NCBI GenBank assembly: GCA_900088475.1
Contig: FLMG01001070.1
Location: 62,001 to 126,000, forward strand
Direction: 5' to 3'
DNA: 64,000 nucleotides
DNA from: Hyphochytrium catenoides
Lineage: Eukaryota > Protista > Hyphochytriomycota
This document shows positions 1-64,000 of this stretch, one piece after another. The translations under genes were made by a program, and so were the position numbers. The first letter of the stretch is position 1, and every line of letters begins with the position of its first letter. The notes below the pieces were generated by a model. That model had not been told where the DNA came from. It worked only from the letters and a program-made list of their open reading frames with translations, and searched no databases.

Positions 1-815
1 AGGAAGCAGCAGCAAGCAATGTCATCAAAAAGATAGTAGCACTGCAGTACAAATAGCTATTAGATTCTTCTTCTCTAGTACAAGCTGCTCTCAAGGATCA
101 CATCCTCAGCAGATCAACAATCATCATGAAGTGCTGCGTGGTGCCTGTGACTTGGTCAGGACTCAGGACCCGAACGACCTTGCTCCCTCCGATGACCAGG
201 TTAAGACCTGTCAGGGACCCAAAAGAAGACTTGTTGCTTGGGACCTCGTGTGAGAACCTGAAGGACGGACTTCTGAACCGAAAAGTCAATGGAGAACCTA
301 AATTGTGGCCTGAAGCTGACCCAAAAGACGAGTTGGACCAAGTTAAAAGCATTATCAGACCTGGGCGGGATTTAGAGGAAAAAGTCATGGACGAGGAATA
401 TCCGAAACTACTGGGCTCACTTGAAGTTGACCCGAACTATCCACCTGTCCTGCAGAAGTTATTGGTTACTAGGAGGCAATCATAGGCAAAAGCGGCTAAC
501 GGCGATCTGCTGTCATTGATTTTTATTAGAGCTTTGATGATAAGAGAGGAGGAAGGGATGATGTGTGATGCGAGCTCAGTTCTGTTTTGAAGGCCCACTG
601 AGGCTCAAGAAGGGTGATCGGTAGACGCTGATGAGACTAGAATAATGCAATCTACGAAGCCAATCCCCTGAGGACGTGCACCAACACTCACACCCCGTGT
701 ATCGCTATGGCGTAATCGGGGTCAGAGGGAGGATGAGTTTCTAAGCTTTGTAGAGACAATGTGGGAGAAGAGCTGAGTGGAGCCGCTCCGTCAGCGGGGT
801 CATCAACACAAGCCA

Positions 816-963
816 TTGCTTGCCTAATATCTGTCAAGACTACATTTACGTTCTCCTCGGTGGTATAGCTCGCCTAAGTTCCACCCTGCTTGCTTGCCTA
901 ATATCTGTCAAGACTACATTTACGTTCTCCTCGGTGGTATAGCTCGCCTAAGTTCCACCCTGC
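816..963. repeat. Perfect 74-bp tandem duplication (816-889 / 890-963)
   Basis: ttgcttgcctaatatctgtcaagactac...cctaagttccaccctgc occurs twice head-to-tail, ending 54 bp upstream of the ATG at 1018. Confidence 0.95.
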
Positions 964-1017
964 CGTGTTACTATCTTGTCTTATATAAGTCAACTGGCAA
1001 CTGGCGCAGTCAACAGT

Positions 1018-3311
1018 ATGGAGCTTTTCTTTACAATTGACCAGCGCCTGCATGGCAAAGGCCCTATTATATACAAGTGGAATCCACAAGGCTCCTTGGT
1101 TGCCTCCTCCGGCAGCTCTCGGGTCGTACAGCTATTTGACAGCAATGGAGAGATGGTAGACCAAGTGGTCCCTCCGTCACCGAGGTAAATATCTAATATC
1201 CTGGGCCTGTTTAATACCTCGGTTTCTTAGCCTGAAACAAATGCACAGTGTCGTGATGGCCCTAGAGTGGGACAAGAATGGCGTCATCTTAGCAATCATG
1301 CAGGACCATTCACCTATAATTGTGCTATGGCACTCAAGTACGAAGTCCTCACAGCAACTGGATGTCGGAGTGAAGGATCTAACTCTACTGTCGTGGTCGA
1401 GGACAGGGCCTCAGGTAAACTACCCAGACTTAATCTGGACTCTTCTCCCGTCAGCAGGACTAAGTGGAAGCCCTTCAGTTAGCAATCGGGACAGGAAAGG
1501 GCTCTGTAACGCTCTATAATTCTGCTTCAGGAGAGCGATGTACAGCACAAGCTAGGCATAAGAAACGAATCCTTTGTGGCGCCTGGAACAAAGAGAATAG
1601 GTTCGCCTATGGCTCAGAAGATAAGCAGGTACGAGAAGTCTAAAGAGCTCAACTCAAAAGAGCTGTTGCGGTTGCACGCAAGGACGTATCTGGGAGAGGG
1701 AAAGAGGGGGCTAGCGTGGAGGAAGAGGAAGGAAAGAGAAAGAAGGGAGAGTAACAGAAGAAATAGTGCAGTGGAAGTAAATTCTGAGCGGATATCGTCT
1801 CAGATTACCATATGCGATGCCCGTGGAGCGACATTAGACCAAATGAACATCAAGAGCCGACCGTTGGACATCGCGGTAAGGACTTTGATACGTACTGCTT
1901 ATCAGTCAGGCTGTGAGTCCAAGCCCTACACCGTCTCCCGTTGTGGTACTTGACGATTTTCTTGACGCTTAAGGGCGCGTACAGAAAGCATCTGGTCCTT
2001 GTTAAATCCTCTCGCTCTTCCCTGCTCTGCTCTGCTCTTTTATAATATGGTCATACTTATCTTCTCAGCTCCATCTTTTGCTCCTCTGCCTGGGGCTGAG
2101 CTGGTGCGTAATTTGATGCGCCGCCGGGACTTACCTTTTGATTCCTTTCTTTCCTCGCCCATAGTTTGGAGGTAGGACTGTAGACAATGAAGGAACGGTA
2201 TCCGTCAACATGGAGGGAAAGACCATTCTTCTTTACAACATGAACGAGAGAGAGAATGCGCTCGAGCTGGCGTTCCAACCCAAGTATGGCACAATAGTCT
2301 GCTACAGGTGGTTTGGAGATGGTTACATCCTGGCTGGCTTTGCCTCGGGCTTTGTCATTATGATCTCTACCCGTAAGTTCCTCTTCTCATACATGCCACC
2401 CCTTACCTCTATCTTGCTACCGGATATCTGTCGTCTCTGGGACTTTCGAGAGCTGCGTAGGCGTGACACGAAAGACCTGCTCACTTCTTGGTCCTGTAGA
2501 TCACAGGCTATTGGCTTCTCTCTATGCGGCTGCTTCATATGTGTTAGAAAGTCCTGGCTGGCTTGCGCTTTCTTCAAACGTCGTTCGTCATTTGTACCTC
2601 CTAGACTTGCAAAGTGCCGCCAATTCTTTTTTGTCTTATGAGTTTCCTCATCTGACATTTCTTATTCGTCTGAGTGCTGACCATGCTACCATTGTCTAGA
2701 TATCTCTGACATTGGCAAAGAGCAGATGAGTGCAAAGTTCCACTCTGACTCTATGCGTGACATTGCCCCCTTCTTCGAGAAGGCACAGATAGCTACTTGC
2801 AATGGCGACACTTTGAAGATTGTTGACTTGAAGAGTTGGAAGGTACGATCTCTCATCTCAACACTTCAGTATTTGGGAGTTCAGTGCGAACACCTCCATG
2901 GCCATTCGCGACTCTCTCCTACCTAAATGAACCTCAGGTTGGCTCGTTCCTGCATCCTTACGCTGACGGATCTCGTGGTCGCTTTCCTAGGAACTCACAA
3001 GTGAGAGCATAGCTAAAGAAGCAGGGTTGCTAGACAAGATCCAGTGGGCTGCCGACGGCGCCATACTAAGCGTCAGCAGCCGCAGCGGGTGCTTATACAA
3101 CTTCTTCGTGACGAGCAACAAGAAGCAGCCCCGTCTCTCTCCTCCTGCCGACTCCATGATGGTTTACACCCTTGGGTCCTTACTGCCCCTGGAGATGGTG
3201 GCGACCGTGTCGGTAGTACTCTTGGTATTGCTGTTTGGAACAGTTTATGGTCTCCAAGTCTCTCTCAGAGACTTGTTGAGCGCCATTTTCTCACTGCACG
3301 CAGTGATATAG
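1018..3311 (+). CDS. IFT144/WDR19-like protein: first WD40 propeller only plus C-terminal hydrophobic segment (about 405 aa, 7 exons)
   Basis: Stitched exons read MELFFTIDQRLHGKGPIIYKWNPQGSL..., VMALEWDKNGVILAI, LAIGTGKGSVTLYN...HKKRILCGAWNKENRFAYGSEDKQ, ELAFQPKYGTIVCYRWFGDGYILAGFASG, LDKIQWAADGAILSVSSRSGCLYNF. These are colinear with the N-terminal propeller of WDR19/IFT144. Introns are GT-AG; stop at 3309-3311. Confidence 0.85.
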
Positions 3312-3749
3312 GCCATGTCGAAAGAATTTCTCTTTCCAAAGAAGGGACGTGCAAGGTATTTGCGGTGATGAATGCATGCCAATGGCTCTTTTCCAGAGAG
3401 CAAGATGCCAGGGTGAGAAGGACAACATGTGGAGTTTGTGGAACTTCAGCTCTCTATCCGTCGTACATCGGGTGATTCTGGGTTCATACACGGGGTTGGA
3501 GACGTAGACTCAAAGGATGAGTAAGAGGAAAGACAAGAGCCTACCACCTCTAGAAATAGCATACGGGAGGAGCGACATGGGCCTGCAACAGGTCCACGGC
3601 GCGGAGCGCGCTCATACATGGTATGCTATTGCTTGTGGGTCACAATAGATTCTCTGGCATAATTTACAGCTGAATCATAAGTTATTTTGGGACATGAACT
3701 GGTGCATAGAGACCCATTTAAGGTGGATCCCAATGGACGTAGATCCCTT

Positions 3750-5391
3750 TCAATCTTCTGCATCTCCATTAGCCTGAGGCCCTGCTCCTTTCTGCTGGCT
3801 ATAGGCTGACTGCCGTGAGACCTTCACGCCGAACGTGAGAAAGGCTGTATGCCCTCTCATTACAGGCTCAGCCTTTGCAACAAGCCTTGGCTTCTTGTTA
3901 CTACCATCTGAGGACCGTACCGTTAATAGATGCATAACAGCGTCAATCAAGCGGAAAAGTTATACTCCCAACCGCGAGCAGAATTTAGTACGTGCAAGTA
4001 ACACAGTCGGATATGACAGACATGCAGAGGGGTCCAACGGGTCTATTGACTTCGAAAGACTGGCTGCGAAAAAAGGTATCAGAACTGCATTAGGGCAAGA
4101 AAGCACCACCTGAGCTAGGCACATGTAAGGCCGGACTACCAAAGTCTGGCTCCACTGGTTCATAGTTGCGTACATCATAGGTCTTGAGACGGGTCTCTAT
4201 CGTTTTGATCACTATAGACTTCTTCTTAGCATCAAAATGGATAGGGGCCACAGAGAGGACAAGCAACTCCAAGAGAGGTGTAGACAACAGATAATAAGAA
4301 GGCCGTACCCCAAAGCAAACGGACTCACTCTGAAATTTTAGTGCTCGCAACGCCTCACAGAACTTCTGTGTTTGCTCTATACAAGGTGAGTAAGAACAAA
4401 TACTCCCATAGTCCTTCAAAACGAAGGCTGCATGCTCGGCCGCCAGCCAGGGAGACGGAAGGTCAAGAAAGACAGCGTCTGCTCGACCCTTGAGACTATC
4501 TCCAAAGCCATCACTAGGGCCCGAACGAGAGAACGTCGAGGAGGGTACCGAGTGTGTGGGACAGAGGAGCGCGAAGCGAGGCACAACATGGCAAGAGCCA
4601 GGGTAAAAGCATGGGTGAGATGCGGGTTGACAAACTACAGGGCAGCATTTAACCCACCTGCAGACATCCCTGTGCTCTATGGTTACCACGTCCGCCATGC
4701 CGTTTACCAAAAATTCATCCCTATGGGTCGCCTTTGTTAGCCTGAAAAAGGAGAGATATGAAGAAGTCTCTGTGCTAACCTCGCTATCTCCGCTCGCGTC
4801 TCATTAAACTCAAATGTGTAGACATGACCATGGGGTGCCACTGCTCTAGCTAGCGCAGTTGTTAGCGCCCCACTGCCGGTACCTGAGGATTACATCGTGA
4901 GTGTCTTGGAAGGAAGGAAGGAAACTCTCATCTGCCATTACCCGACTCGACTACAATGCATCCAGGTCTGAGGTCCAAGTGTAAGCAAACGGCAGCGGCA
5001 TCTGAGGTGAAGACAATCTGCGTGCGGTGTCTTAGCGCCTGGTTCCACAACTCAGGAGTTGGCATTAAGACGAAGATCCAGCCGCCTTTCTTTCTAGAAT
5101 GAATCTATGTGGTGCAGCTGTTAGAATCTATTCTAGTCTAACCAGGTAGTCTCAAGGCATAAGTACCTTGGAGCCAAACGATTTGCCAATAATATCATCA
5201 TGAAAGAAGGCGCCGTACTTGTTCTGGTATATTTTGCCATGCGTGGCGTATTCAAAGGAGAGCGAGTCATGTCGCTCAAAAATAATAAATAGATCTCCCT
5301 CCTTAATAGTGTTGGACGGAGTTACACGTGTCAACGGGCATGAGCTGGAGCCATCGGCGTCGGACCTGACTGCATACTTTGTGAAGTCCAT
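3750..5391 (-). CDS. TRM61: tRNA (adenine58-N1)-methyltransferase catalytic subunit (multi-exon)
   Basis: Exons encode [91 protein letters not shown], all typical of Trm61/GCD14. Confidence 0.93.
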
Positions 5392-5922
5392 GAGGTACAC
5401 CTTGCCAAGGCTGGAAGCAGTTTAGAAGGTGGTGCACCTGGAGAGAGATAGACAGCCAACTGTGCTGGGAAGGCAAGGCCCGGTATCGGTGCTGATCACA
5501 TACCACCGACCGAGTAACGTGTATTGAGATGGAAAGAGATCTCCATGAGCTGATGATCAGAAAGAAATGGAGATTGCAGACAGAGCTCACCTGATGCCCG
5601 ATGAATGGAGGTGGATCAGTGTACAGTAACCGATATAAACTCAACAGAGATCAGGAAGAAAGATTACTGCTTTTAAGGTGCGGAGATTGGCCGTTACCTG
5701 TCTCCATCGCGCCAACAGCCGCAGCTCACTCACCCTTTCCTAGTTCCTTGCTGTCTGTTGGTACAATGGAGACAGCTATTGGCTCACCCAAGTATCATCA
5801 TAAGCCAACATTGCCAGCCATGAGGAGCACCACCAGAGCCTAATCAGAACGCAGGAGAGAATGTGCCGGCTATAGTGTCCTCAGAGCCCGCTTCAGAGAT
5901 ATTAGGAGTCAAGCCTGTCAGT

Positions 5923-6372
5923 ATGGAGAAGGTAGCAACCCCAATAAACGAGCAGGAGCTCAAGAAGGTCATGTCAAAGCCCATGATCAAGGTATTGTTG
6001 ATTGCAGAGTCACCCGAGACTCGTTGAGGAGCTAAATCTTTGTTCAGACTGTAGACATGACAGCAGAGACTAGTAGCGAAGCGCTTGAGATCATAACAAT
6101 GGCTGTTGATAAGTACGCTGCGACTAAGAATTACGAGGTACGGTCCAGGTCACCGTTTGTCTGCCAAATGGTCCTAAAGTGTGACTAGCTAAGACTTACC
6201 TGCTCAGTCTGCAGCGCAGCTGATCAAGACACAGATGGACAAGAAGTTTGGGACAAGTTGGCAATGTGCAATCGGTGAAGGTTTCGGATTTGATGTTCAG
6301 TATCAGCAGCGCAATATGATTTTTGTCTACTACGGGGTGATGGCTATCGGTATACTGTTGTACAAGTGTTAG
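5923..6372 (+). CDS. DNAL4: Axonemal dynein light chain 4 (LC8 family), 107 aa, exons 5923-5991, 6048-6137, 6208-6372
   Basis: MEKVATPINEQELKKVMSKPMIK|TVDMTAETSSEALEIITMAVDKYAATKNYE|SAAQLIKTQMDKKFGTSWQCAIGEGFGFDVQYQQRNMIFVYYGVMAIGILLYKC*; not captured by the ORF track. Confidence 0.9.
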
Positions 6373-6712
6373 TTGATTCACATAAAGGTAACGATGTACA
6401 TAGCCCTCTGGTACTCTCCGTAGCTGTGTTTTGGCAGTACTGCCCGGACAGTGCGATGAAAGATGGGTTCGCAATCAGAAACTCTAGCTACACCGAGCAA
6501 CCAAACGCGTGAGTTTTCACCACCGGTTGTTGCTTAAATAAGGGTTGGCGGAGGGCCCTAGAACCAGGCGCCATGTAAAATATAGTATGTACTGGAGATA
6601 GCCTTCTCTTCCATCACTGGGCATGCAGCCCGCGTCTGTAGGCCACTCAAGAGCTGTAGGGCTGACTCGGAAACCTAGATTGCAACGCAATCGCTTAGCA
6701 CGCATAAAGGTG

Positions 6713-7291
6713 TCAGAATAGAGGCGTGAACAACCACTTACTCTGCTCAGGGAAGTTCTCTGCCACGCTTCTTAAGGGGGCCATCTGCCAGGTGATAGGG
6801 CGGCTTCGGAACGAACGGACATTCCGTTTGTTCTCCTCTTCTCTCTTCTCCGTGGAGGTGCTAAAGTTTACTTTTCGGAAATAAACTCCAGCTCCATGCA
6901 CACAGTGTCGTTCGTCTGTTGGTGTCTGATATCCCTCTCCTCTAAAGACGTGGCCTAGGTGGCCACCGCAACAAGCACACGCAACTTCGTTGATGGGAGC
7001 AGAGGCCTTACTTTTTTGTCCTAAACCAGGTGACTCTACTGCTCCTGGAAGCGCCTGAAAGAACGATGGCCAACCAGTGCCGGAGTCAAATTTGTGTGTT
7101 GACTGATAGAGAGGGGAATTACATCCTGCGCAATGGTAGATGCCAGAATCAAAGTTCTTCTCGTGCTTGTCCCATCCTGACGTCTCATCCTTCTTCAATC
7201 TCAGCACTTCATACTGTTCCTTCGATAGATGTTGCTGCCACTCACTCGATGTCCACTTGCGGTATAACTCACAGCTATAATCGTCGCACAT
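6713..7291 (-). CDS. msrB: Peptide methionine sulfoxide reductase MsrB (Zn-binding, intronless, divergent)
   Basis: EWQQHLSKEQYEVLR, GIYHCAGC, KFDSGTGWPSF, CACCGGHLGHVF, ERHCV; two CxxC motifs. Confidence 0.88.
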   Translation of the reverse strand: MCDDYSCELYRKWTSSEWQQHLSKEQYEVLRLKKDETSGWDKHEKNFDSGIYHCAGCNSPLYQSTHKFDSGTGWPSFFQALPGAVESPGLGQKSKASAPINEVACACCGGHLGHVFRGEGYQTPTDERHCVHGAGVYFRKVNFSTSTEKREEENKRNVRSFRSRPITWQMAPLRSVAENFPEQSKWLFTPLF

Positions 7292-10200
7292 GTCACTTCA
7301 TCGATGCCTGACTGCTCAGGACGAGAGAGAAGTGACGACCAGCACCATTAAGCGCAGTCGCATAGCCCACACTATCCTTTTCCCAGACACAAGTTTCACG
7401 CCGGAGTAGAGTCGTAGACAGCCCAAAGGTTCTAGTACCCTGACGCTTATCTGCAGCCGTTAGCCCCCTAATCTGCTGGCAAGTATCTTTTTGTCGCTCT
7501 GCTGTCAATAGCTCTGAATGCAATAGCTCTGTGACGACGGTGGTCAGGGTCAGAAGAAAGACTTCTCTAGTGGTTCCGAGTGGCTGCTGTCGTACCATCC
7601 AGAGGCTGATGAGGATTGCAGTGCAGCATGACGGTCATCAGTCATCAGAGGCAGCAGACAGAGACAGAGCACACAAACCAACCTGTGTTTCCCCTGTTGC
7701 ACTTCTCAGCGTTCCTGATATGGAGGTAATATTTCTGAATAAACAGAGTCATTGCAGACTGAACCCAACATTGTTGGGGAGTTGTAAATCGCAAATGTTG
7801 TGTATTCTTAATATGTGACCTTCTTAGCGCATGAAGGAAGGAAGAGGGTTAGTGTGCTTGTCAGTCGTTTTTACCCTGCGCTTCTTTGTCCCTCTCGTAC
7901 TTCCCCCTTCATAACTCTTTTTACATCAATCATCACTCTCCTCCTCTGACCCCTTCTTTCTCTGTCTCTCGACAGCATCCACCACAACACTTCCTGTCCT
8001 CTCTCCCCTCTCTCAGAACATCAAGAAAGCCCCCAATTTCAACTAGGGTATCATGGTCAACTTGGCTGACCTAGGTAATAGCATCAGATTAGCGCACGAG
8101 AGAGGATTGAAGATATGGGCGGGTACCCATTAGGGTGAGCATATCAAGGGTTCTGACAGTTCTGACATCTTGTTCTCTTTGGATACGGGAGATGATGATG
8201 AGGGACGCTGATGCTCCGTCCTGATGATAAAGCTTCTTTGGGCCATGGAAGAGGTGTCCTGCTCTGCTGCTGCAGCGTCAAGGGGGTCTAACCAGTTAGT
8301 TGTCGCCGGTATCCATCTCACCCATCTGCCTGTCTCCATCAGGATGAGTTCAGCAACAATAAGACAGCCAGCCATCCTGGACTGGAAATCTAGCGAGGAG
8401 TTACTTGGAGCCCTAGCCTCCTCCTATGTGGATAATAAGCCCCCACTGGTGGTCACTTAGTAATAAAGGCTCTGCTCTCCTCATGATGGATGATGGTACC
8501 GGTTCCTTCAGCTATTATCAGCTCCTTTTCCCAGCATCGTCTCTATCTTTCGTCCTCCTCTTCTCCTCCCTCCCAGCAGCAGCCAGCACCTGTCATGGAG
8601 GAAGTAATTGTAGCATTTTTGCAGGAGGTTGCAAGACGTAAGGTAAGCGGAAGGCTGAGATAGTACGTTGATGCTGGAAGAGGAACGCCTTGCTTGTTGT
8701 TGACCATCTCTGTGGCCGGTGCGAAGTACTTTTTTGCGATGGAAAGCATTTACTCGTGGCAGTTCTCTGGCAAGGCCTTAAAGCTACAGCTCTGATGGCT
8801 ATTCCGACGGTGGCTCTGGAGAGCGAGACTACAATGACGACAGTGGCTGGCCTAGGACCCTCCATATAGTGTTCAAACATTTTGCTGCTGCTGATCATAA
8901 GAGGGGATTCGGTGCAGGACGTAGGAACTTAGACAGGGCTTCTGGGAGGGCCTGTTTGACTCCTCCCCTTAACCTTCGTGGTCGTCAAAAGCTAATGTTA
9001 CTGGCAGCACTAGGTGACTTTACCTTCTACTTCTCACTCATCAATAGTAGCATGTTTCCATTGTCTTGGCACTCACATTTCTTGAAATCGTGAGCCTAGG
9101 ACAGCTCCCTTTTTGTCTTCTTACTAGTGCGAAGTGTCAAATCCTCGTTTGGACGGGCTAGCTCCTACAAAAGCCCACGCTAGGTGCGCAAGGAACTGTC
9201 GGATCCAGTTCCCAGTGAAGCTCTGCTATTTGCAGCTGCCACTCCGAATGACCTAAAAACTCACCTTTATCAATGAGGGGCCACTGTATCGAGGAACATG
9301 CACCGGCTAACTTCTACAAGATGGTGTCATCTGGAGGCGCCATCAGCGATGATCTATAACAACTAATGCAAATGGCCGCAACCTCCTAGTAAGGAACATC
9401 ATACACATGCAAAGGATGACGCTCTAAACTACGCTTGTGAATGAGATAGCTATCAAATGCTCTCATTGGTCGGAAGCAAACGAGGTTGAATATTGGTTTT
9501 CTAATTTGGTGACAGCGATTGGATACACGCCTCATCTTAGGCAAGGAGCAGCAGTAAAGGCAGAAATACTGAGTTCTTGGGGATTGCAATTTTTATTGTA
9601 AGAATAGAGACAATATCTTGGGGTTTGATGGCTGGAAGCAAGAATAGGCTTGTCGGCTGGCATACAGATGCAAGGGCACGAGCTATATAGAGCGACATCA
9701 GACCACTGCAAATTGTCGCTTTTGGGAAAGCTACGCCCCACCCGATGCTCTCACTCAGTAAGTGAACGAAGTCATCGGGTCCCTAACTCAAGGATGGCAT
9801 CTATCGTTGGCTGATGGCTCAGGAGAAAGTGTGTGCTGCGTCTCTGTAGGTTTCCCCTTGACCGGCAAGAGGTATCGCAGTTGCACCAGACTGATAGCGA
9901 TCTCGGACTGATTGGGCACATGAATGAAGGTAGATGCATGAGCAATGACAAGGACTGTAGGGTCGTGGGCATCGGCCTGTCCAAAACTCCACCTTCTTTC
10001 CTGCAAGTCCCAGTCACAACCTTTCGGCAGAAAGGTTCGAGTTTCCGTAATCTACTCCAAAATTCGGCACCACCAACCCTTGTGTTGCCGTAAGCCGCCA
10101 CTGCCTTCTCACAATCCCCAAGAGGATATTGGCGAGCTGGCATCAGAACCCTGATTCAACAGACACACTCGTCCCATGTTCTACCAATGAAGCCTGCCAT

Positions 10201-10609
10201 TACCACCATCATTTGTCCCCTCGCGCTAGCTCAATAAGCGACAACCATTCACATTGTCGGTTCTTAAGCTCACAACCCCAGGTAGTTCGCAGAGGCAACT
10301 TCTAATCACGCTGACTCCATGTGCTCCTGTGTACCTGCCGGTAGCTAGCATTCTCGTAGCCTATTAAGTCAAAACCTGAGGTACCATGCCTGGGGAACTT
10401 TACCTCTTGCCAAATGAAACCAGACGTATCGCAATATCTTTTGCGTCACCGAGCACTCTCGGTATGCTGCGAGCTACATTCTGTGAGTCTAGGCCTCAAT
10501 GACTCTACTCGTCTGAATGCTAAAGGTAGACGCTACAGATGGCGTTAGGAGGACTTGGAAGCTTTTTATTTTACCGAATCAACAATAATGGTATGTTCGG
10601 CCAACCGCT

Positions 10610-11078
10610 TTAGATGTCCTTGCGCTGGAGTCCTATTTGAAGAACAATCTTAGTCCATTTAGCACCACGCGGAATATGATAAGTGTAACCGCACCTGGGG
10701 GAAGGGACTGGGTGAGCTTGTCAGCCTTCTCCGAGTCCGTAACAGTCAGGGTGTAGAGATACTTGGAGCACCGAATCTTGAACTTGGTGATGCCCGGGCT
10801 CTTCTTGATCTTTACAGACCGAGCATCCTTTCTGCGAGCCTTCTGGAGGAAGTCGCGGATATCACTAATCTGCTTCGGCTATAGACATACGCGATACGTG
10901 GGAAGGGTACGTTAGCGACCAGAGTCTCCGTGTACTGAGCTTCCCACCCAGATAAAAAGACCAATGTAGAGGAAGCAAGATCTGCCGTTACAGCAAAACA
11001 TTACCCGCCGACCACGTTGACTACGAGGCACAAGCCCTTGCCGAGAAGCTTTACCTAGCTCTCAATAAACCTTACCAT
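10610..11078 (-). CDS. RPL38: 60S ribosomal protein L38 (exons 11078-11076 ATG only, 10878-10695, about 10632-10610)
   Basis: M|[62 protein letters not shown]|LQRKDI*; canonical GT-AG introns. Confidence 0.95.
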
Positions 11079-12132
11079 GGTTGCTTTCAAGTTAGAAGTC
11101 CAGTGCTCTAACACACAGGAACAAGTCTCCTCCCAGGACGTTTAGGAACTAATGTGTATCAACGTTTAACGCAGACCAGTCTTCATGAAAACTCAATAAC
11201 AGGAGGCATACCTATTGGCGAACATTTTAATAATAGGCCCGCCAGCGGCGAGACTTAGAACCTCTCTCAAGCAGTAATAATATCGTTGCCACCCAACCAT
11301 CATCGCCACCACTGGTTGCGAAGAGATCACCTCATATCAAATAGTCATGATAATCATAGTGCATGCTACTTCTTCATAGATCTTTCTGATTTGGCTATGA
11401 CCATATCTGGAATAACAGGTGGTTCTATCTGTAGAAATGTGTTATTTTACCCTAACTATACTTGATAACCTAGGGGTGCCAACTAGTAAAAGGTAGACGC
11501 CTATTAAATTATACAAGACTTACCCTCTTCTAAGCTTTCTACTAATTAATATGCTAGCCTAGCAGCCAAAGGACGGTTTTGCACGGTAGTCTGTGTTCGA
11601 AACGAAGCTTCTTCCAACTCCCAGGAGGAGGTCTGAGCCTCGATCTCTCAGACGGGAAGGTCAATGCAAAATGAAAGGTCAAGCAAGGCGGCGGGCGATG
11701 CAGTGCCGTCAGCTTCAACCTGGCCCACGGTAGCGCTGAGGATGCTGCTCCTTCGCCCAGACGGCACGTGCAGAGAGAGGCGTGCAATGAGACTATGAGA
11801 CGGAAGAGTTACGGCGCTTGCCATCGGAGATAGGGCCCATCGACAGAAAGTCCCCCAGATCTGTCTTGCTGTCTCTGATATTTAAGCGCTGACTGAGACC
11901 ATTTGGCATTGTATGTTAAGGCCGAGTACAGAATAGGTGCTCATTCTTTCGAGAACGCAGCCACGCGCTGGGAGTGAGCCTGTATGTCATTCTAATACGC
12001 CATGAGCCCAGCTTGTGGACATTGAGTCTGTAGGCTCAATCAACCTTGCCTGCAGTATAGCCGTTAATACGTCCCGATCGTATCGCCCTGGAGGACTCGA
12101 CGTACCCAGAAGCTGAACACTTCGGGGCAGAA

Positions 12133-15100
12133 ATGGCGAACAAAAGGAAGACACTGGAAAAAGTGAGGGAAAGGGCTAGAGCACAGGTTGCCCATGGCGC
12201 TGGACATTTAGAAGGAGAGGACGAGGGACTAGGTTCATCGTTTCTGCCCGCCTCTCTGCCCTCTCCCAGCTCGTCCCTCTACCGAGACCCGATTTACCTT
12301 CGTAAAGCTGCCGGACGACTTCTTCTTTTTGCGCTGGGCCTTGCGTTTAGCCTCACACTGCCCCTTGCCTTTATGAAAGTCTACACTTCTCTGGTGGACT
12401 TCACCCCTCGGCCATCCTCTTCCAGAACATCGCCGAGTGGTAGCTTGGAAATGTTATCTGGTCCAGTAAAGCAAGATGATAAGGCTTTCTTGCGCTGGTT
12501 CAGTTCTATTGGCGGAGAGAGTCCAAAGGTCACCTTAGGTCATTTTCCAGGAGAAGGAAGAGGGTTGATGGCTACCAATGCTATCACTGAAAAGGTGAGG
12601 TAGGGCCGGGAAGTTCGACCAACTACCCAGCAGCTTGCGGGGAAGAACCGCGTTGAGAGAGCAAGGGCAGAGCAAAAGACAGCTAGGTGGAAAGAGGTGG
12701 AGGGATAGAAAGAGTGACCAGCATAGGGCACATACAGGAACGAAGCGGAGAGAATGTGATAAGAAGGAAGCGCCGTAGATTGTGTTCATGACTCTGATCT
12801 TTGCGACCTCCTAATTTTTCTAACGTTGTGGCGACCATTAGGACCTCCTAATATCTGTCCCCATGGACTGGGTTATCTGTCGGGAGACTATAGTGAAGAC
12901 GGCATCCCCTACGGACCGAGCGATCTATGAAGCTGTGCGCGAGGATGAGGATGCTCTCTCACTCTTTCTTATTAAGCAACTTGCTCTGGGAAGTCAATCT
13001 CCATGGTGGCCATATCTTAAGGTGCGCACCCTCGGCTATCCGTGCTCAATCTCGACGTTTATCAGGCAGTTATGTTGTCGCTAAATACTTGCCAGTGTCT
13101 CCATAGATCTACTCATCTCTCACTCCGTCACATTTGTTGCTTCTTACGTATCAACTGTAGGTTCTCCCTTCGGCGGTCCCGGTGCCCCTTTCCTTTGAGG
13201 CTTGGGAATTGCAAGCCATTCAAGAGGAGGGTGAAATTGATTGGGCGAGACAGGAGAGACAAAGGCTTGAAGAGTCATTTCAGTCTTTGGAGAGCAAGCT
13301 AAGAGTCCTGTTGAACGATATAACTCAAACAACCACGAAGGAAGCCAAAGTCCTGCACAAGGATAAGCTGGAGTCCTCGTCTGAGTTTGGCTCCCTAGCT
13401 CTATTTTTCTGGGCTAAAGCGGTCCTTAGCTCCCGGGCTCTTACTATACGAGGGGACCAGTTCCTTGTTCCCTTTGCAGACATGGTAAACTATAAACCTG
13501 ATCCCCAGAAGAGGACCTCGAGCAACGGGGAACGTTTCCTGGCTTATCATAAGGTACATCGACAAGGTACGCCAGTTCAATCTGCTTTCTCCGCTAAGAT
13601 GCCTCAATTTCTTATCTTCATTTCTGCTACGTCCTCCTTATTATTAGAGTTTCGAGTATACGCAGACCGCAACACGGCTCTGGGTGAACAGCATTATGAA
13701 GACTATGGAGACAACGACAACTACATTTACTTCAGACACCACGGCTTCATAGCGCAGAATAATCCCTACGACTGCGTTACTATCCCTCTGCCTCTGCTTA
13801 CGGAGGAAGGTCAGCAGCATCGCCATCTTACATCTGTTGCACATGCTTTGCTTATTGAAGATGCTCTTGTGCCTAGTGAAGATACAACCTGACTCTCTAA
13901 CCTGACTGTCTATCTTACCATCCGCTCTGCTTTATATTAGATCCATCTAGCGAGAGAAAGAGGGCGCTAATGGAGAGAATGCGTCTGATGTCTCCGCCCT
14001 ATCCATGCGTCAATCCCAACAACGAGCAGCCGGTTCATGGCGCCATAAGTGAGGACGCCAAGAGAGTTAGCAAACTTCTCTCTCCTGCTTCTCTGCTATA
14101 TCTCAAAGTATTCTTTATGGACGAGGAAGTGCTGAGCAGATGCGGAGGCAGCCCTTCTCCCGAAAACTGTGAGAGGCCTGGGAAGCAAGAGCAAGAGATC
14201 CTGGACTGGTTAGCGAAAGCTGTAGAGCATCGCCTGCGAGAATTTCCGACCACCTTCCAGCAAGACGAGGAGCTCCTCAAAAGGGTCAGTCTAAACCATT
14301 TAATGTGACTGATCTCGGACTCTTGCAGTGCCAATTTTCTTTTCCCTTTTTTATTAGATAACCACGCTGGCCACGCTTTAACGTTTCATTTCTCTATGGC
14401 GGATTTCCTTTGTTATGTCTACCTGGCGCTCTGTGTTCAGTGGCAAGAGTCAAAGAGCACACAGGTCAGCGATGGTATGAAGGTAGCCGTTCAGTTCAGA
14501 GCGACAAGAAAGAAGCTTCTAGGCGAAGTTCTTGTCAAAGCGGCCTGGGAAAACGCCTCGTTGCTGGAAGAGCTGATGGGAGTCGCAAGACTAGGTGAAG
14601 AGGAGCAGGAGAGAGAAGTTGACACAGAGGAGTCTGGCTTGCTTATGCCTACAGACCAAGAAGAGACGTCTAAATCATCGACAACAGAGGAGCTCCATGC
14701 GTCGCTGGAACTTTTCAATCGCTGGGTAGCGGAGCAGAAATTTCCAAAGAACAAGCTGAGAGTAACCGCTTTCCAAGGAATGAGACTTGGTATGAATACT
14801 ACTAGCCGTCCACGCATTAGGGTTGATCGCAATGTTGCCTACATAGAATAGCACTGCGCACGAGATTATGTTTCCTGAAGTTTCCTCTTCCTGTTCCTCT
14901 TACCTGTCTGCGTACGTCTTCGGCAGACCTTCATTCTTTTCAGAATGGCGCTAGTCCGTAACGTGTCCCTGGACTCAGGGATCAACTGTTAACGCCATGC
15001 CTCAATTACCCATTTGCGAGCCTCTCAGCCTCTTACGCTAAGACCCTTCGCTGCATCGTAGGAACCCAAGCAATGGAGGCTATCAAGCAAGGAGAACTGT

Positions 15101-17318
15101 ACCTTTCGGTGCCTCTTTCTGCTATAATGGATAGCACGTCTGCTCATCGCTGTTCTACGCTTGGGCCCGTCTTCGCGGAGATCTCTACCATGTTTGGCCG
15201 AAGGGACCCACACCAGGAGCTGCTGCTTCATCTCATCTATGAGATGTTCGTCAAAGGTGGGCAAAGGAAGAGAGAGATGGAATAGTTCGCTTAAAAGCAT
15301 TGTTAAGAAGAGTCTTGAGCCTGAAATGGACGTGAAAGGCTCGGCTGACAGGTCTCTCGGCTAGGGAGGGACTGAATAGATATGAATTTCTGCGATCTTA
15401 GGCTTCCTGCTGTGAACTTTTGCAGGGAAGAGCTCTCATTGGTATCCGTACCTTGCTCTCTTACCCAAGTACTCGGATCTGCAAGTCCCACTTCTCTTCT
15501 CAAAGGAGGAGCAGGAGCTACTGGTTGGCTCCTCTGTCTATCAGGATTTGACCTTTTACCGAGAAAAATTGCGATACAGGTCTTGCCGCTCATCCACTTT
15601 CCTCGGTCCGCCATGCCTGCCCTGATCCGGGTCTTCTTTGGCTTATCTTCCTCTCTCTCATTCACTCTCTTTCTCTCTCTCCCCCTGTGGCTCTGCTTTC
15701 TAACAACGGCTTCCTCGCGCAGATACAACTCGTTATGGGGCAACGTACTCTCTCTCTTTCCAAAAGTCTTTTCGAAGGAAGTCTTCACCCTAGAGAACTA
15801 CCTGTATGCAAACATTATACTCGACAGCAGGAGCATCTGGTGGGACGGAGACCGGCATCTGGTGCCTGTGCTGGACATGATCAACTGCATGGAAGGACCA
15901 GATCCTTCACAGGTTCACAGGACGGACTTGGACCCGTACGTGCTGCTTCTTGGGGAACACCCAGCTTAAGCCAGCGGGGTTGGAAGGGCGAGAGCTGGGA
16001 ATGAGGAAGATATGCGGGAAAAGGTGGACCAAAAGAAGTCAAACGTAATGCAGAAAGGGAAACAATGGGAAGACAACGAAAGGAGACAATCTCCCGTGAA
16101 ACCGCTCAAGGAAAAGAGCCCAAGTCTGACTGGTAGAGGGTAAAGATCAGCGCACCATGAGGAGAAAGGATGCTACTGAGAGGGACGCGACGCGCTGGCA
16201 CAGAGCAGCGAAACGCATAGTTAGAATAGCAAAAAAACAACACATCTCAGAACTAACCGTCCCATTCTTGCCTGCCTGATTAGGGCTCGTCAGAACGCGG
16301 AGACGAAGGCTGCGTGGGACTTCTCTGAAGGGGAGCAAGTCTTTGAAAACTACGGCCAGCCCAACCATATCTACTTCCTCTACCACGGCTTCACCTTAGA
16401 AGATAACTCCCATGACTGTTTGCAGCTCTTGGTGAGCCTGACAGACGAAGAGGCTGCCAGACACAAACCAGAGGTGAGGGCAGCCCTCGTGCTCACAACC
16501 TCGCTCCTTCGTGTACTTCTCTCTTATTCAGTCCAGCCTTGCTCCCTTGATCGTTCTCCCTCTACTCCTCAATACACCATTATGCCTTGCAACTATGTCT
16601 CTACAAGTGCCTCATCTAGGTGGGCACCGCTGCTTAGCTTTGGATGATGTCCCCACATATTCTCCTGCTTCGTAAGTCCCGCTAATCGAGTCGTTTTGTA
16701 TGCAGAGTCTAAGGTTAGCTCTTCGGCATCTGGGCTTCTATTCGTTGCAAAACACCTTCTGCTTATCTCCGGAGAGCATTCCGGAGAAGTTGTTAGACTT
16801 CCTATTCCTGAAGTATGACCCTGAGAGAGTCGAAAGAAATCGAAGGGAGAGATCACGGCTTTCCTATGAGAAGCTACTAGAAGTGCTTGAGGAGACTCGT
16901 GCCAACTATCGCGTGCCTCTTGGCGAAGCAATTGAGAGGCTTGCGCAGCCAAGGTACCGTAGATACATCTGAAGAAGAGGACCAAATATGAAGAGAAGTT
17001 CCCATTTACACTTATAGATGGCCATCTCTGTCTTCGCAGCTCGCCGCTGACTGTCTTCTTTCCGAATTTCTTTCCTGTCTGTTGCTGTCGTCGGACTCCT
17101 CTCGGTCCAACCATTACGAGTCCCTTCTGTCCTATCTCACCATCCGCTGTCCGGCTAACGTCTTTGTTGACTTACTACACAGGAACCTGTCGGGCAGGGA
17201 GCTGACCATACTGAAGTTCATCGTCCAAGAACAGCGACTCCTGGAGGCGTTAATCGAGCGCTTGGAGACAAAACTGGGAAGAACAGAGATAAAAAGACAG
17301 GAGAAGACAGAACTCTAA
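12133..17318 (+). CDS. Protein with N-terminal TM helix and two tandem SET + Rubisco-LSMT substrate-binding modules, C-terminus KTEL
   Basis: TM LLLFALGLAFSLTLPLAFM. SET1: GEGRGLMAT, SPWWPYLK, WAKAVLSSRAL, LVPFADMVNY, GEQHYEDYGDNDN, RHHGF. SET2: GMRLG, GELYLSVP, SHWYPYL, ILDSRSIW, LVPVLDMINC, GEQVFENYGQPNHIYFLYHGF. Ends EIKRQEKTEL*. Confidence 0.8.
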
Positions 17319-17658
17319 CGCCACCTCATGAGCCAGCGGCTGGTCATAGCCTTAAGGGCTACCTTTTATTGCATCACTCTGTTCCCACTTGACCAGAGAA
17401 GTGGGATGCAAGGACAATGTAGCAGGCACTGTCAGCGTGGGCTATACAAATGAAAAGAACGGACCCTGTTAGAAGCAATTATCAGTACATGGCTTCGAAG
17501 GCCAAGGCTCCAACGGGCAGGTAATATAACGTCATTTTGACAGCTTAGGTTCTTGGAGATACTGCCCTAAGGGGTAATGCCGGCCCACTAGAGTGACGAG
17601 CTTCATCCAAAAAGACACGAACTCTTGGTACGACCATCCATTTAAGGTCCTCCTCACT

Positions 17659-17701
17659 AGTACTTGCACCTGGACAATAGAGTACTTGCACCTGGACAAT
17701 A
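17659..17701. repeat. 22-bp period tandem duplication
   Basis: agtacttgcacctggacaata at 17659-17679 and 17681-17701. Confidence 0.85.
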
Positions 17702-18035
17702 CAGCCTTCCGTGTGTCGGCAATAGACTTGTCACCGACAGGGCCTCTATGGGGCCTAGTGCTTACTCTCTTCTGTAGATTGATAACGATGTCCCCAAGAT
17801 GGCAGCAGCATCTATCGCCGTCAAGACATCTCCTCTTGCTATAGATATCGAAGAAAAGAGGGAAAGAGCTGAGAAGAGAGACTACTCGTACTAAAAATAG
17901 TAGTGCTAGAAAGAAAAGCTTCTTAGGGAGTGGGAGGCAGCCTGGGAGGAGAGAGAGAAAGAGAGAGAGAAAGAGAGACAATGAAGAGACAGAAGAGATA
18001 TGACAAGTGGGCCGTTGGCGGCTTTGGGTCACTGC

Positions 18036-18064
18036 TTCCCGCCAAAGAGACAGCATTCCCGCGC
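18036..18064. promoter_or_regulatory. Putative E2F-type motifs upstream of PCH2
   Basis: TTCCCGCCAAA (18036-18046) and TTCCCGCGC (18056-18064), about 500 bp upstream of the PCH2 ATG; motif match only. Confidence 0.3.
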
Positions 18065-18544
18065 TTTATTATTGTATTCGATCACTGTACAATTCAGGAA
18101 CGGCCGATACAACAACAACGCACAAATGGTGGTACTCTGTACTGCACAGAGACAAGGCGCTTCTCATCCCCCTTCTGATGACAGAGAGGTTTGGGTCTTG
18201 GGGAATCATGAGTTTTATTGCTTTATTTTTGTCTGTAAAATTCTTCAGAATAAAATGATTCTGAAGTCTTCAGAATGTAAAAACATCCTGTCAGTGTTGG
18301 CTTTATCGGATCTGGAAAGGAATCTGTTAGCCGCGGCCTGTTGCCCAAACCGAGAAGGATTGACACTGGGACGTTCTATTACTCTTGCCTTAAAAGGCGG
18401 TCATTCTTGTTCTGCAAGGATTTTCTGACATTGCAGGTATCTATCGATTGAAGATTATTCTTGTCCTAAAAGATGCCTAGAGATTGAAAGGCGCAACAGT
18501 TTTCTAGATAACACTCACAATTCGCTGCGCAGCCATTTTATCGT

Positions 18545-20810
18545 ATGGATCTCACAACGAAAGTACCTGTGCATGGTGAGACCATTCTTTAATCATCTTG
18601 TACCGCGTTGCTTCTCCTAAGACCATCTCATTGCGTAGTGGAGGTCTGCCTTGACCCACAGAGTGCTCCCGATATCGCAAAGATAAAGGAGCGCGTCCAA
18701 AAGCTCCTTGAAGCTAACGCTCAGGCTTTTGTGAACGGTATGAGAGAGACATTGCATTGTAAAACATCGCTAATTAAACCTGCACAGGACCGATACGGTT
18801 TGACGATGACCTTTCACTAAACTCAGCTGTAAGCTCCATTCGGATTGTAGACATAGGTCCGTCGCGATTGTCGAGGTAGCATAATCTATCGAGTTCTAAC
18901 TAGCTCTTAGATGAGACTCAGCTTAAGCAAGTGCCGTGCTGGCAAGCGGACCTTCAAATCCATGTCTATCAGCTTTCGCAGGTAATTGCCCTAGACGAGA
19001 TATTTATTTCTGCCTTGTTTGACATCTCGGCCCCAGGAAGGGCCAGAGGAAGAGACAGCAGGAGGCGGCGGAGATGAGAGCTTGGTTTCGTGCCACCAGA
19101 GGGTGTTGCCAGCAGCAGAGTTTGCCGATCTGTGGGAAAGGTACCTGACGAGAAGTGTGCTAAAGGATAAGTGATGACCACTGACTTCCTTGACATGGGC
19201 GCCCAGTCTGGTCTTTGACTCAAACATAAAGCAAAATCTGCTCGAATACGTCTCGACCGCAATGCTTTTTTCAGATAGGAAGATTCTGTCATCGATTATC
19301 GCATGCAACCGGTGCGTACATGACCGCAGGGTCCTCTGTTCATACTACCCAGTGCTCGCTACTAGCCCTCTCGCCTTTTCTTCCACACATCTTGGCGTAA
19401 TACGTCGTTGCCTTCTTCAGCGTCATCCTTCTGCACGGTCCTCCTGGGACTGGCAAGACAAGTCTGTGCAAAGCTTTGGCCCAGAAGCTGTCAATACGTC
19501 TCTCTGACAGGTAGGTTAACCAGAAGACATCTGTCGTACGTTGAAGAGCTGATCGGAAGTCGCCTAGATATCAGAACGGCGTACTCCTAGAAATCAATGC
19601 ACATAGTCTCTTCAGTAAGGTAAAATGACTGCCTCTGACTGGTGGAACCCCAAGGGTTTATACTGACTGAAGCCGATGCAGTGGTTCTCAGAAAGCGGAA
19701 AGTTAGTGGGGAGACTGTTTCAACATATCCAAGAGCTAGTAGATGATGAAGATACGTTTGTATCTGTGCTTATCGGTAAGAGATTAGCCTGGTATCGTTC
19801 TTTCCCACATTCTCACGAACCATGCTCCTCACGGTTTGGACTAAACCTTCTTTTCTTAAAGATGAAGTTGAGTCCCTTGCCGCTGCAAGGAGCGCTGCAC
19901 TGTCCGGATCTGAGCCCTCCGACGCTGTACGCGTTGTCAATGCGCTGCTCACCCAGATTGACGCACTAAGGATTCATAGGAACGTCCTTATCCTTACGTC
20001 CTCAAACATAACTGAAGCTATTGACATTGCCTTTGTCGATAGGGCGGATATCAAGCAGTAAGTTTGCCACTCTTACCTGGAGCGTTGCTCTGTAAAGTGC
20101 TTTGGCCTCTGATGGGCCTCGTTGATGGATACCAAGTGTCTTTTCAACGCCTCATGTTCCCTAAAGCTGTGGCGCCTGGGATGGGCCATACTGATTCCAC
20201 GTGGCCAGCCACAGCCCACTCCCAGGGTATCTGCGACCTCCTCCTTATCGAAATAATCCATCCTTGCATATCAGGTACATTGGCCTACCTTCAAGCACCG
20301 CGCGGCACCTGATTGTCAAGTCTTGGCTTGAGGAGTTGATGCGAGTCGGCATCATTTATCCACAAGAGCCAGTGCCAGAGTTGCAGGACCGGGGCCAGTT
20401 TCCCAATGAGGAGAGTCAGTATACTAGGGAGGACCTGATGGCTCGACTGATCCTTATGACAGAGGTAGAGCCCTTTTGTGACTCTACTCAGTCAATGCGT
20501 CGGAGAGCCTGAAAGCCTACTTCACGTCGTTGCGTCACAGGCAAAAAGTGGTCGTGCGCTCCGAAAGCTTCCTCTGAAGGCTCACTCAAGCTTTGTGAGG
20601 GTACGGCAGTTTGCCTTTGAAGTTGCGAAATAGTCTTTCTTATTTGCCCACTTGCTTGATGTCTCATCTCGCCTTAGCTGCTAACATCCCTCTTATCCAC
20701 TATTTCAGAAACCAAGCTGCACTTTGCGAGAATTCCTCATCGCTTGCTTACGAACTCTGCAAAGCGAGGCCGAGAATAACTCCCAGATGGACACCAAGGA
20801 ATCAACGTAA
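18545..20810 (+). CDS. PCH2: Pachytene checkpoint AAA+ ATPase PCH2/TRIP13 (multi-exon)
   Basis: [43 protein letters not shown] (Walker A), [69 protein letters not shown]. Confidence 0.95.
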
Positions 20811-21062
20811 CGAGAAGCCTCTTTTCAAGTGGTCAGAGCGGGAGCTATTCCTGCCACGCCTCCGATCGTCTTATTGGCATGTCTTTCGTCTTTGTTAAAT
20901 GAGGTCGTAGAGTACCTATCACTAGTTGGGGCTGGTGGCCAAATCCGGGGAGTTGGCCTCTCAGGATGCTGTATACTAAATGCATGAAGTGGGCAAGCTT
21001 TTATTTTGTGTGTTAAGAGTGTGACAAAAGTGGAAAGAGATGGGGATGACATAGAACTAGGG

Positions 21063-23074
21063 TTATGGTGCCGGAACCTCTATCATGTCTCTCGCTAGGG
21101 TGAAGGCACCAACCAATGACCCAAGCTGTAACTTCTCTGTCGTAGCAAACGCGAGCCGATACCTGCCAGCGAGACATAGGATTGAAACAATATAACCAGT
21201 CAGACGTTTCTTACATTGACTACGGCACAAAGTCGGGAGGGAGAGAGAGCAATGGATCTTAAGAGAGACTTACTCTACGTTTGACAGCTCGTTGATTAAA
21301 TAGCCGAGAGCTTTAGGAGGCAGCTCTAACCTCATCACCAGCGCTGCCACCTCCTTCACGATATCGGTCAACGCATATCCATTCGTCACCATCATATCTC
21401 TGCAGCGCACACAGTCAGTAAATCTTCGCATACTTTCCGGGCAAATGGGTAAATGGGGTTTGTCGCAGCCAGCTTATCACGAAAGGCCAATCGTAGAAGG
21501 GAAGAGACATCAGGTAAACTAAAGCTACGGTCTAGATGCCTATTAGTGGAGTCAAGCCGTCATGAGAGTGAACAATGTACGAGGTAGAGCTCACAACGGA
21601 TAACAAATATGCCATAAGAAGAGGTGAAGACTCGTACCGTAAAAAGTAATACGTCTCATCGAACTCCTTATTGAGCAAAGAGTCAAGGACTCGCTTAAGA
21701 TCCTGGGGCTGGGGAGTGCCTGTGCATAGGCAAACATTCACCTCATTCACAGTGTCATAGGCCATGGCCGTAGACTAATGCGGTGACAACCAGAGAAGGA
21801 GAAAGTAAGATATCGTTAAGGGTACAGACTGAGCTTGCAAGGTGCTTTTTAGGTGGACAGACCTGAAGTATGTTCAATATCTTTCTCATATCTCCCTGGC
21901 CGAGCCTGAGGATAGCCTCAAAACCATCACTGGTCACATTCACCCTGAAGAGCACCATCAAAATGATGTTGCGGCCGAAGCAAGAAAGGGAGCGAAATGT
22001 ACAGAAAAGACATGACAGGCATGAGAAATCGGGGACAGAAAGGGCATATGCCGTCTACAAGTGTAACTTACCCTTCCTGCTCTATAACATATCTCAATCG
22101 AGAGGTAATCTGTTGGGGCCTCAAGGGAGAGAATCTGAACCTCGTACACCGCGATTGCAAAGCTGGGATAATCTTGCTGACATAGTTGCATATCAAACAA
22201 AATCGGGCGTTCTTCGTATACTTCTCAATCACTAGAGAAACACGGCGTACGTGCGACTGGCAGAGTCAGTCTCTTGACTCTCCTGACGCACATTACACTG
22301 GTGGAAAGCTATCTACCTCTTCTAAGGGAGAACTGCGCATCGCTCGTCATTGCATCAGCCTCATCTAAGATAATCAACTTGATCCCGGAGCTATTCAGTG
22401 TAGATGTCAGTGTCAACTCCAGAAGAATAATTTGATCGAGTAGTATATGGGCTTGCTAAGTTAACGAATGGACAGGGAGGGTATCGAGGCTTCTGAAGGT
22501 ACCTGAACAGTTTTTTGGTTCCTGCAAACTCCTTGATTTGGTTCCGTACAATGTCGATACCACGGTCATCTGAGGCATTGAGCTGTGGGATAGGTTGGAG
22601 GCGAAGTTAGCTATTCCTTCACACGCTCCTTATTCTCCCGTCAATTCGGCCTTACCTCTAGTACCATTGAAGAGAAGTTCGGGCCGTACATTCTTCTGGC
22701 TGTGGCCAGGATGGCTGATGTTTTACCGGTTCCCGGAGGTCCATAGAATAACAAGTGGGGCAACCTCTGAGCATCAATGAGGCGGTTAACTGTGAAATGG
22801 GAAAATGCAGAAAGGTGGAATGAGCATAACGTCATCCTAGGAGTATGGATTGGGTGCCCTCACTTGTCGAGATTATGTCCTCATGAGCTATCAGGTCGCT
22901 TAACTCCTTGGGTCGGTACTTCTCTACCCATGGGAGGTTCTTTTCCTGTCCGTCAGCGCGCAAGACTCTCTTTTGCTTCCCTTTAGGGCTTGGAGGTCTA
23001 GCGTCATCTTCCACCTCCATGGTCTGTACACCCTCATGATCAGAGGTATCCATGCTCTCGTCCACCCCAGCCAT
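21063..23074 (-). CDS. RFC5: Replication factor C small subunit (human RFC5 / yeast Rfc3 type)
   Basis: [110 protein letters not shown]. Confidence 0.93.
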
Positions 23075-23287
23075 TATCGACGTCCAATAAACGTGGATAT
23101 ATCACACTTCTTATTCGTTCGATCCCCAGATTACTGTTGCTAGTGTCGCAGCAGATAGAGGGGGTGGACGCGAGAGCTCAGGGATGTGGCTGGCTCATTG
23201 CCCCAATACGAAGCAGATCAATCAGCTTTCTCCTGCCCTTTCTGAAGATTATTGCCTCTCAATGATCAGCCAAAGCTCAAAAAAAGC

Positions 23288-23483
23288 GCGCGAAATCCTT
23301 CCGAAGGTTTCCATTCGGGGAAACTATTCTTATGGTGGAAATAATAAAGCATTGTACTGATGTGCCACTATGAAAGAATTCGACAGGAAAGTAATGCCGT
23401 ATTGGGAGGAAGCTTTTGGCGCCACCTATCAGGAATACTGTCTGCATCATGGTTCTACTACTTTGCTTTCCTCTCCCGCCAAA
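23288..23483. promoter_or_regulatory. Cluster of E2F-type motifs upstream of RFC5
   Basis: GCGCGAAA (23288-23295; TTTCGCGC on minus), TTTGGCGC (23415-23422), CCCGCCAAA (23475-23483), 210-410 bp upstream of the RFC5 ATG. Confidence 0.35.
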
Positions 23484-24544
23484 AACGGTCAGACGAACTT
23501 CATCATCATCATCATATCATCATCATCCAGAGGCTGGAGCGGTAAACGCAGCTACTTGCTGTCATATCCTCTTCTTCTTCAAGAGAAGTACATCAACAAC
23601 TGTCCCTCAATCGCTGATGAACAGAGGTCTCATGGTGGGAGCTATTCTGATTCATTGTGATGGCGTAGTAGGGCTTTGTAGCTGAGTCGGGATACATACT
23701 ATGGAGAATCATCCTACCCAAGGACCCAACATCATCATTACCTCATCGAGACTACCATTAGTCAAGGTGGTGCCGAGTATGTTCGACTTCTCCTGTTCAT
23801 TCTCAAGTCGGGAGTCATACAGCAGCTAGCTGCTGTATTATTATAAACAGTGACGATGGTTGCCGCTAGATGATGTCTTGGTAGGTGAGAGAATCCAAAG
23901 TACTAGGCAATGATGGCAGTAGAAGTAGAAGAGTTGATATTCTACAATCACCCTCCTGATATGTGAGAGTGCAACTATTTCCTGAGGAGTGTCTTACCAC
24001 CAACCATGCTGCTGGTGGAATGCCTCTCAGAGCGACAAGAGAAGTGCGAAGATTTTAGGCTGTATGGGATTTAGGAATTAGCAACTCGACAGGCGCTAGT
24101 AGCTAACTAGAGTGGTCCTCTCCTCTGTCGCAAGAACGCATAGCCATAGTCACTAAGGTTGGATAGACGAGGTCAATGCCAACCAATGTTAGAAGAAGAT
24201 ACTACCCTAACTTTAAAGAGTCCATCTTCCGCAGCTGCTTCTACACCTCAGCGCCAATTCTTCTACCGAAGAGAAGTAGCTCTGGCTGTTAGGACTGCCC
24301 TTTCACTTCTTTCTACCACCACAAGTCTCACTCAAAACCTCTGTCCGCATCTGTTGGACAACGCTAAGATAATAATAATAGAGGAGTGAGCAGAAATAGT
24401 GCTCTGGAAGAAAAGAGAAGCGAAGCAAGAGTAGCCCCAGGGAAGCTAATATTCCTTGGTGTAGCCTTGAAGATTCCCACGCCTATCCACTCCTCTTCTC
24501 GTTAGACTCTCACGTCCGCATCGACGAGAGATATGGATCAGAAG

Positions 24545-24622
24545 GAGAGACACACAGAGAGAGAGAGAGAGAGAGACAGACAGAGACAGACAGAGAGAGA
24601 GAGAGAGTGAGAGGGAGAGAGA

Positions 24623-24653
<31 letters not shown>
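24545..24653. repeat. (GA)n microsatellite
   Basis: Imperfect GA dinucleotide run upstream of the ACAD gene. Confidence 0.95.
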
Positions 24654-24886
24654 GAAGTTACAGCGCAGGGCTTCTTCAACTCAGGATCCTTCCGAGCTCA
24701 GCATTAGTTCATCCATCCTTTATCCATTCTCTCACAGAGCGGCAAACCACCAGCAGCCCAGAGCACCTCAAGAGAGTTCGAAACACGCCGGACAAGAGTG
24801 CACCTAATCGCTTGCCGTCCATAGTCTCAGTGACCACAACGAGGACAAGCCTACTAAGGAAAGCAGACCAGCAGACACGGAGAAAG

Positions 24887-27800
24887 ATGACGTCCACGCT
24901 TGCAGACGTCGGGCCATTGCGCCACCCCTTAGACGCGAAGGTGCGTCTTCCTTCCAGTGCTCCATGAGCGAGTGAACTATCAACAGCCTCCTCTGGCATG
25001 CGGACTCTGCCTGGCTCCTTTGCCTTCTCCTCCGGCATGCAGCAACTTCGTACTAATTCATCGGTGATGTAGACGTTGGAGGGCTACTTGCACCAGAGGA
25101 TCCCCTCATTGCGTGGACATGCTCTCGCAATCAAGCAGTTCAGTCACGGGCAGTCCAATCCTACCTTCTTGCTGGAGTTTGGTATGCTTCTGTCCACATC
25201 TGCAGCCACTACCTGTGCCTAGCTTTTCTTCTTTGCAGCCACCACATTCCTAGCTTTCTCATTGACCTTTGCACCCCTGAGTCCCGTAGTTGCTGGACTT
25301 CTCAACGGGTTTCTGACGATGTTGACCGTCTGCTTCATCCTCCTTAGCACCTTCTCTCCATTCTCAGATCTGTTCCTTTTACAAGTCCATCAGGAGTCCT
25401 GCCTTTCATGAGCTTTAGTGGGACACCTCTCCGGTCATTCTTCTTCGATCAACTTCAGCCGCCCTGTGGAAGCGGGTTGCTTTGCTTGGTGGTGCTAATC
25501 ACATTCTATTGCCTCGTCTGCCAACAGCAAATAAAGAGAAGTTTGTGTTGAGGAAGAAGCCAAGTGGCAAGCTGTTGCCGTCAGCACACGACGTCGGCCG
25601 CGAGTATCGTGTCCTGTCCGCTCTGCAGGTCAGAATGTGCCCCTCGCTTACTTAGCTCCATTGCGCTTGGCTGCAGATACAGTTAGGTCTCTCTATGTCC
25701 TCTTGAACGCGCAACTACTACTTGCTGACGGGCTTGGACCTCGTTAGGCTACAAATGTCCCGGTGCCCCGTACCGTGCTGCACTGTACCGACACCAGGTA
25801 GGTTAACTAAAGAAACCAAGAAGGTGGTGCCACCGAGAGAGAGAGCAACGAGACAAAACAGAACGAAACATGCATAGGAAAGTGGGATAAAAGAGATCTG
25901 TTCTCTAGCATTTCAGTGCCACACGGGACAAGTTAGACGAGCTCCATTTCAAGCCACAATCTGAGGTTATAGGGAAAAGAGTGACGATTATGGCAAGATT
26001 AATGACTGTGACAGACAGTTCAGGCTTACTGACTTATAACGTCATGCACCGATTGTCGGGAGCAGCATCGTAGGGACGGAGTTCTATGTTATGGAGTTTG
26101 TAGCAGGCAGAGTGTTTAAAGGTAGGCGACTTGGCTGCGTTGGATCCTTCCCTACATGCTAGTTCGAAGCACTTCATCGCTGCTAGGTTCTTTAACCTCG
26201 AACTTTCTAGGTCTCTGACATACCGCTTGCCTTGCTTTCTTCCTTCCATCTGCCATGAGCTAAGATGTCTTCCATTGCATTGTCCCTTTCTAGACCCCAA
26301 GCTGCCTGGCCTTTCTCCTGGTGAAAGGTTTGCTATCTATAACGCCATCAATGAAGCCCTGTCGAAGCTTCACAACGTGAACTACAAAGAAGTTGGTAAG
26401 TGCTTTTGCTTGATCATCATTGCGCAATCTCTTCTCTCATGAAACATAAGAGGTAGTTACTTTAGTGTCGTACCCTCCACCACTATGTAGTGCTCCCAAG
26501 AGCCGTCCTTAGTCATTGACGAGGCACAACTTTTGCCCTCCCTTTTTCTGACCAATGGTAGGCTTAGAAGGCTATGGGCAGCCTGAGCACTACTCCTCTC
26601 GCCAGGTCTCCCGCTGGACGAAACAATTCGAGGCGGCTGTAGGTGCTTTGGAGAAAGCCGGGAGACAGATGCCGGAGAGCATGAGACAACTGCAATCATG
26701 GCTGCAGAAGAACCTCAAGGAGGCTGAAGCGACGGAGCAAGAGAGGGGAGTCTCTATCGTCCATGGAGATTTCAAGTTGGATAACATTGTAAGTGATATT
26801 GGCCAAGAAAGGACAGTGGCTCCATTCAAAGGTCGTTGTTAAGATCAGATCGGTCGTAAGAGAAGAAGGAGAGGTGGTGGCACAGCAAGATATGTCCCGG
26901 CCACTTCAGCAAAGATGATGCCTTGCTAACTCTAGCGTTGTTATGCCTCATATTGTTTGAACCTTACTATGGATAGGTCTTCCATCCGAAGGAGCCACGC
27001 ATTCTTGCTATTTTGGACTGGGAGCTGGTAAAGTGTGGACTCGATCTTTGCGAATATTCAACCCACATGGACCCCTAGTCGTTAGTCTCTGGGATCCCTG
27101 TCCTCGCCCCTCCTATGCTGTGCTTTAGCTGTTGGGTTTCTTGTTTACCTTGTGCATCTCCTCCTGCCCGCTGACGCATCAATCTATTACATCGCCACAC
27201 CAGCGCTAATTTTGCTTCTTGGCCCGCAGTCTACCCTGGGCGACCCACTAGCAGATCTGGCCTACTTTTGCATGGTTTACACATGGTAATATCACTTGTC
27301 CATTTGGAAGACCGCCACAGATAGGCGCCAATCTTGGAAAGATTCAAGCTTGTCACTGTTCTGGTTCCCCCCTATTCGTGGTCTGCTCTCACCGTCGGAA
27401 TCACCTTTCTGCTGATTTATTTATGCGCGATCCTGTCGCTTCATAAGCTCTGATGCCCTACTCCACTCTCGAAGGGATCGTTGATGCTATCATAACTTTA
27501 CATTTCCCTTACAGAATGCCTTTCCTAACCCATTTCTCTCTGGTACTCTTATGATCAGCCCCAGTATGCCTACAGTTAACGAAACGCTGAAGGCCCTAAA
27601 GCTCTATCGCTATGGCATCCCAGACGAGGCAGAGATGGTCAAGGCTTACGCTCGAAGGTGAGGATGTGTGAAATAGGGAGACGTATGCTGAGAAGTGAAT
27701 GCAGGAGGAGGCGAGAGGAACGTATCCGCGTAACGCAGTTATGTTAACGCGTTGACCTATTGATCTATTTTTCTACGTTGCTTATGGCTCTGTAGGGTAG

Positions 27801-29413
27801 GAACCCGTCCACCCAGTGACAGAGTGTGGCGCTTCTTTTGCGCTCTATCATACTTCAGGCTGGCTGCCATTAGTCAGGTATGCCAACCTCCTTTGCTTTC
27901 AACGTTATACTCCTCTCGCGTAGCGGTCTCTTTTCTTTCTAGTGGACTTTCTCCCAATCCTGTGAGAGTTATATATGCGGATTCGTTTCCTGGTCCTATC
28001 TTACACTTTCCTTGGCCTTTAGGGTGTGCTCGCTCGCTCTCTTCAGGGCAATGCTAGCTCAGCTCGAGCCGAAATCGTCGGAGGAATGTTCCATGTGCTT
28101 TCTGATGCAGGGTGGCAGATAGCCCGAGGGGGTCATGAAGCGGAGAGTGCGGGAGACGATGTCCTCAATCCTCTAACTCTAAAGACTTTGGACGCGCTTC
28201 CTTTCAACTTTTCTGACAAGGTAAGTTGCTCACGCCAAGAGCCCAGGACTAGTATCCAATCGACGTGAACCTCAAATGAATTAGTTCTACGCATTGAGCC
28301 ACTGAACCTTGTCTTTCTCTCTTCCGCCCTCAGGCAAGAGCATTATTTCCAAAGGTGCAGGCATTCGTAGAGAATGTATGCATACCTAGGTGAGCTTAGG
28401 AAGCCTATTAAAAGCTTCCATATCTCAATCTGAGATATATCTCGTCAAGTTTGTTGGCTTGAAGTTCGTCACAGACATTGCCATCTCCATCTTGTCAGCG
28501 CTAAGAACTTTTAACGTTATGTCTCCTGTGCAGCGAGCGAATCTTTAAGGAGCAGCTGGAGGCGAATACTAGCGCAGGGAAGCGCTGGACAGCAGTCCCT
28601 CCCGTGGTGGAAGAGCTGAAGGCAAAGGCCAAAGCTGCAGGTCCACTAGCAACCTTTAACTTCCATTTCTCTTGAAACTCATTCTTCTTCTGCCGCTTCA
28701 CCTTTCCTTGTCTTTCTCCTCCCCCATCGCCATCGTCATCTGGCATTTCTTCCAGAGGTACCCTGAGTGCTTTTACTGATTCATGGCCATCTATTGACCA
28801 ACCCTTCTTCAGGTCTTTGGAACCTCTTCTTGCCTGACTCTGCAGCAGGCGCAGGTCTTTCGAATCTAGACTATGCTCCTCTCTGCGAACTGATGGGCCG
28901 CTCCTTCATTGCCCCCGAAGCCTTCAACTGCAGCGCACCCGACACTGGCAACATGGAGGTGTTAACTTATCCCCATTTCTCTCTCTCTGTCTTTGCCTCC
29001 ATCTGTTAACCATCCCCATTGCTGATCTCCCTCTCGCTGTCCCTGTCTCTGGCTCCACCACCCTTCCCACGACTTGCAATGTCTCTTCTGACGTTGCTTC
29101 CCGCCCTGTGGTTAGTGTCTAGCGCTTCTCGTCTGGATATCACTAAAAGGTTGTCATGTTGTTCTCTACTTGACAGGTGCTGGAGCGCTATGGGACCCCT
29201 GAGCAGAAGGAGAAATGGCTGAAACCCCTTCTTGATGGGAAGATTCGCAGCTGTTTCGCAATGACCGAGCCTGCCGTCGCCTCTTCTGACGCCACAAACA
29301 TTGAGACAACAATAAGAAGAGAAGGTAAGGAATAAGCCCCACTCTCGACCGAAATGTTTACGTGGTAACAACAGTTCTACGTCTGTCCTCCTCCACGACG
29401 GGTTTTCTCTCTT

Positions 29414-29460
<47 letters not shown>

Positions 29461-31169
29461 TTCTCTCTCCCCCTCTCTCTCCCTCTCTCTAGCTCTCTCT
29501 GCTCTCTCTCTCTCTCTCTAGCTCTCTCTCTCTCTCTCTAGCTCTCTCTAGCTCTGGCTTGCCATTGACGTTCATCATTGTACGCTCTGTCTGCCCCTGT
29601 CTTCGATATGATTGTAGGTGACGAATACGTAATCAATGGGACGAAGTGGTGGACAAGTGGTGCCGGAGATCCACGATGCAAGCTTGCAATTCTTATGGGA
29701 AAAGTTGTCTCTCCTACTTCTTCCTCCTCTCGCCACAGCGCGCAATCAATGATATTGGTGCCTATGGACGCGCCAGGGGTAAGCCTTACATCCTCAGGCA
29801 TATTTTTAGCTACTTCAATCTGACCAGCGGCCCATTCAGTTTCCTCTCTTCCTACGCTATCTTCTTGCTCCTCTCTTTTCAGTACACGACCAGGCTAGTC
29901 ACCTTTTTAAAGGGCCATATTCTCTCCTAAGCTTTCTAAATGCTCTTTATGTGTCACCCTTATCCTCTTTACCTTCCGTGCAATGTTCCTGCTCAGGCGT
30001 TAGGACCACTCTCTTAGCCCTTCCCCATTCCCCTTACCATGCGTTCCTCTTCAGGTGAAGGTGATCCGCCCACTGCTGGTCTATGGGTTCGACGATGCCC
30101 CTCATGGCCATTGTGAAGTCAGTTTCTTCAACGTCCGAGTGCCTGTCACCAGTATTCTACTGGGAGAGGGGAGAGGCTTCGAAATTGCACAGGTCAGTTG
30201 AGGAGACTAATGTTGTCGTCAGTAACATTCTTTGTATGCCCATCCTTCGGCATGATCCTTCGTTCTATCTTTGAAGTATCCCGCACATCCCTTACCCTTT
30301 TACTGTGTTCTTCTATGTTGTGCCCTTCAGGGACGCCTTGGCCCCGGCCGTATCCACCATTGCATGCGGCTAATTGGAGCGGCGGAGAGGGCGTTAGAGG
30401 CGCTCTGTCGCCGAGCCAAAAGTCGTTGGGCATTCGGGAAGCTTTTGGAACGGCAGGGCGGCGTGGTCACAGCAATCTCCGACAGCAGGTGTGATATAGA
30501 GCAAGCCAGACTGCTCGTACTTACAGCGGCGGCGATGATGGACAAGGTGGGTCGCAAGCTTCCTTACACTTGCTCTATCTCCCCGCTTTCTTGTCCCTTC
30601 CTTTCTGGCCTTTTAGGTAGCTGGTGTTGGACGGCTACATTCTGCTTTGAACTTTCATCTCTATCATACTGAAGCTTACTCGGTGTGCCGCCTTCCGTTC
30701 TCTGTCATCGGATGTCAACTCCTAGCTTGGGAACAAAATGGCCCAGCAGCACATTGCAATGATTAAGGTTGTGGCTCCGTCCATGGCTTTGAGGGTAATT
30801 GACAGAGCCATTCAAGTCCATGGCGGAGCAGGTAAGCCGTTCAACACTTGGGTACCGCCTTATGCTCCCGTGTCCTAAGGTGGAGACTGTTCCCCTTGTC
30901 TCTATTACGATGTCCAGGCTTCTGTCAGGACTCCGAGCTGCCCCACTTTTGGATTAGCGCAAGAAGCTTAAGAGTAGCGGGTAAGCCAGCATGTAGCCAC
31001 ACATTTCCGCTTGCGCTCTTCGCCCTTCCACTTTCTTGCCAGACCCCAGTTTACCGAAGTGGGGTCTAGACTCTAACACCGAGAGTGTGTCCTTATGATA
31101 CTAGATGGCCCGGACGAGGTGCATCAGACAACAGTCGCCAAGTGGGAACTGCTAAAGGCTAAGCTTTAG
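24887..31169 (+). CDS. Phosphotransferase (APH)-acyl-CoA dehydrogenase fusion, ACAD11/IBR3-like, with PTS1
   Basis: [64 protein letters not shown]; then [66 protein letters not shown]; ends KAKL*. Confidence 0.92.
29403..29555. repeat. (CT)n microsatellite within an ACAD intron
   Basis: Long CT run punctuated by ctagct units. Confidence 0.95.
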
Positions 31170-31603
31170 CCATTGCGATGAGAGCAACAGGCACAGTGGA
31201 CTCCTCGAGAAAGGGCTCGTGCCCTCACAATTTCCAGTAGCTCACTAAACATCCTTCTTATAAGGCTTTCGCCTTTCATATGTTTGATAATAACGATCAA
31301 TGGGAAGCTTCGTCGAGAGATAGGGTCTATGACAGACAGAAGGGTGCTTCCTAGAGAAAATAAAGTCTCAAGTAATGAGACTCATGAGACCTCTACGGCA
31401 GAGTTGAATCACATCATAAGCTAGTTATACGCCTTAAAGCGAGTCTATATGTACACGGTGACCAATTTACGGGTCATGCTGCACAGCTGGGATACCTACG
31501 TCTTGTCTACACAGCTAATAACTTACAGACATGCATTATATACAACTTTGATAACAGTTTGGAGGGCAGAGGCAGGGCAGACCTTAGTCGGAATTCATTC
31601 CTA

Positions 31604-33192
31604 TCAGTCCACCTGATCCTGGTCGCCTTGCACAGCAGCGAGCATCATCATTAGAAGCTCCAAGCCGTCTGCAGAAGGCTCACCGACGCTTTCTGAGTCT
31701 GAGATATCTCCCTCATCGCCAGATAGCAACCCTTCGTCATTGCCAATTACCCCCAAAGCATTAGAAGGTCGATGCAGCCGCCTGCTGAGCCACCTGTGCG
31801 CTTGATCCTGCGAAGCCCGGTCGGTTGATCGTCCTAGACCACGACCTGAATCTCCCTCTCCTCCCTCTTCATCCTCCTGGTCCTGGTCCTGGTCCGAGTG
31901 GTCACTCTCATCCTCCTCCAAGATCTGAGAGATAAGATCTAAGGTTGCCTCCTCGAGCATTCCGAGCTTCTTGAGGGTCGACTTGCAGACGGGACAGTTG
32001 TTTGTGTGTGCCTCTATGTAAGAAGAAGTGCCCAGAAGCCAGCGGTCTATACAGCCCTTGTGATACACATGCTGGCAGTGCAGTAGACGCACTTCCTCGC
32101 TTCCCTCGAAGCACTCGAGGCAAATGGAACAGAACTCGACGAACTCCTTTGATGTCTCCCGGTACTCTTTGTAGGTCAGAGAAGGAATCTTGGAAAGATC
32201 CTTTTCTTCTAAGTGACGTGATGCAAACCGCGCCTGGCAGAGCCGACAGAACAATGTAGATAATCAGTGAGCGACTGTAAGGCCTATCAAGATGATCGTT
32301 TGGAAAGAAGAGAGATACGCACTAGAGCCGCAATAATGCGAGAGCGAAGTAGGGCATAGAGGCAGACTCCACACACAGAGGAATGCTTGAGGGCATCAGA
32401 GGGAGAGAACATTCGACAGAAGAGGAGTGACAGTCAAGAAGAACGTTTAGAGAGAGAACGAAGCAGATCGGAAGACAACCACGGGAAAGATGAGCTCAGA
32501 TCCGGGTCACAGCCACTTCAATGCAGATGTGGGAGCTAGCTAAGCTAGAGGCTTACCTTCCGTGCGACCTGCACCTGAGTTAAGACAGCAACCTCTTGTC
32601 GGTCGTCTACTTCTTCAAAGAGATCATCCACAAGATCCTTCATGCCGCCAGTAGCAGTAGACATCTGTTTGGGTTTCGAGAGAGATGGGAAATTGCTGTC
32701 GTCACAGTCATTCATCTCACAGCAAGAGGAGCAGTCTTCATCATTTTGCTGTTCATTCTCTTCCGTCTCTTGTCCTTCTTCTTCTTCACTCGGTTCCTGT
32801 GCAGATAGTAGTCCTTCGCCGCCTCCAACGACGGAGGGAAGCTTCAGTGTTATGTCGCTAGACGCAGAGAAGTCTCCAATGCTGCTGCTAGAAGCCCGTC
32901 TAAGTCCTTGCATGGTATGCGAGACGGAGGCGACCAGAGATCTGCTGACAATACTCTGAGAGCGCGTCGGGAGGCTGTTCTCTCTAGCATTATCTCTGAT
33001 CCCGCGCCTAATGAAGTCGTTCAAATCCCAAGAGAGAGTTGGGAGCGATGAAGCGAGAGGCCTGAAGAATGAAGAAGTGGTCGAGCTTTCGCGGCTATAA
33101 GGCGTCGGTGTATGAATTGCATTGGCGGAGGAGTTGTTTCCTCTGTCTCTCCTCGGGATGGCAATCCCTAAGGCACGCATAGGGAGATCCAT
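31604..33192 (-). CDS. RING-H2 finger protein, putative E3 ubiquitin ligase (exons 33192-32557, 32233-31604)
   Basis: CSICLECF...LLHCQHVYHKGCIDRWLL...CPVCK with C3H2C3 pattern; Ser-rich N-terminus and acidic C-terminus. Confidence 0.8.
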
Positions 33193-33554
33193 ACCTTGCG
33201 CCCCACGCTGGCCAAAGGAGAGACTCGCTCTCAGACAAACAAAGAGCGAGCGAGAAGAGAGAGTTCTAACAGGAAAAGAAGCTCTAAATCTGTGGTCGGA
33301 ACGACAAAGAAGATTCAAGAGTGAACGGGCCCGCCCACAACTTCGTGGATCGCCAGCGAGCGGGCAGCAATGCGATCTTCTCCCTTCTTTGCTCTCTCTT
33401 TCTTCAATTGCTCTTCTCTTTCTCGTCGCCCGCCTGTCTAATGGCCCTTCCCTTCTCTGTCTCTATCGCTTCTCTTTCTGAAGAGTTCGGGGCCGCTTGA
33501 CAGATGTCTCTGCGAGAGATGTTGAAGCAACAATCGGCGAACACGCGAGACGGA

Positions 33555-33675
33555 GCAAGAGAGAGAGAGAAAAGAGAGAGAGGACGTTGTACAGCTGACG
33601 GTGAAGGAAGAGAACAGAAGAGACAAAAGCGAGAAGGGAGAGAGAGAGAGAGAGAGCGACGAGACAGAGAGAGAC

Positions 33676-33714
<39 letters not shown>

Positions 33715-34057
33715 AGAAAGAATAATCAAGAGAGAAAGCTGAATGAAAAGGGCCGACAGCACGGCGGTCAAAGTGATTCGAGAGACAGAGAGAGACAGAG
33801 GGAGAGAGGGAGAGGCCAAAGGGGATGAAGGAAGTGGAACCTTTTACCAGAGAATGGGGATAGAAGGGAAACGGGATCTTCCTGCCTTTCTCTCTCTCTC
33901 TCTCTCTTTCTCTGTCTTCTGTAAGGTCTCAGGAATACTACTCTCAGGGTTAGTGCTACAGTACTGTTTTCTCTCCCTCTCTCTTCTCTCTTTCTCTCTC
34001 TCTCTCCCTCTCTCTTCTCTCTTTCTGTCTCTCTATCTCTGTCTCTCTCTTTTCCTC
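33555..34057. repeat. GA-rich tract (33555-33815) followed by CT-rich tract (33885-34057)
   Basis: Directly visible polypurine block then polypyrimidine block. Confidence 0.9.
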
Positions 34058-35798
34058 CCAGCAGCGTCATAGTTAAGTGATAGCCCCTGCCTAGTACCTG
34101 GGGAAATTGGTATTCCCATGCATGATCGCGATAAAAAGCCCTTCATTTAAGGCCTGCCAAAAGACATAATCACTAATTCCCACAGTCTCAGGCCTCAGTA
34201 CTTATGCTATCATTTGGGAAGCGGTCCTATGCTCCAGCCCGTTCTTCAACCTCGAACGGCGTAGTAAGGACGCAGCCGCTAGCCCACAAGTTCCAACGTG
34301 TTCTAATATATCAATAGATAGTTGCCCATTGGAGGAATTTGACGTGATAGTAGTACGCCCCAAAGAGTCACAAGGAAGAAAAAGGGTTCCCTCAACTCCT
34401 GCACCGAAAAAAATACAGTAAAAAGGAAGTCATTGAATCCGTCAATTTCGAACTGAGGCACAAAGTTCCAGAGAGACTCTTCAAAAGGTCCCTTTTCAGC
34501 TGGAACATTGCGCTTTGAGACTGCCTGAGATAACACCACAACTGACATAAAGATACACTTTGGGTTCGCCCCTTGTGAAGTAAGAAATTTACGCTTTCCT
34601 GAGGGTGGCTTCTGACGGTTTGGCCCCTGGAACCAGTAACGAACTTTCTGTGCTCAGTCGGCGCGATGGCACTTCTCTATTGGACGCGGCAGGAACCTCG
34701 TTCAGACTCTCAGACAAGCGCTCCTGCTGCATCATCAATCAATCACCAGAAGTGAAAGCGAGGTGATCATAGGCAAAGAGGGGACAGACAAGCTCATCGG
34801 GTAGGTAGTTGATGATGGATGGGATATGGATGACGAGGCAATAAAGTTATGATGAGTCAGCATGGTTCATGTCTGGACCAGAGCCATCATTCCTCATGGG
34901 CTCATAGGTGTTTCTCTGAAGGGGATGCGTTATCACAAGTTGCCAAGTGTTACACTAGACGGGCAATGCTCTATCGTGCTAGTTTCATGTTGGTACACTT
35001 CTGTTGCACCTCAGTGTGATGGATCACGGGCATATACTCATGCTGTAGTGAAAAAGAATAAACTTCCTCTCTCTTGATAGAATACTTCCATGGACGTCAA
35101 ACAGCGCAGAAGTTGAGTTTTGCTACTGGTCAGTAGCGATAAGCAAGCTTCAATAATGTTCCATCACGTTTTCTTTCAAGCGCCAGTTTGATTGAATGTT
35201 ACCAGGATAAGCAGAGACCGCATAAGAAATCTCGTACATTCGTTCATTCACTAATCACTTTATACTTTCAATCCAGTAATGCCTGACCACGGTTGCATGT
35301 GGAGCGTCCTGACCACTTCGTTTGGCTTTTCACTCCTCCGCAACTACTACAGCCTGGATTATGTCAGTTGCTGGTGCTAAGAAGGATTCCCAAAGCAGCC
35401 ATAGCTAGAAGGTCTTCGCTCTTGCTTCACTCCACTCTTCGGCAATGATAGCCTCACGTGAGGTCTGTTCGAGTACAGCCAATACTATAAAGCGTAATGA
35501 TGCGCCATCACAAAGGAGGTGGACCGACTTGAGTGCGACAAATGGCCCCTTGTCTGCAACAGGCTGCTTGATTGCTGGCCGTAAGTCCAGCTTGGTCGTC
35601 GTATATAGCACCGATTTGGGAGGAAGGAACTCGCTGCCCGCAGCTGTAAGGGGGATTCTGGAACAGAGAAATGGGGGAGAGAAGTCCATGCAACAAGCCG
35701 CATCAAGATTGCACTAGGCGAAGGGGTCTCCAGGGGCGGGTATTCTGGCTTAGAAGTATGAGAGGCGCACGAGAAGGAAGAATGAGATCTCATGTTGC

Positions 35799-36892
35799 CT
35801 AAAACGCCTCACGGAAAGGGCTCGGCGAGTTCAGCACCCTGGAGTACACGTCCTCCCTGTTCTCGCTCATCGGGGAATATGTGATGATCTGTGATGGGCA
35901 AGAACATATAAGCACACTATATATAGGTTGACAGCCTGCACACAAGCATACACACCTCAAACTCGTACATTACAGGCGGCATATGATCCAAATTCTGCAC
36001 ATTGTTCAGAATCTTCAGCATTGCATTCTGCAACGCCACTTCTGTTGTTTGTCGACTTCGCTCTCTCTCTAGCTCTATAATTCAAACGACAATGGCAGAG
36101 CAAGTTATATCAGACCTCAGTGCGAAATGTCGAGTCCTAAGTATATATCTAGAGGAGTGATGCTGACTTTAGGGTCGCAATACGTCTCGCACAACCTCAT
36201 CTTACCAGATGTCGGGTCGTCTCTATCCACGTAGGGGGTGATGTTAACAAGCACTGGGATGACCCACTGCTCCCATATGACCTAATAGATTCCAGCGAGG
36301 GAGATGCAAGTAAGCACTGTCTTCTCGCGAACCTCAATTTTTAGAGGTACCTTCTCTTCGTTTGAAAGCAGCCCGAACATAGACTTTGTAACTCTTCTCT
36401 CAAAGAACGAGACCAGCAGCTTGCCCTTCAAGAGTTCTGTTCGCCAATGCGTTAGCACATTCGTCTTCCCCCAGCAAGCTCATTACTGACAACAATCCCT
36501 GAACATACCTGGAGCTGCGGGTGTCAAAGAGGTTATAAACTGGTCGATCGCGTCATCTACCTGCTTGTCCACTTCGGCCACGCCGCATCTTGCGTAAGTA
36601 AGCCGAAAGTTCTCACAGTCTGTCTGCGTGGGGTTTCCAAATGAGAAAGAAGGCACTTCGTATACAAGCTATAGCCCATTGCTACTCACCACCTTGGGCT
36701 TTACGGGCCCTGGCGCCCGGGTAAAAAGAATAGTGTGCACCAGACATTTCAGCAGTTCCTCCACTTGATCCTGTCCAACCTCCTTTACAGCGTGAGTGAC
36801 CACATTAGAACGAATAGTCAGGGGGAGCAAGGGCCTACGGTAAAGGAGATACGTACAATCTCGTCCAGCGTCTGAGTCCGCCAATTTGCCAT
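35799..36892 (-). CDS. ATG101: Autophagy-related protein 101 (HORMA domain), multi-exon
   Basis: MANWRTQTLDEI|EVGQDQVEELLKCLVHTILFTRAPGPVKPK|DCENFRLTYARCGVAEVDKQVDDAIDQF|GKLLVSFFERRVTKSMFGLLSNEEK|VIWEQWVIPV...LDHMPPVMYEFE|...FREAF*. Confidence 0.82.
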
Positions 36893-37654
36893 GATGTGGA
36901 GGAGGTAGTTGCACACGCTGCTGTCTTGCTAGGGCACAAGGCTGGAGAAACGCGTTCGGTCCAATCGAAGTGCTCAGAGAGACTGGCTCACGTTGTCCTC
37001 GCCGGGGAACTTTTCGCGGTGTTAACAAGCTACTCAGGACTAGAATTCAATGCAGAATGTGCTAGCAATAGGCGCTATCTGCACGTACCCAACGCGACTT
37101 TATGGCGGGTCTTGCCAGATGTATGATGTTGATCATGAGCTTGGTCTTATCCCTTTCAACCGCCGAAGGAATGATTGTGCATCAACTGTGTGCTGCTTCG
37201 GATGGCTTCACTCTCGCTGTCCGGCTCCGATTGAACAACTCTTCCCCTTCTGTTCCTCGAGAACGTGTCTCCTGTCTTTTTGAAGCGATAGCAGCTTTTG
37301 GACGCTTGTGCCTCCTGTACGAGGATAGTTTCCTTATTATTATACCTCCAGGGCTAAACCACCCTGTTATGACATATGACAGTACCCCATATTGTCGCGT
37401 AAAGTCCATAAACAAGCCCAGAGCCCTTAGGTTACCGGAGAATCTACACTATGACTATTGACCTAGCATTAAACCGATAGTCTTCAGCGGCAGGAGTTGA
37501 CAATAGTCTTTATAATATGAGCTTTAAGCTGCTTTTTCTTTATTCATAACCATTAAAGGTCTTGTCTCTCTGGGCCTAGCTCGAGACTGCAGTGGAAGGT
37601 TTAGCAGCATTCGCTGCTTTCCTGCTTATATCAGTGGTCCTGCTGAGCACTCCC

Positions 37655-38958
37655 TCATAGAGCAGCTGCTTTAGGTTGCACAGGCTTTCTCCCCACCATG
37701 AGATACATGGGGGTGAAAATTCCGGTGATACCTCCCCTAGCACAGCCCATGCCACCCTTCTGGAGCATCTGCTGGATCTTAGAAGTGCCCTTAGGGGCCA
37801 ACTTGGTAAACTCCAATAACTTCAGCAGCTCCGTCGTCAGCGTGAGCCCCACCGGATTAAACTGGAAGCGTTGGGTTAATGGGTTCCAGCTCGGTGTGAG
37901 CGGAGTATACCAGTGCTCGTTGTGTGCATCTAGCGCACAATCCCTAGCCTCAATCAGCTCAAAGCCAGCCTCGACAAGGGATTTCTTGACCTCATCAGTA
38001 CGAGCCATGTCAGGAAGGCCATCTCCTTCTTCAATCAGCTTCTTGATATGAACATGCTCCTCATTGTTCGGGTCGTATTTGTCCGTAAGGCACCATTCGT
38101 AGCAAGCAAATATAGCTCCTGGCTTCAAGACCCGGTAAATTTCTCCATACACTCCCTCCCTGCTTGGTGCATGACAGGTGGCCTCAATCGCGTAGACGCC
38201 GTCAAACGACTCCTTATCGAAAGGGAGCTTCATAAAATCACCCTGAACAAGTCGGCACTGCTTCGCAAGGCCAGCAGCAAGGTTCAACTGGTTACCACGC
38301 TTTACCTGAAAGCCGTTGATGGTGACCCCCGTGATATCACAGCCAGTGAAGCGTGCGATGTTCCGCATTGGACCGCCTATGCCACAGCCCGCGTCCAGAA
38401 GACGACCCCCAGCTGGAACACCCAGTCGACCAGCGAGATAATACTCATGACGGCGAATTGCTTCGTAGAAGTTCTCTCCGTCCTTGACGTGGGCGAAATG
38501 GAATGAGGAGCCCCAGCCCCATTCATAGAAGGATGTAGCCAGCTCATAGTAAGAATCTACAAGCTTGGAATAATTGCTTTCACGCTCCTCAACACCTCCC
38601 TTACTATCATCATGGAGATTATTATAGTCATCAATGGCGGAGTCCACCGTTTTACCCTCAGCATTCCATCTGAAGAAGCTTGTCAACAATGCGCCTGTCT
38701 TGATGATGGGTCTGAATATGAAGGATCTTTCGGGATTCTGGAAGCACGTTGGTCAGTTTCTTCCAAACCATCCTACTGCTTAGTCAATCATCTTACCGAG
38801 AAGATCGCGAGAATTGCACCCAGAATGATCGTAGACAGGATGATGAACACGAAGTTATCATGGAATATAACTGCAAGATCCGCTGTGACATTCTCAAGCA
38901 TCTGCCTGACTGGGTCCATGCTCATGAGAATGCCCGCCACCAACAGAATTGTAGGCAT
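37655..38958 (-). CDS. SMT: Sterol 24-C-methyltransferase (SMT/ERG6 family); exon 1 38958-38797, exon 2 38737-37655
   Basis: YYELATSFYEWGWGSSFHFA, LDAGCGIGGPMR, YAIEATCHAP, EIYRVLKPGAIFACYEW, IEEGDGLP, GIFTPMY; in-frame hydrophobic exon 1 across a 59-nt intron. Confidence 0.93.
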
Positions 38959-39815
38959 CTATTATGCAAGAGGTGGAGGCACTTGTCGTAAGTTACTCAG
39001 AGTCAAGGATGGTTTTAAGCTTCAGCGATACATTGACAACCGCCTACTCACCTTGGAACAAACTAGTTTGTTTCAGACGAAGAAACAGCTCCCCTTTCGA
39101 GTACCTTATAGATCAATCGTCTTTCTTAGCTCAGTACGACGCCGTCGGCTGCTACTCGTATGCAGCTCAGCCTTAAGTTCATCTCAGAAGAAAGCTCAAT
39201 GAAAGCTAAAGAGCCAAGGATCCAGCCGCACTGATGATCTTCACAGAGATTCTGTGGTTCCTCATGGTCCTGTCTCTACAATAGCAAACTCCTCGCCAAA
39301 CACATGCACACCCCCTAAAAGCGCTAACTTATGACTCTACCATCCCATAGTGAAGAAAGGGCAAAGCAAACCCACGCCACCAAATGTCAAACCCACTATG
39401 TCCAACCCTCCCCTTAACATTATGCCTTGGCTTTTTATCTCTAAAGTCAATGTCCTAAATCAGGGATTACATTGGTCAAGAATCAATCCTTGGTTATCTT
39501 TCGGAGGCGCTTCTCTAGTCTGGTTATTCCTGGCTCTCTGTGCCATTCATCGTGATTCGCATCTCCAACTGTTGAAGCTTCTGATGGAGCTTTATAATCC
39601 CATTGAGAGAGTGAGAGGCAGCCAGCGCGAAGCGCCATGTGTACCGCGACTGTGGGAGCTGGGGTCGGTCGATAGCGAACCCAAGAGTTGATTCCAGTCT
39701 CTTGGTGAGGCCAGAAGGAAGGTACAGGAGACCTTGCACTGATATACATTTTTGTGCCGATCTCCGCCCCGGTAGATCCATTGACGGTCCTTGCCTTTGA
39801 GCACAAAGTTGAAGT

Positions 39816-42800
39816 ATGTGGTCTATCTCAAGAGGCCTTCGGTCCACATCAGTAAACCGTGCTTTAAGGGTAGAAGGCCGACTGCGTGCCCATGATAGAG
39901 GATACCGCTCCATAGCTCCCAGCATCAAGTACTATCTACCTCACACCGAAAAGCGTGGCCCAGAACGAGAGGCCTCCATCCTTCAGCGGAAGCCTGGAGA
40001 CATTGTACATGGATTTGAGGTTCTAGGCTTAACGCCTGTTCCAGAGTACAAACTTCAGGTGGTTCAACTAAAGCACAAAGCCACAGGAGCCGACTACGTC
40101 CATGTGGATGCAAATGACCTGAACAACGCCTTCAGGTAGACAAGCGACCTTTCTCTTTTATATTCCTCCTCCTCGTACTGCACATTCGGTTTGCCATCTC
40201 CGGCCCTTCCTTTATCGTGTCATATTGATCCTGATGCCATTCTTGGCTAAGTGGGCTTAGGATCTTTCGTCTGGCGCGTCTTTTTGCTGTACATGTCCAA
40301 CCTATGTCTCTGCCCTCTCTGTCTCCTCCTTCTTCAATCATAGTTCCAACCTAGCTTCTTGCTGACCCTCGCTCGTTTGACTCCTTCTGCCGTCTGTTCT
40401 GCTTCCATCGCCCTACCATGGACCCATCTTGCAGCATTATCTTCAAGACGCCGCCAAGCGACTCCACAGGGGTGCCGCACATCCTAGAGCACTCTGTCCT
40501 GTGCGGGTCAAGGACCTTCCCTACACGGGATCCGTTCTTCAACATGCTGAAGCGGAGCTTGAACACCTTCATGAACGCAATGACCGCCAGCGACCACACG
40601 ATGTACCCGTTTGCCACCACAAACGAGACAGACTTTGCCAACCTGATGGCCGTGTACCTTGATGCTGTCTTCTTTCCTAACCTTCGAGAGCTGGATTTTA
40701 AGCAAGAAGGACATCGATTAGAGCTTTCAGATCCTCAAGATCTGGCATCATCCCTGGTTACTAAGGTGAGAGAAGAAATGAAGAGTAATGAAGCGAATAG
40801 AGGCTTGTGGAAAGAGACATAAGCGATAAACTGCAGAAACACTTTGGCTGTCGGGAATCATCAGATACACCTCTGATGTCTCTCCTCTTATCGTGCGTTC
40901 TTCTTCCTCAAGTCTATTCGTCGCTTGCTTCTTACGTATGAATCTTCACTCTGTTCATCAGCCGTGTTTTCTGGTCCCAATAAGCGTTATCTCTGCCTCT
41001 CGTCCGTTGCCCTGTCTCAGGCTCCTCTTCCACGACCTTAGTTTACCGGTGTAGCTGTCTAAACTCCTCTCAAACCCTTAGGGCGTCGTATATAATGAAA
41101 TGAAGGGAACGATGTCCGACGTGAATCAGCTCTTTGCAACTCGGCTTCAGCAACTTGTCTACCCAGAAGGAGTGTATAGGTAACGTTGTTATCTGCCGCC
41201 GTTTTCTCCTCCTCTCCTGCACATTTCGTTGGGCTGCATTGTCTCTTGAGGCTCTGTTCGGCGCCATCTCTTGAGCCTCGGATTCCGACTCTATAGGTCT
41301 TCTAGAGGTTCCTTTGTTTACCATGAAATAACTTGTTCGCCTTCCCGCGCTTCTCATATGTCCCACTCTCTCGGCAGCCACGATAGCGGCGGTGACCCTG
41401 TGGAGATCCCTAAGCTAACTTGGGATGGCTTACGTGCCTTTCATAAAAAGTTCTATCATCCCTCAAACTGCCTGTTCTACTCTTATGGCGACCTCCCTGT
41501 TGAGCGCCATTTGCAATATTTGGATGCAGATGTTCTCTCCCATTTTCACTTTGACGAGGCGTCACGGGCTGTTACTGTTGATCCAGGCCCAGGTTTGAAG
41601 CAAGCCGTCAGGTAGAGACTAACTCCGTCCAATTTCATCTGGCAAAAGGTTTGCAAGTCCTTCGGTTGCCATTTGCTGTCTTCTCTGTGGATTGTTTTCT
41701 AAATCCAAACTTTAAAGTGGAGACTTTCCTGCAAGAGTCTCATACCATTTCTCCATCAAAGAGCTGTAGAGCGAGGTCCCCCTGATATGATGAGTGAAGA
41801 GGTGGAGCGCCAGGTCCGCGTCTGTCAGGCCAGAGCCCTGGAAACCTTAGCGCCATCTGCCTATGATCCCTATGAAAGCCTGGTGGTGCGGTTAATCTCT
41901 GTGCTTCTACTAAATGGACCCGCGGCGCCTCTATACAAGGCTCTAATTGAGTCGGGGCTCGCTACGGACTACTCACCAGGCACCGGGCTGGATGGTTCGA
42001 CTCTAATCCCTTCGTTTGGAGTTGGTGTTCAGGGAACCACCGAGGACGTTGTAGATAAGGTATGCTAAGCCAAAGAGCACAGACGTCTATGCCACTAGGA
42101 AGAAAATAGAAGCTAAGCTGCGCCTTTGCTGCAGATTCTAGAGACAATCCAGGAGACTTTCCAGGCAGTCGTGCATGCGGGTTTTGACCGGGATCGCGTG
42201 GAGTCCATCCTGCATCAGGTCCGTGTTTAGTCCTTCCCTTCCCTTGTGCCATATTAAGCCTCTCCGCAACTCGCCGAGCACGTAGACGCAGGGCTTTTCT
42301 AATTGATACACTCACACATTCCATTCGGGGCGGAGGCCTCGATTGGATGAAAATGTCTACAAGAGCTAACCGGGTTTGTTTCTCCCTTTCCGATGGCCAC
42401 GACAGATTGAACTGGGACAGAAGCATCTAAAATCTGACTTCGGCATCTCTACAATGTACGGAGTGGCCGCCCAGTGGACGTATGGCCGCGACATTCTGGA
42501 TGCGGTTATGGCGGAGAAGTATATCTCTAGGCTCACTGAGGACGTAAAGGACCCCGAGTTCTTGAAGAATAAGTTCAGGGACCACTTTCTGAACTCCACA
42601 TCGCCATCGGCAACCCTCATCATGAAACCAGATCCTGACTTCGTCAGCAAAGCGGAAGAGGAAGAACAAAGACGGATGGAGGAGAAGAAGAGGATGTTGA
42701 CGGAGGAAGACTTGAGAAGGCTAGTAGAGGATGCCAAGAAACTGGCAGCTGAGCAGGATAAGAAGTCCGATACAACCTGTCTCCCTTCTCTTTCTATGAC

Positions 42801-45174
42801 AGACATATCTCCCAACGCCATCTCTCCAACTGTACTGAAAGATAAACTCTATGTCGGAGAGGGCGAGAGAGGAAGGACCAACATTCCCATTCAATGGGTG
42901 CCCTTCAACACCAATGGCGTAGTCTACATGCGCTTTACGGTGGATGCCAGTGCAGTACCCAATGAGCTCAAGCAGTACCTTCCCCTCTTTTCTACCTTTT
43001 TAACCCAGTTGGGGGCAGGAACGATGAACCATGCGGAATTCTCTACTCATCTTAGCAGATATACTGGAGGCATAAGCACCTCCTCTCTCATAGAACCAAA
43101 CTTGCATGATGCCTCACAGTGCTCGGAGTACTTTTATTGGTCAACATACTGTTTGGAGAGGTATAAGTGCTATGCCAGCCATTGTGGACTTTCCCTGTCG
43201 CGTATCTCCTCACTTCCTTGTCATCGCTATTTTCAACTTTGGCATTGGAGGGCGCAAATGGCCTGCGTAGATTCTTTCGTCTTCGTGCTTTAAAGAGTTC
43301 TCCACTTCTCCTTCACGCATATTACGTATAAGCATACACTCGAAACGTGTCGCGCAGGAGCTCAAGCTCTTTCACTGCTTCCACAGGAATGTCCCTGCTG
43401 CCTTTGATATTTTGACGAAGCTGTTCCTTGAGCCCAGATGGGATAACAAGGAGCACATGTTCAATCATTTGCTGCAGCTAGCAGCAGCTGCAAGCGAATC
43501 CATAGCCCAACATGGTAGGAAGCGATTGTCTGAGGCTTTTAACACCTTGCTGTATCCTCATGGCTTACACTAGTTTTTCTTCACTTGATGTCAATGACAC
43601 TTCAGTTGGACTGTCCCTCCTCTTTGACAAGTCAGTGTTTCACTCTTCGTGCTGTGTTATTGCTTCAAGGCCTCGTCCCTGGCTTGTCAACTTGTTTCCG
43701 ATTTTGAGTTGATGAAGGTGAGGTCCTTGCCATGGAAAGTCGACGTGACGTCTCATTGTACCTCTGCCCTCTACACTATCTATTGCATTGTTTGCAGGGA
43801 GTGGCTATGCGCGAAGAATGGCGACGGCAATGATCTCGCGGGTACACTCTCTAAAAAACGAACAAGCTGGGCTGCCTTTTGTCGAGTTTCTGCAAAGAGA
43901 AGCGGAGAAAGCAGGCTATGAGTCCCCGAATGACGGGGCCCTTGAGGAAATGGGGAGGAAGATGAGAGAGATTGGGCGACTTCTTCTGACCAGAGACACT
44001 CTTAGGGCCTCAATCGTCTGTGAGGAGAAGCAGAGACCAGGCATAGAAAGTGGACTGCGGTCTTTCATTTCTTCTCTTCCATCACGCCCTCATGCCGAAC
44101 CAGCTGATCAGAACGAGCCTGCGCACTTCTCTCCTATTTTCAAAAAGAAGTACATACCTGCCCCTTTGCCAGTCAATTTTGTAGCGTTGACAGTCCCATC
44201 TGCAGCCTATATGGATAATGAACATCCCTATCTTGAGGTGCTGGCGCAGGTGAGCCGATACAGAAAAATTATTATTCCGACCCCGGCAAACATCCGGTCT
44301 ACTTCTGTGGCGTGCTGTCCTTTGTTTCCGCGCTCTCTACCTTTGGTTTCTGAATGACGTCCTCTGCCACCACGTTCTCCCCAATGCGGTCTTTGGCCTA
44401 ACAATTCTAATGTGTTGAACCCACTCTGTCACAGCTAATTGGCTCTTGCTACCTGCATCGAGAGGTTAGAGAGAAAGGGGGTGCATATGGCGTGGGTGCC
44501 GATCAGGTAGGCGACACTTGTCAAGTCTTTCGGTTCTGAATGGCAATCAGCGACTCCATCTTGTGCGCCCACATTTGGTCTCCATGCCCTTCATAGATGA
44601 GCCACCGCGCTAACTAAGCTATTTTACTGATGGGTTCATACAGAGCGACGGCGTCTTTACCATGAGCTCTTTCTACGATCCTCATGTGGTAGAGACGCTG
44701 GAGGCCTACCAAAGATCTTTAAGCTGGGCTGCAAACGGCTCGTTCTCCGACAGAGATGTGGAGGAGGCTCTTCTCCCGATCTTTGGGGAGCTTGATGCCC
44801 CGCACTCTCCGTCATCAAAGGGATATCCTGAGTTCGTCTATGGTATGACACATGAGATCAGGCAGAATCGAAGGAACGTATTGCTAGGTACAACCAAAGA
44901 CAAGCTTGTTAGGACTGCTGAAAGGTAAGTAGCTGGGGGAGTAGCTGCTGACTCAAAAGCACGAGGGATGATGGAGCCAAGTAGGTGTTGGGGTTTGACC
45001 AGCGCAATCGGCGGCATTGAAATCGAGCGAGCTGACAACTTTATTTTTATCACTGTTGCTTGCAGCTTGCTGGAGCGAAGCAAAAATCAAGCAGTGGCAG
45101 TTCTAGGCCAGGCAGAGGCCATACAATCTAAAGAGAGCCCCTACCAAGACTGGGATGTCTCAGCCAACTCTTAA
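39816..45174 (+). CDS. PITRM1: Mitochondrial presequence protease (M16C; PreP/PITRM1/Cym1)
   Basis: Arg/Ser-rich presequence; [23 protein letters not shown] (HxxEH), [58 protein letters not shown]. Confidence 0.94.
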
Positions 45175-45794
45175 TAAGGAGTAGCGGAGTAAGATACATA
45201 ACACACAGGCACACAGGGCTCTCTGGTTGCGACCATGGCAACGAAATGCAAATAGGCAGACTACATTGTGTCGTTATGGGTTTCAAAGCTGCAGTCGCAC
45301 ATAGGACAGCTATTTATCGGTGTACCTGGCTACAGCTCGGGACCAAGATCCTCTTACGTTACTCGGAGATCTTAGGGTTCCGTGCATGGGCCTTGGAATG
45401 CAAGGAAGGGGAAGCGTGAGATTTCGAAAAGAGGCAAGGACCGCCATAGCTCCCGCTGCGCGTCGTTAGGCCACCGCTTGGGTGGTTGAAGGTTAAGATA
45501 GGTATCACGGGACTGATCATCAATTTTAGGGAATAGATTGGCACGCTGATATAGTCATAGACAAGCCTCTGCTCGGCCCATTCTTATGCTGCCTAAGTTC
45601 AACTCAAAACCCCTAGCTTGCATTGACTCCACTTGTCGTGAAGTTCTATACCCCAGTGCTTCTATCCTGCTCCTAACTGCAAGAAAGACTAAAGGACATA
45701 GACGAACATATAGCTGAGCGATACTCATAGCTCCCTTACCTCTCTATTCTTTTCAGGAGCTCTCTGCACTATATTTGAGCCAGAGAAACCGTGA

Positions 45795-46919
45795 TCACTT
45801 TTGCGCGGCTAGAGTATTGGCGTACTTTGTTAGGTCATGGTCATCTACATTCCCTGAGAAGGAGAAAGATGGGAAGTTCTCTTCTTCTCTGACCACCTGG
45901 CCGCCGGTTAGATGGATCGACAGTCCCCAATGGATGAAGGGGTTTGTAGGAACGCTAGGGACCAAGTCTCTTTCGTTGACAAGCCGGAACTTGGTCGTTA
46001 TGTTCCTGACATTGAGCCACTCGCGCGGTCTCGCTGACCCTTTAGAGAGGTGTCGCGGCTCACCAAAGGTGTAGATTGTAAGATAAGGGTTCCTCCCATT
46101 GCTCTGATCTCTGATGCGAGATAGGTCGTAGACCTTTTCTTCGGCGTCATTTAGGTCCAACGTCTCATCTAAGACAAATTGCACAGCCATCAAAGAGGCC
46201 AACGCAGCCCCTCTAGAGTGGCCAGTAAGGATGAGAGACCGTGAAGGAGAGGAGAGACAATCTCTAACGTCGTTAAGAAAAGGCGTGCTAGCCGAGCCGG
46301 AAAATCGGAAGTTATCGTAGGCGAGTTTGAAGCCTCTATGGCTGTACATCATGATATCGCCCTGTCCTTTGTTCTTCCTGAAGTCCGCCCAGGATGGGTT
46401 AAGGTTGCCATCTACTCCGACCCAGTTAGAATTGGTGGAGCCACGAAACGCGACGTAGCAGGCGGTGGAAGAGATACCAAGGAGTGCATAGTCTGATGCG
46501 ACGGAGTAGCCTTTGTAGGAAGTGATGCCGAGGTCTGTGAGGTTCAGAGAAGCTCCTGACGAGGCTTGAGAGGCACGTTGGGAGAGGACGGCTAACTTGG
46601 AGGCTAAAGCTCCGTCATAGGATTGCAACAGCTCTTCGCTCTTCAGTGGCTCAGCAAAGAAACTGATACCAGCAGTCTCATCGTCGAATTGCTGTCTCTC
46701 CTCCTCAGTTAGCAAGTCATCGTCGTGAAGCTGGACATCCTGAGCGTCACCCATAATGCCTTGTGGAACGCGCAAAAGGATAGCGGTAGACTGCAGGATC
46801 CGACCGTCAGCGGGCACCCCTCTGAGCACCTCCTGCTTTGCTGCATCGCTATTAAGCTGCCAGGCTCCCACCAGAAGGCCGAAAAGGCAGAGATTGTACC
46901 GTGGAGCTCGGAACCTCAT
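45795..46919 (-). CDS. Secreted class 3 (fungal-type) lipase, intronless
   Basis: Signal-like N-terminus; VAFRGS, HRGF, LILTGHSRGAALA (nucleophile Ser), YTFGEPR, RLVNERDLVPSVP (Asp), DDHDLTKY (His). Confidence 0.88.
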   Translation of the reverse strand: MRFRAPRYNLCLFGLLVGAWQLNSDAAKQEVLRGVPADGRILQSTAILLRVPQGIMGDAQDVQLHDDDLLTEEERQQFDDETAGISFFAEPLKSEELLQSYDGALASKLAVLSQRASQASSGASLNLTDLGITSYKGYSVASDYALLGISSTACYVAFRGSTNSNWVGVDGNLNPSWADFRKNKGQGDIMMYSHRGFKLAYDNFRFSGSASTPFLNDVRDCLSSPSRSLILTGHSRGAALASLMAVQFVLDETLDLNDAEEKVYDLSRIRDQSNGRNPYLTIYTFGEPRHLSKGSARPREWLNVRNITTKFRLVNERDLVPSVPTNPFIHWGLSIHLTGGQVVREEENFPSFSFSGNVDDHDLTKYANTLAAQK

Positions 46920-49900
46920 AATTCGGAAGACGTTTGAACCAAGGGCAGAGCTGCTAATCTTCCGATGGTGTCCGTGAAGAAAGTAAGTGAGGACAAGACT
47001 TAGAGGCGGCGTTTAGCAGGGAGGCTTAAAAGGGCTTGTGCCCTGATCGGCTAAAGAGAAAGTGTGTCTCTGTCCGCTTTCAAGAGTAAGGAAACACATG
47101 CAAGGAGGAGGATATGAAGGTGACAAGGACAGTTGCATAGTATAGCACGAGAAGAAAGTAGTAGCGAGGAAAGGTGACCAAAAGAGAGTCTAGGCAGTGT
47201 GAGTCTGGATCCTGAAGTTGTCGGTGCCTTTGCCTCCTTCTCCTTCAGGCTAATGAAGTTTGACTGCTGCAGCTCCAACGGTAACTTGAAGTTCAGACGA
47301 CCAAGGCCAGTAACCATCGAGGATTTAAGAAGGATTAAGCTCACAGTCTTTGAGGCTTGACGAGCAAGTAGCAGCCAACAACGATGGCGCGCTGAGTGAG
47401 CACCTATAACATGTAAGTGGCCTAATGCCATGTAGATGTAACAGCTCTTTCTCCTTGGTCCGTCTCTGCTTTCCAATCCTCCGGAGGACGTGAGGAGGCC
47501 AAAAGAGATGCAAGTAAGATGGTCACAAGGCGAAACGGAAGTGAAACAAGTTGACACCGAGGAAAGCGCTAGTAGGAGACGATGACGTCTGTGAGAGCTG
47601 ACACACTTTGGGGAGAAGAAGAAGCAACAACTAACGTGAAGAGATGATATAAGAAGCCCCACGCCAGAAACGGCATTGAGGATTGAACGGTTCAGAACTA
47701 GAACACGAGGACTAAACGAAAAGGCAGAAGGCGGAGAGAAAACCGAAGAGAGAGAAAGCGGAAGAGAGAGGAGAATGGAAGACGGAGACCAGACGAGGAG
47801 GGCTGATAACGATGCCACGTATCTCATTTTAGTACGACAGAAAACTTTTAGAGAAGGGGTCAAAGAGGCAAGCGCCACAAGCTCTCTGGCAAGGAGACTC
47901 GATAAGAAACTACCCATGCCAGAGTAGCATCAAGAACAGCCACGGACATATGCCATAAAGCCGTTGGAGAGGAAGGCCTTCGTGCTTGTGGTGAAAGCGC
48001 ACGGTAGCAAGCGAAGGACAGAATGCACGGACAGAAGAAAGGGGATGCAAGACCAGTTCAGGAAAGCTTGGGCCGTTTCTTCTTTCCATTCTTTATAACC
48101 AAAAATTCCATGACCATCATCTTCTCCTTGGCACACTTGCCTGCCAACGGTCGGATCCAACGGACCTGCTGGAGAAACTGAGGGCTGAGCAGAAGCTAGG
48201 AGGAGGAGGAGAAACAGTTTTACGAGGAGTAGACTATGGACAAGGACTAGAATTGGTCACCAAGAGAGCGAGACAGAACAACAGCTCGATAGGGGGATCC
48301 AAGGACGATCAAACACAGTGCGGAGTGGTGCCCCGTTCTGGCTACTTTTCATCTCTCTTTGTTCAACAAGAGCTTGTGGGGTTAGTAGAAGGCAGGGGGA
48401 GGTAGGGTTGACTTATCATAGGAGAAGAGAGGCAACCGCTTCTAGCTTCGCTTTCCTTATTAGAAGAGTAGTTTAGAAGGGCCAGCCTAGGTTTATAGAT
48501 ACTTCTGGGAGCCAAGGCACTCTTGTCCGTTCTGAAAGTAGTTTCAAAGAAAGCAAGGAGAACGAGCATTCTCAGTGTTGAAGAAGTGAGTCATAGGATA
48601 GGTCAGCTATCCGGTTGAGTGAGTTCAGTCTTCCTGTTGAACTTCAGCTCCTCTTCGAGAACTTATTTCTAGACAATAGACCCACTTGGCAGGGGACTGG
48701 GGACTACATTCCAACGGCAACAACGTCAGGGAAACTACGCCCGCCGCCTAAGGAAACGCGAAACGCGTAATCGTCGGTTGAGACCTAGAACACTGTCAGA
48801 CTCCCTAGTTTGCAGCAGAGTGTATGCCACTTGGTCCATTCTTGTTGTTCTTCAACCTTCTAAATCCTTCTGCTAGCGTAGTTCTACCTATCCTCTCCTA
48901 CTCTAATATAAGGACATTGTGGACGGGTGTTCTAGCGTGCGGTACAGCCATCAACAAATCATTATTGATCATTGCTCCCTTGGTCTTGCGACCTTGCAAG
49001 ACCGCTGCACGTGGCTCCGTGTCATCTTAGACGGATCCGTTACCTTCCGCCAGTTGAACCTCAAAGACAGGAACGGCGATTGTTCTGCCTACTTCTTAGT
49101 CCTCAACTTGCCCTTCTGCTTAGCGTAGTAGCCCAGAACTTCTCGTTTGGGGAATAAGCGTCACATAGAGAAACAGTGTACATGTAAAACAGTAGTTGTA
49201 GAGAGTCGTGAGCTAGGGGAGATATTATGCTGAAGATCCTTTCGGCCGGACTGTTCATTTGTCATTCCTTGCTTCAAGCTTCAAGACTCCAGACTTTGGA
49301 TCCCGACTAACTAAAGACTAGATAAATGGCATGGTGGATCATAAAAGGACACTGTCAGGAAGCCGCGGGAGCTGTGCAGCAGTGCGGAAGTCAAGGGCAA
49401 AAGGAAGAGTGAAAGGGAGCAGCGAGAGCTGTTGCTATGGCGTTACTAGGAGTGTTTAGGAGAGACGGAAAGAGTTATCGAGACACAGCCCTGAGTTGAT
49501 GAATGTGACCAAGGCCTGACGGCGCGTGCGTAAGAGTGAATAATAAGGGGAAGAGACCCTGTGCTCAGTGGCAGCAAGGTCAGTACGCTCAATAGAGTCT
49601 TTAGGTACAAGCGCTTTCTCCTTGTAGAGCCCAAATGCTGATATTCAAAAGCAGACAAAGATTTTGCGAATCTCGTCCTCAATCTTCTTAGCTCAAGCAG
49701 TATCATAAGCCAACGCTTGTATGGCGGCCAGGAATATGATCAAGATCAGTTGAACGAGCTTCTAGGAAGGGAGTCCGTGAAGAGAAGAGTGATGCTTCTT
49801 GGCCACAGCTCACGGCCTCTCAAAAACCTCGAAATAGGACAATATGGCTGGTACCGCACGACGGAATAGCCCCTTCGCTTATCTTCGCGAAGCCGAGCGT

Positions 49901-51107
49901 TACCTATTGCCGGAGAAGGTGAGAAGGGGTAGAAGTGTGGATGAAGGAGCGTTTAGTAGGATCGGTCTGAAGCATCAAATAGACTATGACGGTGTGGTTG
50001 CGAGTGAGATTAGGTGCCAACATTACATCTATAGCTCACTGCATAGTAAGTCCTTAGAGTTGGCGGCAAAACAGCCTGACCCGTTCATACGTGGTTTCAG
50101 TAAGAGATAGTGAATAGCACTAGGAGCTTCTGCTAAGATACAGTGCATAGTACTTGGGAGGTTCTGGGGGGGAAGAAGCACATGGTTAAGCGAGGATGTG
50201 GAGCAGTCTACTTTGGCGACTTGAGACACATATAGAAAGCCCAATGGTAAGTTTGATGTGGGCACGTCATGATCATGAAAGCACTGCAGCCTCTGTACAC
50301 TAGGTAAAGAGGGGCCTTGCAACTATTGGCCGATTGATATAATAATCACATAACGAGCTACACTCTCAAAAGTAAAAGACAATCTTCTCGTGACATCGAC
50401 AGGGTGGTAAAGAGGGACACTGCGACGGGATGAAGGATGAAATTGCCTTTTGTGCCTTATTTCTCATTCTTCTTTAGTAGTCCTTGTCGTGCAGGTAGGT
50501 CAAGAAGCCAGCGGAGGTTAGGGTCCCTCGCTGCTTCTATCGCCGTAACGTCAGGTCCTCCAGCAGAAGATTTCGAAGAGTATCAGACAGTGCGAGAAGG
50601 TTTGCGTGGCTGCTGAGGCGCGCATACGTCCAGGGCATACAAACATCATAAAAAATTATTCCCACCGGTGACCTCCACAACTTCTCCTCTCTATGACTTT
50701 TGACTAGCTTGAAATAGGTAGTCTTTCCTTTGTCCATACGAGTCTTTATGTAGGCTCTTCAGTTCCTTGGCCATCCCCGTTCGAGAAGTTTTGGACCCTT
50801 TCTGCCTCGATGGTCTTCACGGAGAACCTGGGACACACTTATCAGCAGGGCCCACTCTCCAGGAAACGGTTGCAGATGTGCCTCAGACGACTCGAAGGTC
50901 CACCTCCAATCTCTTTGTTTAGCCAAATACTGAAAAGTCTGAGGGCGTAAAGAGGTCCAGCAAGGCAGCCAGGAACTGTCTCTTCACCGGTCACAGGAGC
51001 TTTTATAGTTCCCAATAGGTTCGCCCTTATAGTGCCGGCGCAGGAACTGTAGATCAGATAACAGTATGAGACGTGGGACAATGGGTTATTGACCCCATGT
51101 GGTCCTC

Positions 51108-52652
51108 CTATACAGCTGATCCTGACGCTTCCGGGACCTCAGGAGCCCCTTCCGCCTGAAAGCGAGCAAGAGCGTGCGTTTGCGACTTCGTGGCTTCGTA
51201 TAGGTCCTTGTACACGGCAAAGAGATAATCATAGGTGCGCTGATTTTTAAGGTTGGGCTCTACTCTACGCTCAGTCTGGTTCCAGGGGACATCGGGCGAG
51301 GCCAGGCCTATGGCACAGGCAGCCATCCAAGCGTCACCCAGTGCGGCTCCAATTGTTCTTTGAGGTACTTCTTGTATGCAACCCGTCACGTCTGAGACGA
51401 TCTGAAGCCACAAGGGGCTCTTCGTACCACCTCCTACCGCCACGTAACGTCTCGAAAAGGACTGCCGTTCGCAGGTGCTACGAGCTTGCATGCTGGCCAC
51501 AATGTCTCTAACCCCATAAGCGGTAGCCTCTAAGAGAGCCCGGTAGATGTGTCCTCTGCCATGGTGCAAGGTGAGGCCGCAGAAAACTCCCCTAGCATTG
51601 GGATCAAAAATAGGTGTACGCTCTCCTGCAAAGTAGGGCAGAATCACCAGGCCATCACTTCCCGGCTGTACCTGACTTGCGCTCTGGATAAGCTCCTGGT
51701 AGTCCACAGAGCCTACCAGGTCCCTGAACCAGCTGGTCAAGGCGCCAGATGTGGACATCCCCGCTGCTGACGTGTAGCTATCGGGCGCTGTGCCAGCTGT
51801 AGTCCACCAAATAGGACTGGGAGTGACTTGATGCAGAACTTCGACAAAGAACATAGTGGTTCCATACATAATCATCACATCGCCAGGCTTACAGATACCG
51901 ACGCTAGCTGCCTCTGCCCAGGCGTCAATCGTCCCTGTTAAGACCGGAATGTTCTCCCGTAACCCAGTCTCTTCATTTAATGGACCGCCCACGGTCCGTC
52001 CGATGACTTCGGTCGACCAGTGTAAAGGCGGCAAATCAAGGTTAGGGCAGACAACACTAGACCAACTGAATATCCAGCGGCGGCAATGGATGTCGAACAA
52101 TGGGTCGCATTGGCTCGCCGAGTGCATGTCCAGCACGTATCTCCCTGTAAGCTTCATTACTAGATAGGAACTGGCCATATAGAGCCGCTTAGCCCGTTTC
52201 CAGACCTCCGGCTCGTGTCGAGATATCCAGAGAAGCTTGGGACCCACTGCCTGAGACGACAACGCGGAGCCACATCGATTTAAAATCTCCTCTTGTCCTA
52301 ACTGACGGTTTAGCTCGTCAATCTCTTTGGCTGCGCGAGTGTCCACGCCATAGAGAATGGCTGGCCGAAGAGGCTTATTCGCGTCATCTGTTAGGAGGCA
52401 ACATGGGCCTATACCACTGACGCAGATAGCAGCAATGTTGGCCCCCAGCTCAACCGCCTTGGCGGTAAGATGTTTGCTTATGGCACAAAAGTCCGCCCAC
52501 CAGATCTCCTCGGCATCATGTTCTGCCCATCCAACCTGCGGAGATGACACTTGATGCGGCACTTCATGGGTGGCCAAGATATTCCCTTGCCCGTCAGCCA
52601 GAACTCCTTTTGAAGATGAGGTTCCTATGTCAACTCCTAGTACCGCTTGCAT
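51108..52652 (-). CDS. FGGY-family carbohydrate kinase (xylulokinase-like), intronless, bacterial-type
   Basis: VLGVDIGTSSSKG, GWAEHDAEEIWW, SGIGPC, PAILYGVDTRA, GTIDAWAEA, MYGTTMF, LPYFAGERTP, AVGGGTKS; first ATG at 52652. Confidence 0.92.
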   Translation of the reverse strand: MQAVLGVDIGTSSSKGVLADGQGNILATHEVPHQVSSPQVGWAEHDAEEIWWADFCAISKHLTAKAVELGANIAAICVSGIGPCCLLTDDANKPLRPAILYGVDTRAAKEIDELNRQLGQEEILNRCGSALSSQAVGPKLLWISRHEPEVWKRAKRLYMASSYLVMKLTGRYVLDMHSASQCDPLFDIHCRRWIFSWSSVVCPNLDLPPLHWSTEVIGRTVGGPLNEETGLRENIPVLTGTIDAWAEAASVGICKPGDVMIMYGTTMFFVEVLHQVTPSPIWWTTAGTAPDSYTSAAGMSTSGALTSWFRDLVGSVDYQELIQSASQVQPGSDGLVILPYFAGERTPIFDPNARGVFCGLTLHHGRGHIYRALLEATAYGVRDIVASMQARSTCERQSFSRRYVAVGGGTKSPLWLQIVSDVTGCIQEVPQRTIGAALGDAWMAACAIGLASPDVPWNQTERRVEPNLKNQRTYDYLFAVYKDLYEATKSQTHALARFQAEGAPEVPEASGSAV

Positions 52653-53328
52653 GCTTCGCCTCCAGCCTCGCACTCAGGCCGCAGCACAGGCGTTCTACAT
52701 CAAGGAGTGACACAAAGCATGCAGCGCTGCTTCTGGCCAGTCGGGATGGGAGGCCTCCAGGCTGCCTGATGAGCTTGAAGAGACAGAGCCTTGAGCTGAA
52801 TAATCTGTGATGATAGCTTCTCAGCGCCAGCATCATGCTGAAGATTGGAAAGACCTTTCCTCTCGCAGTACTTGCAGTCTCAACATCTAGCGAATATTCC
52901 CAAAGCTTTCTACCAAAGCTTCACGCAGCAGTACTACTATTGGTATGTGGAATATTTGCATTGAAACAATGGGAGGAGAGATTGCGGTTGGTTTCATGGG
53001 TTGTCTTCACCTCTGTGTCGGTTCGTTCTTCCGCTTCGACCTCGACAGCCTGATTGGCTCCTCCGTCCCGCAGCCTTGCCCTTGCTCAGGTGCCTCACAG
53101 GGACAGCCAAGTGACCAGCTGCGGGCTCAGTGTGAATCTATTTTGCCACAGGCAGACGTAAAGGAGAAGGCATGCATCGCCAAGCTGCTTACACTTTGGT
53201 CGCCCGTCAGGCTTTGTAGAATGAGAGGGATTGCGTAGTTAGGAGAGAGGTCCGCTCTCTCTTTATCAGTGTTGTGTCAGCGTGAGAACTCGAGCTGCCT
53301 TCTGCGCTAGAGGGGCAAAGACTGAGCT

Positions 53329-56300
53329 ATGACTTCAAAAGCGGCACAATCAGAGATGGCAAAGCTGGACGAGCAGCTGAGAAAAATCGACTCGAAGCTC
53401 TTGAAAGACGAGTTTGAGGTGTTACCATTTGCCATTGAGGTGCTTGATGGAGGTAGTCTCTACCATTACATTCTTACCTTCAAGTGAGAAATGCCTAACT
53501 TTTCTCACATGTCCAACAAAAAGAGATCAAAGATGCCGCGCTTCAAGATCTTCTCGCCCAGAAGCAGACCATAGACAATGTTATCAACGGCATCGTCGAC
53601 GGACACTACGCAGAGTTCAACAGCTCCGTCAAGAACTTTACTAGGATCTATGAGAATATCACTGGTAAGAGCCATCAGATGCCATTGGGGTTTTGCAGCA
53701 GCTCTCTCATCAACCAGATAGATACTCATAGCCGAGTCCAAAATCTTCGTGCCATGGTGACGGACGTGAAGAAGCTCTTCACTTCAAAAACTGAGAATCT
53801 GCGGCAGCTTTGGCTGCGGAAGCTGGAGTACGAACATGTAAGAAATGAAGAGAGAGGCATAGGGAGTCCTTCACTGGACACGAAGCTGCGACATGTCCTG
53901 TATGTCTTCCGTCTCGTCTGCCTGTTCCCACCTTTATCTTTAGCGATCACTGCCACTGAGGTGCATAACTGCAGATCCTGAAGATTCTTGAGAAGATAGA
54001 AGACGTCAAGAAAACACCTACCGAGATTGACAATCTCATGGCCCAGAAACGCTATATGAAGGCTGTTTCTCTTCTTACCAAGAGTCTAAAGGAGATCTTT
54101 GAGGACGATTTAGTAGGCATTGAAGCCCTGGGAGATGTGAGGACGAGTCTGATGGAGCGGAAACAGGTTAGAACAGTTGCTACGAACAGAGGCTGTTGGC
54201 ATGGTGACCAGCGCAACTGAGGCTAAGGAAGAGACAGTCTTAAGAAAAATAGACGAAAAGGTAGAGGGAGTAGCAGGGACGCATGAACTATCTGAGACCT
54301 ATGGGAAGAGTGATGTGAGGGTAGGAATACAAAGAAGGAAGAGAGGCAATCTAAATGGCATTCATCGGGACCAAAGACGACTAACCTCCACACCACTAGA
54401 AACTTGAGGATGCGCTAATTGACGAGCTCCAGTACTACGTCTACCGCAAGGTTGGAACTTAAAAATCTTACATGTGTTGGTCTCTTTTGACGCATTCCGA
54501 CCCTCTCTTTAGGTGCTGTTCTTTGGGGCTTCCTCAATCAAGTTGTCTTGCCTTTCTCAGTTGTCTTAGCCCAATTTTGCTTGAGTGCAGCTCTCGCCGA
54601 TGCCATATACTCTATTTACGAACGCCTGTTCACTTACTGATACACGCTTCTATAGAAGAAGCATCCCAAGCTTCTGAACCAGGAGGAGGAGGAGGATTTG
54701 ACTACGGAGATCACTGTTGAGAAGGAGGAAATCGTCATGAAGGCAGAGAATCAGTCCAAGCTCTTTCTCCGCTTCATAGTGGAGGCGCTAGATCGGTGAG
54801 CTCCGTTAACAGTTGGACCCTTCCTATATGGTCCTGGAGCTGCGGATAGCTTTCTCTATGTTGAGCATTTTCTCCAAGTGTAGAGTGGGTATCTGGGCAG
54901 TAACCTTTTGCCGCAAGCTAACATCGTGAATTTTCTTCTGTATACCTTTCCTATTGGTGGAACCCTTTCTTCTGTATATCTCAGTCTTGGTCGAATGGCT
55001 GAGGCTATTAGTGCTATTAAGGAATCCATGACCCATCAGTTGCATCAAGCAATCGTAAGGAAAGTAGCCAAGGCAAAGCCCACGGGTATGACTTCCCGGA
55101 CGGACGGTGTAGGTACGTTTGCTCGTTTTTCTGTGCGTTTCTGGTTTCTTGTGGTTCTCTATGTTTGTTATTCCAGTGTCCCTTATCCGTCCATTAATGT
55201 CTCCTTCTTTCTTTGTTGTCATAATATTATTGACAAATCAAGTCTGCCAGCAATGTCGACTGGGCAATGCTTCAAAATGGCTGGTCGCTCACTCGTTTAT
55301 CTCTCGTTCTATCTTAGCTTCAAGAGGTATTCAGCTGCCATCAGGGACAGAGTTCCTTCTGTTGTTGAACGTAAGCTCTCTGCCCTCAACAAAAGCTTGC
55401 CTATCCTGCCCTAGCAGCTTACTTGACTTCCCTCCCTATCTAACGCTTTTTTTCTGATCATAGAACGTGCTGAAGAGCTACTGTGGCATCCTTAGCAGCC
55501 ACATGACCCTACTGGAGGTCTTCAAGACGCGGTGCAATCCATCCTACTCTTCGAGGGATGTGTGGGGTGTAATGCAGTCAGTCCTACAGGTAGGGAACTG
55601 ATTTGGCGATATTTCCTCATGCGCCCTCAAGGACAAGCCTCATGCTTGGTATCCTTTGCACTCAGTCCATATCTCTCCCGCTGCCCCTAGCCTACATCCC
55701 TGTTCGTTCGCTCTCCATCTTCCCAAAGTTTGACTTACATAAATCTTTTTTTTGCCTAAGTCTTCTCATTGCTGTCACCCTGTAGGTGTCCACTAATCCT
55801 TGTTGATCCCCACGACAGGATTTTCTGTCACAAAATCTAGATGACTCTAGGGCTACCCTCTTATTAAACCACAATCCAACGGGTTCTTTTTCAAAAAGTC
55901 GAGAGAACATCTTCACCTTCAATGTGGACAAGCCACTGGCAGGAACGACAAAAGCGGATCATAGTGCTCTTAGAGTAAAAGGACATTCGCCATCTCCCTA
56001 CCATCTCTGTCAGGTGTACTTCCCCATTGTAGAGTTCACAGAGAAGGTACGTGCCGTCGAGAGTTGACAAGCGACTGCTGAAGTAGAAAGGCCGAGGAAA
56101 GGGAATGCCTGGACCTAAAGGAGACACCAGCTGTTCGTCCCTACGCCTTTGAGTTTCTTCCATTCTTGCCTGTTTGCTTCCTAGGTGGAGGGTTACCCGG
56201 CTAACTTGTTCAGCTATACTTCGATTTTTTCACTTTCGACTCAGTCGAATAGTTCCAAACCCCAAACGCTCACCCGCTTGACCTCGAATCCCGTTTGCAC

Positions 56301-59300
56301 TTCTGGTCTTTCATGAATGTATCTAGGCTTCCCAAATCTTGGAAGATCATAGTCCAAAGGTGGCGCTGGAGAGCTACTTGCAGCAGTTAGTTCACTCCGT
56401 CCTACTACCTCGGCTTAACAGCGATGTGCAGGTACTCGTGCCCAAGGTTTTCTTCCTCTATCTTCTCCTCTACTCCGCGATTCTACACTCCGCTGAGCCT
56501 TCCGCCTCAACACCGCCCGTACCACCCTCTTGCCCTCTGGAGTTATTTATCCTCCTATCTACTCTTCTTCTCCATTCCCATTCTTCCGTTTCTGTAAGGT
56601 ATTTGACGTTCTAGGGCGTCCCTTCTAATAGTCATTCTCCTCCTCGTCCCTAGAAACTGGTAAGCGCTATATTGGAGGACAAAGATGCCTTCTCTATCAC
56701 TCTTCAGGGTGATGAGACTGATCCGCAATGCCGATCCAATCCAATGGTACTACGTTCTTTACCTGTTCCTTGAGTACTCATCTGCTCAAAACGTTTTTTC
56801 TCTCTTTGTATTATCCTCTTTGTCATTTTCAACGCATCGTCTTGCAGCTTGGTTGTTCCAAGCCCACTCGCATGCTTCTGCGGCAGCTGAAGTTTTTGAT
56901 GAAGAGCCTTCCCAAGCATTCCCGGGACATCTTTGTGCTTGCAGAAAAGGCGATCACTTTATGGACAGAGAAGTGCCAGGCAAAGTTTAAGTAAGTTTGC
57001 TCTTTGTTGGTCTATAACTTGCCTTTTATGAATGATATTTGTCCTTGGCATCCTTTGGGTCTTAACATCTTTGCTCTGCGCCCATGTTCTCTTCAGGCGT
57101 CTAAACAGCCACACCTACACAGCTCAATGGATGAAAGTGTGGGGTGACAAGCTCAACCACTTTCTGGCGACCGACCCATTGTATGTTAAGGCAACTGGAA
57201 TTCAGCCGCCCCCGAGCCTAGGCCCCACACCCGGACAGCCTGAAGTAAGGGTCAAACTGGCTCTCTCTCAGATCTTCACTTTCTAGGACCTCTAGGTTAT
57301 ACTCTCTCTAGCTGACTAGCTGTCCCCTTCAGGACCAATCCCCGGAGTCTCGGAAAGAGAAAGAGCGAGTGTTCGAAACAGAGTTCTACGACTTTGATCG
57401 CCTTAACATCACTAAGTCGAACATTATAGCCTCCGCTGGCGCCTGGGAGACATTCGCTGCCATTCACTGCACATGTGACTGGATGGCTCGAGAAGTGTTG
57501 GAGATATATGCGGACGGATCCGAAACAGACACAGAGAGGTGCGACTATACTCTCTCTCCTAGGAGATGAGGGGAATGAAGTTCAGAAAGGGAGGGCAAGG
57601 AGGGACACACAAAGGAAGTGAGAGAATGAAGGAAGAGTACTCGCACGCAGAGAATCTTAGAAAAAGGAGGGGAAAGCAGTAGCAGTCTGGCGTACAGAAA
57701 GAATTAGGGTCGTCAAGAGGAGCTCGCTTCCAAGCGCAAGCGCTCAATGGGGAACGAGGATAGCATGTCTTGTGAAGTTGTAGGGCCTGACAAAGAATAA
57801 TGCAGAACTTTTAGGTTGGAAGCAGCTGAGGGAACGTTTCGCAAGAGCTTTCTATCCTTCTTACCGAGCGCATCCCAGCTACAAGGGGAGCCGCCAACTT
57901 CTGGAGAACCGAAACTCAAGTCCGGTCAGCTCTCACCCTCTGCGGCAGGGAGCCGCAGGTTTTCCCTCTCTCCCACAGCGGTAGCCAACCTAAGACGGCC
58001 AACATTCCTGATGGAAACTATGGGAGATCAGAAGGCAGTAGACGGAAATAATAGAGCCCAAGAGGCGACAGAGAGAGGGGAGAACACGGCTGGGACGCAG
58101 AAGGAGAGTCTTAACGAACCGGCCCATGCTCTATCCAAGCGGTAGGATATATCACTTTTGTCTCGCAACTTCATTTGCCTCTTTTCCATTGTGGCCGAAC
58201 ATTCTTTGGGCTTTCGTCTTCGGCCCCCCCCTCGACAAGCATTTCCTTAACAGAGAGGTCTCAGATGTAGCGCGCTGGGAGACGAGTGTCTCTTTTTCAT
58301 ACGCCAAGAAGTGCGGACACAGGGCTTCTTAACCTTCAAGCACACCAGAGACTGCAGCTATGCCATCTCCCTCCTAGCCGCAGTAGACCCTGAGGTATCA
58401 ACGGACCCACAAAATTGCTCTCAATCTTCCAGTCGTTTTTGCAACCGTCATTGCCTTCAGATCGTGTCCCTTCACTGACGGTCTTTAGTTCCGTCGCGTT
58501 CATCACGATTACTCTTTCGTAAGCTTGTAACTTATATTCTTTAGTCTGTATACTGAAAGAACCACCCGTTGCCTCCACTCCAGCAACATGTTCAAGACTA
58601 CTACCGCCAGCTGGCCCAGATTGATGAGATCATGACATCAAGGCTCCCTCATGCTAAGGTCCGCTTTATCTTCGCAGGCCTTTCTTCGCTTATTCCTTCT
58701 TTGATGGTGCATAGTTTGCGCTTTCTTGCGGGCAGAACTGTAACAAAGGTGAGTCCCAGGGGCTACTATACCCGTGAAGTGTTTAGGGGTTAAGGCTCGG
58801 CTAAGGCTCCTCAAAAGCACAAGATGGAAGGGAAAATAGGGAGATAATGCGTTAGACGTTAAGAATTGGCAGGGTCAAGTGGATGACAGATACGCTTGCA
58901 GGCTGGCGTACAGCAGCTGCTGTGTAATTCTCTGGCGCTCCAGGAGACTGTGGCCAACATACTAACCAACCACGGGGCCAAACTCTCAAATTCATTCGCC
59001 CTTGAGTTCCACCGAACTCGACGGTAATTGCCCCGTGTCTTTCGGTCTCATCCATTCCCTGTCGTTCTACTTACTTGGTCGGTGGACAGTTTGTGAGAAG
59101 CTATATATATTGTTCATCTCCATGCGCTGCTGTATCTTTTATGACTCGAAACTCTTTGTCACCCTAAAAATTTGTTGGATCTCACGACCTTTCTACTGTC
59201 TGCTCTTGATCTTCTGCATTGTACTCTGTTCGGACACCTCTCTCTCTCTCTTGTGCCCAGCTTCCTCCGCCTTTTGGAGTTAAAAGAGGATGAACTGCGA

Positions 59301-59453
59301 GAGTTTATCTCCAGCAACAAGTCGCTCTTCTCCTATGAGGATTACCGGGCCCTGTGGCTTATTGGCACCCCCGACCGCCTGCCCTCTAACGACTCTCTGG
59401 CCAAGTTGGATGCGATATTCCCTGACAAAGCCCCAATCTTTCCAAAGAAGTGA
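53329..59453 (+). CDS. SEC8: Exocyst complex component SEC8/EXOC4 (multi-exon; start uncertain)
   Basis: IDNVINGIVDGHYAEFNSSVKNFTRIYENI, LRQLWLRKLEYEH, ILEKIEDVKKTPTEIDNLMAQKRYMKAV, LVGIEALGDVR, LIDELQYYVY; C-terminal LPHAK, YYTREVF, FSYEDYRALW; some internal exon limits uncertain. Confidence 0.8.
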
Positions 59454-59628
59454 TATTTGCTAACAGAGGTAAGGCGCAAGAAGAAAGGGTCCGACTGCAG
59501 CAACAAGGCTATCTTTCAAACTTCGGGAGAGTCAGGTTGTGGGAGCCATTATAGCGATTCTCCCTGCGATGACTGGAAGCGTGCATTTGTTGTGTCTAGC
59601 CTGCAGGCTGATTCAGCAGCGCCGGCTC

Positions 59629-62012
59629 TCACCACCAAAAGCTCACGGAGAGGCTAAGAGACAGTGAACGGACGTAGTGCCAATAGTTGATGGGCAGAAA
59701 AAGCCTATTGGAGAGTGCACATGACAAGTAAGCACAGAGGGAGAAAGTTGGTCGGACGCAAGAGGGGGTGAAAGGGAGCCACCAGAAACAAGCACTAGGG
59801 TAAGCGAAGAAATGTCAGACCATGTCGAGGGTCTACTCACAGCTCGCCGGGCTTAAGAACGCCTTCGAGGCCTTTGGCCCTCCTAAATCTAGGATAACGA
59901 TCATGGTCAACCGCTTCCACCTTCACCTATGCGTCAGTTAGAGCATTAGGACATTTAGCAGCTATGAGAGCCGAGAGTAAAAGCACTGTTACGTCATGTC
60001 ATGCTACCTGGCTTGTATTACTTAGAATGCCTTCTCTTGGATACATGTCTGCAGATGCCTCGGGAGGATAGAGTCGGATGTACTTCGTTCCGACAACTTG
60101 GCCTAGGATGTTTGAATAGGGATCTTGATGAAGTCTAGACACCGTACCTATGGAATGAACCAGTAGTAATAAGCTTAGAGACTTACAAAGAGAAACAGAC
60201 AAGAGAAAAGAACAGGAAAGAGTCCTTCTAGGGTTCAGACACCTTGCCTGGAGGTCCTAGCCACACGTTCATAGAAACCTCTTCTTCCCCGTCTCCGCAC
60301 TCGACAGAAGTGGCAGCACAGTAGTCAGGGATTGAGATGTCCCTTCGCAGAGCTGGAACCTACATTGAAGGTAATCTCTTTAGAGCGAGAACCGGGCTGA
60401 TGTTGCAGAGCCCATGGAGGAGTCGGACATGACGCCCGGTGGAAAGACTGTCGGAGATTCTAGATAAGAGCCGCTTAGCAGAGTCACCGTCCGAGGAGAA
60501 GACCTGGCACATAAGAGAAATAGACCAATAGTGGAAGCGGTTGCCAAGCAGAGGAGGCCGGTGATGGATACCTGGTCAAACAAAGGATGCTGTGCGAGAT
60601 ATCGAACCTCGGTACCGCCTGCGAGACCGCTGTTAAATTGTGCCATAAGCACCCGGTTCGACTGATCGCTTCCCTTTGACTTGCCTTTCTCTAAAAACTG
60701 CTCGACAAAGTCCTTGAACTTCATGAATTGTAGCCTCCATCCCTCGTCCGCATAGTCCTGACCTATCTGCAGATGCAGGAAATAGTAAGAACCTACGTCC
60801 CTTTTGCTCCTTCCCATTATTCACTATTTCCTCAATACGATGCAAAAGCTGGGACCAACCTCGATAGGAACTGTCCTCAGCCCAGCCACGGTCTTTAGAT
60901 AGCTAAGGTTGGACCAGCACCTGCTTCCATTGTCTGAACCACCCATTGCTGGCCAGAAGTCAATGGCACCAGTTATAATGACCGGCTTTCTAATATGACA
61001 TCGGTGAGCTCTTTTGTTGAGAAGCTGAGAAGGCCGAGAGAAAGGTTAACCCTTACCCCATGGCAAAATAGTTCTGTTGAAATTCAAGCAAGGTGGGGCA
61101 TTCTATGCGAGGTATGGGAGACAGTGTCTTCTCATGTTCTCCATCACTTTCCTCGGTGGTCGACGTGGATCGCAAAGTTTGAACGGCTAGGTCAGCCTCT
61201 TGACCAGCAATACTTTTGCTGGCATCACCGCCAGAAGGAGAGTCACGATGGTGGTCGTCGGCTACCTTACGAAGCCGTTCTTCAAGTATCGTGACTAGAG
61301 GATGGGCGATCCTATGAAAGGGCTGCCCACCAATGATCAGCACCTGCAAGTTCGGGATTTCCAGGTAAGAGAAAGTGGATCCCGAGGCCTAAGAAGGAGC
61401 TTCTAAGGATAGGAGGAAAGTCGAAGCTAGGAGCACCAGAAAGGACAGTGCTGGTAAGGATCAAGCGCCAGCAAGAATGCGACCAAGACGACTGCTGGAG
61501 GAATGACAAGATATTCCAGGCGAGAGATGGTGAGGGAGGAAAACTGAGACGAGGACTCGGCATGGAAGAACGGAGCCATGTATAGAAGAAACGACCACTA
61601 CCAAGTCAAGCTGCCTTAAAGCATCTTCAGGATTCTTCGAAGAGATGGCTGAAGCTTTGTAGACTCCGAACAAGCAATAAAGAGTCCTCCATAGCCCTTT
61701 TACTCGCGCTCTCGGGTCCCCACGGTGCAGAACGTCCCAGCATGCAGCTAGGTGCTCATCAATCTGGTGGAGCACGGATTGGTTCCATCTCCAATCGAGA
61801 CAATCCACAATATTCCTTAGCTGGCTAAAGTTTTCGTCGAAGGAAGCGACGTCGCAGCTTGGGAGTTGCTGAGCGTCGCGCAGCCTTAACTCTAGCTCCT
61901 GTGTTGCTTGTTTTAAGAGTCTTGCAGCTTCACTATCGGGTGCGAAGAGCGGTGGAGATGCCGACGCAGGTTCCTGCTCAAGCTTAGCTCGCTTGCTAGA
62001 TGGGCTTTCCAT
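59629..62012 (-). CDS. JMJD5: JmjC-domain protein JMJD5/KDM8-like (multi-exon)
   Basis: [91 protein letters not shown] (HxD), [24 protein letters not shown]...SVSFWW*. Confidence 0.9.
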
Positions 62013-62629
62013 AGCCTGAGCAACCGGCGGGAGAAGTTACCTTCCCAGAGACCCTATAAGCCCTTGACGACAAGGTACGTGACCTTTCCTAGCCCCTAAC
62101 CTATAGAAGTCGTCCCCGCTTATGAAGGCATGTCGCAGACGAGACTGGCAAACGCATGAAGATGGCAACTTTATTGATTCTGTGGGTAGAACTCTGTCTG
62201 ATACGCAGATACAAGCTCATAAGCTCGTTCTTATCGCCGCTCATAATGCAATAACCAATTTATGATAACCGGTTGTGAGTAGATCCTGCGGATCAATAAT
62301 ACAGCATACCCCTCTAAAGAGAGAGACTTTTGTATGCTTTAGTAAACAGTAATACGCTCCATCTTGGTCACTTCCATAACTGATTTTCTCTATCGATTCT
62401 CTGAGAGTGGTTGCCTCCTATTTGGAGGAGGAGGTCGGAGCCAAAGATTTGTGAGCCTCCACCAGACAAATCTTCATCAAGAAGCCATTAGCTGCTGCCG
62501 ACTCTCAAAGGGATGACGGCAAGCATAGAGAAGGCATTGTACCAGTGCTGAAGATAGGTAGTATTCTGGGCTTCGAAAAGGAGTAAGGGGCTAACCATAG
62601 CTCCTCTCCAACCACGGCTGCTTAGAGCC

Positions 62630-64000
62630 ATGGCATATGATGATGGGATGATGCCCTTCTTCAAGCTCTCCTCTACGCTAAAATCATTCCTTCAGGAGCC
62701 AAAGCGTACCTCTGACATCTCAGACCTCCAAGCTCTCTTAAGGAAGCACTTACCAGACCTCCTTAATCCGCTGCAGTATGCTGGCCTTAATGCTGATGAT
62801 AGAAAGAAGATTCAAAGTGGTAGAGTCACGTTAGGAAACCAGCAGGTGCCAATTCCCGAGAGCATACAAAAGGAAATTCTGGCCATGGCGGACGAGTTGC
62901 AGGTAAGTCCTTGGAAACACACTCTCGCTGTCGAGGACGTCTAAAGCGTATCATTAACTCTGGTGTCTAGCTCAACGAGATGGCATGTCTCCATATATGG
63001 GCCCATGTCAGCGAATCATCCGTCCGACGACACCTGGAGCAGGTGGCCTCTCGCCCCATAGGATCTCTGGGAGACGACATTCCCGCAGCAGCGCGGGAGA
63101 TGCATTACTTTGAGCGAATGTGCCTCCTGGGAACTATCTGTGAGCTCCTTAAAGCAAGAATGGATTTGGTTCTAGTCGAGGCAAAGCAAGAGATTATATC
63201 AAGCTTCGCCAATCAGCTCTTGATCGATGGGCTGCCGCTAAAACTGATGGAGGCTCTAAGAACAACCGTCTCCAAGTTTGGCTCTCAGGATAGAGTTACA
63301 CCTTTTATCATCTCTTCAGGTGAGAATAGGAGGCGTTGTCGATATCGGCGAGGCTCAGCAAGCACACCTAGCAGAACACACTATTTGCAACCTACTGTGA
63401 GGTAGTCTTTGCTAACGCCTTACAAACTTTGCTCAGGTCTCAAACTAGCCGAGTGTCTCTTCTTCCTATATTATAGTGTTCAGATTGAGGCGGAAGAGGT
63501 TAAAACTCTGGTTGGCCTTCTACAGCATGCCTCCTCCTTGGTCTCAAAAACTCAGAACCTAGCAGAGCTCTCCGGTAAGACCGCGGGATACCTAACCCTC
63601 CTCCTTATAGCGATTGTTAGTAGTTTTCCAATCAATAGTGTGCCCGTGAGACCTGTGTTTCCTAGCAGCTAGGCCGGCAGCTTCTTGGGAGTAAAGGCAT
63701 CTATAAGGAGTGCCCTTGCTCTTCTCAGACTTGCGCTTCGCTCGAATGAAAGGGTTGACTCTTCTTTCCTGTCGGCCTCAGGACCTGAAGCAGGCTTTCA
63801 GACCTCCCTTACTAGTGCCCACCCTCCTGGGCGAGTAAGTCAGGGCACTGGTCGACACGATGTGGTGGAGTTGTCGCAAATCCTCTACGTGTTGCAGCTT
63901 AGTGTTCTCTGTTCCTTGGATCAGAACCACGGACTCATAGATAGGAGGACTAACCAAGTAAATCCTATGGGGCCTGGTAATTGGCTTTCGGAGGGGCCGG
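62630..64000 (+). CDS. NUP205: Nucleoporin NUP205/Nup192, 5' part (runs off the window)
   Basis: LLRKHLPDLLNPLQY...DDRKKIQSG, EILAMADELQLNEMACL, AAREMHYFERMCLLGTICELLKAR, LAECLFFLYY, similar to the Nup205 N-terminus. Confidence 0.75.

What the first reader, a model, noticed from the sequence alone, without database searches (positions are those of the whole stretch)
1018..3311. Miniature IFT144/WDR19 derivative: one beta-propeller ending in a predicted tail membrane anchor
Seen: seven exons follow the first WD40 propeller of IFT144 closely. After GCLYNFF comes a basic/Pro linker, a long hydrophobic stretch (LLPLEMVATVSVVLLVLLFGTVYGL...LLSAIFSLHAVI) and a stop. TRM61 ends only about 440 bp downstream on the opposite strand, leaving no room for the rest. 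Established: IFT144 is a roughly 1300-1400 aa soluble IFT-A core subunit with two propellers and a TPR solenoid, related to vesicle coat proteins. Inference: this is an intact, intron-preserving paralog of about 405 aa, repurposed as a tail-anchored membrane propeller, perhaps a cargo or IFT docking adaptor at the ciliary base or endomembranes. The segment MMVYTLGSLL loosely resembles the start of propeller 2, so the anchor may derive from it.
Basis: partly seen in the sequence, partly recalled or inferred. Interest (0 to 1): 0.75.

Follow-up and report, generated by a model that had tools for sequence, protein, structure and literature searches.

The report
Membrane-anchored short paralog of IFT144
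This is a real, complete gene for a 408-residue protein made of the first beta-propeller of the cilium-transport protein IFT144 plus a C-terminal membrane anchor. It belongs to an undescribed family conserved across water moulds, brown algae and related protists, which is kept under selection even in species that have lost their flagella.

Summary
Seven GT-AG exons (1018-3311, +) encode 408 aa that follow Pfam's "WDR19 first beta-propeller" from position 2 to 325. The protein then has a linker, a 23-residue hydrophobic helix and a short terminal helix before the stop.

The gene is not truncated or mis-modelled. The same layout, tail included, recurs end to end in about 40 complete proteins of 404-461 aa from oomycetes, brown algae, dictyochophytes, Platysulcus and two rhizarian transcriptomes. 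These form one clade (support 96/91), separate from canonical IFT144.

A full-length IFT144 probe finds no second propeller or TPR region anywhere in the 64-kb window.

The family is intact and under purifying selection (omega 0.15) in Peronospora. It is also intact in Hyaloperonospora, which has lost its flagella and its canonical IFT144. A purely ciliary role is therefore unlikely.

My best reading is a tail-anchored endomembrane receptor that shows an IFT144-type propeller to the cytosol. Its partner is unknown.

I found no paper describing the family; databases name its members only automatically. The scan's own notes do not record this family elsewhere in this genome.

The parts
1018..1184 (+). 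Exon 1 (start ATG at 1018; ends in phase 2): N-terminal strand and blade 1 of the propeller
   Evidence: splice sites, frame. (PF23389 positions 2-36). The N-terminus MELFFT aligns with MELLFT and MELNFV of family members. The intron after it is shared in position and phase with the oomycete orthologs and with canonical IFT144.
1249..1414 (+). Exon 2: propeller
   Evidence: (PF23389 positions 41-94, E = 6e-15).
1479..1628 (+). Exon 3: propeller
   Evidence: (PF23389 positions 96-144, E = 5e-14).
1804..1875 (+). Exon 4 (24 aa): propeller
   Evidence: Too short for Pfam. It aligns without gaps to the family (ITICDARGATLDQ...). Exons 3 and 4 together (222 nt) equal oomycete exon 3.
2165..2372 (+). 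Exon 5: the most conserved propeller segment (FGG...SVNM...ELAFQPKYG...WFGDGYI)
   Evidence: PF23389 positions 181-243, E = 2e-24. (IFT144 PDB chains, E = 2.5e-14). (53% identity to a copepod IFT144).
2700..2842 (+). Exon 6: propeller
   Evidence: (PF23389 positions 246-291, E = 2.5e-5).
2991..3107 (+). Exon 7, first part: last propeller blade, ending in GCLYNFF
   Evidence: PF23389 positions 299-325.. AF2 of this exon gives strands at residues 14-19, 25-30 and 35-39.
3108..3185 (+). Exon 7: basic and Pro-rich linker with a short pre-anchor helix (VTSNKKQPRLSPPADSMMVYTLGSLL)
   Evidence: Low pLDDT, with a short helix at residues 54-62 of the exon. The equivalent segment is disordered in the proxy model. 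It is variable in length and sequence across the family.
3186..3254 (+). Exon 7: predicted transmembrane helix (23 residues, PLEMVATVSVVLLVLLFGTVYGL)
   Evidence: AF2 helix at residues 66-88 of the exon, block pLDDT 84-95. KD19 is 2.50. In 37 of 37 family members the tail is more hydrophobic than any propeller segment.
3255..3311 (+). Exon 7: conserved C-terminal segment (QVSLRDLLSAIFSLHAVI) and the stop codon at 3309-3311
   Evidence: It aligns without gaps to the family terminal motif ...V-S-x-x-D-L/V-L/V-R-A-M/L-T/S-G-F-x-E-x-V/I/L. AF2 gives a helix at residues 92-105. Omega for helix plus terminus is 0.05-0.20 in oomycetes.

Best explanation
The locus is a complete, functional gene for a tail-anchored membrane protein. 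Its cytosolic part is a seven-bladed beta-propeller descended from the first propeller of IFT144/WDR19.

Shown here:
- The seven-exon model is intact.
- It is orthologous, end to end and tail included, to a family of 404-461-aa proteins in oomycetes, brown algae, dictyochophytes, Platysulcus and rhizarian transcriptomes.
- The family is one clade, separate from canonical IFT144.
- The rest of IFT144 is absent from the window.
- The family evolves under purifying selection, including in lineages without flagella.

Inferred:
- The single hydrophobic helix, 37-43 residues from the C-terminus and with no N-terminal signal, is inserted post-translationally.
- Insertion is most likely into the ER or early secretory pathway, because the helix is strongly hydrophobic and the tail is not basic.
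- The propeller then faces the cytosol. A conserved helix of about 18 residues lies on the far side of the membrane, where its conservation suggests a specific partner.
- The propeller serves as a membrane-fixed docking platform for a cytosolic partner in a process that does not need a flagellum. The partner is unknown.
For: Gene model and homology:
- establish the gene model and IFT144 homology.
- a search with exon 7 alone finds proteins of 420-443 aa that match through the tail and end there.
- the model aligns over residues 1-401/408 at 40-51% identity to about 25 complete relatives. Each has a hydrophobic segment 37-43 residues from its end.
- the window keeps 42 of 47 invariant and 43 of 53 near-invariant family columns.

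Distribution and independence of the short form:
- Searches give the taxa. Several members are complete ORFs from transcriptomes, so the short form is transcribed in relatives.
- in three oomycete genomes the gene ends 240-330 bp before a convergent VIT1 gene. This is an independent context with the same short form.
- the oomycete introns match window introns 1, 2 and 4.
- full-length IFT144 matches the window only through its residues 8-308.

Structure:
- the AF2 model of the proxy P0018 (pLDDT 89.6) has a propeller, a disordered linker, a 23-residue helix and a terminal helix. The best Foldseek hits are IFT144 chains (8bbg_A, 39% identity, rmsd 1.9).
- the window's own exon 7 folds the same way.

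Phylogeny and selection:
- the short clade has support 96/91 and the canonical clade 96/85.
- omega is 0.06-0.15. It is 0.148 at dS 0.84 between two aflagellate Peronospora species.
- canonical IFT144 (PITG_18065) has no ortholog in H. arabidopsidis. Peronospora, Hyaloperonospora and Peronosclerospora lack flagellated stages.
- flanking charges are weakly positive on the N side and negative on the C side.
Against:
- Membrane insertion, topology and location are predictions only.
- The window's tail departs from the family at two well-conserved positions. The invariant Pro before the helix is Ser, and the near-invariant Gly of the terminal motif is Ser.
- The window has no K or R in the 15 residues before the helix.
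- The whole-protein AF2 model is of a 51%-identical proxy, not of the window protein.
- No partner or process is identified.
- I could not show that a separate full-length IFT144 exists in this genome. It is inferred from the organism's many flagellar genes and from oomycetes.
Confidence: 0.72

Rival explanations
1. A ciliary adaptor. The anchored propeller sits at the flagellar base or on flagellum-bound vesicles. There it docks IFT-A or its cargo by mimicking the membrane-facing IFT144 propeller.
For: The propeller remains 39% identical to human IFT144 propeller 1. In trains the IFT144 WD domains project toward the membrane and contact the IFT122 TPR and an unidentified density (PMC10191852). 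Most taxa with the family are flagellate.
Against: The gene is intact and under purifying selection in Peronospora, and intact in Hyaloperonospora and Peronosclerospora. These lack flagella, and canonical IFT144 and IFT122 have no ortholog in H. arabidopsidis. It is also present in the transcriptome of the amoeboid vampyrellid Leptophrys. A dual role is not excluded.
Confidence: 0.15
2. The hydrophobic C-terminus is not a membrane anchor. It is a buried or oligomerising helix of a soluble protein, for example a coiled bundle or a helix that packs on the propeller.
For: No experiment shows insertion. The post-helix segment is better conserved than the helix itself, as expected for a protein-protein contact.
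Against: The 19-residue hydropathy is 2.15-3.05 in all 37 members, against at most 1.69 in any propeller segment. The helix sequence varies freely while its hydrophobicity and length (about 21-23 residues) are kept. AF2 places it as an isolated helix after a disordered linker, not packed on the propeller.
Confidence: 0.07
3. An artefact or relic: a truncated 5' fragment of IFT144 left by a rearrangement or misassembly, read into non-coding sequence to give a chance hydrophobic tail.
For: Retroelement remains lie just upstream of the window. A weak colinear similarity to canonical IFT144 runs into the start of the tail.
Against: The tail aligns without gaps to the tails of about 40 relatives, including complete transcriptome ORFs, down to the stop. 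All splice sites and 42 of 47 invariant residues are intact. Tail omega is 0.05-0.29 in relatives.
Confidence: 0.03
4. A Sec12/PREB-type guanine-nucleotide exchange factor. Sec12 has the same layout (a cytosolic propeller, one membrane span, a short lumenal end), so this could be the lineage's Sar1 activator.
For: The architecture and size (about 400-470 aa) are the same. The resemblance is from my own knowledge of Sec12, not from a tool.
Against: The nearest sequences and folds are IFT144 at 28-39% identity, and no Sec12 chain is in the Foldseek top 50.
Confidence: 0.03

Closest known systems
IFT144 / WDR19 (IFT-A core subunit)
   Same: It is homologous over the whole first beta-propeller (PF23389 positions 2-325). 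The proxy is 39% identical to human IFT144, with rmsd 1.9 Å over 352 aligned columns. One intron is shared in position and phase.
   Different: It has no second propeller, TPR solenoid or zinc-ribbon end. It has a membrane helix and a conserved terminal motif instead. It forms a separate clade. It is retained where canonical IFT144 is lost.
Sec12 / PREB (ER-anchored propeller, Sar1 GEF)
   Same: It has the same overall layout and size: a cytosolic seven-bladed propeller, a single C-terminal membrane span and a short far-side end. It is a useful model for how a membrane-fixed propeller can recruit a cytosolic factor.
   Different: There is no detectable sequence or preferential fold relationship, and no K-loop. 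This is an analogy only.
Tail-anchored proteins in general (e.g. SNAREs, Sec61-beta, cytochrome b5)
   Same: It has a single hydrophobic helix within about 45 residues of the C-terminus, no N-terminal signal sequence and a folded cytosolic N-terminal domain.
   Different: The far-side tail of about 18 residues is conserved in sequence and predicted helical, which is unusual for a plain anchor. The insertion pathway and target membrane are unknown.
N-terminal propellers of coat proteins (COPI alpha/beta-prime, clathrin heavy chain)
   Same: They belong to the same proto-coatomer lineage as IFT-A. Their propellers act as peptide- or cargo-binding platforms next to membranes (PMC10191852 and the Hesketh preprint).
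   Different: Those propellers are soluble and are recruited to membranes through the rest of the coat. Here the propeller is fixed to the membrane and has no solenoid.

Membership tests
Canonical IFT144/WDR19 | First beta-propeller of WDR19 type (PF23389) | tested here: met
Canonical IFT144/WDR19 | Second beta-propeller (PF15911), TPR solenoid and C-terminal zinc-ribbon, about 1300-1400 aa in all | tested here: not met
   The protein ends at residue 408. tblastn with a 1380-aa IFT144 finds nothing for residues 309-1380 in the 64-kb window. Relatives also end there.
Canonical IFT144/WDR19 | Groups with canonical IFT144 in a tree | tested here: not met
   The short clade has support 96/91 and the canonical clade 96/85.
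Canonical IFT144/WDR19 | Subunit of the IFT-A complex; co-occurs with cilia | tested here: not met
   Co-occurrence fails, because the family is present in aflagellate downy mildews that lack IFT144. Complex membership cannot be tested with these tools.
Short anchored IFT144-like family (unnamed; UniRef 'WDR19 first beta-propeller domain-containing protein') | 404-461 aa; one WDR19-type propeller aligned end to end | tested here: met
   residues 1-401/408 align at 40-51% identity, with E down to 2e-149.
Short anchored IFT144-like family (unnamed; UniRef 'WDR19 first beta-propeller domain-containing protein') | Hydrophobic helix 37-43 residues from the C-terminus | tested here: met
   The window's helix starts 43 residues from the end, with KD19 of 2.50. 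AF2 gives a helix.
Short anchored IFT144-like family (unnamed; UniRef 'WDR19 first beta-propeller domain-containing protein') | Conserved pre-helix K/R-P and the terminal D-L/V-L/V-x-A-x-x-G motif | tested here: inconclusive
   D-L-L-x-A is kept. The invariant Pro is Ser and the near-invariant Gly is Ser in the window.
Short anchored IFT144-like family (unnamed; UniRef 'WDR19 first beta-propeller domain-containing protein') | Shared intron positions with orthologs | tested here: met
   All three oomycete introns coincide with window introns 1, 2 and 4.
Tail-anchored membrane proteins | Single C-terminal transmembrane helix and no N-terminal signal peptide | tested here: met
   The N-terminal 35 residues have a maximum KD10 of 0.50. 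This is prediction only.
Tail-anchored membrane proteins | Post-translational insertion (GET/EMC) with the N-terminus in the cytosol | not testable with these tools
   Only a weak charge bias supports it: the N flank is net positive and the C flank net negative across 37 members.
Sec12/PREB | K-loop GGGGxxxxG-phi-x-N and Sec12-type propeller | tested here: not met
   No match in 37 members. No Sec12 chain is among the top 50 Foldseek hits. The motif was recalled from memory.

The most novel reading that the evidence does not exclude
The anchored short form may be an old paralog, not a recent stramenopile offshoot. In the tree it lies outside a clade that unites animal IFT144 with six unnamed protist IFT144s. 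Its internal branching mirrors the Rhizaria/stramenopile split, with Platysulcus at the base of the stramenopiles. If some of those protist sequences are from SAR organisms, the duplication predates the divergence of SAR from other eukaryotes. The family would then be a surviving membrane-fixed relative of the IFT-A/coat propellers that works in non-ciliary trafficking. It would be a rare direct handle on how IFT components were drawn from, or returned to, the endomembrane system.
Probability: 0.15. Interest if true: 0.85.

Novelty: new variant of a known kind. Interest (0 to 1): 0.62.

Why it matters
IFT-A subunits are regarded as soluble, cilium-bound coat relatives. Non-ciliary roles of IFT proteins are debated and hard to separate from ciliary ones. 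This family is a natural experiment: an IFT144 propeller cut free of the IFT-A scaffold and fixed to a membrane. It is kept by selection in organisms with no flagellum and no IFT144.

It gives a tractable entry point, since Phytophthora and Saprolegnia can be transformed, to ask what an IFT144-type propeller binds on its own. The answer may also help identify the still-unassigned density on the IFT144/IFT140 propellers in trains.

For annotation, database entries named "WD repeat-containing protein 19" of about 450 aa in oomycetes and brown algae are not fragments of IFT144. They should not be counted as evidence of IFT-A presence in phylogenetic profiling.

Tried and rejected
1. Misassembly or unspliced 3' end. 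I considered donors such as tcg|gtagta inside exon 7, and weak colinearity with human WDR19 residues 322-370. I rejected this because the whole tail is conserved to the stop in relatives.

2. Sec12/PREB identity. Rejected.

3. The exon-7 search also returned low-complexity or repeat proteins (P0001, P0005, P0012), which are chance matches to the hydrophobic stretch.

It returned only animal sequences and no stramenopile canonical IFT144.

5. Cluster look-ups gave no organism names for the canonical protist IFT144s (L005, L006, L009, L010). The date of the duplication therefore stays open.

6. The ESM Atlas feature search on the tail and the Atlas fold search gave no family-level lead. Pfam finds nothing in the tail.

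7. Word searches of the scan's notes for IFT terms found nothing in this genome.

8. dN/dS for the window gene itself is not possible, because its nearest relative is 56% identical and synonymous sites are saturated. Most environmental pairs were saturated too.

9. The bacterial promoter/terminator scan was irrelevant for a eukaryote and found nothing.

Full report
**Method limits.** The spliced 408-aa model was never typed into or sent to any search, fold or database tool. All such searches were done exon by exon, by window reference, or with relatives' protein ids. The exons were joined only inside local scripts, for translation, hydropathy, local BLAST/MAFFT and the tree. The whole-protein AlphaFold model is therefore of the closest named relative (P0018, Florenciella parvula, 51% identical). 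No contig that I took for human was met.

**Observation.** The sequence and a script give seven exons: 1018-1184, 1249-1414, 1479-1628, 1804-1875, 2165-2372, 2700-2842 and 2991-3311. Every intron begins GTA and ends AG. The joined frame is open for 408 codons, with the stop at 3309-3311. Scanned one by one against Pfam, the exons hit PF23389 (WDR19 first beta-propeller) in order, from profile position 2 to 325. Exon 5 alone scores E = 2e-24, and its only PDB sequence hits are IFT144 chains of Tetrahymena, human and Chlamydomonas. After GCLYNFF the protein continues with VTSNKKQPRLSPPADS. Then comes the most hydrophobic 19-residue window of the protein (2.50 at residues 366-384, against 1.53 at most in the propeller). 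Eighteen more residues follow before the stop. TRM61 (Pfam GCD14 and TrmI-like_N) lies on the minus strand from about 3750-4090 to 5400.

**Is the short end real?** Three lines say yes.

- *The tail is conserved in relatives.* An exhaustive search with exon 7 alone returned proteins of 420 and 443 aa that match it from the last blade through the tail and end there, plus many fragments with the same ending. Searches seeded with P0003 and then with the family profile collected about 40 complete members of 404-461 aa. In a local comparison the window protein aligns over residues 1 to 401-408 at 40-51% identity. Every member has a hydrophobic segment 37-43 residues from its C-terminus, followed by a conserved ending of the form V-S-x-x-D-L/V-L/V-R-A-M/L-T/S-G-F-x-E-x-V/I/L. 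Several members are complete ORFs from transcriptomes (MMETSP, EukProt) or metatranscriptome contigs. The short form is therefore a mature mRNA in relatives, not an intron read-through.
- *The rest of IFT144 is absent.* A full-length IFT144 (P0185, 1380 aa) matches the window only with its residues 8-308, at 1030-2842. Nothing in 64 kb resembles the second propeller or the TPR solenoid.
- *An independent genomic context shows the same end.* In Phytophthora ramorum, Peronospora destructor and Hyaloperonospora brassicae the gene ends 240-330 bp before a convergent VIT1 gene.

The window copy keeps 42 of 47 invariant and 43 of 53 near-invariant family columns, and most changes are conservative. 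The two notable departures are in the tail: the invariant Pro before the helix is Ser, and the near-invariant Gly of the terminal motif is Ser. All three oomycete introns coincide with window introns 1, 2 and 4.

**Structure.** AlphaFold2 on P0018 with the family alignment gives a confident model (pLDDT 89.6, pTM 0.79). Its parts are:

- a seven-bladed propeller (residues 1-341);
- a disordered linker;
- a 23-residue helix (369-391);
- a terminal helix (395-403).

Foldseek against the PDB ranks IFT144 chains first: 8bbg_A (39% identity, rmsd 1.9 Å over 352 columns, E = 3e-37), then the Tetrahymena, Chlamydomonas and Leishmania IFT144 chains. Generic WD40 proteins follow at about 15% identity. 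The window's own exon 7, folded with the family tails, gives the last blade, a short helix, a 23-residue helix (exon residues 66-88, nt 3186-3254, block pLDDT 84-95) and a terminal helix (92-105).

Across 37 members the tail's hydropathy (2.15-3.05) always exceeds the best propeller segment (1.15-1.69). The N-terminus has no signal-like stretch. The flanks carry a weak positive-inside bias: the N flank averages +1.30/-0.62 charged residues per protein and the C flank +0.95/-1.97. This is the signature of a tail-anchored protein with the propeller in the cytosol. It remains a prediction.

**Relationship to IFT144.** To get canonical sequences outside animals I scanned the metagenome and metatranscriptome collection. 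I extracted six full-length canonical ORFs of 1314-1427 aa from unnamed protists. An IQ-TREE analysis of the propeller region (48 rows, LG+C20+F+G4 PMSF, rooted on a distant WD protein) gives these supports (UFBoot/SH-aLRT):

| Clade | Support |
|---|---|
| Short family | 96/91 |
| Canonical IFT144 (animals plus the six protists) | 96/85 |
| Short-family subclade holding the two rhizarian transcriptome sequences (Lapot, Leptophrys) | 97/100 |
| Stramenopile subclade, sister to the rhizarian one, with Platysulcus at its base | 96/84 |
| Window next to the oomycete lineage | 90/68 |

The window's placement agrees with earlier notes that this genome is an oomycete-related flagellate. The match between the gene tree and the organismal tree argues for vertical descent and against prey contamination. 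When the duplication happened is open. The protist canonical sequences carry no organism names. Faster evolution after duplication could also push the short clade out of the canonical group.

One intron links the two families at the DNA level. The window's intron 1 splits the codon seven residues before the Trp of W-D-K-x-G after its second base. Five canonical genomic loci do the same. The window's other introns do not match the animal positions seen in those loci.

**What it is not for.** Judelson et al. 2012 list every Chlamydomonas IFT protein in P. infestans. Their Table S1 gives canonical IFT144 (PITG_18065, FAP66) as spore-induced, without an ortholog in Hyaloperonospora arabidopsidis and with a remnant detected. 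IFT122 is likewise lost (PMC3471859). Peronospora, Hyaloperonospora and Peronosclerospora do not form flagellated zoospores (PMC6264045, PMC9997571). Yet the short gene is full length in H. brassicae, Peronospora destructor, P. belbahrii and Peronosclerospora sorghi. It is also present in Bremia, and as a tail-bearing partial model in H. arabidopsidis.

I rebuilt four oomycete CDSs exactly from their loci and computed Nei-Gojobori ratios.

| Comparison | Omega |
|---|---|
| All six pairs | 0.06-0.15 |
| P. destructor vs P. belbahrii, overall (dS 0.84; path entirely within an aflagellate genus) | 0.148 |
| Same pair, propeller | 0.13 |
| Same pair, helix plus terminus | 0.20 |
| One informative environmental pair | 0.10 |

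A protein needed only for intraflagellar transport would not be maintained like this. Leptophrys, an amoeboid vampyrellid classically described as lacking flagella (PMC3280292), is a second, weaker case.

**Most likely mechanism.** Established knowledge places the IFT144 WD domains at the membrane-facing end of IFT-A. There they touch the IFT122 TPR and an unassigned density, and propellers of the coat lineage act as docking surfaces (PMC10191852 and the Hesketh et al. preprint). The short family has kept this propeller at 39% identity to the human one, dropped everything that builds IFT-A, and added a membrane helix. I infer a tail-anchored receptor that presents the propeller to the cytosol from an endomembrane. 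The ER or early secretory pathway is the most likely target, because the helix is strongly hydrophobic and the tail is slightly acidic, not basic. I also infer that the conserved far-side helix contacts a lumenal or membrane partner. The partner, the membrane and the process are unknown.

**Rivals.**

- A ciliary docking role, possible as a second function in flagellates.
- A non-membrane role for the helix.
- A relic or artefact, effectively excluded.
- A Sec12-type exchange factor: same layout, but no K-loop and no special fold similarity.

**Novelty.** Members are in public databases, but only as "hypothetical protein", "WD repeat-containing protein 19" or "WDR19 first beta-propeller domain-containing protein". 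Full-text searches for IFT144 or WDR19 combined with truncated/paralog/transmembrane, Phytophthora, or stramenopile/duplication terms found no description of such a protein. That library lacks most subscription journals, so this is not proof of absence. The scan's own notes hold nothing on it in this genome. I class it as a new variant of a known kind: an IFT144 derivative with a new architecture and a phylogenetic profile uncoupled from cilia.

Noticed in passing
window 816-963: A perfect tandem duplication of a 74-nt unit (816-889 and 890-963, 100% identical) lies 55 bp upstream of the start codon at 1018, in the presumed promoter or 5' UTR.
   Followed up: no
window 126-485 (+): An ATG-initiated ORF of 119 aa lies upstream of the gene and has no Pfam match. 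It could be the last exon of an upstream gene or a small gene of its own.
   Followed up: partly
window 6713-7291 (-): A single-exon ORF of 192 aa is a methionine sulfoxide reductase B (Pfam SelR, E = 1.7e-33).
   Followed up: partly
window 3750-5400 (-): TRM61/GCD14 tRNA methyltransferase gene with several exons, convergent with the finding. Its 3' end was not fixed. The two genes' 3' ends are at most about 440-780 bp apart.
   Followed up: partly
P0041 (Aphanomyces invadans) and L077 7899-8816: The 462-aa Aphanomyces model carries a VIT1 (PF01988) ending in place of the family tail. VIT1 is the convergent downstream neighbour in other oomycetes, so this looks like an annotation that fused two genes.
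   Followed up: partly
P0037 (Bremia lactucae), alignment A1 columns ~135-180: The Bremia protein has an aberrant stretch of about 40 residues replacing part of a blade. This is most likely a mis-called intron in the deposited model, not a real change.
   Followed up: no
P0139 (Peronosclerospora sorghi, PsorP6_011989): A second, 185-aa fragment of the family sits on the same 13.7-Mb contig as the full copy (P0032). It ends before the anchor. This fits the dispersed pseudogenes reported for this genome (PMC9997571).
   Followed up: no
P0064 / P0070 (Florenciella parvula transcripts): A transcript variant follows P0018 to residue 363 and then diverges into an unrelated 130-residue end without the anchor. 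This may be intron retention or an alternative 3' end that would give a soluble form.
   Followed up: no
P0096 cluster (705 aa) and L038 / P0149 (596-641 aa): Some environmental members are much longer than the rest (596-705 aa) but still end in the family tail. Where the extra length sits was not looked at.
   Followed up: no
L056, L058, L076: Metatranscriptome contigs encode a WD protein of about 500-550 aa that is only about 23% identical to IFT144 propeller 1. I used it as the outgroup and did not identify it.
   Followed up: no

What the first reader, a model, noticed from the sequence alone, without database searches (positions are those of the whole stretch)
12133..17318. Double SET-domain protein with a type II membrane anchor and C-terminal KTEL: a possible ER-lumenal protein methyltransferase
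Seen: a single hydrophobic helix preceded by basic residues (YLRKAAGR-LLLFALGLAFSLTLPLAF), two complete SET + LSMT substrate-binding modules in one continuous spliced frame, and the terminus EKTEL*. Established: Rubisco-LSMT/SETD3/SETD6-type enzymes normally have one module and act in cytosol, nucleus or plastid; KDEL-like termini act only in the ER lumen. Inference: the positive-inside rule and KTEL independently put both SET domains in the ER lumen (or chloroplast ER in an alga). That would imply lumenal Lys/His methylation or a non-catalytic chaperone role, which I do not recall being characterised.
Basis: partly seen in the sequence, partly recalled or inferred. Interest (0 to 1): 0.7.

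Follow-up and report, generated by a model that had tools for sequence, protein, structure and literature searches.

The report
Membrane-anchored tandem SET methyltransferase, ER lumen
This is one 12-exon gene for a protein with two SETD3/LSMT-type methyltransferase units behind a single membrane anchor. Comparison with over 100 uncharacterised protist relatives suggests the whole family works inside the ER or secretory pathway, where no SET-domain enzyme was found described in the library searched.

Summary
A 12-exon, all GT-AG model (12133-17318, +) gives one 1012-aa frame. It has a single strong hydrophobic helix (aa 63-81), two SET plus LSMT-type units, and the end EKTEL*.

It is one gene. 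Full-length 800-1000-aa relatives align colinearly across both units, and exon 6 encodes the end of unit 1 and the start of unit 2.

The ER-lumen idea gains independent support from the family:
- 46 of 52 long relatives with a readable N-terminus have a hydrophobic signal peptide or anchor before unit 1.
- 29 of 150 relatives end in ..EL (HDEL, KDEL, RDEL, KEEL and others) against about 1 expected.
- Signal-peptide forms carry xxEL; anchored forms have basic N-terminal tails.
- The family has near-invariant cysteines that SETD3 lacks at the two positions compared.

In this genome BiP ends HDEL, calreticulin, GRP94 and GRP170 end KEEL, and a PDI ends HEEL. A KDEL receptor is present. KTEL is therefore a near-match, and it is a known weak retrieval signal in human AGR2.

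Both units keep the catalytic Tyr and SAM-site residues, with Lys-type rather than His-type pocket residues.

No light-harvesting genes were found, which argues against an alga and so against the chloroplast-ER option.

No RNA runs were listed, and localisation and activity are untested.

The parts
12133..17318 (+). Whole coding region: 12 exons, 1012 codons plus TAA
   Evidence: All 11 introns are GT-AG and the joined frame has no internal stop. Full-length relatives align colinearly and match nothing in the window outside 12000-17400.
12133..12594 (+). Exon 1: basic N-terminal tail, membrane anchor, Ser/Pro-rich stalk and start of SET unit 1 (FLRWF..GG at 12487-12516; GxG motif at 12550-12573)
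   Evidence: The end of the exon aligns to relatives P0002, P0003 and P0009.
12319..12375 (+). Hydrophobic helix, aa 63-81: predicted type II signal anchor
   Evidence: Kyte-Doolittle mean 2.24, the only such peak. Flank charges are +3 on the N side and +1 on the C side. Relatives have an anchor or signal peptide at the same place.
12842..13021 (+). Exon 2: N-terminal part of SET unit 1
13161..13566 (+). Exon 3: insert region and SET core of unit 1 (SR motif at 13428-13454; ADMVNY, i.e. the NH motif read as NY, at 13473-13493)
13648..13809 (+). Exon 4: C-terminal SET part of unit 1 (catalytic-Tyr motif YEDYGD at 13695-13712; HHGF; conserved Cys in PYDC at 13764-13775)
13941..14284 (+). Exon 5: LSMT-type substrate-binding lobe of unit 1, with three near-invariant Cys (14000-14011, 14135-14149, 14162-14176)
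   Evidence: Pfam PF09273 at 1.2e-9. The Cys columns are conserved in 69 of 70 relatives.
14441..14789 (+). Exon 6: end of the unit 1 lobe, an acidic linker and the start of SET unit 2 (LFNRW at 14711-14737)
   Evidence: This one exon bridges both units.
15062..15256 (+). Exon 7: N-terminal part of SET unit 2
15426..15579 (+). Exon 8: insert region of unit 2
15723..15935 (+). Exon 9: SET core of unit 2 (DSRSIWW at 15823-15843; LDMINC, i.e. the NH motif read as NC, at 15871-15888)
16284..16473 (+). Exon 10: C-terminal SET part of unit 2 (FENYGQ at 16342-16359; YHGF; Cys in SHDC at 16408-16419)
   Evidence: Matches SETD3 at 0.0014.
16706..16953 (+). Exon 11: substrate-binding lobe of unit 2, with the conserved Cys in TFCLS (16754-16768)
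   Evidence: Aligns to Aphanomyces P0003 residues 766-790 at 6e-5. The Cys column is conserved in 61 of 70 relatives.
17183..17318 (+). Exon 12: last conserved helix of the family, a 16-residue tail and KTEL (17304-17315), then TAA
   Evidence: Profile match to the C-terminal helix of the family at 2e-4. Tails ending in xxEL are seen in relatives.

Best explanation
This is a single gene for a type II membrane protein. A basic tail of about 62 residues faces the cytosol. One signal-anchor helix spans the membrane. A Ser/Pro-rich stalk then carries two complete SETD3/LSMT/SETD6-class methyltransferase units (each a SET domain plus a helical substrate-binding lobe) into the lumen of the ER or early secretory pathway.

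The C-terminal KTEL probably acts as a weak KDEL-receptor retrieval signal that adds to retention by the anchor.

Both units most likely bind S-adenosylmethionine and methylate lumenal or secretory proteins, more likely on lysine than on histidine. Each unit has its own conserved signature and so probably its own substrate or step.

Shown here: the gene structure, the family membership, the tandem architecture, and the family-wide signal sequences, xxEL ends and conserved cysteines.

Inferred: the topology, ER residence, catalytic activity, residue specificity and the SAM supply to the lumen.
For: Gene model and unity. Relatives of 800-1000 aa match the query in four stretches, and exon 6 spans both units.

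Family identity:
- Exon 5 matches Pfam Rubis-subs-bind.
- The family profile matches SETD3 at 1.6e-43, LSMT at 2e-31 and SETD6 at 1.9e-25.
- The AlphaFold model of relative P0003 has pLDDT 88 and shows a TM helix plus two units.
- Foldseek places that model on SETD3 at 1.8e-20, TM-score 0.7.

Secretory-pathway location:
- 46 of 52 relatives have an N-terminal hydrophobic segment before unit 1.
- 29 of 150 end in ..EL against about 1 expected.
- Among signal-peptide forms 10 of 23 end in xxEL; among anchored forms 0 of 13 do (Fisher p = 0.006).
- The N-side flank is more positive than the C-side flank in 13 of 15 anchored proteins, this one included.
- Four Cys in unit 1 are each conserved in 69 of 70 relatives, and three in unit 2 in 59-63 of 70. 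Two of them align to Arg and Ala in SETD3.
- Single-unit euglenozoan relatives with a signal peptide and an xDEL or xGEL end keep a Cys at the [DE]C position and further Cys downstream.

Own genome:
- An ERD2 receptor gene is present.
- BiP ends HDEL, calreticulin, GRP170 and GRP94 end KEEL, and a PDI ends HEEL.
- An MFS_5 gene is present. This is the family of the Golgi SAM transporters (bioRxiv 10.1101/2021.07.06.451061).
- KTEL is a working but weak retrieval signal in human AGR2 (PMC7519367).

Catalysis:
- The Tyr of the [DN]YG motif, which aligns to the FYG tyrosine of SETD3, is kept in 70 of 70 relatives in unit 1 and 63 of 70 in unit 2, and in both units here.
- The SR motif, the Asn of the NH motif and the HGF motif are also kept.
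- The positions equivalent to SETD3 N255 and W273 are Leu/Ala in unit 1 and Ile/Leu in unit 2. That resembles the Lys-type pocket (alignment to the N255F/W273A entry 6v62 listed).
Against: - There is no transcript evidence, because no RNA run was listed.
- The N-terminal tail of 62 residues is unusually long, so an alternative first exon cannot be excluded.
- KTEL departs at position -3 from the [KH][DE]EL used by all five ER residents read in this genome.
- None of the 13 anchored relatives ends in xxEL, and the closest named relatives lack such an end.
- The type II topology with a short tail is also the standard form of Golgi enzymes.
- The His of the SET 'NH' motif is replaced by Tyr in unit 1 and Cys in unit 2.
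- Signal peptides were judged by hydropathy only. No dedicated predictor was available.
- No lumenal substrate is known.
Confidence: 0.6

Rival explanations
1. The topology is the same (units in the lumen), but the protein lives in the Golgi or a later compartment, or is shed and secreted, rather than in the ER. On this view KTEL is a chance ending or a weak, leaky signal.
For: - A short cytosolic tail, a signal anchor, a stalk and a lumenal catalytic domain make up the classic Golgi-enzyme layout.
- 0 of 13 anchored relatives carry xxEL.
- KTEL does not match the [KH][DE]EL of this genome's ER residents.
- KTEL is leaky in AGR2.
- The known lumenal SAM importers are Golgi proteins.
Against: - Signal-peptide relatives are strongly enriched for HDEL, KDEL, RDEL and KEEL ends, which marks the family's home as the ER.
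- This protein carries a 16-residue tail after the last helix that ends in xxEL, as those relatives do.
Confidence: 0.2
2. It is a lumenal pseudo-enzyme: one or both SET units no longer transfer methyl groups and serve as a binding or chaperone module for lumenal clients.
For: - The His of the NH motif is replaced in both units, by Tyr and by Cys.
- Tandem duplicates often keep one dead copy.
- The plastid relative pTAC14/PAP7 was solved as a subunit of the plastid-encoded RNA polymerase (titles listed).
- SAM supply to the ER lumen is unproven.
Against: - Active-site-type residues are near-invariant in both units across 70 diverged relatives: the SR motif, the Asn, Tyr-Gly, and HGF.
- Nine relatives still have the canonical His in unit 1.
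- An MFS_5 gene exists in the genome.
Confidence: 0.15
3. It is a gene-model artefact. Either two neighbouring single-unit genes were read as one, or the hydrophobic segment is not translated, so the product would be an ordinary cytosolic SETD3/SETD6-like enzyme.
For: There is no RNA evidence. An acceptor-like site lies inside exon 1, near 12272.
Against: - Exon 6 encodes the end of unit 1 and the start of unit 2 in one open frame.
- About 95 relatives of 700 aa or more were found, most matching the query in four stretches.
- There is no Met between residue 1 and residue 81, and an in-frame stop lies upstream.
- An anchor or signal peptide is present in 46 of 52 relatives.
Confidence: 0.05

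Closest known systems
SETD3 (actin histidine N-methyltransferase; e.g. PDB 6mbj, 6ict, 3smt)
   Same: SETD3 is the best sequence and fold match. It shares the split SET domain followed by the LSMT-type helical lobe (family profile 1.6e-43; Foldseek 1.8e-20). The motif Tyr-Gly and the following GF..N.HD stretch are shared.
   Different: - SETD3 has one unit, not two.
- SETD3 is recalled to be cytosolic and to lack a signal sequence and xxEL end (not checked here).
- The positions of SETD3 N255 and W273 are hydrophobic or small here.
- The NH motif reads NY and NC here.
- SETD3 has Arg and Ala at the two conserved-Cys positions that were compared.
Rubisco large-subunit methyltransferase, LSMT (PDB 1mlv, 2h21), and SETD6 (3qxy)
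   Same: They have the same domain pair and the same class of non-histone protein lysine methyltransferases. Unit 1 has Ala where SETD3 has W273, as in the LSMT motif ADLINH.
   Different: They are recalled to be plastid-stroma or cytosolic/nuclear enzymes with a single unit and a canonical NH motif.
Uncharacterised tandem-SET proteins of oomycetes and other protists (e.g. Aphanomyces invadans XP_008874630.1, Pythium oligandrum TMW65373.1, Hondaea fermentalgiana GBG29350.1, Rhodelphis marinus EP00736_P007322)
   Same: These are true relatives with the same two-unit order, the same conserved motifs and cysteines, and an N-terminal anchor or signal peptide. Identity is 43-50% over exons 3-4.
   Different: All are annotated only as hypothetical, 'SET domain-containing' or 'setd3'. 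The anchored ones lack xxEL and the signal-peptide ones often have it. This protein combines an anchor with KTEL.
Lumenal methyltransferases of the secretory pathway outside the SET fold (plant Golgi pectin/xylan methyltransferases fed by GoSAMT transporters; METTL9)
   Same: They provide a precedent for SAM-dependent methylation in the lumen of the secretory pathway and for a SAM importer of the MFS_5 family. An MFS_5 gene is present in this genome.
   Different: They have a different fold (from memory), they act on polysaccharides or have a different location, and none is a SET-domain protein.

Membership tests
LSMT/SETD3/SETD6 class of SET-domain protein methyltransferases | Rubisco-LSMT-type substrate-binding lobe (Pfam PF09273) after the SET domain | tested here: met
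   Unit 1: exon 5 scores 39.3 bits at 1.2e-9, above the cut-off of 21.6. Unit 2: seen only through relatives (P0068 residues 826-878) and the family profile.
LSMT/SETD3/SETD6 class of SET-domain protein methyltransferases | Split SET fold colinear with solved members | tested here: met
   The family profile matches SETD3 at 1.6e-43 over residues 81-495. The model of relative P0003 matches SETD3, LSMT and SETD6. The window's exons align colinearly with these relatives. The window's own joined protein was not folded.
LSMT/SETD3/SETD6 class of SET-domain protein methyltransferases | Active-site tyrosine of the C-terminal SET motif, and the SR and Asn residues of the SAM site | tested here: met
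   Both units have them: YEDYGD and FENYGQ, SSRAL and DSRSI, and the Asn of ADMVN and LDMIN.
LSMT/SETD3/SETD6 class of SET-domain protein methyltransferases | Canonical Asn-His ('NH') motif | tested here: not met
   It reads NY in unit 1 and NC in unit 2. This is the norm for the family: Tyr in 51 of 70 and His in 9 of 70 for unit 1, and Cys in 59 of 70 for unit 2.
LSMT/SETD3/SETD6 class of SET-domain protein methyltransferases | SAM-dependent methyl transfer to a protein substrate | not testable with these tools
   Needs a biochemical assay.
SETD3-type histidine methyltransferases | Asn and Trp at the positions of SETD3 N255 and W273 | tested here: not met
   In the alignment (entry 6v62, which is N255F/W273A by its title), the equivalents are Leu/Ala in unit 1 and Ile/Leu in unit 2. 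That these two residues set His versus Lys preference is recalled from the SETD3 literature and was not re-read here.
ER-resident proteins retrieved by the KDEL receptor | Entry into the secretory pathway through an N-terminal signal peptide or signal anchor | tested here: met
   Hydropathy peak of 2.24 at aa 63-81 with a more positive N-side flank. The feature is conserved in 46 of 52 relatives. No dedicated predictor was available.
ER-resident proteins retrieved by the KDEL receptor | C-terminal tetrapeptide of the type used in this organism | tested here: inconclusive
   BiP ends HDEL, calreticulin, GRP170 and GRP94 end KEEL, and a PDI ends HEEL. KTEL differs at position -3. It is a functional but weak signal in human AGR2.
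ER-resident proteins retrieved by the KDEL receptor | KDEL receptor encoded in the genome | tested here: met
   PF00810 matches at C3328, 1.8e-24 and 5.3e-22.
ER-resident proteins retrieved by the KDEL receptor | ER localisation of the protein | not testable with these tools
   Needs imaging, fractionation or protease protection.

The most novel reading that the evidence does not exclude
An ancient lumenal protein-lysine methylation system of the eukaryotic secretory pathway. Its enzyme would be a SET-domain methyltransferase, tandem in stramenopiles and Rhodelphis and single-unit in euglenozoans. It would be stabilised by disulfides, held in the ER by xxEL or a signal anchor, and supplied with SAM by an MFS_5-type importer. 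It would methylate lumenal chaperones or secretory cargo. No named animal, fungal or land-plant member was seen among the few relatives whose taxa were looked up, which might explain why it went unstudied.
Probability: 0.35. Interest if true: 0.8.

Novelty: new variant of a known kind. Interest (0 to 1): 0.66.

Why it matters
In the literature searched here, SET-domain methyltransferases are described in the nucleus, cytosol and plastid. None was found described in the ER lumen.

A conserved, disulfide-bearing, tandem SET enzyme behind a signal sequence would imply two things:
- Protein methylation is part of protein maturation or quality control in the secretory pathway of a large part of eukaryotic diversity, including oomycete pathogens, labyrinthulomycetes, ochrophyte algae, Rhodelphis and euglenozoans.
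- SAM must reach that lumen.

The idea is directly testable in tractable stramenopiles. It would also give a function to more than 100 sequence clusters now labelled 'hypothetical' or, misleadingly, 'setd3 / histone-lysine methyltransferase'.

Tried and rejected
- RNA support: the look-up of sequencing runs listed no run. Read laying was therefore not used and splicing is unconfirmed by reads.
- Pfam exon by exon: only exon 5 matched. The split SET domain is invisible in single exons (one search failed on a frame slip and was corrected).
- PDB search with exons 3-4 read through intron 3: only weak LSMT and SETD3 hits, E about 0.1-0.7.
- ESM Atlas by features on exon 3: unnamed protist clusters only, a lead and no more.
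- Word search with the family alignment: only saprolegnian oomycetes were returned, so it added little on range.
- BLASTP of exon 12 against the tail of one relative: no match. The profile comparison did match.
- Literature: six searches for SET or LSMT-type enzymes with signal peptide, KDEL, HDEL or ER lumen, in oomycetes or diatoms, or with tandem SET domains found no description of this family. Two papers opened from these searches were unrelated. The library is partial, so this is not proof of absence.
- Chloroplast-ER idea: rejected, because no LHC (PF00504) match was found in the 61-Mb assembly. The assembly is fragmented.
- Two-gene idea: rejected.
- His-methyltransferase label: not supported.
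- Earlier notes of this scan: nothing on this gene.
- Joined model: the 1012-aa spliced protein has no reference, so it was not sent to any search or fold tool. All searches used single exons by reference. The structure was predicted for relative P0003 instead. No tree including the window's protein was built. The exons were joined only inside local scripts, to check the frame and hydropathy.


Full report
**Gene model**

Reading the three forward frames of 12100-17400 and placing the splice sites gives 12 exons:

| Exon | Coordinates |
|---|---|
| 1 | 12133-12594 |
| 2 | 12842-13021 |
| 3 | 13161-13566 |
| 4 | 13648-13809 |
| 5 | 13941-14284 |
| 6 | 14441-14789 |
| 7 | 15062-15256 |
| 8 | 15426-15579 |
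| 9 | 15723-15935 |
| 10 | 16284-16473 |
| 11 | 16706-16953 |
| 12 | 17183-17318 |

All 11 introns are GT-AG and 81-348 nt long. The joined frame is 1012 codons with no internal stop and ends in KTEL followed by TAA. An in-frame stop lies at 12058. The ATG at 12133 sits in a good context, and there is no other Met before residue 81. The only strong hydrophobic segment is aa 63-81, with a Kyte-Doolittle mean of 2.24.

**One gene, not two**

A search of exons 3-4 against 1.84 billion representative proteins returned 413 relatives, 198 of them at E ≤ 1e-10. The 243-aa query was read through the in-frame 81-nt intron 3 into the start of intron 4. Most top hits are 750-1000 aa long and match the query in four stretches, two per unit.

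tblastn of four such proteins onto the window places their residues in order on exons 1, 2, 3-4, 6, 7, 8, 9 and 10. The junctions are contiguous, and nine such proteins matched nothing in the window outside 12000-17400.

Exon 6 alone encodes the last helices of the first substrate-binding lobe and the first strand region of the second SET domain. Exons 11 and 12 match the family's C-terminal region.

Only one copy of this gene was found in the 61-Mb assembly. Two other loci carry an LSMT-type lobe.

**Family identity**

- Exon 5 is a Pfam Rubis-subs-bind domain (1.2e-9).
- Exon 10 matches SETD3 around its active-site tyrosine.
- The two units are paralogous.
- A 60-sequence family alignment (A1) matches SETD3 at 1.6e-43, LSMT at 2e-31 and SETD6 at 1.9e-25.
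- Pfam finds SET and Rubis-subs-bind at both unit positions in different relatives.
- AlphaFold2 on the Aphanomyces relative P0003 gives mean pLDDT 88.1. The model has an N-terminal helix at residues 15-40, two SET-plus-lobe units and a disordered linker.
- Foldseek puts that model on SETD3 (1.8e-20, TM-score about 0.7), then LSMT, SETD6 and pTAC14.

**Compartment**

This is the main result.

Among long relatives with a recognisable start of unit 1 and at least 24 residues before it, 46 of 52 have a hydrophobic peak upstream. Two forms exist:
- Cleavable-type signal peptides, with the hydrophobic core within the first 20 residues.
- Type II anchors, with a Lys/Arg-rich tail of about 15-55 residues followed by a helix of about 19 residues.

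Of the 150 best relatives, 29 end in ..EL, including HDEL, KDEL, RDEL, NDEL, DDEL and KEEL. About one is expected by chance, and no other terminal dipeptide occurs more than three times (p about 1e-30).

The xxEL ends sit on variable tails after the last conserved helix, as in the window's protein. They occur in 10 of 23 signal-peptide forms and in 0 of 13 anchored forms (Fisher p = 0.006). This is what one expects if soluble forms need retrieval and anchored forms do not.

In 13 of 15 anchored proteins, this one included, the N-side flank is more positive than the C-side flank.

The family also has near-invariant cysteines. Four lie in unit 1, each conserved in 69 of 70 relatives. Three lie in unit 2, conserved in 59-63 of 70. 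In SETD3 the two that were compared align to Arg and Ala. In the model, the DC/PCV pair and the HDC/FC pair lie at or in neighbouring strands at equivalent places in the two units.

Single-unit relatives in Euglena, Neometanema and Namystynia also have an xDEL or xGEL end. Those whose N-terminus looks complete have a signal peptide, and they keep a Cys at the [DE]C position with further Cys downstream.

**This genome's own ER signals**

| ER resident | C-terminal signal |
|---|---|
| BiP | HDEL |
| Calreticulin | KEEL |
| GRP170-like | KEEL |
| GRP94 | KEEL |
| PDI-like | HEEL |

A KDEL-receptor gene is present. KTEL therefore differs from local usage only at position -3. In human AGR2, KTEL is a functional retrieval signal of lower affinity (PMC7519367).

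Relative to the Aphanomyces protein, the window's protein carries a 10-residue extension ending in KTEL.

No LHC gene was found, so the organism is not photosynthetic and 'chloroplast ER' does not apply.

An MFS_5 gene is present. MFS_5 is the family of the plant GoSAMT and nematode SAMT1 Golgi SAM transporters. This is a lead for SAM supply and nothing more.

**Catalysis**

Across 70 tandem relatives, both units keep:
- the SR motif,
- the L.P..D..N stretch,
- the [DN]YG tyrosine (70 of 70 in unit 1, 63 of 70 in unit 2),
- the HGF motif.

The window's protein has all of them in both units. The His of the 'NH' motif is Tyr in unit 1 and Cys in unit 2. Both are family norms, and nine relatives keep His in unit 1.

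The positions equivalent to SETD3 N255 and W273 are Leu/Ala in unit 1 and Ile/Leu in unit 2. From my recollection of the SETD3 literature, this is the lysine-type pocket. The existence of the N255F/W273A entry with a Lys peptide is shown by its PDB title.

I therefore favour two active lysine methyltransferase units with different targets. This is inference.

**Range and prior knowledge**

Named members come from:
- oomycetes: Aphanomyces, Saprolegnia, Achlya, Thraustotheca, Pythium;
- the labyrinthulomycete Hondaea;
- Cantina;
- ochrophytes: Epipyxis, Chrysoparadoxa, Tribonema, Phaeomonas;
- Rhodelphis.

All are labelled hypothetical, 'SET domain-containing', 'setd3' or 'protein-histidine N-methyltransferase'. 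Six literature searches found no description of a tandem or ER-lumenal LSMT-class SET protein. The library is partial.

The closest named relatives share 43-50% identity over exons 3-4, and their lineages suggest a heterotrophic stramenopile-like organism. I did not establish its identity.

**Open points**

- There is no transcript evidence.
- ER versus Golgi residence of the anchored form is unresolved.
- Activity, substrates, disulfides and SAM import are all untested.

The joined 1012-aa model has no reference and was sent to no search or fold tool. All searches were made exon by exon, by reference. The fold was predicted for relative P0003. No tree including the window's protein was built. 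Exons were joined only in local scripts, for frame and hydropathy checks.

Noticed in passing
window 13567-13647: Intron 3 is 81 nt long, a multiple of three, and has no in-frame stop. If retained it would insert 27 residues into SET unit 1 without breaking the frame. The ORF lister shows this as one 243-aa open frame at 13161-13889.
   Followed up: partly
window 12233-12272: A pyrimidine-rich stretch ending in CAG inside exon 1 looks like a splice acceptor. An alternative first exon joining here would shorten the long N-terminal tail. There are no RNA data to test it.
   Followed up: no
G000:C3097:8605-9561 (L002/L004); C3024 (L013/L018); C4018 (L016); C1704 (L027); C292 (L032): ER residents of this genome end as follows: intronless calreticulin KEEL, BiP HDEL, GRP170-like KEEL, GRP94 KEEL and PDI-like HEEL. 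The local retrieval code is therefore [KH][DE]EL.
   Followed up: yes
G000:C2211:5609-7196 (L024/L025): A multi-exon MFS_5 family gene. This is the family of the plant GoSAMT and nematode SAMT1 Golgi SAM transporters, so it is a candidate supplier of SAM to the secretory lumen.
   Followed up: partly
whole assembly G000: No match to the light-harvesting-protein family PF00504 in 61 Mb, which suggests a non-photosynthetic organism. A KDEL receptor (ERD2) gene lies at C3328, with a second weaker match at C3459.
   Followed up: partly
P0125, P0129, P0131, P0134, P0083 (relatives, not in the window): Single-unit relatives of 455-594 aa end in xDEL or xGEL, and most have a signal peptide. Those with a named source come from Euglena, Neometanema and Namystynia. 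The ER-type SET enzyme is therefore not limited to the tandem form or to stramenopiles.
   Followed up: partly
P0001 (Thraustotheca clavata OQR95723.1): This closest named relative carries an EF-1-beta-like N-terminal piece (Pfam PF00736) before the hydrophobic segment and a Gly-rich tail. It is probably a fused or mis-called public gene model.
   Followed up: no
G000:C4646:44626-44958 and C2046:7244-7375: Two further loci carry a Rubisco-LSMT-type substrate-binding domain. They are presumably ordinary single-unit LSMT/SETD6-class genes of this genome.
   Followed up: no
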